37,706 bases of DNA from a virus (lineage: Duplodnaviria > Heunggongvirae > Uroviricota > Caudoviricetes). The stretch is taken from positions 66,117-103,822 of IMG/VR virus record IMGVR_UViG_3300034170_000024; one strand, 5' to 3'. The notes beneath the pieces were generated by a model, which was not told the origin of the DNA, did not search any database, and worked only from the letters and a program-made list of their open reading frames with translations. This document shows positions 1 through 37,706 of this stretch, in pieces. The position numbers and the translations under genes were made by a program. Each line of letters opens with the position of its first letter. The first letter of the stretch is position 1.

Positions 1-42
1 CGGTGATGTTGTTCGTACTGTTGGACCAATCGAGCGTGTGCA

Positions 43-189
43 ATGAATAGAGAGAAACGTTGGGCTTTCCTATGGTTAGAATATGAACGTATTGGTTGGG
101 TTGAAGAACTTACACTCTTTGGCTTTACATTGTATCGTCGTTCGGGTAGTCTGATCGAACTTCTTGGTATTAGCTGGATACACAAATGA
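43..189 (+). CDS. hypothetical protein (48 aa)
   Basis: Manually translated ORF MNREKRWAF...; ATGA overlaps with both neighbours. Confidence 0.55.
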   Translation: MNREKRWAFLWLEYERIGWVEELTLFGFTLYRRSGSLIELLGISWIHK

Positions 190-479
190 CACTTGACGAA
201 CAGCTAGAAGATAAAGGTATGATCCCCATTGCTGAACGCATGTTGTGTAATGGTCCAATGGATGGTATGATGCGTCATGCTCAGGTCCAAACACTCTCAG
301 ATTTACTCTCATGGGTTGAGATGGCACGTCATGAGAATATGGAGATGGTTGCACGTCATGATCTTGGTATTCATCCAATGAGTGAGGACATTGCAGACTT
401 TATCTATGGTAAGGGTAGTATTCTATGGGAGGTTCATGTTAACCTCCTACATATAATGAAAGGAGAGTTATCCAAATGA
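186..479 (+). CDS. hypothetical protein
   Basis: ORF track; coupled stop/start overlaps. Confidence 0.75.
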   Translation: MTLDEQLEDKGMIPIAERMLCNGPMDGMMRHAQVQTLSDLLSWVEMARHENMEMVARHDLGIHPMSEDIADFIYGKGSILWEVHVNLLHIMKGELSK

Positions 480-655
480 TAGATACAGATCAACGGTTTG
501 AATTAATCCAATTCCTTCGTGATAACATGACAATCGAAATCAGTCGTGACCAAGAATACTACAGCTATCCTTACATCGAGGTTAAGTTGAAAGTATGTGG
601 TCAGCTTATTGACTCAAGTCAATGCACAATCTATGATGGTGAACATAATGGTTAA
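476..655 (+). CDS. hypothetical protein (59 aa)
   Basis: Manually translated MIDTDQRFELIQF...; AGGAG RBS, ATGA overlap. Confidence 0.65.
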   Translation: MIDTDQRFELIQFLRDNMTIEISRDQEYYSYPYIEVKLKVCGQLIDSSQCTIYDGEHNG

Positions 656-932
656 CGATAAAACTTTGAGTATCATTGAAAGTCTGTATCCTGATTTCAG
701 TGAGTATGAGGACAACGCACAATTCTTTCATTGGTTGGATTACGCTTGTGAGCTAGACTTTATTCTAGCATCAGCGTATGATCGTACCAATGAATCACTC
801 ATTGCATATCTGAATAAGCGGATGCTGGAATTACGTTCTAGTTCTGCTCAACATGACGCCTGTGTGGATGTTGCATCTACGCTAGAAGAGTCAGTATCAA
901 CTCACTTCAAAGGGAAGTTTAAGTATGAATGA
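648..932 (+). CDS. hypothetical protein
   Basis: ORF track 597..932; likely start MVNDKT at 648. Confidence 0.7.
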   Translation: MVNDKTLSIIESLYPDFSEYEDNAQFFHWLDYACELDFILASAYDRTNESLIAYLNKRMLELRSSSAQHDACVDVASTLEESVSTHFKGKFKYE

Positions 933-1149
933 TCCAATTGTTAGTGTAGAATTCCTAGAGACAAATGGGTTTACACTAACTCAATATCCAGATGGATTAT
1001 TCTGGGTGCGAAGGGCACATGAGGAGTTGTTATTGCAACTCAATGAAAGTCGTACACGAGCAACATTGTACGATAATGGATGGGTTGAAGACTACTTGAC
1101 AGTAGAAGAAGTTCAAAGTACAATTAATCAATTCAACGACAAATACTAA
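925..1149 (+). CDS. hypothetical protein
   Basis: ORF track; overlaps upstream stop. Confidence 0.7.
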   Translation: MNDPIVSVEFLETNGFTLTQYPDGLFWVRRAHEELLLQLNESRTRATLYDNGWVEDYLTVEEVQSTINQFNDKY

Positions 1150-1165
1150 GTAATAAGGAATCAAA

Positions 1166-1315
1166 ATGAATCAAGTAGTACGTTTCGAAAACACCAAACG
1201 CAAAATGAACTGGAAACAACAAGAGGAACTGCGTTTAGGTAAGAAGCGTGATCAAGATCGCCGTAGTGCTCGTATCGTTGGTCGTGAAGTTAAAGCAATT
1301 GGAGAAGAAGAATGA
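1166..1315 (+). CDS. small basic hypothetical protein (49 aa)
   Basis: Manually translated MNQVVRFENTKRK...; TAAGGA RBS. Confidence 0.7.
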   Translation: MNQVVRFENTKRKMNWKQQEELRLGKKRDQDRRSARIVGREVKAIGEEE

Positions 1316-1548
1316 GTGCTTTTGACGTAAGAGATGGTGCTGAAAATAATATAACTAGTATCATTATTGCAGATGACCATCCAACTGTTGTAATTGCTAC
1401 AAATTTAACACCTAGTGAGAGTCGTGAAGGTGTTGTTCTTATCAACGACGTAAGTGATGACTACGTGATGATTAACTCTGAAGAACATGCTAATAATTTG
1501 ATCAAGGCACTTAACAAAGCAATTGAACTGAAGTGGTTTGATAAGTAA
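1312..1548 (+). CDS. hypothetical protein
   Basis: ORF track; ATGA overlap; followed by terminator. Confidence 0.75.
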   Translation: MSAFDVRDGAENNITSIIIADDHPTVVIATNLTPSESREGVVLINDVSDDYVMINSEEHANNLIKALNKAIELKWFDK

Positions 1549-1563
1549 TAGTAAGAACTGAAT

Positions 1564-1591
1564 AACCCCACCAATGAGTGGGGTTTCTTTT
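1564..1591 (+). terminator. intrinsic terminator
   Basis: AACCCCAC-caatga-GTGGGGTT followed by tctttt. Confidence 0.85.
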
Positions 1592-2188
1592 GTCTTTAGT
1601 TTGATAATACAGCGAGATATGTCTGCTATATCTAAATAGGAATTGAAGTTTGGAATTTCATGGGATATTGGTGGTTCTGTTTTAATCCAAAAAATCCCCT
1701 ACACCCCCTTTTTCAATATTGGGAAAGTAGTTTTCGATTTAGGGAAATCCAGAAATTCACTCACCAGAATTTTGAATTGTACTGCGAGGTGGAATGAAAA
1801 TCATTCACATTTGATAATTAGAATGCGACGAGTTCTCATTTCATATAGAGAAAGGTTCTTATTCTCAAATACCCTTTTCTAAAGAAATGAGAAAATAGCG
1901 GGTACTCTTACGCCCTCGGTTCCCCGACGACATTTTTGAATAGTACAGATAAGTTTAGCACAAGTCAACAATTATTTTCTGATTTGATAATCATTCGTAT
2001 TTGCAGAATGACGCCCACCCTCCCCACCTTGTAGTCCAGTATCCACGCTATGCGTTTCGTTCCTGCTATGTATGATTTTACCAGAACTGAAAAAGAATAC
2101 AAGCAGTTGACGAAAATATTTATTTATGTTATTCGCACGCGCCCCCCGGTTCATTAATAAACAGGCTGAAAAGAATTCGAAATAGGTG

Positions 2189-2216
2189 TTGACTGGTTCT
2201 CTAAATACTGTAGACT
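2189..2216 (+). promoter_or_regulatory. sigma70-type early promoter
   Basis: TTGACT-N16-TAGACT, A-rich upstream, TCTAAA in spacer. Confidence 0.75.
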
Positions 2217-2249
2217 TCACCTTATCGAAACGAAACAAAGGTTCTCTAA

Positions 2250-2456
2250 ATGAAACGTCCAGAAGGCAAGCCAACGGAAATTCGCTTTTGCACTTACGCA
2301 AACGCGACCGGTCCTAAAATGGAAGTGTTGCACGCGTACAAGATTCCAGTTAGTAATATGTCGAAAGAGGACTGCATTAAGTTCCGGGATGAGTTGTACA
2401 AAAATCCCCATTGTGGTACTTGCACAATCTATCTTGACAACGGCTGCCATATCTGA
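2250..2456 (+). CDS. early hypothetical protein
   Basis: ORF track; directly downstream of promoter. Confidence 0.65.
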   Translation: MKRPEGKPTEIRFCTYANATGPKMEVLHAYKIPVSNMSKEDCIKFRDELYKNPHCGTCTIYLDNGCHI

Positions 2457-2464
2457 GGTGTAAC

Positions 2465-2698
2465 ATGCGCTCTATTAAAACCCTTGCTCGCGAAGCTTAT
2501 AAGAACCGTTACGCTTTCGGGCATGTTACAATTGACAAAGACGGGACAATGTTGGGTCACTGGCATGATACTCGCCAGAAACTAAACCCTGTTGAATTGG
2601 GTAACATTGCAGACTGTTGCACACGGGTTAACGAACGTAAAACCGGTATCCTGTTTTATAACCGTGACTTTATTGTGTATACGTTCGCAATGGAATAG
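2465..2698 (+). CDS. early hypothetical protein
   Basis: ORF track; GAGGTG RBS. Confidence 0.75.
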   Translation: MRSIKTLAREAYKNRYAFGHVTIDKDGTMLGHWHDTRQKLNPVELGNIADCCTRVNERKTGILFYNRDFIVYTFAME

Positions 2699-2709
2699 AA
2701 AATAAAAGC

Positions 2710-2737
2710 TTGACGCCTTTTCTAAAGACTGTAGAAT
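2710..2737 (+). promoter_or_regulatory. sigma70-type early promoter
   Basis: TTGACG-N16-TAGAAT, TCTAAAG in spacer. Confidence 0.8.
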
Positions 2738-2770
2738 AGGCGTCACAAACAACGAAAGAGAGTTATCACC

Positions 2771-2920
2771 ATGTCCCTAGACCGTTTTGTAGAACTGTAC
2801 CTCGACTATCGCAACAACTTCTTGACCGTGCAAGCCTTTGCCGCTCATTACGGGTTGTCGATTCTTGACGTAAACAAGATTGTTGAATGTGGTCGCACTA
2901 TTAGCAGTATTGAGGAATAA
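2771..2920 (+). CDS. early hypothetical protein (49 aa)
   Basis: Manually translated MSLDRFVELYLDYRNNFLTVQAFAAHYG...; GAGAG RBS. Confidence 0.75.
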   Translation: MSLDRFVELYLDYRNNFLTVQAFAAHYGLSILDVNKIVECGRTISSIEE

Positions 2921-2924
2921 GAAC

Positions 2925-3239
2925 ATGAAAGCTTCCGAACTGTTGACATTGGCACTCGCTCAATATGAAAATCAAAAGTTTGCGTATATGTGTCATGAAA
3001 TTGAACAAATCGCCCACGTCCACGGCTGCGCAATGGACGCTGATCAATTCTTAAGCGATAAGATACACGCTATTATGGCACCACACGGAACAATTGTTAT
3101 ACATAATGTACTGCGCAACACTAGCAAGAAATATGCAGGTTATGTGAACCGTTACGGTCACAACTGTAAGGCTTGTTTGAAAATGCGTGTTGCTTTCTGG
3201 CAAGATATGATTGCAGAATTAAAAACAGAAGGTTTGTAA
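2925..3239 (+). CDS. early hypothetical protein
   Basis: ORF track 2880..3239; likely start MKASEL after GAGGA. Confidence 0.75.
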   Translation: MKASELLTLALAQYENQKFAYMCHEIEQIAHVHGCAMDADQFLSDKIHAIMAPHGTIVIHNVLRNTSKKYAGYVNRYGHNCKACLKMRVAFWQDMIAELKTEGL

Positions 3240-3262
3240 ACGAGATTTTTGATTGTAGACAC

Positions 3263-3292
3263 TTGACTAACCTTAAGTGTCTATGACAAAAT
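3263..3292 (+). promoter_or_regulatory. sigma70-type promoter, extended -10, within an inverted repeat
   Basis: TTGACT-N18-CAAAAT preceded by TGa; TAGACACTT/AAGTGTCTA inverted repeat. Confidence 0.55.
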
Positions 3293-3328
3293 GCCTCAAA
3301 TAAACCACTTGATATAAAGAGTATTGAA

Positions 3329-3721
3329 ATGCAACTGATTCATGGTATGACACCGATTGAATATGACACCGTTGTCGCTGGTAAGTACACCACAAAAGTA
3401 CAGAACGCGGCTAAACGTGGAATTCATTTTAATATTTCATTGTCTATGTACCGTACTCTTTTCATGCGTAAGAAATGCGCATATACTGGTATCCCTTTGA
3501 CTTTGCGTCGGGATGATAACAACAACCTTCCTAAAAACTATGCGACACTTGAACGCATCGATAGTAAGAAAGGTTATGTTGCGGGTAATGTGGTTGTTAT
3601 CAGTCACGAAGCTAACAGCGTTAAAGCTGTATTTGAAAATCCTGCAAGTGGTAGCATGGATGTATCGGCGGCAATCCGCATGTTTGCTAACATTGAAAGA
3701 TTGCAAAAGGGTATGAAATAA
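3329..3721 (+). CDS. His-Me finger (HNH-like) endonuclease-like protein
   Basis: CAYTG...TLERIDSKKGYVAGNVVVISHEANSVK resembles the RIDxxKGYxxGNV..AN..K His-Me nuclease pattern. Confidence 0.6.
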   Translation: MQLIHGMTPIEYDTVVAGKYTTKVQNAAKRGIHFNISLSMYRTLFMRKKCAYTGIPLTLRRDDNNNLPKNYATLERIDSKKGYVAGNVVVISHEANSVKAVFENPASGSMDVSAAIRMFANIERLQKGMK

Positions 3722-3725
3722 ACAG

Positions 3726-3753
3726 TTGACACCCTGATTCAAAGCTGTAGAAT
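3726..3753 (+). promoter_or_regulatory. sigma70-type early promoter
   Basis: TTGACA-N16-TAGAAT. Confidence 0.8.
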
Positions 3754-3794
3754 AGACCATGTAAAGACAAACAACTGACTAAGGATTCACGGTA

Positions 3795-3923
3795 ATGACT
3801 TTGTTCTTCAAATCCCGCACACTGGCACGCGCTTTCACTTCCAAAAATGGTAAGGTTGTAGACATGGGCGCAGACGCTCCAGCCGGTCGCCGTTGGGCTT
3901 TCCGTTTGAACGGGAAGGTGTAA
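3795..3923 (+). CDS. early hypothetical protein (42 aa)
   Basis: Manually translated MTLFFKSRTLARAF...GRRWAFRLNGKV; TAAGGA RBS. Confidence 0.7.
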   Translation: MTLFFKSRTLARAFTSKNGKVVDMGADAPAGRRWAFRLNGKV

Positions 3924-3925
3924 CA

Positions 3926-4282
3926 ATGGCTATCAAAAGTGTTTCGGTAAAGACAAAACCTTTTACTTTTCAGCCGGGTGACATTGTTTATACTTGCGAG
4001 TTTTTCAGTTCTCAGACTTTAAAAGTTCTCGCACCATTGGAAGTAAATAATGGTATTGAGAAAGTAAAGGTTTTGATTCTTGATAGTAGTTATGCCTATT
4101 CTATCGGGCGTGAAGACTACATTTTCCCCGGTGATTTGGGTGTTCCGGGCTTTGTATACGATGACCGTAAATGCAGTTTGTTCCGTAGTAAGAAAGCAGC
4201 GGACGCCCACGCGGGTGTATACTCTAAATGGTTGGATGAAAATCCACCAGTTGACTATGGTCATTATTGGGATTGGGACTAA
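3926..4282 (+). CDS. early hypothetical protein
   Basis: ORF track 3893..4282; likely start MAIKSV. Confidence 0.75.
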   Translation: MAIKSVSVKTKPFTFQPGDIVYTCEFFSSQTLKVLAPLEVNNGIEKVKVLILDSSYAYSIGREDYIFPGDLGVPGFVYDDRKCSLFRSKKAADAHAGVYSKWLDENPPVDYGHYWDWD

Positions 4283-4284
4283 TT

Positions 4285-4668
4285 ATGTGGGACTTCAAAC
4301 AAGCTGAAAGTGTTTATAAAACTTCTGAGGAAATGTTCTCACAAGCATTAATTTTAGAAGTTGAACGACTTGCACGGGGTGCAATAAACTCGCACCCATG
4401 GGCGAAAAGCTTTTGCATGGCTATGGGGTCCGCATCTTTCGGTTGTGAGTGGGTAGACGACACTGACCCCGAAGATATTTGGGAACATGACGAAAACCTT
4501 GACATTTACGAATTGATGTATGAACAAGGTAGTCCGACAAACTCTTTCGTTATTGACCTTAATGACTTGTTGCAAAAGTACAATGATACGTTTAAAATTA
4601 CAGGTTATCCAATGCGAATCATTCGTGATAACGTAACTAGTGAACTTGTAACCTTGACAGATTGGTGA
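4285..4668 (+). CDS. early hypothetical protein
   Basis: ORF track 4267..4668; likely start MWDFKQ. Confidence 0.75.
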   Translation: MWDFKQAESVYKTSEEMFSQALILEVERLARGAINSHPWAKSFCMAMGSASFGCEWVDDTDPEDIWEHDENLDIYELMYEQGSPTNSFVIDLNDLLQKYNDTFKITGYPMRIIRDNVTSELVTLTDW

Positions 4669-4673
4669 TAGAG

Positions 4674-4697
4674 AGCCCCGCATTGTCGGGGCTTTTC
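4674..4697 (+). terminator. intrinsic terminator
   Basis: AGCCCCG-cattgt-CGGGGCT-ttt. Confidence 0.8.
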
Positions 4698-4745
4698 ATG
4701 CTTGAAAGAAAGATAAAAGAATTTGAAAATAGGTGTTTAAATGTG

Positions 4746-4773
4746 TTGACTAGTTTTCTAAAGGTTGTAGAAT
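4746..4773 (+). promoter_or_regulatory. sigma70-type early promoter
   Basis: TTGACT-N16-TAGAAT, TCTAAAG in spacer. Confidence 0.8.
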
Positions 4774-4822
4774 GGGCGTCAAGAAAGGGGAAAACCTCTT
4801 TCACCACTAAAGAGAAAAGATC

Positions 4823-5116
4823 ATGGCTCGTAAAATCACTACTCAAGCTTGCAATGCATTCATGTCGGCTAAAGGTTTTACCCTTGACAATACAACCGTT
4901 AGTGTTTTTGATGGGAAAATTGTATTGAGCTTACATGGTCACACAATCGCACGCCGTGAAGTTGGTTCAAATGAAATTCAGATTACAAATGCTGGATGGT
5001 TCTCAAACACCACTAAAGAACGTTTGAATGGTCTTCCGGGCGTTTCGGTTGTGCAACGTAAAGGTGTATGGTTCCTGAATGGTAAAGAATGGAACGGTGA
5101 GTGGGTAACAGTTTAA
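4823..5116 (+). CDS. early hypothetical protein
   Basis: ORF track; downstream of promoter. Confidence 0.8.
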   Translation: MARKITTQACNAFMSAKGFTLDNTTVSVFDGKIVLSLHGHTIARREVGSNEIQITNAGWFSNTTKERLNGLPGVSVVQRKGVWFLNGKEWNGEWVTV

Positions 5117-5238
5117 TGAAAACACTATTTGAAGTTTGGAAAGGTAAAGCCATTTATCATGATAGTATAAGTGGACTGTTTGAGTCTCAATCCGGCTATC
5201 AATCATATGTATTAAGCCATTGTAGAAATAGAGGTTGA
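5116..5238 (+). CDS. early hypothetical protein (40 aa)
   Basis: Manually translated MKTLFEVWKGKAIY...; TAATG overlap. Confidence 0.5.
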   Translation: MKTLFEVWKGKAIYHDSISGLFESQSGYQSYVLSHCRNRG

Positions 5239-5262
5239 CAGGTTCTCTAAACCTGATAGAAT
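5235..5262 (+). promoter_or_regulatory. sigma70-type early promoter
   Basis: TTGACA-N16-TAGAAT, TCTAAA in spacer. Confidence 0.8.
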
Positions 5263-5296
5263 AACCCATATCAAGACAACAAACGGAATCAAGATT

Positions 5297-5497
5297 ATGA
5301 AAACCATTCTTCACAACCGAATCAGCGAAACAAGCTACAACGTGGAACTGGCAATCGAAACTGACGCATATGTGGTTACCTATGGTAAGCAGCGCGAAGT
5401 TTACGAAAATACACCCCAAGGTTTGATGCGTGCACTTCAAGAATATATTGAGTGCGTGTACCATGCTGAAACGTGCGAAGGTTTGCACGACGATTAA
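5297..5497 (+). CDS. early hypothetical protein
   Basis: ORF track. Confidence 0.75.
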   Translation: MKTILHNRISETSYNVELAIETDAYVVTYGKQREVYENTPQGLMRALQEYIECVYHAETCEGLHDD

Positions 5498-5517
5498 AGA
5501 TTATTGATTACATACTG

Positions 5518-5546
5518 TTGACAAGATTAGCAGTATGTGACAAGAT
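5518..5546 (+). promoter_or_regulatory. sigma70-type promoter, extended -10, within an inverted repeat
   Basis: TTGACA-N17-CAAGAT preceded by TGa; ACATACTG/CAGTATGT inverted repeat. Confidence 0.6.
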
Positions 5547-5593
5547 ACCTTAAATCAAGCGACATAACTTACTTCTCTAAAGGATACAAAATC

Positions 5594-5920
5594 ATGAAAG
5601 CAGCTCAATACTGGAACATCGACAACGTTAAATCCTTTCGTGGTATCGATGTTGTAGACGGTGAAATTTCAATGACTAACAGTGAGTATATTGAATTACT
5701 TGATGAGATTTATGGTGACGTGCAAGTGTGCGGGATGACTTTCAGTTCCGGTAGTTTGTTAGAAGATGCAGATCCTACTGCTTTCCGTTGCGGTAAAGGC
5801 GACCATGAAAGTCAAATTCAGTCGGAACTGGAAGATCAGTTGGAAAATGAGGACGATAGCGATATTGAATTTATTGACGATGAGCTAACAGACGATGAGG
5901 AAGAAGAGGAAGACGAATAA
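5594..5920 (+). CDS. highly acidic early protein, candidate DNA mimic / anti-restriction protein
   Basis: Likely start MKAAQY after AAGGA; 35 D/E versus 5 K/R in 108 aa; poly-acidic tail. Confidence 0.6.
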   Translation: MKAAQYWNIDNVKSFRGIDVVDGEISMTNSEYIELLDEIYGDVQVCGMTFSSGSLLEDADPTAFRCGKGDHESQIQSELEDQLENEDDSDIEFIDDELTDDEEEEEDE

Positions 5921-5923
5921 CAT

Positions 5924-6286
5924 TTGATTTATAGAAGCGCTCTAGAATGGGCGCTTTTAGTAAACCAGATGAGGTGTAAAGAATTGAAGATTAACGATGT
6001 AACCCCATTTGTAAGGCAGTGTATTGCCTTGTGGCTGGCAAGTAACAGACAAGCGACCTTCTCTGTTAGTGAGGTTTGCAAATCGCTACAGGATCAACAC
6101 AAGAGCTTACAAGACCTAGATTTAACAAAGTCTGTCAGCAATGAACTGATTCGGTTAGAAACTATCGGTTTACTTTCAAGTCGTAAAGGCTTCAAAGGTG
6201 AAAGTCCAAATGAAACAGGAAGACCGCCACGCGTATACAAACGTGTGTATTGTGAACAGTCTTTAAAAGTATTGAGAAGCGTATGA
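5924..6286 (+). CDS. winged helix-turn-helix DNA-binding protein
   Basis: FSVSEVCKSL...SVSNELIRLETIGLL...GRPPRVY matches the wHTH recognition helix plus wing pattern. Confidence 0.6.
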   Translation: MIYRSALEWALLVNQMRCKELKINDVTPFVRQCIALWLASNRQATFSVSEVCKSLQDQHKSLQDLDLTKSVSNELIRLETIGLLSSRKGFKGESPNETGRPPRVYKRVYCEQSLKVLRSV

Positions 6287-6447
6287 CAATCGATTATAAA
6301 ATGTGTCGCCTTAATCGGGCAGACGGAAAGGTTAAAGTTTACGTTTATTCAAATGGTGAATGGTTCCGAATCTTTAAAGATTACGAAATCTGCAAGGTTG
6401 ACAATGCAAAGCTTTTGATCGATCACCATTTGAATAAAAACGCTTGA
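6283..6447 (+). CDS. early hypothetical protein (54 aa)
   Basis: Manually translated MTIDYKMCRLNRADG...; ATGA overlap. Confidence 0.6.
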   Translation: MTIDYKMCRLNRADGKVKVYVYSNGEWFRIFKDYEICKVDNAKLLIDHHLNKNA

Positions 6448-6471
6448 CAGACACAAACACTGTGCTAAGAT
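6444..6471 (+). promoter_or_regulatory. sigma70-type promoter
   Basis: TTGACA-N16-TAAGAT with TGc extended -10. Confidence 0.7.
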
Positions 6472-6537
6472 TCACCATGTAGACAGCAGGATGTTCGCAG
6501 TAGCTGCCACTGATTCCTAATCGATGAGGCTTGCAAA

Positions 6538-6762
6538 ATGAACGGACGTGAATACAAGAAACACTGCTTAGCTTTGCGTAACCATGCTTTACTGATGTCG
6601 GTCGAAGGTTTGCAGGAAAGTATCCGGGAAGACTGGAACAACCCTAAATGGCCTTCTATCTTGTTTGACGCAATGAATGACGCACTTGAGAAGAAAATGG
6701 GCAAGCATGCCTATTCTCAGTGGTTTAATTCCCTTGCTGAAAAAGTCGAAGGTGAAGTATGA
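6538..6762 (+). CDS. early hypothetical protein
   Basis: ORF track; GAGG RBS. Confidence 0.75.
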   Translation: MNGREYKKHCLALRNHALLMSVEGLQESIREDWNNPKWPSILFDAMNDALEKKMGKHAYSQWFNSLAEKVEGEV

Positions 6763-7007
6763 AAAAGCTATGCACATACACCAGCACACACCACACCTAC
6801 AGCGTCCCATATGACCGTGTGGCACGCATCTATGAAAGTGAGGAGCCAGTGTTCAAGGGTTGCCACTTCGAAGTATCTACGCACTCAGGTGGCGTCGGGG
6901 TGGATTGGGAATTTAAACCATTCAAGACCTTGCAAGATGCACAGATTTATGCATTACAGTTTGTTGCACCCTCCCATATCCTTTGTAAATTTAAGCCTGA
7001 ATTGTGA
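6759..7007 (+). CDS. early hypothetical protein
   Basis: ORF track; ATGA overlap. Confidence 0.7.
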   Translation: MKKLCTYTSTHHTYSVPYDRVARIYESEEPVFKGCHFEVSTHSGGVGVDWEFKPFKTLQDAQIYALQFVAPSHILCKFKPEL

Positions 7008-7016
7008 AAATAGGTG

Positions 7017-7043
7017 TTGACGCGGGGTAAAGGTCGTGAGACT
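7017..7043 (+). promoter_or_regulatory. possible sigma70-type promoter
   Basis: AAAATAGGTG-TTGACG as in other early promoters; -10 poorly matched (GAGACT). Confidence 0.45.
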
Positions 7044-7086
7044 ATAGCCCCGTCGAAACAAACAAAGTTATCTAAAGAGGTGTAAA

Positions 7087-7422
7087 ATGTCAAATCACGT
7101 AAAACACTGGGAACATGAATCAGCAGAAGCCGGTTTAGAGTGGTTGTTTGATAATTCTACATCTTGGTTACATGCTGATCATATTCATATTTGGACTGGA
7201 AGCTTTGCAACTTTGGATGGCGGTAACCTTACGGGCGGTTATGGTTGGGTTAGTCGTAAGATGTTAGAAGGTCGTGTTTATAGTGTTAGCTGGTCAAATG
7301 ATTCCGTAGCTATTTGCTTTCATGACCAAGTATTTATTGACAGGATACAAAATCGGTCGTATCCTGATGAAACTCGCTGTATTAAAGCACGACTACCATT
7401 TATTGCAACTGAGGTTATTTAA
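7087..7422 (+). CDS. early hypothetical protein
   Basis: ORF track; GAGGTG RBS. Confidence 0.75.
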   Translation: MSNHVKHWEHESAEAGLEWLFDNSTSWLHADHIHIWTGSFATLDGGNLTGGYGWVSRKMLEGRVYSVSWSNDSVAICFHDQVFIDRIQNRSYPDETRCIKARLPFIATEVI

Positions 7423-7674
7423 ATGTCTATCTTCGCAACTATCGCTGTAGTTTGCACAATGGCAACCTGTAATGACTATGTGATCGATACGGCACCGACC
7501 ATGCAAGATGCAAACCGTAATACTGATATGCATGATGATCGTTTTCTAGCCTTGTGGGGCGATGAAAAGATGTTGACAGATTGGTTGACAGAATTTAAAA
7601 TCGGTGAAACTGTTTTCGAAATCGTTTCCCTTGAAATGGAAACAAAAGAGATTGAAGAGGAATTGATTCCATGA
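7423..7674 (+). CDS. early hypothetical protein, hydrophobic N-terminus
   Basis: ORF track; GAGG RBS. Confidence 0.75.
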   Translation: MSIFATIAVVCTMATCNDYVIDTAPTMQDANRNTDMHDDRFLALWGDEKMLTDWLTEFKIGETVFEIVSLEMETKEIEEELIP

Positions 7675-7862
7675 TGCCATGGGAAACGTTTATACAAGTG
7701 ATAATCTTTATCATTATATTCTTTACCTTTGCTGTTTCCTTCCTAATGTACCTTGATGGGTATTGGTCACCGGTAAGGGTTGACAAACGGCGTTTAAATG
7801 CTAATACCTTTTCAGCTATCGATAGACGAATGGAACTGAAAAGAAATCAAAATAAGTATTGA
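7671..7862 (+). CDS. small membrane protein
   Basis: One strongly hydrophobic segment; ATGA overlap. Confidence 0.65.
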   Translation: MMPWETFIQVIIFIIIFFTFAVSFLMYLDGYWSPVRVDKRRLNANTFSAIDRRMELKRNQNKY

Positions 7863-7886
7863 CCTGTTATCTAAAGAGTGTAGAAT
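7859..7886 (+). promoter_or_regulatory. sigma70-type early promoter
   Basis: TTGACC-N16-TAGAAT, TCTAAAG in spacer. Confidence 0.8.
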
Positions 7887-7936
7887 GGGCGTCAAGAAGG
7901 AGAGAAAAGGTTCTCTCCTAAAGATAAGGTGACAAA

Positions 7937-8032
7937 ATGAACTACTTGCTCGCTTTGCCCGGTGGTGTAGCTATCACCTACATGGTTCTTTCTATGATTC
8001 ATTACGGTTCAATCTTGACTGTAGGTATGTAA
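7937..8032 (+). CDS. 31-aa hydrophobic peptide
   Basis: Manually translated MNYLLALPGGVAITYMVLSMIHYGSILTVGM; TAAGGTG RBS right after promoter. Confidence 0.65.
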   Translation: MNYLLALPGGVAITYMVLSMIHYGSILTVGM

Positions 8033-8033
8033 A

Positions 8034-8285
8034 ATGATTACCATAACAAGCTTGACACACCCAACAATGATTGCTAAGATTCGACTGGCAATGAAATTAA
8101 GTTTTCTAGGTCAGGGTGAAAAGATGAATGGTCACGGCAACCGCTGTTACATTCAAGACCGTAAAGGTCGCAACATTATGCGCTTGCAATACACCGATAA
8201 CAAGTTTACAATATACGGCGATGAGTCGAAAGATATAACCAAACTTGTTTCAGATGCACTAATTAAAGCTCAGAAGAGTAACTAA
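8034..8285 (+). CDS. early hypothetical protein
   Basis: ORF track; start uncertain. Confidence 0.65.
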   Translation: MITITSLTHPTMIAKIRLAMKLSFLGQGEKMNGHGNRCYIQDRKGRNIMRLQYTDNKFTIYGDESKDITKLVSDALIKAQKSN

Positions 8286-8287
8286 CA

Positions 8288-8482
8288 ATGAAAAAACATA
8301 ACTTTCTTAATGTGTTCAATATCTCGAAAGCCTTGCATCTTCTGGAAAATGGTTTAGATTATGCTGACATGATCGATGATCTTGTAATGGTTGTTGCCCC
8401 TGATAATACAGTATGGGTATGTAAGGACGACGGCGTTAGTTGTGGGTTTAACTCTTTAAAGTTGGTTCAACGTATTGTTTAA
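8288..8482 (+). CDS. early hypothetical protein
   Basis: ORF track. Confidence 0.65.
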   Translation: MKKHNFLNVFNISKALHLLENGLDYADMIDDLVMVVAPDNTVWVCKDDGVSCGFNSLKLVQRIV

Positions 8483-8556
8483 TTATTAACAGAAAGTTCT
8501 AACAAGTAAAAAGAACTTTCGATTAATAATTAACGTAATAACTAATAGGAGTTCTA

Positions 8557-8715
8557 ATGAATAACAAGTATCGCGTAGTAATGACTGATTCGGTTAACGG
8601 TGAACGTTTCACATTTGCGGTTGTATACCATGCAGCTAACGCAAATGTCGCCGGACATATGGCTATGTCTGAGTGGGACAACTTGACAATTGTTGAAACT
8701 CGCCGGGTGTTCTAA
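8557..8715 (+). CDS. early hypothetical protein (52 aa)
   Basis: Manually translated MNNKYRVVMTDSVNG...; AGGAG RBS. Confidence 0.7.
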   Translation: MNNKYRVVMTDSVNGERFTFAVVYHAANANVAGHMAMSEWDNLTIVETRRVF

Positions 8716-8717
8716 AT

Positions 8718-9020
8718 ATGTTTGTAAGGAAATCAAAGTTTGATGCAGTACAGCGACAACGCGAAGTTAATGCTAATGCTTACTGGCAGTTGCAACGCGA
8801 GTATCACGCGCTAGATAATAAGCATGATGAACTAGTCGAACGTCTGAACAACCTTGTCAGAAAGGTTAACGACAACGGTGGTGTTGAAATGATCGGTAAA
8901 CGTTCTCAGTTTACAGACTCAGAACTTCGAAGCCTGTTGCAACTGGTACACCCTGACAAACATGATGGTAAAGAAAGCGCGAAAATTCTTACCCAAAAAA
9001 TTAACCAATTGAGAGCTTGA
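8718..9020 (+). CDS. coiled-coil protein with minimal C-terminal J-domain (HPD motif)
   Basis: LRSLLQLVHPDKHDG...TQKINQLR = helix II-HPD-helix III of DnaJ-type J-domains. Confidence 0.65.
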   Translation: MFVRKSKFDAVQRQREVNANAYWQLQREYHALDNKHDELVERLNNLVRKVNDNGGVEMIGKRSQFTDSELRSLLQLVHPDKHDGKESAKILTQKINQLRA

Positions 9021-9022
9021 CC

Positions 9023-9361
9023 ATGAAAACTTCCGAAGTACTGACTAAAGCAAAAGAACTCATTGCAACACCTGACAAATGGTATCAAGGCGACTATACA
9101 AACAATAACGGCTGTTTTTGTGCATTGGGTGCAATCGGTGAAGTTTCTTTAAAATCTGATTCTGTTGATGTATGGTATTACGGTTTTGCAAGTGAAAGTA
9201 AAGCGGGAACGCTTTTACGTAAAGTTGTTGACAGTTACATGATTGAAAACGGATACCGCGATAGCACTACGTTTGCCGTATTCAATGACAACAATTCACA
9301 TGACGACGTTATGTCAGCTTTTGATAAAGCGATTGAACTGGCAAAAGCAGAAGAGGACTAA
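9023..9361 (+). CDS. early hypothetical protein (CFCALGAI motif)
   Basis: ORF track 9017..9361; ATG start at 9023. Confidence 0.75.
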   Translation: MKTSEVLTKAKELIATPDKWYQGDYTNNNGCFCALGAIGEVSLKSDSVDVWYYGFASESKAGTLLRKVVDSYMIENGYRDSTTFAVFNDNNSHDDVMSAFDKAIELAKAEED

Positions 9362-9374
9362 CTAAGGTTCTAAA

Positions 9375-9390
9375 GGTTCCACGTGGAACA
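9375..9390. promoter_or_regulatory. parS: parS-like site 1
   Basis: GGTTCCACGTGGAACA (reverse complement TGTTCCACGTGGAACC); intergenic; matches canonical chromosomal parS consensus. Confidence 0.85.
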
Positions 9391-9426
9391 AAGCCCGCAA
9401 TCTTAATGGTTGACGGGCTTTTCTTT
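9391..9426 (+). terminator. intrinsic terminator overlapping a promoter -35 box
   Basis: AAGCCCG-caatc..ggttg-a-CGGGCTT-ttcttt; TTGACG(9410)-N17-TAGAAT(9433) overlaps it. Confidence 0.75.
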
Positions 9427-9536
9427 CGTCTGTAGAATGTGTTTCATGGTGTGGGGTTTGGCACGAGACAAACGGGGAGGGTGGACGATACATTATCAAT
9501 CTCTATCGATTAGTCTAAAGCTATAGATTTTATTCA

Positions 9537-9565
9537 TTGTACTACTTATCTAAAGGCTGTAGAAT
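9537..9565 (+). promoter_or_regulatory. sigma70-type early promoter
   Basis: TTGTAC-N17-TAGAAT, TCTAAAG in spacer. Confidence 0.75.
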
Positions 9566-9597
9566 TACTACATCAGAACAAACAACGAGTAACCAAT

Positions 9598-9960
9598 ATG
9601 AACAAATTGTGGAAATTCACCAGCGACGAAAAGAAACAAATTCGTCAAGCTGCTTTAAAAGCTACAGGTTTGAAGAGGGTGAGTTTGCAACCCGGTCAGC
9701 GTGTGTCGTTGGTGAATCAGGAACATGCCACATCAAATAACCTTCTAATGGTTGACGATGATCCAACCTTCATATTTAACAAGTCCGACCTGTGGTCAGC
9801 AGAGGATTGGAAGTGGACCTGTAAGGGTGTAGAACTGACAGCAGATGGTCGGGCATTCCTTGACATTTATGTTTACAGTGTGGGTGAATATGGTGAGCTT
9901 CAATTGAACATCGGTGTTTACTATGCTGATGGTAAGATTCAAAAAATATTCAATAATTGA
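9598..9960 (+). CDS. early hypothetical protein
   Basis: ORF track; downstream of promoter. Confidence 0.8.
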
Positions 9961-9970
9961 AAAATAAGTG

Positions 9971-9998
9971 TTGACGGTGTGGTTTGTTCCTGTAGAAT
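9971..9998 (+). promoter_or_regulatory. sigma70-type early promoter
   Basis: TTGACG-N16-TAGAAT. Confidence 0.8.
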
Positions 9999-10057
9999 AG
10001 ACCACATAAAGAAGCAAAACAGCTTCTTAAGTTAACAACTTCTCTAAAGGTGATAGA

Positions 10058-10531
10058 ATGAACGTAATGACCGAAGCACACAAAGCAGTCAAAGCAGTAT
10101 TGACTAATGCTCCTGTCGGTGTTACGTTGAACTATCGCTCTCTGTTGAAAGCAGCACTTACCGACATGCATAGGAAGAATAAAGAAATGAAACCAACTAA
10201 AACCTTGACAGTAGATCAAATGTTTGCAATCAAACACTTCGAAGATTGCATCGCTCGTACCCTTGAGCAGTTCGAAAAGTTGGGTGTTAATGATTACTAT
10301 GTCGCACTGGCAAACAATGTAGAATTGAACGATTACACACTGTTGCAACACAAAGATGTAAATGATAAACAATCTCCATTGGGTTGGGCAACATACAGCA
10401 CTGCAATCGTAACCAGTCCAGCACAAGCAGACGAATATGTAAAGGCTTTCCCCGGCACTTGCAAGCTCCATGCCCAAACGCACCTTTCGAATGTCATTCA
10501 ATCTTTCCGCGACATGCTGGAAAACGTTTAA
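10058..10531 (+). CDS. early hypothetical protein
   Basis: ORF track; AAGGTG RBS. Confidence 0.8.
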   Translation: MNVMTEAHKAVKAVLTNAPVGVTLNYRSLLKAALTDMHRKNKEMKPTKTLTVDQMFAIKHFEDCIARTLEQFEKLGVNDYYVALANNVELNDYTLLQHKDVNDKQSPLGWATYSTAIVTSPAQADEYVKAFPGTCKLHAQTHLSNVIQSFRDMLENV

Positions 10532-10538
10532 ATAAAGG

Positions 10539-10568
10539 TTGTACAGGGCATTCGAATCATAGTAGAAT
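10539..10568 (+). promoter_or_regulatory. sigma70-type early promoter
   Basis: TTGTAC-N18-TAGAAT, AATAAAGG upstream. Confidence 0.65.
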
Positions 10569-10595
10569 GCTCTAACACAAACAAAGGGTAATATC

Positions 10596-10703
10596 ATGTC
10601 ACGTACATTCCGCGACTTGTTCTCTAAAGAACTGATTACATCGACTAAAGCGACTAACAAGTATGTCAGCGAATGGCGTGACACCACAAAAGGAAAGAAA
10701 TGA
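10596..10703 (+). CDS. 35-aa basic peptide
   Basis: Manually translated MSRTFRDLFSKELIT...; AAGGG RBS; ATGA overlap with next gene. Confidence 0.6.
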   Translation: MSRTFRDLFSKELITSTKATNKYVSEWRDTTKGKK

Positions 10704-10945
10704 TGAACCTCGAAAACACTGTAAGCGTATACGGTCATGTTTTCACCTTGAACGTGGCGGTAAAAGATGGGTTGGACTGGACTGGTAAAGCTCCTAAATT
10801 TGTGCACTATTGCCTGATTCAATTGGGTGATGATAAAATACAAGCATGGTGCAAAGCCGAACGCATTAAACAGCTTATGGGTGACGACTACAAATTCACC
10901 TTTTGTGCAACCCCTAAAGTTGGATCATATAGCGAAGATATTTAA
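10700..10945 (+). CDS. early hypothetical protein
   Basis: ORF track. Confidence 0.7.
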   Translation: MMNLENTVSVYGHVFTLNVAVKDGLDWTGKAPKFVHYCLIQLGDDKIQAWCKAERIKQLMGDDYKFTFCATPKVGSYSEDI

Positions 10946-10954
10946 AGAAAATGC

Positions 10955-10982
10955 TTGTATAGTTCTCTAAAGGCTGTAGAAT
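10955..10982 (+). promoter_or_regulatory. sigma70-type early promoter
   Basis: TTGTAT-N16-TAGAAT, TCTAAAG in spacer. Confidence 0.75.
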
Positions 10983-11043
10983 AGAACACATAGGGAGGCA
11001 AGACAGCCTCCCAATCAAAAACTTCTCTAAAGGATACAACAGC

Positions 11044-11256
11044 ATGAACTTCTTCTCAGGTATCGCACTGATCTTCGTTCTGATTATGGCAACTGTTCAA
11101 TTCGCTCCTGTTGTTGGTGACCACTACCGTGCAAAAGAAGCAGCTGCAAACGCTGTTGTATTCAAAGAACAACAACACCAGCAAGCGATTAAGAACTGCG
11201 CAGAAGGCAAAGCCTCTTACATCATGTACGATGGCAAAACCTGCAAAACTAACTAA
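11044..11256 (+). CDS. small membrane-anchored/secreted protein
   Basis: N-terminal hydrophobic segment; AAGGA RBS. Confidence 0.75.
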   Translation: MNFFSGIALIFVLIMATVQFAPVVGDHYRAKEAAANAVVFKEQQHQQAIKNCAEGKASYIMYDGKTCKTN

Positions 11257-11272
11257 TGTTCCACGTGAAACA
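11257..11272. promoter_or_regulatory. parS: parS-like site 2
   Basis: TGTTCCACGTGAAACA, exact canonical parS 16-mer, immediately after a stop codon, intergenic. Confidence 0.9.
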
Positions 11273-11283
11273 GGGTTAATGAA

Positions 11284-11535
11284 ATGGGTAAGACAATCAA
11301 GCACGAAGTTTTGACAAGCAAACTGGCTTTATCAGAATGCACCGATGGGTTCTGGCTCTATGATGAAACACGTGGTATGAATCTCGCCATGCGTGCAAAG
11401 ACAGAACGAGATGCATTTGTACAAGCTTTAGGGTATTATCAAAACCGTTTGAAAGATATCGAAAGCGCTCATAACTGCTTAACCAAACGTGTTAACGAAT
11501 TCGTAAGCCAGTTTACAGAAGAAGACGAAGAATGA
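11284..11535 (+). CDS. early hypothetical protein
   Basis: ORF track. Confidence 0.75.
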   Translation: MGKTIKHEVLTSKLALSECTDGFWLYDETRGMNLAMRAKTERDAFVQALGYYQNRLKDIESAHNCLTKRVNEFVSQFTEEDEE

Positions 11536-11786
11536 TTTATATTGAAAGTCACGGTAGCAAGTCAGACGCTCTAAGCTTCGAAGTATTGCAGCACCCGGAA
11601 CACGACAAATTTTGTGTTCAATACTACAACGAAGAAAGAAAAGGTTCATGGTTTGGTTGGTGTGATGAGATTGAAACACCTCGAAAACACATTGATAAAC
11701 AACTGACTTTGTTCAAAGAAATTTATGGAGATATGAAAGCAAATGAACAATGTTCAAATGTTAAAACGCAAGTACATAATGCGTAA
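11532..11786 (+). CDS. early hypothetical protein
   Basis: ORF track; ATGA overlap. Confidence 0.7.
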   Translation: MIYIESHGSKSDALSFEVLQHPEHDKFCVQYYNEERKGSWFGWCDEIETPRKHIDKQLTLFKEIYGDMKANEQCSNVKTQVHNA

Positions 11787-11880
11787 GTGGATTGACCCAC
11801 GCGTTACACCTGACCGGGTTGAACTCTATAGAAAGCTGTTAGCTCATAGACTCACATTCAACCCAAGTCGATTACCGTAA
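11779..11880 (+). CDS. 33-aa hypothetical peptide
   Basis: Manually translated MRKWIDPRVTP...; ends at terminator. Confidence 0.45.
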   Translation: MRKWIDPRVTPDRVELYRKLLAHRLTFNPSRLP

Positions 11881-11903
11881 GCCCCTTAATTGGGGCTTTC
11901 TTT
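11879..11903 (+). terminator. intrinsic terminator
   Basis: AAGCCCC-ttaatt-GGGGCTT-tcttt. Confidence 0.85.
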
Positions 11904-11917
11904 CGTCTAAAATAAAG

Positions 11918-11948
11918 CTGTACAGTTATTCAAATTCTGTTATATAAT
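11918..11948 (+). promoter_or_regulatory. sigma70-type promoter
   Basis: AATAAAG-CTGTACA...TATAAT; no ORF directly downstream. Confidence 0.55.
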
Positions 11949-12148
11949 TATCTTACCGGTGAGGATCGGAGGCAATCACCGACCGATCCTGTAATAAAGT
12001 GTTGGCACGTTATTTTCCCGAAGCATTGTCTAATGTTGGCACGCATCTTGGTACGACGTTTTAAACACAAAGACATAGCAGTATCAGGCTTTAGTTTATC
12101 GTCGCTGTAATCGCGTTATAGAGCCTTATAGAGCATTGAAAATAAAAC

Positions 12149-12176
12149 TTGCATACTTGTCTAAAAGGTATAGAAT
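12149..12176 (+). promoter_or_regulatory. sigma70-type early promoter
   Basis: TTGCAT-N16-TAGAAT, TCTAAA in spacer. Confidence 0.75.
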
Positions 12177-12215
12177 GATCTTAACGAAACGACTTAACCA
12201 ACTAGGAATACTGAC

Positions 12216-12443
12216 ATGAACCTTCAAGAATCGAAAGTCCTCTCAATCGCTGAAGTTAAAGCCAAAGCTGTAGAATTCCACTACGATTGCGAATTGTCGG
12301 AATTTGAACTGGATGTCATGATTGGTCTGTATAACACTCTTGGTTATGATCGTGAAACAGTTATCAAAATGTGCAACGAGCAAGATGGTTTGGTAGTTTC
12401 AGACGATACCTTGTCCGCTTTTAATCGCACGATTGATCGTTAA
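12216..12443 (+). CDS. early acidic hypothetical protein
   Basis: ORF track; AGGA RBS. Confidence 0.75.
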   Translation: MNLQESKVLSIAEVKAKAVEFHYDCELSEFELDVMIGLYNTLGYDRETVIKMCNEQDGLVVSDDTLSAFNRTIDR

Positions 12444-12459
12444 TTATCTAAATAAAAGC

Positions 12460-12488
12460 TTGTACCTTTGTCTAATCATCGGTACAAT
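12460..12488 (+). promoter_or_regulatory. sigma70-type early promoter
   Basis: TTGTAC-N17-TACAAT. Confidence 0.7.
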
Positions 12489-12536
12489 ACATTTAACGAA
12501 ACGGGGAATGTCTCCCCACTTTTCTAAAGGTGTATC

Positions 12537-12698
12537 ATGATTAAGTCTTGCCCTTGCTGCAATCAAACTTTCACCAGCGGTACAGGTTTTGTTGCCGATG
12601 TCTACAGCGACGGGCAAGAACTAGAATATTGTTCTGCTGAGTGTGCCGAACATCTTTCGGATGAATATCAAGAACATCTTGACAGTTATGAGGCTTAA
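12537..12698 (+). CDS. small Cys-rich (TRASH/MYM-like metal-binding) protein, 53 aa
   Basis: Manually translated MIKSCPCCNQTF...YCSAEC...; AAGGTG RBS. Confidence 0.65.
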   Translation: MIKSCPCCNQTFTSGTGFVADVYSDGQELEYCSAECAEHLSDEYQEHLDSYEA

Positions 12699-12700
12699 TC

Positions 12701-12850
12701 ATGAAATACTTATCGAAAGAAGGTCACGTAAAAATGGCACTTGCAGCAAACAAACAAATAATTCTGGATGCAAAGCGTAACCTGTGGACGCTTGTCGCTT
12801 GTGGTCGAATTAGTCGCGATAGTCATATGTTAATGGCTCGTGAAGCATAA
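12701..12850 (+). CDS. hypothetical protein (49 aa)
   Basis: Manually translated MKYLSKEGHVK...; GAGG RBS; followed by terminator. Confidence 0.6.
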   Translation: MKYLSKEGHVKMALAANKQIILDAKRNLWTLVACGRISRDSHMLMAREA

Positions 12851-12859
12851 GCAAAATAG

Positions 12860-12882
12860 AGCCCCTTTCGAGGGGCTTTCTT
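12860..12882 (+). terminator. intrinsic terminator ending the early region
   Basis: AGCCCCT-TTCG-AGGGGCT-ttctt. Confidence 0.85.
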
Positions 12883-13359
12883 GTATGTCGCATATCTATA
12901 CGTTTATGTCAAGATATGGTCTAGTCATAATCGATTGTTTATGAGTATAATGCTCTTATCTTCTGTGGTAGCTACCACAGTGAGTATAGAGAGAGGGAGG
13001 GGGATAAACTCCCCTCCTAAAGAAGTATAATATTATGTTGTATACAACATAGATAACAGATAGTATATCAGGTTATCAAACAGGGTAGTAACCCCTGTTC
13101 CCTCCTACCCTATGCTATGCATAGCGGCTATAAGCTCCTACAGTACCCCTCATTGCAACGCAATAAACATACCCTACCGTGTGCATAGCACACAATACAA
13201 CATCTCTCTGAAAGCCTTACAGACCATGGCTTACAGCCATAAGCATATAACAAACCATGTCGTTTAACGACATAATAGTACCTATTCACATATAAGGCTA
13301 TTCGAGGGTATAGCGTACACACCTGTGGGTGGGTTAAGCGTCCCTCTCTAGTTCCCTAT

Positions 13360-13375
13360 TGTTCCACGTGGAACG
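13360..13375. promoter_or_regulatory. parS: parS-like site 3
   Basis: TGTTCCACGTGGAACG; non-coding region. Confidence 0.85.
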
Positions 13376-13463
13376 GATACAAATTACCCTGTATAACAGG
13401 GGATAAATAATATTCGATATCATTCTCACATAGATACATTTCGAGGGTAATGTTCAATAAAAG

Positions 13464-13493
13464 GTGTACATTCGGTTTACTATGGTGTATTAT
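13464..13493 (+). promoter_or_regulatory. possible early-type promoter pointing into the convergent region
   Basis: AATAAAAG-GTGTACA...TATTAT, same upstream pattern as promoters at 10539/11918/12460. Confidence 0.45.
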
Positions 13494-13890
13494 GTGTCAT
13501 AGGTGAAAGGTTCGTGCAATGCGGACATATGTAGTCATTTGCCTAGTCTCCTGTTGTGGTTGTCCCCTGTGCATACAGGGTAGGGGGATGCGCATTACGT
13601 ATAACGAGTATTATGTTAAATCCCTTTTAATGCTTATCATTCATAGCTTACATGCATACTTGAATGCATATGTCAACAATCATATGGCTAGGGATCACAT
13701 ATCATAGATGGGTGCCTATGTCTAGGGATTTTAGGATTATCAGACGGGTGGTGGTCTGCCAGAAGTCCGGGGCGTTAAACACCTCAGATCAATATCTGGT
13801 TAAAAAGAGTAGAGGGATTATCGGGGAGTAGGATTTTGGGAAGGGTTGTAATTGGGGAAGTCAAAAATAGGGGGAATTGAATTTTTGGGC

Positions 13891-13921
13891 AAAAAGAAGC
13901 CCCAGCTTATTAGGCTAGGGC
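13891..13921 (-). terminator. intrinsic terminator of the minus-strand block
   Basis: GCCCTAGC-ctaataa-GCTGGGGC-ttcttttt on the minus strand. Confidence 0.75.
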
Positions 13922-13927
13922 GATTGT

Positions 13928-14137
13928 TTATTGTTGTGTAACGATTAGTTCAACTTGATCGAGTGAGTTGGTTTCACCATTGCCGTCAAATGATGTTCTG
14001 AGTACGTGTCCTACTTCAACTACTTTGTAGCGTCTGTCTCTGTAATAGATCATTTCACCAACTGTTGGGTGAGTACTAGCTACATATCTGAATGATGGAT
14101 CGTTACCAAGTGGGTGTACTTTGATTTGGTATTTCAT
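13928..14137 (-). CDS. hypothetical protein
   Basis: ORF track; ATGA coupling. Confidence 0.7.
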   Translation of the reverse strand: MKYQIKVHPLGNDPSFRYVASTHPTVGEMIYYRDRRYKVVEVGHVLRTSFDGNGETNSLDQVELIVTQQ

Positions 14138-14424
14138 ATACTCTCCAGTTCATGTTCCATTACTTCGAATGCTGCACCTTCGATTGAAGGGTATGGTTGC
14201 CAGTGGCTTACAAGGTATAGTGGATTGATTGAGTATCCGTTGCTATTCCATAGTTCCCATGTTGACCAACCTTCTGAGTCGATATTGTTTAGTCTTGCTG
14301 AGTACACTTGTCGCAGTGGTTTCTTCTGTCTGTCATACCAGTCACCTAGATTACGGTCTTGGATAACGAGTGCCCAAGTACCGATTGGTGGCAGTTCGTC
14401 TAGAACGCTGATCCATTTAGTCAT
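14134..14424 (-). CDS. DUF551-like protein
   Basis: MTKWISVLDELP...VSHWQPYP signature. Confidence 0.7.
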   Translation of the reverse strand: MTKWISVLDELPPIGTWALVIQDRNLGDWYDRQKKPLRQVYSARLNNIDSEGWSTWELWNSNGYSINPLYLVSHWQPYPSIEGAAFEVMEHELESI

Positions 14425-14597
14425 TATCGTTTTCCTAACAGTTGTTTAATTTGTTCTAGGTCATGTGCTTTTTGTTTTAACCAGTTGATTTGACCGATTG
14501 CTGTTTGGATTGCCACAACCACTTCAGGTAGTTCAGCTAGTCGTGCAATGTGGATGACACGAGTTAGTTCGTGTTCCCATGGTTCTCTATCTGACAT
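14424..14597 (-). CDS. hypothetical protein (57 aa)
   Basis: Manually translated MSDREPWEHEL...; AGGAG RBS. Confidence 0.7.
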   Translation of the reverse strand: MSDREPWEHELTRVIHIARLAELPEVVVAIQTAIGQINWLKQKAHDLEQIKQLLGKR

Positions 14598-14615
14598 TAG
14601 AACTCCTTAAAACAC

Positions 14616-14843
14616 TTAAAACCACCGAGTGTCTTCGTGTACGCTGAAGTTGTTGTATTCAGGGTATTTGTCACCTACGTATTCACGTAGTTCATGTTCG
14701 TTTCCTGCCCAAACACCTACGTTGTTATTCTCAAGGATAACTGCATTATTTGCATCATAAACCGTCAATGTTTGTTCACTGTATGAACAGCACTCACAAG
14801 GTTCTTCGTAGTTATCGTATTCGTATTTGATCACATATTTCAT
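14616..14843 (-). CDS. hypothetical protein
   Basis: ORF track. Confidence 0.7.
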   Translation of the reverse strand: MKYVIKYEYDNYEEPCECCSYSEQTLTVYDANNAVILENNNVGVWAGNEHELREYVGDKYPEYNNFSVHEDTRWF

Positions 14844-15049
14844 TTCTTTTCTCCTATTACGTCAAGTAGGTTACTGTCACATTCATCAAATAGACATCTT
14901 GTGTAAGCGTTGTCGCCGTACATATTACTAAAGTTCCAGATTACTCTGTATGCGATTTGGTTCTGTGCATTGGTCTTGCATGATTGAATTACTTTCAATA
15001 CCTTTTCGTAGTCAATCAGTTTTTGATTCATTACGTTCATTACTTCCAC
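14840..15049 (-). CDS. hypothetical protein
   Basis: ORF track; start uncertain. Confidence 0.7.
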   Translation of the reverse strand: MEVMNVMNQKLIDYEKVLKVIQSCKTNAQNQIAYRVIWNFSNMYGDNAYTRCLFDECDSNLLDVIGEKK

Positions 15050-15216
15050 CCCATGAGTCCGTCCATGTCACCGTTCTCACGGAAGTAGTAGACTGGTGAG
15101 AATGCCTCATCTGCGTCTATGACATATACAGTGTATTGATTTCCATATTCCCAGAAGGCGTCACCATATTCGAAGTCGTCTAGATCATCCATTGTTTGTA
15201 CTATGTATTCTTTCAT
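15040..15216 (-). CDS. hypothetical protein
   Basis: ORF track 15040..15231; likely start MKEYIV. Confidence 0.65.
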   Translation of the reverse strand: MKEYIVQTMDDLDDFEYGDAFWEYGNQYTVYVIDADEAFSPVYYFRENGDMDGLMGWK

Positions 15217-15485
15217 GCTGCTTTCCACCATTTGTGTCGAGATACAGCTTGTTGGAATTGTTTGGCTGCTGCTTCTGCGGTTAGTTTGCAGCTATAGCTG
15301 ATTGTTACTTTACCCATCGTGTTTGCATCAACTCTGGCGTTTTTCCAGTGTTCTTTGAACAATGAAACTTCATCAGCTAGAGCTTTATGGTTAGTACCAA
15401 ATGTCTCTTTGTCGTATTCAAGTGTCCACGTGTGCATTTCGCTGTGTCTCATTGCTGTCTCCTGAGTGTACCGTTGTGGTTGCAT
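15213..15485 (-). CDS. hypothetical protein
   Basis: ORF track; probable start MRHSEM. Confidence 0.7.
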   Translation of the reverse strand: MQPQRYTQETAMRHSEMHTWTLEYDKETFGTNHKALADEVSLFKEHWKNARVDANTMGKVTISYSCKLTAEAAAKQFQQAVSRHKWWKAA

Positions 15486-15769
15486 TCGGTTAATTCGTAA
15501 CCTGCGTATTCTATATCTGGGATGGTGATGTTGTCAAACCATTCTCCTTCTTTTCTACGGCGTGAAAAGCGAGCGTGCAGGTATTGTTCTACTTCCAGAG
15601 CGGATGCATCGAGTGTTTGCCAGCACTTCATTATACGGATTTGACAACCGGATGCAAGTTCCAATTGTCGTTTCCGTATTAGTGGGTTTTTAGCTATACC
15701 GATTTTGTTTAGGTTATTGCTGTTCTCCATGAGATACAGGCGTTGAGTGTTTCTCAACGATGTTGACAA
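15449..15769 (-). CDS. GIY-YIG nuclease family protein (T5orf172-like)
   Basis: YLME...KIGIAKNP..RKRQL...E..LH.RF...R.EGEWF. Confidence 0.8.
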   Translation of the reverse strand: MSTSLRNTQRLYLMENSNNLNKIGIAKNPLIRKRQLELASGCQIRIMKCWQTLDASALEVEQYLHARFSRRRKEGEWFDNITIPDIEYAGYELTECNHNGTLRRQQ

Positions 15770-16056
15770 TTCTGGTTACCCTCCTCTACTCCCTCCTGAT
15801 ATCCTTCACTCCAACCTTCGTCGTATGCAGCACGTACAGCTTTGATATTGTGTTGAATAACTTTGTCCATGTCTTCTTGGGTGTAGAACTTTGGACACTC
15901 TACGTATTCCAGAACTATATTGTATGAAGTGCTGTGTGGATAAGGATCATCTTCGGATTTGGTTTCCCATTCGCTATCATCACCACTTCGACCACCTAGT
16001 GAACCATAAAGGTCTGGTTCATCATCTCGCATTGAATATGGTACGTGCATTATCAT
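15754..16056 (-). CDS. acidic hypothetical protein
   Basis: ORF track. Confidence 0.65.
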   Translation of the reverse strand: MIMHVPYSMRDDEPDLYGSLGGRSGDDSEWETKSEDDPYPHSTSYNIVLEYVECPKFYTQEDMDKVIQHNIKAVRAAYDEGWSEGYQEGVEEGNQNCQHR

Positions 16057-16220
16057 TCCTCGTCATTATAGATGCGTACTTTATTATCCCCACCACCATA
16101 TGTGAATCCTGTTATTGGATACCAGTCAAGTGCTTCTGGACAAAAGATATCAACTGTTTGATCTTCACCTGACAGTGCAGCAATAGCTTCAAGTTGGATA
16201 ATCAGTTTGCGAATGTTCAT
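16053..16220 (-). CDS. hypothetical protein (55 aa)
   Basis: Manually translated MNIRKLIIQLEAIA...; AGGAG RBS. Confidence 0.7.
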   Translation of the reverse strand: MNIRKLIIQLEAIAALSGEDQTVDIFCPEALDWYPITGFTYGGGDNKVRIYNDEE

Positions 16221-16223
16221 TAT

Positions 16224-16397
16224 TTACTCCTGTTCGTCTTGATAAATGGCTTCCCACCAATAGTCATATTGAGGGAACTCATTTGCGAGTGCATCACACT
16301 CACGGTTTACTTCTTCAAGCGAAGTGAAGTCATTGCAGTAAACGATTTCACCTGCTTCATTTTCATAGTACAGTTCGTAGATCGTTTGCTTATCCAT
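16224..16397 (-). CDS. acidic hypothetical protein (57 aa)
   Basis: Manually translated MDKQTIYELYYENE...; GAGG RBS. Confidence 0.7.
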   Translation of the reverse strand: MDKQTIYELYYENEAGEIVYCNDFTSLEEVNRECDALANEFPQYDYWWEAIYQDEQE

Positions 16398-16618
16398 TAT
16401 GGTCCCTCAGTTGGATGTGTGTTAGAAAAGCATGGGTCGAAATGACCGTATCCCCAATATCCTACGATTGTATCACATGCTTGGCATTCAAGGTAGTATT
16501 CTGAGATGTGTCCACCGTCAATTGCTACAACGAATTTGTCAAACGTGTTATGTTTACAGTTATGACAAATCTTTGGACTGCTGTCTGGGTTGTAGTGTTG
16601 ATGGTCGAAGTAATCCAT
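16397..16618 (-). CDS. small Zn-ribbon protein
   Basis: CHNC...CQAC. Confidence 0.7.
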   Translation of the reverse strand: MDYFDHQHYNPDSSPKICHNCKHNTFDKFVVAIDGGHISEYYLECQACDTIVGYWGYGHFDPCFSNTHPTEGP

Positions 16619-16890
16619 TAGTATCTCCTGTATGTACGCATAGGTGGTGGTGGGGGAATCTTACCCATTATCTTAGCACTTGCAGTGTCGCGTTTATGAT
16701 CGATATTGTCGCTACAATGACTTACTGATCCTGAACATGATCCGCAGGAGTATTTGAAGAAGTTCCAACAAGACCATTTGTAACCATTCTCACGTCGGAA
16801 CTCTTGTTTGCAGAAGTCACACTTATACCATTTGAACATTGAGTAATGAGTGGTGACTTCGTTTGAGTTTTGTACAGGACGTTTAGCCAA
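16618..16890 (-). CDS. small Zn-binding protein
   Basis: CDFC...CGSC. Confidence 0.7.
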   Translation of the reverse strand: MAKRPVQNSNEVTTHYSMFKWYKCDFCKQEFRRENGYKWSCWNFFKYSCGSCSGSVSHCSDNIDHKRDTASAKIMGKIPPPPPMRTYRRY

Positions 16891-17104
16891 TGTACTTTAC
16901 CAGTTTGTCACCCGGTGTATTTTTGATGATGTCAAGTTGATTACGCTCTTCTCTTTCAACATCAGCAATATAAATCTCACATCTTTCAACAGTGCTATAT
17001 GAAGTGATCCAATTCCAACCGAAGAACCACCATGTACGCTCATAGATACGGAACATGTATTCATCTGGATCAGTGTAGTGTTGTACAATTTTATATCGTT
17101 TCAT
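16883..17104 (-). CDS. hypothetical protein
   Basis: ORF track. Confidence 0.7.
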   Translation of the reverse strand: MKRYKIVQHYTDPDEYMFRIYERTWWFFGWNWITSYSTVERCEIYIADVEREERNQLDIIKNTPGDKLVKYIG

Positions 17105-17580
17105 TTTGGAATACCTTCATAGATTTCGTTAAAGTGACCACGTATAACCATTCTACGTAGTGCTGAATATAGATAATCGTTCTCTGCTTGCTTGTTACCA
17201 TTCATTGGTTTATCGAACCATGCTGTGTTTGCAGGAAAGCCAAAGGTTTTGATTATACGCTTACCTGTTGTCTCAAGCAAACCCCATCCTTGGGGAAGTT
17301 CTTCAACTGTGATAAGACCTTTTGGTGTAAGCATGAACCGCCAATCACCCATACCTAACGATTGTTCTTTACGGAATCGTTTTTTGCGATCAGCAAGGAA
17401 GTCTGCACGAGATGTTTTGCATTCGATTAGACAACTTACACCAGATCGAAAGCCTAGTGCGTCTGGTTGTTCACCTGTGTTAGTTGCAGCACGGAACTTG
17501 TCATGGAAGACAATACCAAAACCATTGTTCTTAAGGAACTTCTCTGCAAGTAGGCAAAGTGAGTCATGTGTGATTATCAT
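17101..17580 (-). CDS. PD-(D/E)XK nuclease-fold protein (MmcB-like)
   Basis: EQPDALG...LIECKTSRADF..D..K...GMGDWRF..TP.GLI..EELP.GWGL; start at MIITH. Confidence 0.7.
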   Translation of the reverse strand: MIITHDSLCLLAEKFLKNNGFGIVFHDKFRAATNTGEQPDALGFRSGVSCLIECKTSRADFLADRKKRFRKEQSLGMGDWRFMLTPKGLITVEELPQGWGLLETTGKRIIKTFGFPANTAWFDKPMNGNKQAENDYLYSALRRMVIRGHFNEIYEGIPK

Positions 17581-17867
17581 TTGTTCAGTCCCGGTCTGAA
17601 TCGGCTCATAATAAACCACTTTGCTTTAGGATCAACTACTTCCGAGAAAACTGCGTCAAACTGAAGACCAGCAATTCGGTTAATGTTATCGTCATTTGGA
17701 AATGAATAGTACAACCACTTTCTGTCATCTACCACAATTTTCATTTCCGCTGGGTTGACAGTTACACTTCCATAATTACGTGCCAATGTTTGATAATTCT
17801 GAGAGTGTAAACGAAAAGCTTCAATCATATCTCGACTGTTTGAGTAAAACATTCCAATGAGCTTCAT
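17577..17867 (-). CDS. hypothetical protein
   Basis: ORF track; ATGA coupling at both ends. Confidence 0.7.
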   Translation of the reverse strand: MKLIGMFYSNSRDMIEAFRLHSQNYQTLARNYGSVTVNPAEMKIVVDDRKWLYYSFPNDDNINRIAGLQFDAVFSEVVDPKAKWFIMSRFRPGLNK

Positions 17868-18145
17868 GGGCAACACCTTTCACTTCCACCACAGAAATTA
17901 CTCTCATGACTCATCTCACTCAGTTCACAATCAGGTTCGTAAGACTTACCACATGAACGACAATTCATCATTACACTACCTCTTGCAATGTCATCCATGT
18001 ACGCGATGTGTTCTTTCTGACTGGACACTGTTTTTCGAAGATCGAATACCATACCAACAAGGTTATTCACCAGAGTGTCACGGTCTACGGCTGTTAGTTT
18101 TGATCCTTCTAGGAAGGTTTCAACAAATTGTTCTCGTTTCATCAT
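17864..18145 (-). CDS. hypothetical protein with C-terminal Zn motif
   Basis: CRSC...FCGG..RCCP. Confidence 0.7.
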   Translation of the reverse strand: MMKREQFVETFLEGSKLTAVDRDTLVNNLVGMVFDLRKTVSSQKEHIAYMDDIARGSVMMNCRSCGKSYEPDCELSEMSHESNFCGGSERCCP

Positions 18146-18609
18146 GCTCCTATCAATAGTTTACTGTGTTGTAGTTTCTGAAGGTCAACACGTTGTGGTC
18201 CACACACATATTCAGACCACCAACTGTAACCATCTTGATGTGAATCGACTATATGTCGTAGTTCTTTGAACTCTTTACCCCATGGACCAGTGATTAGAAG
18301 TGTGCGACACCCGTTACTCTTGGTAATCCTATGATATTCGTTTGCTGGAATGTATAAGAATCGCTTACGACTGCGTTTCAACTGGTGAACAGCACTTCCA
18401 TACTTGATTACTTCTTCGGTGTAGTCACCTGACAACAGAATACTTACAGCGTTAAACGCATGCGTGTGGAAACGATCCTGTTTCCCATCAGTTGGATGAA
18501 AGTGGAACAGTTTGATACTAAAGAATCGTTTCCATTCAAGGATTGTAAGTTCTGTGACATTTTGATCACCTAGATTGATACTCTTACACTTCCAAAATGT
18601 CACGTTCAC
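18142..18609 (-). CDS. cupin-fold protein
   Basis: FHTHAFNAVSILLSGDYTE...YHRI...TLLITGP cupin motifs. Confidence 0.7.
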   Translation of the reverse strand: MNVTFWKCKSINLGDQNVTELTILEWKRFFSIKLFHFHPTDGKQDRFHTHAFNAVSILLSGDYTEEVIKYGSAVHQLKRSRKRFLYIPANEYHRITKSNGCRTLLITGPWGKEFKELRHIVDSHQDGYSWWSEYVCGPQRVDLQKLQHSKLLIGA

Positions 18610-18802
18610 GCCTCCTAGTCATTCTAATTGTTATACCTGTACTTTCAGGACCACATATTTCAGCAAATCGATGACGTATACTCTTTACCTCATAGTGATC
18701 AGTGTTATATGTCACCAAATCACCGATACGTGGTAGTGGGTAGTTCTTATGTGAAATGCTAAAAACATGTTTATCTTCGCATTTAAATGAGATGTAGTAC
18801 AT
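18584..18802 (-). CDS. hypothetical protein
   Basis: ORF track 18584..18907; likely start MYYISF after GAGG. Confidence 0.55.
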   Translation of the reverse strand: MYYISFKCEDKHVFSISHKNYPLPRIGDLVTYNTDHYEVKSIRHRFAEICGPESTGITIRMTRRRERDILEV

Positions 18803-18965
18803 GTTCATCCTCAATTTGTGTACCCCAGACAACCATTGCTTCGTCCAGAGTGTAGTAATATTGATTGGCGTGTTTCTGATATGTGAGATTCTTACGAATC
18901 TCTTCATTCATTGGTGCATCCCGCCAACATGGTGGTTGATTCGGATAGCACTCATCACATTTCAC
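18783..18965 (-). CDS. hypothetical protein
   Basis: ORF track; ATGA coupling. Confidence 0.6.
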   Translation of the reverse strand: MKCDECYPNQPPCWRDAPMNEEIRKNLTYQKHANQYYYTLDEAMVVWGTQIEDEHVLHLI

Positions 18966-19192
18966 CGACGGTCTTCCTTATACTGTTCAACAAGACCAAG
19001 GATCACTCTGTATGTTTGAATTGTAAAGTAACCCGCAATAATCAAAAGAATAGTCACAATACTAAAACCTGTGAATTCAATAGGATACTTAATCATCAAA
19101 TACAAGACAATCCAGATTACAGCAAACACACAAATGAGAGCTATGGTTGTAATTACATGTGTGTTTGCAAAGAATTCTTTCAGTTTACCCAC
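18962..19192 (-). CDS. two-TM membrane protein
   Basis: Two hydrophobic segments. Confidence 0.75.
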   Translation of the reverse strand: MGKLKEFFANTHVITTIALICVFAVIWIVLYLMIKYPIEFTGFSIVTILLIIAGYFTIQTYRVILGLVEQYKEDRR

Positions 19193-19704
19193 GGTTTGTT
19201 CTCCAATAGTTTGTGTAGTTCTTCAAGTGTATATTCGTCCAAGTCTAGCTCAGACTGAAACCCTTGTCCAGCGATTTTAATCATTCCCTTACCGGCTTTA
19301 TCGTTATCACCGATACCAATTAGGTTATAAGGTAACGTATGTAGCCAACTTTTCATTGGTTTAGGGTTTGATGTTAGCAGAGCTAGAGCATTATGTCCAA
19401 GCATATGTAACGCGCTCGCTTTGAAGACCCCTTCAACAAGGTAAAGGTCTTTCTTAGTCGTGTCAAGCGTTTCCAATCCCCAACAGGCCGAAACACCACG
19501 TTGACTGTATGTGAAGTAACGTGCTTCTTTTGCATTGTTCACCCTCTTTTCTTTAACAAGCGGTCGATACTGCTGAAAACCTACGAACTGACCACACAAG
19601 TTACTCAGATATACGGTAAGTATGCAGTTTTCAGTGTCCAGCACTTGATTGACGTATCGACTTGGATCATAGTTACGTGTCAGCAAGTGCTTAAACAGAT
19701 TCAC
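19180..19704 (-). CDS. stand-alone Toprim / primase-core-like protein
   Basis: G.FVGFQ.Y....WGLE...LYLVEGVFKA...IGDNDKAG Toprim motifs. Confidence 0.7.
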   Translation of the reverse strand: MNLFKHLLTRNYDPSRYVNQVLDTENCILTVYLSNLCGQFVGFQQYRPLVKEKRVNNAKEARYFTYSQRGVSACWGLETLDTTKKDLYLVEGVFKASALHMLGHNALALLTSNPKPMKSWLHTLPYNLIGIGDNDKAGKGMIKIAGQGFQSELDLDEYTLEELHKLLENKPWVN

Positions 19705-19892
19705 GTGACATCACTCCCATCTAGATTACGAATTTGCGTGTAACTACCTGCATATGAAAGTGCATATTTGCGCTGTACTCGCTCCAACCAAATACGAGTT
19801 TCCTTACATTCACCAGTTTTAACCCAGATTGGATACCAAGCAAACCAATCATGCCACTCATATTTATCCACCCACTGGTTTTTCTTTCTCAT
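19701..19892 (-). CDS. hypothetical protein
   Basis: ORF track; WHDWFAWYPI motif. Confidence 0.7.
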   Translation of the reverse strand: MRKKNQWVDKYEWHDWFAWYPIWVKTGECKETRIWLERVQRKYALSYAGSYTQIRNLDGSDVT

Positions 19893-20272
19893 TTTCCATT
19901 CCTTATTCCGAAGTGCTTAAATAGGATATCGTTCATTTCAGCAAATAGTTTCGGGCTACTCACGGGCATTTTTGCCATACCTGTACCGATACCATTCTGA
20001 GGGAATACGATTGTACGCCTTTTACCAAGGGTATACAACTCCCGCAGAGCACTTAAAACATGTTCACGTTCACAATCTTTATCTGTGAAGAATGAACCGG
20101 GTGCCATTGATGGATATCGTTTTGTTGGAATGCCGAATGCGTTAGGTTCATTTCGGATACAAGCTTGCCCGGCAGTGCCATATCCAGCGAGGTTATCGCC
20201 AAACACAAACACGAAGCCGGGGAATTCTTGACACTTCCGAACTGTTAAGTCGTTAGTGTATTCAATGTTCAT
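19889..20272 (-). CDS. conserved phage protein (FVFGDN...NAFGIPTK family)
   Basis: Recognisable phage family motif; function not assignable by eye. Confidence 0.7.
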   Translation of the reverse strand: MNIEYTNDLTVRKCQEFPGFVFVFGDNLAGYGTAGQACIRNEPNAFGIPTKRYPSMAPGSFFTDKDCEREHVLSALRELYTLGKRRTIVFPQNGIGTGMAKMPVSSPKLFAEMNDILFKHFGIRNGK

Positions 20273-20427
20273 TCTGGTTCAACTGCTCCTCTTTTACGAG
20301 CCTCATGGAACACTTCAAAGTTCATCAATGCCAGTTGCTCATTTGTCAACTTCTCAATATCACGAATTGTACGCTTGAAGTTATTGAACACGTTACGATC
20401 CTGACCTTCCGGTTGTACTAGTTTCAT
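20269..20427 (-). CDS. hypothetical protein (52 aa)
   Basis: Manually translated MKLVQPEGQDR...; ATGA coupling at both ends. Confidence 0.65.
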   Translation of the reverse strand: MKLVQPEGQDRNVFNNFKRTIRDIEKLTNEQLALMNFEVFHEARKRGAVEPE

Positions 20428-20606
20428 CGTTGACCATCGCTCCCTGTAAAGTGTAATTGCCAGCCAATCATTTCGTTACCGTTGAACATCTTTCGAATAG
20501 TCAACTCTTCTGGTTCAACAAACCGACAGTAATCCAATGCTGCACTTAAGTTTTTGAACGTATAACTTTTCACTGTTGGGTTTTGTACTTCACCCTCTAA
20601 AATCAT
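20424..20606 (-). CDS. hypothetical protein
   Basis: ORF track. Confidence 0.65.
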   Translation of the reverse strand: MILEGEVQNPTVKSYTFKNLSAALDYCRFVEPEELTIRKMFNGNEMIGWQLHFTGSDGQR

Positions 20607-21337
20607 TTCATACTCCTGAATAGTTTGTCATCAATCTCTACCAAATTGATTTTGTCATTAAAGAAGCTACCACCATCAATGAACAACATATTACCAAGAC
20701 GTTCAATGTTACCACTGTCTGTCGGTGTATGTCCAACAATTACGAAGTCAACACCTTTAACTTGCCCATTGAATTGAGAATCATACCAGCGTCTTGACCA
20801 TTGTGCAACTGCTTGTGCGTGATCACGTTCAGATTCTACAATGTCAACCCATTTGTCCCAATCATTATATGGTACTTCGGCATGTACCATGCCAACTTTT
20901 CGACCGTGTGGCAATAGCAATTCAATACCGAGTGGCATTGCACTAAATGATTCGTGGATTAGGATTTTGTCAAGGTCTGTCAAACCACTATTCCAAATCC
21001 AGTCACCACCATGTGCTTTCAATGTCAGCACACTTCGATTATTTGGGTGCCAGTGTGATTCAAAACCATCAATGTACATCTTTTCGTGGTTACCTTGTAA
21101 GCTATGAGCCCAAGGTTCATTTACATAGTCGAGAACATAACGACTGTCAGGACCACGATCTGTCCAATCACCGATTACAAATAGCATGTCTGTTTTTGAG
21201 TTGAATCCAGCTTCACGAAGTGCCTCATGCAATAAGTCATAGTGACCGTGCAAATCACTTACTGCAAAGATTCGACCTTTGAAATTCCGCAAATCATATT
21301 GTGCTACGTGATTGCACGATCCTATTAACTTACGCAT
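20603..21337 (-). CDS. Ser/Thr protein phosphatase (calcineurin-like metallophosphoesterase, lambda NinI type)
   Basis: DLHG, GDWTDRG, GNHE, GHT motifs. Confidence 0.9.
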   Translation of the reverse strand: MRKLIGSCNHVAQYDLRNFKGRIFAVSDLHGHYDLLHEALREAGFNSKTDMLFVIGDWTDRGPDSRYVLDYVNEPWAHSLQGNHEKMYIDGFESHWHPNNRSVLTLKAHGGDWIWNSGLTDLDKILIHESFSAMPLGIELLLPHGRKVGMVHAEVPYNDWDKWVDIVESERDHAQAVAQWSRRWYDSQFNGQVKGVDFVIVGHTPTDSGNIERLGNMLFIDGGSFFNDKINLVEIDDKLFRSMK

Positions 21338-21860
21338 ATTGATTAATTATCTCCATAATCTGTTCTGGTGTATGGTTCTTATCAACTCCATTTTCAAATC
21401 GCATCTTATATCCTTTAGGCCACATACCTGTGCAGTCAATGTGTAACTGAGCCGCTGCAATCAGACCTGCAAGGTCTGCCCCTGTCTACCCACCACTTAC
21501 TACATGGTCAAGCTTCCAGTGTTCGTGCACTTGCTTGAGGACTGTATACACCATATGATTAACACCTTGTTGGGTGAACCCATGTTTTGCATATGTGTAA
21601 ATCCCGTTACCTGCTACGTTTACAACTTTACAATCCGTCTCTTTCAAGAGTGCGAATAACTCACGTGCAGCGGGCAACCAACCGGTTGCAAAATTTCGGG
21701 CGTCCAGATGGACGATTCCGTTTTTCTGTGCGGCCTTAGTTGTTAGCTTCTCACCTGCGGTTGAAAAATCCACCGCGATAGCAAGTGTAACACCTTGAGC
21801 AGCATTATGCCAAGTACGTGGTGCATAAGATGAGCTTGAGTGTTCAAGAATGTTAATCAT
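21330..21860 (-). pseudogene. circularly permuted SLOG (YpsA/MoCo-carrier-like) gene interrupted by an in-frame TAG
   Basis: VVSGG-TAG(21486-21488)-TGADLAGLIAA..GMWPKG continues in frame to TAA at 21330; family motif is SGGQTGAD. Confidence 0.7.
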
Positions 21861-23103
21861 ATGGAATGAATGTCCCTTCTACCAAATAACCTTCACGAAT
21901 ATACTGACCTACAGGGAATTGAGGTAACAGAGTTCCTTTGTACCGAGTCTGAAACTTAACATTCAGGAACTTACCTTTCAGCGTTCCTTTCTGCAACAGG
22001 AATACTTTACGCTCACCCATGTCACCCATAACACACTGGAACTTGTTGTCGTTGATATCATTCTTCAGAACGAATACAGCGTTACCTTCTTTATCCTCAA
22101 TGATATCGAGAATTAGAAACTCAGCATCCATGAATGTCTTGAACTTCTGCAAGTCACCACTACGTTTACCACTTTCGTAAACACCTTTCTTGTTGCGAAG
22201 CATGTAACCTTCGAAGCCCCAACTGATCGACCGAGGATGATGAACTGATCGAAGGTTATCATCACCATTCACAATATCATAATCAGTGATTTCAATAAAT
22301 TGACCAAGCTTGTGTCCACGATAAGCGTGAACCTCATCCATTGCACGCAAGCGAGTTTCGAAATCACCTTCCATCGGAATGTCAAAGATGTAGAACATCA
22401 ATTGTGGACGAATACGATGGATCAACTCAGCGTTGTGAAGTTCTTCTTCAAGTGTTGGGTTCTGTACGCTGTCTTTACTTGGACGACGATACTGATTACC
22501 ATGTTTAGCAATGTCACGATTAACCTTATCAATTTCTTTCTGAGTGTCAGTACGCTTAGTTGCAGAAGTGATATCCTGCAACACTTGACCATGCAAGTAA
22601 ATCTCACCGTCAAAGATTTCACCTTCAATCATCCAGTCAACGAGTGCATCTTCCAGATGTTTAACGCTGTAAGGTTGACCAGTACGAGAAACAAGAGTTA
22701 CCGCACCGTCTTTCTTAGTTGCGATACAACGGACACCATCGTACTTCACAGAACCGTAACATGGGAACTTAATACGGTGCCCGACTTTGTTATAGTCAGA
22801 TGCAAGCATCGGAAGCAGTGGAACACTTGTCAGTTCCTCTTTTGTCTCACGATAGTTCTTATCCAGTTGCTTCTTGATTCGACCTTCTACCTGAGAAACA
22901 GCTTGTTCGTAAGGTGTACGACCTTGCTTGCCTGTAAATACCCACTCGTTTTTGGTTGTGAGTTTGCCACCTTCCTTACCGTGATGAATAGCAATCAACG
23001 GTTGCGAGTACTGATGATCGATGTGATCAGCCATGTAAACATGGATAGACCATACCTTAAAATCACCATTCTTTTCCAGACCGAACAGATTCTTCTCAAA
23101 CAT
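21853..23103 (-). CDS. lig: ATP-dependent DNA ligase
   Basis: KYDG motif I, DGE, FDI, EGYMLR, KFK, OB-fold with FPV. Confidence 0.95.
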   Translation of the reverse strand: MFEKNLFGLEKNGDFKVWSIHVYMADHIDHQYSQPLIAIHHGKEGGKLTTKNEWVFTGKQGRTPYEQAVSQVEGRIKKQLDKNYRETKEELTSVPLLPMLASDYNKVGHRIKFPCYGSVKYDGVRCIATKKDGAVTLVSRTGQPYSVKHLEDALVDWMIEGEIFDGEIYLHGQVLQDITSATKRTDTQKEIDKVNRDIAKHGNQYRRPSKDSVQNPTLEEELHNAELIHRIRPQLMFYIFDIPMEGDFETRLRAMDEVHAYRGHKLGQFIEITDYDIVNGDDNLRSVHHPRSISWGFEGYMLRNKKGVYESGKRSGDLQKFKTFMDAEFLILDIIEDKEGNAVFVLKNDINDNKFQCVMGDMGERKVFLLQKGTLKGKFLNVKFQTRYKGTLLPQFPVGQYIREGYLVEGTFIPYD

Positions 23104-23347
23104 TCTCGATTTTCTCCATGGTTACACTGTAGCCCAACATTGTAGAGTCATTGTAAACAAACTTCAAGCGATAATCTTGTGGATTGGCAAATGGGTTCTG
23201 CAAAATCCACTGAGCAACGTAACACTCTTGGTTATCATACAGGAATTTCATCGCCTGTGCACGTAGAGCTTCACGCTGATCTGGTTCGTTTTCAAGTTTG
23301 GATGTAACTTCAAACATCTCTTTTACATTATCTCGACTAATGATCAT
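23096..23347 (-). CDS. hypothetical protein
   Basis: ORF track. Confidence 0.7.
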   Translation of the reverse strand: MIISRDNVKEMFEVTSKLENEPDQREALRAQAMKFLYDNQECYVAQWILQNPFANPQDYRLKFVYNDSTMLGYSVTMEKIENV

Positions 23348-23532
23348 TCAACAACCTCACTGCTTACAAGTTCATCACCAACTAGTTTTTCGATTACGGA
23401 TCGTGCATCTGCAATCGTATTGCGAATAGTAATGTTTGCCCACCGTTGTGAGTGGGTCATCTTGTCAATTGAGAAATCAATACGACCGTTTTTGTATGTG
23501 TTCTTTACAATTCGATATTCACCATTACTCAT
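23344..23532 (-). CDS. hypothetical protein
   Basis: ORF track; ATGA coupling. Confidence 0.7.
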   Translation of the reverse strand: MSNGEYRIVKNTYKNGRIDFSIDKMTHSQRWANITIRNTIADARSVIEKLVGDELVSSEVVE

Positions 23533-23729
23533 ACAATCACCTTATATTCAAATGCACTACCTGAATACAAAGAGTGAGAGTGACCATATTCAATTTCAGA
23601 AACTGGAATCTCACGAATGTAACAGCTATTTGTTTTACCGTAGAACTGTTCAACGTGGATCAACTCACCACGCTTGTTATAGATTGATACTGATGCATCA
23701 CCGAACAACTTTTCGACAATAATTCTCAT
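23529..23729 (-). CDS. hypothetical protein
   Basis: ORF track; ATGA coupling. Confidence 0.7.
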   Translation of the reverse strand: MRIIVEKLFGDASVSIYNKRGELIHVEQFYGKTNSCYIREIPVSEIEYGHSHSLYSGSAFEYKVIV

Positions 23730-24142
23730 TCGTCATCCTCATATTTCAATACGTGAATTTGTTTTCGTTTGAGGAATTCCAATCCATCTGTCAATCGGTA
23801 TTCCTCATCATAAGTAACCATTCGTACACCAGCCTGATAAAGTTGCAATGCACATGGAAGACACGGGCTGAGTGTAACATAGATGTCAGCATCTTTCAAA
23901 GATATACCTTCACGTGCTGCTTTCGCAACAATGTTTGATTCAGCGTGCAATACTTCAGGATGTGTGAGTTCAGGGTTTAATTCGCAACAGTTGTTGTCAC
24001 CAGCAGGACGACCATTCCAAGAGTATATCACAACATCTTGAGGAGTTACAGCAATTGCTCCAACTTTACGTCTTTCAGCGTGAGATAACCGAGCGAAAGC
24101 CCGTGCAGTTTCCATGTACGGGCGTATCATTTTCGCTTTCAT
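23726..24142 (-). CDS. cd: dCMP deaminase
   Basis: HAE and PCLPC zinc motifs, RRKVGA, NG. Confidence 0.9.
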   Translation of the reverse strand: MKAKMIRPYMETARAFARLSHAERRKVGAIAVTPQDVVIYSWNGRPAGDNNCCELNPELTHPEVLHAESNIVAKAAREGISLKDADIYVTLSPCLPCALQLYQAGVRMVTYDEEYRLTDGLEFLKRKQIHVLKYEDDE

Positions 24143-24144
24143 TA

Positions 24145-24600
24145 TTAGAAACCGTAGTGACGACGATCACGTTTAGTCATGAACTTGACATTGTGATCAT
24201 GAACAATAAATCCTTTCTTACGTGAGTAGTTTGCTTTGATTGTTTCAACAATTTTGCAAGTACCTGCGAACAGAGAAATGATTTCATCAACATTATCTTG
24301 ATCTGCAATGAAGTCGATGAACTCTTTATGTGGTGTAAACGAAACCAGTTTTGCGAAGTTAGCTTCTGCCAGTTCGTTGTGCATACGGATTGCTCGGTTT
24401 ACACCAACACGAGCTTTACCGATTCGAAGGAACTTTGGTTGGAAGAAACCACTCAATCGCTCACCACCAATAACTCGCTTGTAGATTGGTTCATAGCCGA
24501 TAGCTGCCATGAAATCTACAAGTGATGCTTCTTGAATTGCAGTTGTGTCTACAGGAATGAAGTCTGCTGTTGCTGTGATGTTGCTCATATCAAAACTCAT
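24145..24600 (-). CDS. hypothetical protein
   Basis: ORF track; AGGAG RBS. Confidence 0.8.
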   Translation of the reverse strand: MSFDMSNITATADFIPVDTTAIQEASLVDFMAAIGYEPIYKRVIGGERLSGFFQPKFLRIGKARVGVNRAIRMHNELAEANFAKLVSFTPHKEFIDFIADQDNVDEIISLFAGTCKIVETIKANYSRKKGFIVHDHNVKFMTKRDRRHYGF

Positions 24601-24610
24601 TGTGTTCTCC

Positions 24611-24922
24611 TTAGTCTAGTTCGTAACCGGATGTGGTTGTTCTAACCATTTTAATCCGTTTTGCTGGGAAGTCTTTGTTCATAAACCTTTGTGGTTCAGA
24701 CCAAAGTTGATAACCTTGATTTCTTGCTTCAACGATAACGTCATTTATTTTGTTCTGACGTTTTTCTCTGCCATCATAATCACAATGACTGCAACTTTCA
24801 CGCATTGTGCAAAGGCACATCATTATTTTTGAAGCTTCACGCCACTTGATTTGAAGTGGATGATCTTTTTCATATTTGTTCATCGCTTCTGTTGCCCTCT
24901 TCGTGTAGCTGTACCAGTGCAA
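24611..24922 (-). CDS. hypothetical protein (CxC..CxxC)
   Basis: ORF track; probable start MNKYEK. Confidence 0.65.
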   Translation of the reverse strand: MHWYSYTKRATEAMNKYEKDHPLQIKWREASKIMMCLCTMRESCSHCDYDGREKRQNKINDVIVEARNQGYQLWSEPQRFMNKDFPAKRIKMVRTTTSGYELD

Positions 24923-25169
24923 CTAAGACCACCAGATTCCAACTTAGATTTTGTTTTAATAACCTTTGTTGGGATTACTGTGTATTTACCTTTACCATAA
25001 TCGGTATCGATATGTTTTTGAGCGAGCATTCTATCAGATGTTTTCAAGAATAGATAGTCACCGCTTGCAGTTCTGATGTAAAAGCTTCCCGGTGGAATGA
25101 AGTCCCAAGCACTGAATACTTCAAACTTGACAATTTCTGTGATCATCGGTTTAACTTTAGTTTCAGACA
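24880..25169 (-). CDS. hypothetical protein
   Basis: ORF track 24880..25197; likely start MSETKV after AAGGA. Confidence 0.7.
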
Positions 25170-25171
25170 TG

Positions 25172-25363
25172 TTACGACATTTCCTTATGCATTTCAACTA
25201 ATGCAACAATCAATTCACTGACTTGCTTTTTGTTAAGCTCAATAGATTCACTGAAAGCTAGACCAGCAATGATACTTAAATCCAGATAGCTTTGCCCTTT
25301 TGAATAAAGTGAAACTTCCAACTCGTATTCATGCTTATCACTTAACCAATTTGATCGAATCAT
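25172..25363 (-). CDS. hypothetical protein
   Basis: ORF track. Confidence 0.65.
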   Translation of the reverse strand: MIRSNWLSDKHEYELEVSLYSKGQSYLDLSIIAGLAFSESIELNKKQVSELIVALVEMHKEMS

Positions 25364-25527
25364 TACAACATCTCTTCAATAAACGCATCAACTTCATCTT
25401 GATCTGTTGATGGTAGTGCATAAAGTAGTTCACGAAGGTCAGGTACAAGCATATTCAACTCACTGTGACTGTAACCAAGTGCTTTTGCTGCGTCTACTAC
25501 ATATTCTACTGCTTGATCCAAAGTCAC
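25363..25527 (-). CDS. acidic hypothetical protein (54 aa)
   Basis: Manually translated from GTG after GAGGAG: MTLDQAVEYVVDAA... Confidence 0.6.
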   Translation of the reverse strand: MTLDQAVEYVVDAAKALGYSHSELNMLVPDLRELLYALPSTDQDEVDAFIEEML

Positions 25528-25727
25528 AGTCCAAACTCCTCTTTCAATTCATCAACAAGATCATCGGCATGACGATCACAAAGTGCATTAAATAGCTTTG
25601 CAATTAGATTATCTGCTTTCTCAGCAATCATAACTGCTTCATCACGGCATTGATAAAAACTGTCATGATGGTCCCCATATGAAAAACAGTTAGCTGGAAT
25701 GTTGTCAATCCTTTCTGCAAATTTCAT
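25524..25727 (-). CDS. hypothetical protein
   Basis: ORF track; AGGAG RBS. Confidence 0.7.
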   Translation of the reverse strand: MKFAERIDNIPANCFSYGDHHDSFYQCRDEAVMIAEKADNLIAKLFNALCDRHADDLVDELKEEFGL

Positions 25728-25861
25728 TACTCATCTCCTTTAACTTGTCGCCAAGCTTTCCAAGCAGCTTTGTAATCTTCCCAAGCATCAATATTATGCC
25801 AGTCTTCTACGTATTTGTCATGTTTTATTAACATGTCTCTCAGAATTTCTTGTTTCGTCAC
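25727..25861 (-). CDS. hypothetical protein (44 aa)
   Basis: Manually translated from GTG: MTKQEILRDML... Confidence 0.55.
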   Translation of the reverse strand: MTKQEILRDMLIKHDKYVEDWHNIDAWEDYKAAWKAWRQVKGDE

Positions 25862-26058
25862 TACTCTTTCTCCATAAGATTAACTTCAATGAACTCAGGA
25901 TGATCGTCTAGTGTAAAGTTAGTCCAACTGTAACGCCAGTACCCATCATGCAGTTCGTAATCTTCGTAGTGTACACCACCTGAGTGGTATTTAGCAACTG
26001 GTTTCTTTCCGACTGTCGCATCTATTTTAGATTGCCATGTAACGATAGCACCACTCAT
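25861..26058 (-). CDS. hypothetical protein
   Basis: ORF track. Confidence 0.65.
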   Translation of the reverse strand: MSGAIVTWQSKIDATVGKKPVAKYHSGGVHYEDYELHDGYWRYSWTNFTLDDHPEFIEVNLMEKE

Positions 26059-26327
26059 TTCAGCTTACTCTCAACAAGTTCAGTCCAATGTGCACCACCA
26101 TTATAGTGATATGTTTCGAAGAATATGAAACCAGTTTCATCACATACGCGAATATTGTTGATCTGGTCAAGCTCTCCACGTTTAACTTCCCATTTCACTT
26201 CATAGATTTCACCGTCGATAACTTCATAACCGTTTTCACTGTATGTCTCATAATCATCTTCACTGAAGTTTTCAACATCGATGTTTGTTGGGATGAGAAC
26301 ACCCTTGTTATATTCCATCTCGCTCAT
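26055..26327 (-). CDS. acidic hypothetical protein
   Basis: ORF track. Confidence 0.7.
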   Translation of the reverse strand: MSEMEYNKGVLIPTNIDVENFSEDDYETYSENGYEVIDGEIYEVKWEVKRGELDQINNIRVCDETGFIFFETYHYNGGAHWTELVESKLK

Positions 26328-26494
26328 GAATTAAGTTCGTCATCGTATTCATACTGAGCTTGTTCAATTAGTGTGCTGATATCATCATCAACTACCCAAT
26401 TGAAACCAGCGAGCTTTGCTGATACACGTGCACATTCAAGATGTTTTATCATATCAACAAGTGCAATTTCACGAATCTCTTTTTGCGTAATCAT
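26324..26494 (-). CDS. hypothetical protein (56 aa)
   Basis: Manually translated MITQKEIREIAL...; AGGAG RBS, ATGA coupling. Confidence 0.65.
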   Translation of the reverse strand: MITQKEIREIALVDMIKHLECARVSAKLAGFNWVVDDDISTLIEQAQYEYDDELNS

Positions 26495-26642
26495 TTACTC
26501 ATCTCCTTAACGATTGTTTCCCAAGTTTTACCAGCCATGTAACTCTTCAGCAATTCTTTGTAATCTGTGATAGGCGTTTCAGTATTTGCCTTGATCTGAT
26601 TAACATACCACATCCAACAACCCACTGTTTCAACCGTTTTCA

Positions 26643-27116
26643 TTAGAACCCACCGAGTAGTTGAAGCTGCTTGCTGTATTTGTTGATACGTTTGGTATTA
26701 CCTTCTTTGATGCTATTCATCAAGTTGGCAGAAGTATCGCACAGTTTCACCTTACGCGCAAGAGCGTTAGTATTAATTCCTGCGATGTAATCATGGTACA
26801 GTTCACCTTCTACCTTTGTAATATAGGCAACTGCTGTAATAACATCATGACAAATACCAGCATCACGTAAGTCATCGTATGTTATATCAGTGTCTTCAAT
26901 GATATCGTGAAGGTAAGCAATTGCACGCAGACAATCCATTTCATCACCCGGTTCTTTCGAGTAAGGCTCAGAGTGAGTACGATCCTTGTTAGCATAAGCC
27001 TGTATTACAAGTTGATCGACTTGGATCAAATGATAGATATATGGAAACTCACCATACCTTTGGTCATTGTGTGCAACGGTAGCCAGTTCAACAGCGATCA
27101 TCAATTGTTCTTTCAT
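26643..27116 (-). CDS. HD-domain hydrolase, RelA/SpoT-hydrolase (Mesh1/SAH)-like
   Basis: AH..QRYG..PY..HL, AYLHDIIEDT, VKLCD..AN; start MKEQL after AAGGAG. Confidence 0.8.
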   Translation of the reverse strand: MKEQLMIAVELATVAHNDQRYGEFPYIYHLIQVDQLVIQAYANKDRTHSEPYSKEPGDEMDCLRAIAYLHDIIEDTDITYDDLRDAGICHDVITAVAYITKVEGELYHDYIAGINTNALARKVKLCDTSANLMNSIKEGNTKRINKYSKQLQLLGGF

Positions 27117-27180
27117 ATCTATCTCCTTGTTAAGTGCGACCAGTATATCAGAGTGGTAATGGGAGTCAAGCATTTATTTT

Positions 27181-27211
27181 AGACGAAGAAAAGCCCCGCA
27201 TTAGCGGGGCT
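27181..27211 (-). terminator. intrinsic terminator after NAMPT-like gene
   Basis: AGCCCCGC-taat-GCGGGGCT-tttcttc on minus strand. Confidence 0.85.
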
Positions 27212-27216
27212 CTCTA

Positions 27217-29019
27217 TTACAACTTGGACCGAATTGCTTCAATATTAGTTTGATTAAAGAATGAACCATTCAAGAATCGAATGCGAAGTTCGTTCTCTTC
27301 AGACTCTTCTTTTTCACGAGTAACATTGTCAGTAAGGAAATAATTACCAGTTTCATCCTTTCCAACAAACAACAATCCTTTTGCAGATTTCTTTTTAGAG
27401 TCCGTTTTAGGGTCTTTGAAAATTGGAATGTCCTTACCATCAACACGAGTAAATGTAGCTTTAACAGCGTGTCCAAATGTATCACGAGTCACACATTGGT
27501 AAGTGTAACTACCAACACCAAATACTGAGTTACCTGATGCGAAGTTCTTATCAAACAAACGAGTCAGGATTTCTTCACAACGACCAGTGGTAATCGAGTC
27601 TCCATAGATCAGTCCAATGTGATCATCCATCAGTTTGTGACCAGTGGAAGTTTCAGTGTATCCAAAGATATCCATCAATACTTCTACAGCACCTTTCTGC
27701 TCAACAGTAAGTTCAACATCAGATACACTGAAACCGTCGAGGGATTTCATATCATAATAACGACTATGTGTAACTTCACCGCTGATTCGAGCAATTACAC
27801 CATCTGAAGAACGAACAAAGAACTCGACTTCCTCACCACCTTCTAAATCCTGAACAAACTGATAACTGATATCCATGATCGAATCAGTAGCATCATCTGA
27901 CTGTTCTTCAATCTCTACAAAAGTATGTGGGCAGTCAATAACCTTCAAACCACAAATCACTTCAACTGGATCACCAGAATCTGGACGAATTACCAAGCGA
28001 CCGGGAGTTACGCCATTACCTTGACGACGCATAATCACGTCTTTCATGTAAAGTAGACCAATGCTGATCAGTGCCCAGAAGTCAAAACTGTCAGCAACAT
28101 ATGACAGAATACCAGTTGGGAACTTCAGCATCAGTTCATACATGAACATGATTTCAGCAATCAAACGAGGATCAACGTGATCCTTGCGCATATTTTCTTC
28201 AATGTTAACTTGTTCTTCATTTACAAAACGATAGTCACCATTGAGAAGTTCTTCTTCAATTCGCAGAATGTTACTTGTGCTTACAGCGTGTTCAGTTGCA
28301 GGAACAGAACATGCAACAAAGTTACCAGCACCGTAATACTGTTGCGCATACATTACAGAACCAAGGGAGTCGCTACCCAAGAAAGAAGTAATGTGACCAA
28401 AGCCAGAACGTGCCGCATCTTCAGGACCGGACATACCACGGTCAGCAAAGTTGTGAGCTTGAATCGCAAGCATCTCAAGTGGTGTACCAGTGCGAATTGC
28501 AAAGTCTTTCAACATAGCTTTGTATTCGGCGGCAATTGTTGCAGCAGTGGCTGGTTTCCAAGTCAAGTTGCTGATTACAGTTTCAAGGAAGTTTACCAAC
28601 CAGAAAGCGTGATCAACAGTGTTACGGATTGTCAGAACTGGAATGCCCATGTTTACTTTGGTGCCTTCTTCCAGAGTACGAATCTCCAGAGGAAGATAAC
28701 CAATGTCATGCAGCTTCGACAGACGATCAACGGTGATAATGTCAACACCGAAGTAGTTATCGCAAAGCAGTTTGAATCGTGCAAGTGCAATAGCTTTATC
28801 CATCTTAAAGAAGCTATCCCACATTTCAACCACTTCCATGATTGCACCTTGCATACCGACTACGACAAGTTTACCGTCGTAGTACTTTGTTGCTGTACGC
28901 TTGTAGATACGATCAGAACGTGGTGTCAGGTTGGACGATACTACTTCAGTACCATCTGCGTACATGTCAGGGTGACCGAGTTTATAACCATCAGACAAAA
29001 ATGCTGCAAAAAGATTCAT
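27217..29019 (-). CDS. nadV: nicotinamide phosphoribosyltransferase-like protein (candidate Namat of NARP1)
   Basis: SDGYKLGH, HNFADRG, VPATEHAV, SYVADSFD, VIRPDSGDP, LIYGDSIT, FGVGSY, KDPKTD..KKSAKG. Confidence 0.93.
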   Translation of the reverse strand: MNLFAAFLSDGYKLGHPDMYADGTEVVSSNLTPRSDRIYKRTATKYYDGKLVVVGMQGAIMEVVEMWDSFFKMDKAIALARFKLLCDNYFGVDIITVDRLSKLHDIGYLPLEIRTLEEGTKVNMGIPVLTIRNTVDHAFWLVNFLETVISNLTWKPATAATIAAEYKAMLKDFAIRTGTPLEMLAIQAHNFADRGMSGPEDAARSGFGHITSFLGSDSLGSVMYAQQYYGAGNFVACSVPATEHAVSTSNILRIEEELLNGDYRFVNEEQVNIEENMRKDHVDPRLIAEIMFMYELMLKFPTGILSYVADSFDFWALISIGLLYMKDVIMRRQGNGVTPGRLVIRPDSGDPVEVICGLKVIDCPHTFVEIEEQSDDATDSIMDISYQFVQDLEGGEEVEFFVRSSDGVIARISGEVTHSRYYDMKSLDGFSVSDVELTVEQKGAVEVLMDIFGYTETSTGHKLMDDHIGLIYGDSITTGRCEEILTRLFDKNFASGNSVFGVGSYTYQCVTRDTFGHAVKATFTRVDGKDIPIFKDPKTDSKKKSAKGLLFVGKDETGNYFLTDNVTREKEESEENELRIRFLNGSFFNQTNIEAIRSKL

Positions 29020-29053
29020 GTGTTTCTCCTAGTTGTTTTGTTAATGTGTTGCT

Positions 29054-29082
29054 ATTCTACTGTGATTAGAAACCACAGTCAA
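29054..29082 (-). promoter_or_regulatory. sigma70-type promoter for the NAMPT-like gene
   Basis: TTGACT-N17-TAGAAT on minus strand with TCTAAT in spacer. Confidence 0.7.
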
Positions 29083-29902
29083 CAATAATCGCACCAGTTT
29101 TATCACTGATATAGCTATTGCTTGTGAATACTTTGTCAAAATGATCCTTGACAACACCAACACCTTTGGTGAACAGACCGTGAGTCACAGCCAAATCCAA
29201 GCGAGATGGGTTGTATTTGCGAAGCTCTTGTGCTACACGAATGAAAGTACCGCCAGCATCAACCAAATCATCAAGTACCAACAAGTCAGCACCTACTGGA
29301 ACATCATCAATCACACGAAGACCAGTGATCTTGCTCTTGTTCGAAAAGTCACGTGTCTTAACACAAGTGATAACACCGGCTGCACCTACACGCTCTGCGA
29401 AGGATTCACACTTCTTGCTTGCACCTTGATCTGGGGCAACAATATACGTTTCACGGAAGCTCTGACGAACACCGTTAAAGATTTCATATTGATCGACTGT
29501 ATGGATACGATCAAAGCAAGCGAGTGTAGAGATACTGTGAGGGTCTACAACGACCACTGTTGCAAAGTCCATATCATTGATCATCTTACCAATTACTTTC
29601 AACTGGTGAGCCTCACCGGCGTTCACAGCACGATCCTGACGTGCATATGGTGTGTACGGCATGTGCAGATGAATGTTAGCAACAGGGAAGTGTTCACGCA
29701 ATGCACTTCTCACAAATGCGAGTGCAACAATATCATCGTTGATCGAAAAGCCTTCGCTACCGAAGATCAATGTGACAACTACGTTTGTAGCAGCGAAGTC
29801 AGATGGTTTTGAACCGATGTTAATATCAACACCAACGCAACCATCTGGAAATTTCCACTGATAAACAGTTGTTTGAACACCAGCTACGTTATACTTAATC
29901 AT
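29066..29902 (-). CDS. prs: ribose-phosphate pyrophosphokinase-like protein (candidate Adps of NARP1)
   Basis: FPDG, MPYTPYARQDR, DPHS, APDQGA, LVLDDLVDAGGTF, VTHGLF; start MIKYN after AAGGAG. Confidence 0.92.
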   Translation of the reverse strand: MIKYNVAGVQTTVYQWKFPDGCVGVDINIGSKPSDFAATNVVVTLIFGSEGFSINDDIVALAFVRSALREHFPVANIHLHMPYTPYARQDRAVNAGEAHQLKVIGKMINDMDFATVVVVDPHSISTLACFDRIHTVDQYEIFNGVRQSFRETYIVAPDQGASKKCESFAERVGAAGVITCVKTRDFSNKSKITGLRVIDDVPVGADLLVLDDLVDAGGTFIRVAQELRKYNPSRLDLAVTHGLFTKGVGVVKDHFDKVFTSNSYISDKTGAIIVDCGF

Positions 29903-30105
29903 TGTAGAACTCCTTCGATTGCTTTGCACTCATATTCTCTAAATGACCAATCACCTGATACTTTTGAATAACCATTATAATACCCATCATCCTCATTATC
30001 AAACTCTACGACAAGAGAAATAGTAACATGTTCACCGATTGAGAAACCATGATAGTGTTTATTATCTGTGATTTCAACAATATCACCTTCTTTAAATTTA
30101 AGCAT
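29899..30105 (-). CDS. small SH3/KOW-like hypothetical protein
   Basis: FKEGDIVEI...HGFSIGEHVTI. Confidence 0.65.
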   Translation of the reverse strand: MLKFKEGDIVEITDNKHYHGFSIGEHVTISLVVEFDNEDDGYYNGYSKVSGDWSFREYECKAIEGVLQ

Positions 30106-30337
30106 TTTCAACTCCAGTTACAAATTCAAGTTCATGAGGGAATACATACCAGTAATCATGTTCATCCATATATTCAGCACGAATGTGACCATCATCATCT
30201 GGTTCATCTACAATGATTCTAACGATTTCACCATCTTCAAAGAAGTGACCACTATCCAAATTGCGACCCAATAGTAATGCAATTTTACTCTGTTGTAGAA
30301 CGCGACAAATATCACCGTTTACAAATACATTTTTCAT
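30098..30337 (-). CDS. small hypothetical protein, similar to neighbour
   Basis: GDICRV...HFFEDGEIVRI..DDDG. Confidence 0.65.
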   Translation of the reverse strand: MKNVFVNGDICRVLQQSKIALLLGRNLDSGHFFEDGEIVRIIVDEPDDDGHIRAEYMDEHDYWYVFPHELEFVTGVENA

Positions 30338-30346
30338 TCTATCTCC

Positions 30347-31225
30347 TTAAAACTCAATGTATGGATCAGCTACTGCAATCACATTAGGGATGTGAAGTTC
30401 ATGCCAAAGACGAATCATCTGAGGACGGTCATCAACACAAGCGACAATGTTATACCTATGTGCGAGGTGTGTCCAGAAGATTTCTTCTTTTACAGCATTA
30501 TCTTTTCGGAAGTCACCATTCTTACGCATGTGCAAGGCATGCCAGTAGATACTACCGACGTGTTCATCAAGCCAAGCAGATGTTTCACCAACACAGATGT
30601 CATCACGACCTGAGCAGATGATGATAATGTAACCCATATCTGCATAGTTACGCAACATCTGAATTACAAAATCACGAGGTTTATCTTCACCTACACGTTT
30701 CCATTCGAAAGGACCACGCCCATTCATTTCAGCAATGGTTCCGTCAACATCAAAAATGATTGCCTTCGGAAGTGAAGTATCAGCTTCGTAAGTAACCCGA
30801 CCAACATAATCGTTATAGTCTTTGAATTGACGATAGATTACACCTTCACCAACACCATTTGCACGAAGACGGTCACGTTTGTATGCAGTATCTTGAGTCA
30901 CATGGAACTCTTTGATTTCAACAACGTAACCAAGGTCTTGAAGAGTCTTAATCAGGTTGATACGGCGACCGAAATTTAAGTTGGTATCGCTGATTACAAT
31001 GTTCTCACCACGAGCCCAACTTTCCATGATCATTTGTTCATGAATTTCTGTTACAGCTTTTTCGTTCTTGCCGTTGAACTTGTAGTTGCTCCAATTTGCA
31101 CCGGGACAAACGATATTGAATCGAATGTAATCCCGATTGATATCACGGAAACCTTGTTTTACAAGTTCATTCGCAAAAGTTGTTTTACCGCTAGCAGATA
31201 CACCAACCGTTACATAAGCTTTCAT
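30347..31225 (-). CDS. pseT: polynucleotide 5'-kinase/3'-phosphatase
   Basis: GVSASGKTT P-loop, NRD, then HAD DVDGT, SGR, RKDNAVK, VDDR. Confidence 0.93.
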   Translation of the reverse strand: MKAYVTVGVSASGKTTFANELVKQGFRDINRDYIRFNIVCPGANWSNYKFNGKNEKAVTEIHEQMIMESWARGENIVISDTNLNFGRRINLIKTLQDLGYVVEIKEFHVTQDTAYKRDRLRANGVGEGVIYRQFKDYNDYVGRVTYEADTSLPKAIIFDVDGTIAEMNGRGPFEWKRVGEDKPRDFVIQMLRNYADMGYIIIICSGRDDICVGETSAWLDEHVGSIYWHALHMRKNGDFRKDNAVKEEIFWTHLAHRYNIVACVDDRPQMIRLWHELHIPNVIAVADPYIEF

Positions 31226-32310
31226 TTAACATACTCCTTCAATACTTCCATTTGGTATGTATCACGTTGTGTTGCAAATGCTTCTGCAACTGGAATTTTT
31301 GCAGCACGAGCTTTAAACAATGCAGCACTGAATGGGAAGTTCTTAGCTACCAATGCAAATTCCTTTTGGTCTTCCTTTCCACGAATGACATCGTACACAC
31401 AATCCATGTGAATATCAAGCATACGCATTGCCTCGACATATGGAACAAACACATCACGGTCTTCAGGGAAGTAGGTGAGGTATTCATCTTGCTCGTTCAC
31501 CAAAACCAATTGCATGATTCGTTTTGGATTCAGTCCTTCACCACGGATATGGTGAACAGCAACATATGCTGGCGACTTGATCTTGGCAATAGGAACACCA
31601 TCTTGATAGATAACATAACCTTCGTCAAGGTCTTTCAGTTCACGAGCGGTACGCAGACATGCTTCTGGTGTATCAAAGCGATATTCTTTGATTTCGTGTG
31701 CACCAAACATCAATGCTTGTTCTTTCTCAGACTGAATATATTTACCTGACCAGTTAGAACGGCAAGCGAGGTAATGGAGTTTGTAACCTTCATAACGCTT
31801 AACTACACGGTTCTCAACGCTGGTAAGTTCAAGGATGTAAGTGAAGCCTTCCCAAAGGAAAGTATTACATTTACCTTGGAACTCGTAATCATTCTTTACA
31901 TCGAGTGCCTTCCAAACCAACTCTTGGAACGTAACATCATAACCCATGCATTCACTATCACCATACGCTGTACCCTTCGTGCTGATGTACCAGTGACCTT
32001 TGTGGCAGTAAATCTTAATCAGGCTACCATCAACCTTCTCGTAAGCCACAGCATTATCCCAATCAATCTCAGGCATTACATTCAATGCCTCACCGTAGTT
32101 GAAGAATCGATCAAATGAACGACTAACAACTTTCAACGTTTCAGCTTCCAGAATCAGAGAGCGACATTCCATAACAATTGGATCAGTCTTTGGGCTATCG
32201 ATCTGATTGTAGTTCAGAACAAGAAGATCATCTACTTTCTTTACACTGATTGCGAACACATTGGTCAGTGCTTCCAGACCGTTCTCTTTGATGAATTCGA
32301 TTACTTTCAT
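31222..32310 (-). CDS. rnlA: RNA ligase 1 (T4 Rnl1/gp63-like)
   Basis: LNYNQ, ECR.LI, FDRFFNYGE, EKVDGS, ELTS..NR.V, EGYV, KIKS..Y; adjacent to PNKP. Confidence 0.9.
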   Translation of the reverse strand: MKVIEFIKENGLEALTNVFAISVKKVDDLLVLNYNQIDSPKTDPIVMECRSLILEAETLKVVSRSFDRFFNYGEALNVMPEIDWDNAVAYEKVDGSLIKIYCHKGHWYISTKGTAYGDSECMGYDVTFQELVWKALDVKNDYEFQGKCNTFLWEGFTYILELTSVENRVVKRYEGYKLHYLACRSNWSGKYIQSEKEQALMFGAHEIKEYRFDTPEACLRTARELKDLDEGYVIYQDGVPIAKIKSPAYVAVHHIRGEGLNPKRIMQLVLVNEQDEYLTYFPEDRDVFVPYVEAMRMLDIHMDCVYDVIRGKEDQKEFALVAKNFPFSAALFKARAAKIPVAEAFATQRDTYQMEVLKEYVK

Positions 32311-32326
32311 TTTGTCTCTCACTTAT

Positions 32327-32542
32327 TTAGTTAGCTGTGCGTGGTTTAGGTGAACCATATATCAATGAAGAACATCCTGCAAGTGGGCAATTCAATGTTG
32401 ACCATGCACCATCTCGCTGGTAATCACCAGACTCGATTGCGTCTTCTTGTAGATACTCTACCTTTGTTTTGCATTTACTACAAGTACCATACCACTCACG
32501 TTGCGATGGAAGTTTACCGATACTAACAATCTTTACAGCCAT
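32327..32542 (-). CDS. small Zn-ribbon protein
   Basis: CSKC...CPLAGC. Confidence 0.7.
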   Translation of the reverse strand: MAVKIVSIGKLPSQREWYGTCSKCKTKVEYLQEDAIESGDYQRDGAWSTLNCPLAGCSSLIYGSPKPRTAN

Positions 32543-32551
32543 TCTTTTCTC

Positions 32552-32740
32552 CTATGACCAATATGGTACTGCTGGTTTATGATTGCATACAGGGCAATTG
32601 ATTCGTGAAACGCTATCACCACATCCTGTGTAATCACGTTCAACAGTAGTCACGATGTCGTTGAATTCGTACTCTAATACAGTTTTGCATTTGTAGCAAG
32701 TGGTTTGTTTGCTTCTTGCTTTCTCTACTACCCGTACCAT
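32552..32740 (-). CDS. small Zn-ribbon protein
   Basis: CYKC...CPVC; likely start MVRVVE after AGGAG. Confidence 0.7.
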   Translation of the reverse strand: MVRVVEKARSKQTTCYKCKTVLEYEFNDIVTTVERDYTGCGDSVSRINCPVCNHKPAVPYWS

Positions 32741-32768
32741 TTGTTCTCTCCTGTTTTTGATGTTGGTA

Positions 32769-32798
32769 ATTCTATAGGTATCGCGAAGGTATGTACAA
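32769..32798 (-). promoter_or_regulatory. sigma70-type promoter for the minus-strand block
   Basis: TTGTAC-N18-TAGAAT on minus strand. Confidence 0.6.
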
Positions 32799-32842
32799 TA
32801 GTATTTTACTATCATGATGATAAGATCAATAGAAATTATCAG

Positions 32843-32870
32843 TTGACATATTTGAAAATCACTGTATAAT
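32843..32870 (+). promoter_or_regulatory. sigma70-type promoter (divergent)
   Basis: TTGACA-N16-TATAAT. Confidence 0.7.
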
Positions 32871-32874
32871 AAAG

Positions 32875-33065
32875 CTTCTTAGAAGATGTTAAATCTTATA
32901 AGGTGATAACCTTATGAATTATATAGAGAATAGGTAAAGAGATAGATATAAAAGAAAGATAAAATATAGATGTTATCACATCTATTAAGAATATCTATTA
33001 TAAGATAATATCTTATAGAGTATTACTATTATAGGTTATCACCTATTAAAAGATCAAAAGCTTTA
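32875..33065. repeat. very AT-rich tract with three related inverted-repeat boxes
   Basis: ATAAGGT-gata-ACCTTAT, ATAGATGT-tatc-ACATCTAT, ATAGGT-tatc-ACCTAT. Confidence 0.65.
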
Positions 33066-33104
33066 AGAGCGCGTACACTTCTTTCCGATTGAGGAAAATA
33101 GTTG

Positions 33105-33132
33105 TTGACACTCAATCATTTGAGTGTAGAAT
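33105..33132 (+). promoter_or_regulatory. sigma70-type promoter
   Basis: TTGACA-N16-TAGAAT with ACACTCAA/TTGAGTGT inverted repeat. Confidence 0.75.
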
Positions 33133-33163
33133 GGATGACATCAAACGACATGTGAGAAACGAA

Positions 33164-33382
33164 ATGAAGAAGATAGAAGAACTAAGTTTGCTGTTTATCT
33201 ACAGTCTTACAGAGAAACGATTGAAAGGTGTTAAGACATCCTTGTATAAAATGCGTGAACGTGTAGGTTATACATGTAACTGCTGTAGAGAGTACCATGT
33301 GTTAGATAAAGAAGGTTTTGACATAATTGAGAAAAACATTAAGATGATCAGCATTCGACAAATGGAGATGAAATCAAAATGA
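33164..33382 (+). CDS. hypothetical protein
   Basis: ORF track 33089..33382 begins upstream of the promoter; likely start MKKIEE. Confidence 0.6.
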   Translation: MKKIEELSLLFIYSLTEKRLKGVKTSLYKMRERVGYTCNCCREYHVLDKEGFDIIEKNIKMISIRQMEMKSK

Positions 33383-33606
33383 ACGATGGCATTATGTATG
33401 TGTGGCAAGTGGTTGGGGATTATGACAACACTGTTCTGTTTACATGTGCTAGGCTTGAGACTGCTCAGTATCTGAGAGATTGGTGTCAAGCTGTAGAGAT
33501 GGACAACTGGAGAGATTCAGCAATAAAATGCAATATACCATACCACCCAATGTTGAGTGGGCATGAACAATTATTTGAGATTCAAGAGAGCGAGGTGATT
33601 TTGTGA
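33379..33606 (+). CDS. hypothetical protein
   Basis: ORF track; GGAG RBS. Confidence 0.7.
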   Translation: MNDGIMYVWQVVGDYDNTVLFTCARLETAQYLRDWCQAVEMDNWRDSAIKCNIPYHPMLSGHEQLFEIQESEVIL

Positions 33607-33785
33607 TTGGTGGTTATGAAGATTCTTACAACTTTCATGGTGGTGCAGTACTGGCTGATGCTTCTTGTGGTTCCGTAAGCCTCTCAAGTCGCTCAGGAGA
33701 CGTTTTAACTCTAAACCTTGATCACGACCCTGAATACACAATGAGTGGTCTTACAGAGCCTTGTAGCTTGTCTGAGAAGTGGTGA
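33603..33785 (+). CDS. hypothetical protein
   Basis: ORF track; GAGGTG RBS, GTGA overlap. Confidence 0.55.
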   Translation: MIGGYEDSYNFHGGAVLADASCGSVSLSSRSGDVLTLNLDHDPEYTMSGLTEPCSLSEKW

Positions 33786-33859
33786 TATGACGTATTGACA
33801 TTTTCATGCTATTAGGTTACAGTACTTACTTCTATAAATTAACCAGAAGGAATAAGTAT

Positions 33860-34048
33860 GTGAACAAGCCCGATAGCTATGAATCTGTAATGAAAGAACT
33901 GGAAGAGGTTAATGATCTTCTTGAAAATAGTGTTGACATGATTGCTGATGTCGAGTATCCTGATGAAATCAAATTTAGGTTTGAATATGCATTTGAATCA
34001 GTTACTGAAAGACATTCAGCTTACAAGCGGAGGATAAGCAATGCATAA
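33860..34048 (+). CDS. hypothetical protein
   Basis: ORF track 33806..34048; likely GTG start after AAGGA. Confidence 0.6.
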   Translation: MNKPDSYESVMKELEEVNDLLENSVDMIADVEYPDEIKFRFEYAFESVTERHSAYKRRISNA

Positions 34049-34141
34049 AGAAGAATACGAAGGTTTCTCACCAGTAGGAGTTGGTGAAGGTATTGGTGCA
34101 GAAGAATGAAAGACGAAAGACCAGATATTTGATAAAAGGTA

Positions 34142-34170
34142 TTGACAGTTAAGGAATGCATCTGTATAAT
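34142..34170 (+). promoter_or_regulatory. consensus sigma70 promoter of the tRNA cluster
   Basis: TTGACA-N17-TATAAT. Confidence 0.85.
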
Positions 34171-34322
34171 GGGCAACATATCCAGACAGAAGAGCATTCC
34201 CGAACTGATTAATTGGTACGTAGCCCTCTCCTCTACGGAATCAGGTGATGTAAGGGATTGCTTGTTGTGATTCAATGTTAGTGAGCATTGGCCTTCTGAA
34301 TCATAACAACAAATTAGTAAAT

Positions 34323-34399
34323 GGGTCTTTAGTATAATTGGTTAATGCTGTCTGCTCATAACAGATAAGATGCGGATTCAAGTTCCGTGGGACTCACCA
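34323..34399 (+). tRNA. tRNA-Met(CAT) (elongator Met or Ile2)
   Basis: Cloverleaf, loop CTCATAA, encoded CCA. Confidence 0.85.
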
Positions 34400-34410
34400 A
34401 AAGAACAAAT

Positions 34411-34484
34411 GCGTGCGTAGTAGAGTGGCTTTGCCCCGGACTTCCAATCCGAAGATGTGGATTCGATTTCCACCGCCCGCACCA
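34411..34484 (+). tRNA. tRNA-Gly(TCC)
   Basis: Loop CTTCCAA, T-arm GTGGA-TTCGATT-TCCAC, CCA. Confidence 0.85.
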
Positions 34485-34490
34485 AACAAT

Positions 34491-34567
34491 AGCGAGATAC
34501 ATTCAATTGGTAGAAGGTTGGGCTCATAACCCGATATGTGCTGGTTCAAGTCCGGCTCTCGCAACCA
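34491..34567 (+). tRNA. tRNA-fMet(CAT)
   Basis: Unpaired 1:72, GGG/CCC anticodon stem, loop CTCATAA, CCA. Confidence 0.85.
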
Positions 34568-34573
34568 AATAAT

Positions 34574-34649
34574 TCCTCTGTAGCTCAGTTGGTAGAGCAA
34601 ACGGCTGTTAACCGTTAGGTCGCTGGTTCGAATCCAGCCGGGGGAGCCA
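34574..34649 (+). tRNA. tRNA-Asn(GTT)
   Basis: Canonical cloverleaf, loop CTGTTAA, CCA. Confidence 0.95.
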
Positions 34650-34654
34650 AACAA

Positions 34655-34781
34655 TACGACATGATGAGACACAGAGTGTAGAGGGTCATGAACTTCTTAT
34701 CCGAGTGGTATGGGTCTTTTGCTCATTAAGATTCACTTAGCGGTGAATGTATAGTTGGTTCGATTCCAACTTGTCGTACCA
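34655..34781 (+). ncRNA. ~127-nt tRNA-like RNA
   Basis: TACGACA/TGTCGTA terminal stem + CCA, T-arm GTTGG-TTCGATT-CCAAC, oversize non-canonical interior. Confidence 0.7.
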
Positions 34782-34813
34782 AATTCGTTGTAAACCAAAA
34801 GAGAGGAACTGTT

Positions 34814-34939
34814 ATGACTAAGTTTTACGATGCAACAAAAGAGCACAAGATGATTGAGAAATCGGCTACTAAGTCGAAAGGTCATCCGAACAAAGGTATT
34901 AAAGGTAAGAATCCTTATTCTGGTAAGGTTACTTCCTAA
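34814..34939 (+). CDS. 41-aa Lys-rich peptide
   Basis: Manually translated MTKFYDATKEHK...; GAGAGG RBS. Confidence 0.6.
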   Translation: MTKFYDATKEHKMIEKSATKSKGHPNKGIKGKNPYSGKVTS

Positions 34940-34949
34940 GTAACAATGA

Positions 34950-35024
34950 CTCCGAGTAGTTCAATTGGAAAGAACACCGGCCTAATCGCTGGAGACTAGG
35001 GTTCGATTCCCGTATAGACTGCCA
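34950..35024 (+). pseudogene. degenerate tRNA (Asp-like)
   Basis: D-arm, anticodon stem, TTCGATT and GCCA retained; acceptor stem unpaired, 6-nt anticodon loop. Confidence 0.6.
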
Positions 35025-35100
35025 AGCACTGATCAGATGGTAACCCATTAGATCGATTGAACAATCTTAAATATGCTGCGAGATGCTGATTGTTCACATT

Positions 35101-35176
35101 GCCGTTATAGCTCAGTTGATAGAGCGCTTGTCTTGTAAGCAAGATGTCCGTGGTTTGAATCCTCGTGACGGCACCA
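35101..35176 (+). tRNA. tRNA-Thr(TGT)
   Basis: Loop CTTGTAA, CCA; D-loop GAT and T-loop TTTG deviate from consensus. Confidence 0.8.
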
Positions 35177-35403
35177 AATTCGTAGAAATGCTATTCGACT
35201 TAAGTCAACAATAGCGAACGGGGTATACGCCCCATTATGTGAGATAACTTGTTGGGGGTTCAACTCCCCATGTATCGAAAGGTATAGAGAGGGTCATGCA
35301 AGGTAAGCTCAACAGGGATACGAAGTTAAATACTAGTCCATACAGAAATATCCCGGTACTAATTCAAACAAGCTTGAGAACATCGCTTGTTAAAAAGAAA
35401 CAT

Positions 35404-35489
35404 GGTTGTATGAAGTCCAGCGGCGAGGACAGTGGGCTGTAACCCCATACAGTGATACATCGTAGGTTCGAGTCCTACTGCAACCACCA
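35404..35489 (+). tRNA. tRNA-Tyr(GTA)
   Basis: Loop CTGTAAC, long variable arm, CCA. Confidence 0.9.
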
Positions 35490-35493
35490 ACAA

Positions 35494-35570
35494 CTCCATA
35501 TAGCTCAGATCGGTAGAGCGCTTGCTTTGGGAGCAAGAGGTCGTAGGTTCGATGCCTACTATGGTGACCA
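35494..35570 (+). tRNA. tRNA-Pro(TGG)
   Basis: Loop TTTGGGA, C1-G72, CCA. Confidence 0.9.
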
Positions 35571-35665
35571 ATTTGCTGAATAGGTTATTAGTCTTTAAGT
35601 AGATGAGGTGATCGTACTAGTCCGGTTAATCGGGGAACTAGCAGCAAACGCGATTAAAGGAGTAT

Positions 35666-35851
35666 ATGATGAAAGTTAAAATGCGTAATCGTAAAACTAA
35701 AGATATGGGAATGGCTGATTGTCGTTGCTGTTCAAGACTTAGTTGGAAAGAACACATTATTGACAAACAAGTACTCAAAGAAGTTTTAGAAGAAACAACG
35801 GAAGATTGGCAGAGCGGCTATTGCAGTGGTCTTGAAAACCGCCGAGTGTAA
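35666..35851 (+). CDS. small basic Cys-containing protein whose 3' end overlaps tRNA-Ser
   Basis: AAGGAG RBS; CRCC motif. Confidence 0.5.
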   Translation: MMKVKMRNRKTKDMGMADCRCCSRLSWKEHIIDKQVLKEVLEETTEDWQSGYCSGLENRRV

Positions 35852-35886
35852 AAGCTCCATCCGTTCGAATCGGATATCTTCCTCCA
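35800..35886 (+). tRNA. tRNA-Ser(TGA)
   Basis: GGAAGAT/ATCTTCC stem, loop CTTGAAA, long variable arm, CCA. Confidence 0.9.
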
Positions 35887-35913
35887 AAACAATTACCCGA
35901 CAAGGAATTGTAG

Positions 35914-35942
35914 AAGCCTCGCTTAATCGCGGGGCTTTTTTG
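35914..35942 (+). terminator. intrinsic terminator of tRNA cluster
   Basis: AAGCCTCGC-ttaatc-GCGGGGCTT-tttt. Confidence 0.85.
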
Positions 35943-35961
35943 CGTCTGTAATTAACTGGTA

Positions 35962-35990
35962 TTGACAAATAACATATTTAACAGTAGAAT
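35962..35990 (+). promoter_or_regulatory. sigma70-type promoter for terS
   Basis: TTGACA-N17-TAGAAT. Confidence 0.75.
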
Positions 35991-36016
35991 GAAACACTTG
36001 ACATAAAGGAGGTACT

Positions 36017-36457
36017 ATGAATCAATATGAAGACATGGGTGAATCTCCTCTACATGAGGAAAGGGATACTCGATTCCAACCCGGTGTTTCTGGTAACCCT
36101 GCTGGAAGACCAAAAGGTTCTGGCAAGAAAAACCCACGATCTAAGATGCGAACTCAACTTGCAAAACTTTGTGAGTTGCAACCAGATGCACTTGAAATTC
36201 TTCGCATTAGTATGACAGGTAAGAACAGTGATGGACAACCTGCTACTATGACCAAAGAGAAAGTTGACATGGCTAAGTTTGTTGTCAACAAGATTGAATC
36301 ACTAAACAACACTTGTCTTCGTGAAGAGATGGCAATCCTTGGTGTTCGTGATAAAGGAAATGACGAAGGCGCTAAACAACTTGAAGAAAACCAATCTGCC
36401 GAAGCAACTGCAACAGGTGCTTTCAGTATGGATTTGGAAAACCAAACATTTAATTGA
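36017..36457 (+). CDS. terS: terminase small subunit (DUF5681-type N-terminus)
   Basis: RFQPGVSGNPAGRPKG motif; two genes upstream of terL. Confidence 0.7.
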   Translation: MNQYEDMGESPLHEERDTRFQPGVSGNPAGRPKGSGKKNPRSKMRTQLAKLCELQPDALEILRISMTGKNSDGQPATMTKEKVDMAKFVVNKIESLNNTCLREEMAILGVRDKGNDEGAKQLEENQSAEATATGAFSMDLENQTFN

Positions 36458-36466
36458 GGAATATTT

Positions 36467-36910
36467 ATGAAATATCATCTGCACGTAACCAGTTCTGATT
36501 CGCTTGGCTTCAACCTGATTGAGAACATTATTGAACTTGCCAACTTGGGTGCCAAGCTGAAGCCGGGTACATTACCAAGTATGCGTTTCCCGCACAGTTG
36601 CTCTATGGAACTTGAAGCAGAGACTCCACCAACCCCGCGTGCAACCGTTCGTGTGTTTGAACAGGATAGTAATAAGGAAATCTTTGCAGCCTTTGTAGAG
36701 CCTGTTGCAGCCACCTTCTCGCTTGATGTTGAAGAAGCTACTGAGGTAGTTGTAGTAGATAAGGGTACAAATGGTGGTACTCCTTGGACCAAAGAACAGT
36801 TGGATAGTATGGATTGGGAAACAGAGTTCAAGGAAGTTTGTAAGGCTGTAGACATCAGTGGTCGTAGTCGAGATAAGATGACTAAAGAATATCTTGCAAA
36901 ATTTGCATAA
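36467..36910 (+). CDS. hypothetical protein
   Basis: ORF track; GAGGA RBS. Confidence 0.85.
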   Translation: MKYHLHVTSSDSLGFNLIENIIELANLGAKLKPGTLPSMRFPHSCSMELEAETPPTPRATVRVFEQDSNKEIFAAFVEPVAATFSLDVEEATEVVVVDKGTNGGTPWTKEQLDSMDWETEFKEVCKAVDISGRSRDKMTKEYLAKFA

Positions 36911-36915
36911 TGGTA

Positions 36916-36944
36916 TTGACAAATAAGACTACTTAGTTTAATAT
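36916..36944 (+). promoter_or_regulatory. sigma70-type promoter for terL
   Basis: TTGACA-N17-TAATAT. Confidence 0.65.
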
Positions 36945-36988
36945 AGGCACTTATATGGAGATAAGAAATTATCTCCTTGGAGAACACC

Positions 36989-37706
36989 ATGAACGAAGTT
37001 CAAATGGTGCGTCCACAATCCCCCTTCCAAGAGAAGTACCTGAAGTCGAATGCAAAGATTCTGGTAGTTGGTGGTGCAGCCGGTAGCTCTAAGAGTTATG
37101 TCGGTTTGATGCGTCACTTACGTTGGGCGCATGATCCAAATTACAATGGTTACTGTATTCGAAAGAACAGTACCACACTTATGAAAGCAGGTGGATTGTT
37201 CCAAGAAGCAATCGCACTGTATCAGAAAGTATTCCCTGACTTGAAGATTAAATGGAAAGATCAGAAACTGGTTTTCCCATCTGGTGCTTCGGTAACATTC
37301 TCTCACTATGAGAACGATGCAGCCGGACAACAGTATCAAGGTCTTCAACTATCTAACGTATTTTATGACGAAGCAACACACGCCTCCGAAGAACATATTT
37401 GGTGGTTGGTGTCACGTCTTCGTACTGGTGCTAAACTCAATCCGTCTATCTGGTTATCATGTAACCCTGATCCTGACAGTTTCCTGTTTGATTGGGTTAA
37501 ATGGTGGTTGTATCCAGAAGGTCACCCTCAACATGGTATTGCTGATCCTGAGAAGAACGGTATTACACGTTATTGTCTCCGTATCAATGGTGATATGGTT
37601 TGGGGTGAAACTCGTGAAGAGTTGCTTGAGAAGTATGGTAAGAAACATTTACCACTTGACCACAAGAAACAAGTTAAACCAATTGCATTCCAAGTATTGT
37701 TAGGCA
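36989..37706 (+). CDS. terL: terminase large subunit (5' part, runs off the window)
   Basis: Manually translated MNEVQMVRPQSPFQ...; Walker A GGAAGSSKS, Walker B VFYDEAT, SCNP motif; absent from the ORF track because it has no stop. Confidence 0.93.
   Translation, partial: MNEVQMVRPQSPFQEKYLKSNAKILVVGGAAGSSKSYVGLMRHLRWAHDPNYNGYCIRKNSTTLMKAGGLFQEAIALYQKVFPDLKIKWKDQKLVFPSGASVTFSHYENDAAGQQYQGLQLSNVFYDEATHASEEHIWWLVSRLRTGAKLNPSIWLSCNPDPDSFLFDWVKWWLYPEGHPQHGIADPEKNGITRYCLRINGDMVWGETREELLEKYGKKHLPLDHKKQVKPIAFQVLLG

Follow-up and report, generated by a model that had tools for sequence, protein, structure and literature searches.

Clusters of host-type parS sites in a virulent-looking phage, probably of Pseudomonas, and in its relatives

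We find that a viral genome in IMG/VR carries three close matches to parS, the chromosomal centromere site of Pseudomonas, and that clusters of host parS sites are, as judged from the genomes compared here, conserved in at least two lineages of virulent Pseudomonas phages of about 100 kb. We think it fairly probable that the three 16-mers are selected parS sites that load the ParB of the host. ParB-CTP clamps are the subject of a very active field, in which they are studied as devices for segregating chromosomes and plasmids. Centromere sites of phages are familiar from the parAB-parS system of P1 and the sopAB-sopC system of N15, where they serve inheritance of the episome; to our knowledge, phi29 is the only phage known to borrow host ParB through orphan parS sites, and it does so in the context of sporulation.

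The window, by which we mean the whole stretch of DNA that was analysed (37,706 nucleotides), covers bases 66117-103822 of the 103,822-bp virus record, which assembles as a circle. A circular record lends no support to the view in the initial annotation that the site-bearing stretch is first-entering DNA. The initial annotation had reported three parS sites in it, all intergenic and with no others, and this description holds: the three 16-mers (Table 1) were verified as exact matches in the window, all three are intergenic, and a scan of the whole 103.8-kb genome found no parS sites beyond them. When up to three mismatches were allowed, the window yielded a single extra match, TGTTCAACGTGGATCA at 23647, which we rejected as a fourth site; it falls inside a coding sequence and departs from the motif at two positions that are invariant elsewhere. 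Four matches were obtained in none of 100 dinucleotide shuffles of the window (shuffle mean 0.16). From base composition, GTTYCACGTGRAAC is expected 0.0013 times per genome, giving a Poisson probability of about 3e-10 for three or more, and the probability that three random points share a 4-kb span is about 0.004. A chance origin of the three sites is thus excluded, as the initial annotation had argued.

Table 1. Positions of the parS sites and adjoining features in the window
Feature	Position	Strand	Details
parS site 1, GGTTCCACGTGGAACA	9375..9390		13 nt 3' of the DUF6197 gene stop, directly before an intrinsic terminator
DUF6197 gene	9017..9361	+	PF19698, E 8e-16; family f245; parS after the 3' end in four clade genomes
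Intrinsic terminator just 3' of site 1	9389..9432	+	-18.3 kcal/mol (z -4.3), U run downstream; a predicted sigma-70 promoter (TTGACG-17-TAGAAT, 9410-9438) overlaps it, with the -35 box TTGACG (9410) in its loop and descending arm
parS site 2, TGTTCCACGTGAAACA	11257..11272		fills most of a 27-nt gap between two small genes, from one base past the stop of the gene at 11044-11256 to 11 nt short of the gene at 11284-11535
parS site 3, TGTTCCACGTGGAACG	13360..13375		in the noncoding junction
Noncoding junction, ~1.1 kb	~12850..13950		rightward early block meets leftward block; many short inverted repeats

The sites are of the type found on the chromosomes of Pseudomonas. Against the parS consensus (TGTTNCACGTGAAACA / TGTTCCACGTGGAACA), one site matches at 16 of 16 positions and two at 15 of 16, the mismatch being at the outermost position; site 2 agrees with the general chromosomal consensus, TGTTNCACGTGAAACA, at every position. 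Relative to Pseudomonas parS, none of the three has more than one mismatch, always at an outer or tolerated position. We found 3-5 sites around the origin on each of five chromosomes (P. putida PSE7 and QH1, P. migulae, P. monachiensis and P. gorinensis), and TGTTCCACGTGGAACC, the reverse complement of site 1, is among these origin-clustered sites. The same sequence is parS1/parS4 of P. aeruginosa (PMC4368675, Table 1), and the origin-proximal sites of P. aeruginosa (parS1-4) and P. putida (three) share the 16-bp sequence, including the outer-position variant. The attribution to a host-type chromosomal parS made in the initial annotation is therefore borne out for published PAO1 and P. putida sites as well. 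In PAO1, ParB binds most tightly to the fully palindromic site and to the variant at the outer position (PMC4368675), and half-sites GTTCCAC and GTTTCAC are both recognised (PMC7022226, Table 1). The chromosomal cluster resembles those of the phages in its copy number of 3-5 and in being clustered within kilobases (PMC4368675; PMC7022226). The phage sites, in contrast, do not lie beside oriC or parAB, and they are about 2 kb apart, as against a spread of tens of kilobases on Pseudomonas chromosomes; their density is about 29 per Mb in the phage and about 0.6 per Mb on the host chromosome.

No partition genes accompany the sites. Six-frame profile searches of the complete genome with ParB_N, TIGR00180, HTH_ParB and ParA (AAA_31) gave no match, in agreement with the initial annotation, and ParB, ParA and integrase were found neither in this phage nor in 16 relatives. 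Because an integrase is absent, the phage looks virulent, as had been proposed. The cultured phages most closely related to it have P. putida and P. plecoglossicida as hosts, so that the host genus is probably Pseudomonas, which fits the non-enterobacterial host predicted earlier. The arrangement of P1 and N15, in which a cognate parA and parB lie beside the centromere, is absent from the complete genome and from the relatives; those phages are temperate, with their own ParA and ParB and their own specific centromere, and the present phage has none of these.

What we see is instead the arrangement of phi29: a virulent-looking phage with neither an integrase nor its own ParA or ParB, and several host-type chromosomal parS sites. 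The novelty claimed for such sites in the initial annotation was accordingly overstated, as the passage of PMC2731898 that cites Meijer et al. (2005) describes five parS sites in this virulent Bacillus phage that are bound by host Spo0J, which segregates the genome into the prespore. There, a host ParB homologue segregates the phage genome while lytic growth is suspended, and prespore entrapment is achieved jointly with Spo0A boxes; here, both the binding of ParB and its use are proposals. The two phages also differ in kind, phi29 being a protein-primed podovirus of 19 kb whose host is a sporulating Firmicute, and the present phage a myovirus-type virus of about 104 kb with a Gram-negative host, probably Pseudomonas, that does not sporulate. 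A further difference is that the sites here form a cluster, which takes in the close of the early region and the noncoding junction. A further likeness is to SGI1, which is reported to exploit the parABS system of an IncC plasmid (PMC10954446); SGI1, however, is integrative and mobilisable, and the system that it targets, for stable inheritance, belongs to a helper plasmid, whereas we are dealing with a virulent phage and a chromosomal system.

Conservation in related phages, on which the initial annotation had staked its reading beforehand, is strong and positional, and so the reading is not refuted. Seven of the nine other complete genomes of the clade, SYP included, contain 2-5 canonical sites, and the total is 22 canonical sites in eight clade genomes. 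Their shared location is the end of the early block together with the noncoding junction of about 1 kb, and the counterpart of this junction contains one or more sites in all relatives that bear parS. In phiPMW this counterpart is 20016-20814, with two sites, and in Amme-3 it is 65524-66547, with one. The slot 3' of the DUF6197 gene also holds a site in G005, G007 and G002. Although our searches tolerated two mismatches at any of the 14 core positions (2-15), positions 2-4, 6-11 and 13-15 are invariant among the 22 sites. Variation is limited to positions 1, 5, 12 and 16, the core changing only at position 5 (C/T) and position 12 (G/A), and is thereby confined to positions tolerated in natural parS. 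We infer that the sites in the clade are under purifying selection. The gene blocks converge where the sites lie, and no replication origin is obvious there; those of phiPMW, at 15-21 kb, are far from the GC-skew minimum that its authors placed at 40 kb. No Rfam family was found in the junction of the present phage (12850..13950).

The same layout recurs in a second lineage, whose portal identity is only about 39%. It comprises Amme-3, KoPa-4, NoPa, Roomu-2 and Kassivere, which infect P. putida KT2440, and XD2, which infects P. aeruginosa, with 3-4 sites in each.

Avoidance of CACGTG provides a natural experiment that supports a function for the sites. Observed against expected counts of this hexamer are 0/14 in G004, 0/5.5 in phiPMW and 2/9.7 in G008, and canonical sites are missing from all three of these purged clade genomes; the count is 13-52 in the eight site-bearing genomes. 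The purge is probably restriction avoidance. G004 and G008 have no sites, each is sister to a site-bearing phage, and both have evidently lost theirs. In phiPMW there are three 15/16 matches, against a chance expectation of about 5e-5 (a hand estimate from phiPMW base composition), and in these a single core change removes CACGTG. This change should reduce ParB affinity, since parS5 of PAO1, with its mutated core, is the weakest site there (PMC4368675). Lineages whose hosts apparently restrict CACGTG thus appear either to have lost the sites or to have had the core weakened. Two lineages manage without any sites, and the benefit would therefore be conditional; the genome comparison indicates a function that is beneficial but dispensable. 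The 16-bp element would make a clean case of conflict between the retention of a site for a host factor and the avoidance of a restriction site.

In the mechanism that we propose, host ParB dimers would nucleate at the three sites once the phage DNA has entered, bind CTP, close as clamps and slide outward, so that a partition-type ParB complex would come to cover the final part of the early region together with the adjoining noncoding junction. The phage chromosome could in this way plug into the ParA/ParB machinery of the host, possibly with SMC, and its DNA would be positioned on the nucleoid and inherited by both daughters when lytic growth stalls, as in a starved or carrier state. We favour a use in partition because of the analogy with phi29, and hold that use, or one in the carrier state specifically, to be about half as likely as the loading of ParB as such. 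We know of no report of a carrier state or pseudolysogeny for this clade.

Several other explanations of the sites have to be weighed, of which the least improbable is that they act as a sponge. Phage sites would then titrate ParB off the origin region, derailing chromosome segregation and ParB-dependent regulation, which we regard as unlikely. Every replicated phage genome would supply three predicted high-affinity sites against the 3-5 of a host chromosome, and dispensable sites suit an accessory takeover function. A sponge would work anywhere, however, and the location of the sites is the same in two distantly related lineages, with the junction always included; moreover, ParB is non-essential in Pseudomonas, which leaves the gain within one lytic cycle uncertain. 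The consequences of ParB loss in P. aeruginosa that Table 1 of PMC7022226 lists, namely disturbed segregation, cell size, growth and motility, do fit a sponge. The immediate surroundings of the sites would suit control of transcription, with bound or spreading ParB as a roadblock, insulator or silencer that would help to shut down or demarcate the early units, or as a regulator of a junction promoter. Eleven of 25 sites are squeezed between a stop codon, 0-6 nt upstream, and an intrinsic terminator 1-6 nt downstream. Site A of Amme-3 is about 20 nt 5' of a -35 box, other sites precede GATAAT-like boxes of the junction by 10-40 nt, and tandem parS pairs lie directly 3' of a -10 box in unrelated viral contigs. 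Of 14 asymmetric sites, 13 point the same way with respect to early transcription; a pure partition model predicts neither this same-direction bias nor the placement before terminators. ParB of PAO1 is also reported to repress promoters adjoining parS3 and parS4 (10.1101/151340). We nevertheless consider transcription control improbable, as terminators free of parS are common nearby (for example at 11879 and 12858), the position of site relative to promoter varies, and the gap between stop and terminator may be the sole neutral spot in a tightly packed genome.

The reader of the sites might also be encoded by the phage, either as a small protein of unfamiliar fold or as a DGQHR/DndB-like protein with a ParB fold, in which case the likeness to parS would be convergent or derive from a lost partition cassette. 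Most early genes lack a known function, this genome has a 287-aa DGQHR ParB-fold gene (a weak match), and a DndB-like gene lies directly 5' of a parS in SYP and the Amme-3 group, with a parS on its upstream side too in Amme-3. But the 287-aa protein was found in none of 14 relatives searched and is the sole member of its family in the set of 11 clustered genomes; the DndB-like gene is missing from nine parS-bearing genomes and present in site-free Psxphi15; and our searches found a ParB-type HTH nowhere. A comparison of gene families across the 11 clustered genomes revealed none that co-occurs with the sites, a test of little power because a reader could persist in site-free G004 and G008. The 16/16 identity to the host's own sites and the same tolerated positions are hard to explain by a phage reader, which we think quite doubtful. 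A role in nucleic-acid structure, or an origin as neutral relics (chance matches or captured host DNA), is extremely unlikely. The sites are transcribed as 3' UTRs, and sites 1 and 3 could form a 5-bp RNA hairpin of about -6 kcal/mol, yet in 14 of the 22 sites the two halves differ and no change compensates for it, and site 2, itself asymmetric, does not fold at all (0 kcal/mol). Chance is excluded by the site statistics, and the sites are not captured host fragments, because their flanks have no mutual similarity and conservation ends exactly at 16 bp, information content just beyond being about zero. We therefore retain recruitment of host ParB as the preferred reading.

Cultured carriers, namely the Amme-3 group (P. 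putida KT2440), phiPMW (PpG1) and XD2 (P. aeruginosa), make ParB recruitment directly testable in the laboratory, with potential insight into the positioning of lytic phage DNA, its inheritance in non-growing cells, and its silencing or shielding. We tentatively suggest, on the strength of the two Pseudomonas myovirus lineages and 11 unrelated IMG/VR contigs, that orphan clusters of host-type parS could be a strategy which virulent phages of bacteria with ParB use generally, far outside the case of phi29, and which has so far been overlooked. Various phage groups might then draw on the ParB-CTP clamps of the host as a chromatin, positioning or regulatory factor, and CACGTG restriction might decide which lineages can afford sites. 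Searches of these 11 contigs gave no match to ParB_N or integrase and none to ParA above the family cut-off; each contig has at least two parS sites, and three are complete genomes.

Three 16-bp sequences matching parS, the binding site of the chromosome-segregation protein ParB, are present in the window exactly as the initial annotation had given them. All three are intergenic, and they are the only sites not merely in the window, as had been noted, but in the whole 103,822-bp genome. From base composition, GTTYCACGTGRAAC is expected 0.0013 times per genome, so the Poisson probability of three or more matches is ~3e-10 per genome, which upholds the claim that they are not chance; with up to three mismatches allowed, as many as four matches were reached in 0 of 100 dinucleotide-preserving shuffles. 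The sole additional window match with three or fewer mismatches, TGTTCAACGTGGATCA, falls within a coding sequence and departs from parS at two positions that are invariant in real sites. This two-mismatch look-alike also occurs in the relative G005 and probably reflects a conserved codon string rather than a site. The terminator that follows site 1 carries in its loop the -35 box for the early promoter that comes next.

Coordinates of features discussed in the text (window positions unless a genome, record or locus is named; G000 is the complete genome of this phage)
Feature	Coordinates	Context
parS site 1	9375-9390	13 nt past a DUF6197 gene's stop codon; a strong intrinsic terminator follows immediately
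parS site 2	11257-11272	occupies the 27-nt gap separating two small genes
parS site 3	13360-13375	in ~1.1 kb of noncoding DNA at the meeting point of the rightward early block and a leftward block
Junction	12850-13950	contains site 3
Look-alike TGTTCAACGTGGATCA	23647-23662	inside coding sequence
End repeat	G000 1-462 = 103361-103822	first 462 bases repeated at the end
MazZ-like protein	G000 54368-55123 (L006:14368-15123)	251 aa
DndB-family gene, phage SYP	OQ183418 7671-9125	
DndB-family gene, phage Amme-3	PP496413 60993-62456 (L356:2494-3957)	

The junction that holds site 3 is convergent and full of short inverted repeats. An Rfam search of the window returned only tRNAs, with no family in the junction. 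At least one parS is found in each of the equivalent gaps of phiPMW, Amme-3 and XD2, three cultured Pseudomonas phages described below. RNA contigs cover the early genes and not 12850-13940; being contigs only, they are blind to transcript ends and genome termini, and we do not count them as evidence. Synteny with related-phage contigs, from peat and another sample, is interrupted precisely where the parS sites end (window 9390, 11272 and 13357), so that the sites are either boundaries of mosaic modules or a common 16-mer on which the aligner was caught.

The record, whose DNA comes from peat metagenomes, is rated complete. Its source class is linear; because of the 462-base end repeat, the genome is taken to have been assembled as a circle. 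It encodes a portal, a prohead protease and a major head protein, together with a primase-helicase, ribonucleotide reductase, DNA ligase, RNA ligase, polynucleotide kinase, nicotinamide phosphoribosyltransferase and eight tRNAs. By portal, its closest cultured relative is Pseudomonas phage vB_PpS_SYP (hereafter SYP) of P. plecoglossicida (81%), followed by phiPMW of P. putida PpG1, genus Plaisancevirus (68%), which is described as contractile-tailed and distantly akin to the FelixO1 group (phiPMW paper). Neither this genome nor the four relatives searched yielded a tyrosine integrase. Given these Pseudomonas relatives and the missing integrase, the host is most probably Pseudomonas and the phage most probably virulent, in keeping with the non-enterobacterial host and the lytic lifestyle proposed earlier. 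A conserved protein of this phage has a dATP/dGTP diphosphohydrolase (MazZ-like) N-terminal domain. We rejected the idea of a Z genome that this domain might raise: there is no PurZ-type adenylosuccinate synthetase, and ordinary restriction enzymes cut phiPMW DNA (phiPMW paper).

We compared in full eight IMG/VR relatives of ~100 kb, SYP and phiPMW. Two to three canonical sites are present in each of six of the eight IMG/VR relatives, five in SYP and none in the relatives G004 and G008, while phiPMW has three core variants. The sites are under selection and keep their position: in each site-bearing genome they span a few kilobases, reaching from the end of the rightward early block into the noncoding junction, and the junction carries parS in all site-bearing genomes of the clade. 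Recurring slots lie directly after the DUF6197 gene (four genomes) and directly before another small gene (two genomes). In the 22 canonical sites, no variation occurs at positions 2-4, 6-11 and 13-15; either C or T is found at position 5 and either G or A at position 12, with slight variation at positions 1 and 16. Because two mismatches were permitted anywhere in the 14-base core, this invariance was not imposed by the search; it is the pattern of variation known for natural parS. Conservation is at background from the first base outside the 16 bp on both sides, and flanks are unrelated between different sites. Asymmetry with no compensating change is seen in 14 of the 22 sites, and site 2, which is of this kind, does not fold as RNA; a hairpin function is thereby ruled out. 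Thirteen of the clade's 14 asymmetric sites read TGTTCCACGTGAAACA on the strand that is sense for early transcription.

The two genomes lacking sites, together with phiPMW, amount to a natural experiment. Between 9 and 20 six-base palindromes are avoided by each of the eleven genomes, as expected of virulent phages facing restriction pressure; which ones are avoided differs from genome to genome. CACGTG was observed 0 times in G004 (expected 14), 0 times in phiPMW (expected 5.5) and twice in G008 (expected 9.7); it is not depleted in the eight site-bearing genomes, which have 13-52 copies. The purge resembles restriction avoidance specific to each lineage. In a tree built from 20 core proteins, G004 groups as sister to SYP, with its five sites, and G008 as sister to G007, a relative with two sites; phiPMW branches apart and, after midpoint rooting, is sister to the SYP/G004 pair. 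The three purges were therefore independent. G004 and G008 contain neither a recognisable site nor a replacement palindrome. The phiPMW sites (KU862660) are TGTTCCACATGGAACA, present twice, and TGTTCCATGTGGAACA, present once; each is a 15/16 match whose single change is exactly what abolishes CACGTG, and ~5e-5 such matches would be expected by chance (a hand estimate from base composition). We read this as an element worth keeping even when weakened, yet not essential.

The sites are genuine and identical to host parS. Allowing up to one mismatch, we searched the chromosomes of P. putida PSE7 and QH1, P. migulae, P. monachiensis and P. gorinensis, and found only 3-5 matches per chromosome of 6-7 Mb, all grouped around the origin (n=5), with the sequences TGTTCCACGTGGAACA, TGTTCCACGTGGAACC and TGTTCCACGTGGAACT. 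The reverse complement of TGTTCCACGTGGAACC is site 1, so the description of the sites as host-type holds. From these counts, the phage matches an entire host chromosome in number of strong sites, with a density ~45 times that of the chromosome. TGTTCCACGTGGAACC is also parS1/parS4 of P. aeruginosa, whose ParB binds this sequence and the perfect palindrome best; any one of these four sites suffices for segregation (PMC4368675). P. putida has three TGTTCCACGTGGAACA sites by its origin, and PAO1 ParB recognises GTTCCAC as well as GTTTCAC half-sites (PMC7022226).

Sites of this kind also occur in a second phage lineage. Amme-3, KoPa-4, NoPa, Roomu-2 and Kassivere are cultured myoviruses of P. putida KT2440/PaW85 with ~39% portal identity to this phage, and each has three canonical sites in an identical layout: two flank a DndB-family gene (DGQHR, ParB-fold; 484-487 aa), one before its promoter and the other directly after the gene, between stop and terminator, and a convergent noncoding junction of ~1 kb contains the third. 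A parS also directly follows the DndB-family gene of SYP; this gene and the Amme-3 copy share 83% identity, compared with only ~39% for the portals of the two phages. The P. aeruginosa phage XD2 carries four sites, and its homologous junction accounts for two of these. No parS was found in an Otagovirus, an Ounavirinae member, a Pakpunavirus or four ~90-kb IMG/VR relatives.

No phage partition protein accompanies the sites. Searched in six frames, this genome and 16 relatives gave no match to the ParB N-terminal domain (PF02195), and this genome and four relatives per model gave none to the full ParB model (TIGR00180), the ParB helix-turn-helix (PF17762) or a ParA-type ATPase (PF13614, AAA_31), with control genomes positive throughout; the ParB domain was likewise not found in the Amme-3-group phages or XD2. 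The apparent lack of parAB reported for the window thus extends to the complete genome and the searched relatives, and since parAB is absent, the arrangement is not a plasmid-prophage partition cassette. Among candidate phage readers of the sites, a 287-aa DGQHR ParB-fold protein encoded 23 kb upstream of the window has homologues in 0 of 14 relatives and is a single-member family among 11 clustered genomes, and so cannot be a common reader; by sequence it has no solved relative. The DndB-like gene was rejected too, as it does not co-vary with the sites: it is missing from nine site-bearing genomes and present in Psxphi15, which has none. A phylogenetic profile for co-varying genes came nearest with an SPFH lipoprotein pair (7/8 site-bearing versus 0/2 site-less genomes), a biologically implausible partner from a comparison whose power is low with two site-less genomes. 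Conserved small proteins compared with Pfam and PHROGs yielded no DNA-binding family. A cryptic phage-encoded protein that reads the sites is supported by nothing here and seems improbable.

We propose that host ParB would nucleate on the phage sites and then, as a CTP-dependent clamp, spread across the adjoining kilobases. The initial annotation had likewise suggested that the phage loads host ParB; its observation is confirmed and this interpretation is supported in part. As to purpose, we favour the phage chromosome being hooked to host ParA/ParB, and perhaps SMC, such that it would be positioned and inherited when lytic growth stalls, because the sole characterised precedent, phi29, does so. 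According to PMC2731898, this virulent phage has five parS sites, and Spo0J, the ParB homologue of Bacillus, aids segregation of its genome into the prespore. By analogy, the present arrangement may work like that of phi29, although the host here is Gram-negative and non-sporulating, the phage type and site arrangement differ, and the purpose is presumably different. The main rival, that the sites titrate host ParB, we regard as unlikely. Transcription control through ParB would fit the placement of 11 of 25 sites between a stop codon and a terminator and the single orientation of 13 of 14 asymmetric sites, and we consider it less likely still, on a par with the cryptic reader. In the literature we found host-type parS in lytic phages only in the phi29 work, with none for phages of Pseudomonas or other Gram-negatives, and the papers describing phiPMW and the Amme-3 (CEPEST) phages do not mention parS. 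Part of the appeal of the finding is that it is directly testable in KT2440 and PAO1.

A scan of IMG/VR found the perfect palindrome in at least 120 contigs. Among the matches listed, 11 have a second parS within a few hundred bases (L027, L039, L054, L076, L099, L102, L107, L112, L119, L131 and L140). These eleven unrelated contigs range in GC from 28 to 54% and have no ParB domain, tyrosine integrase or ParA match above the family cut-off. Three of them are complete genomes of 37-54 kb with terminal overlaps, for which no named relatives were found in the phage collection. Among the eleven, some tandem pairs of parS lie directly after a -10 box, and one locus carries an array of half-sites.
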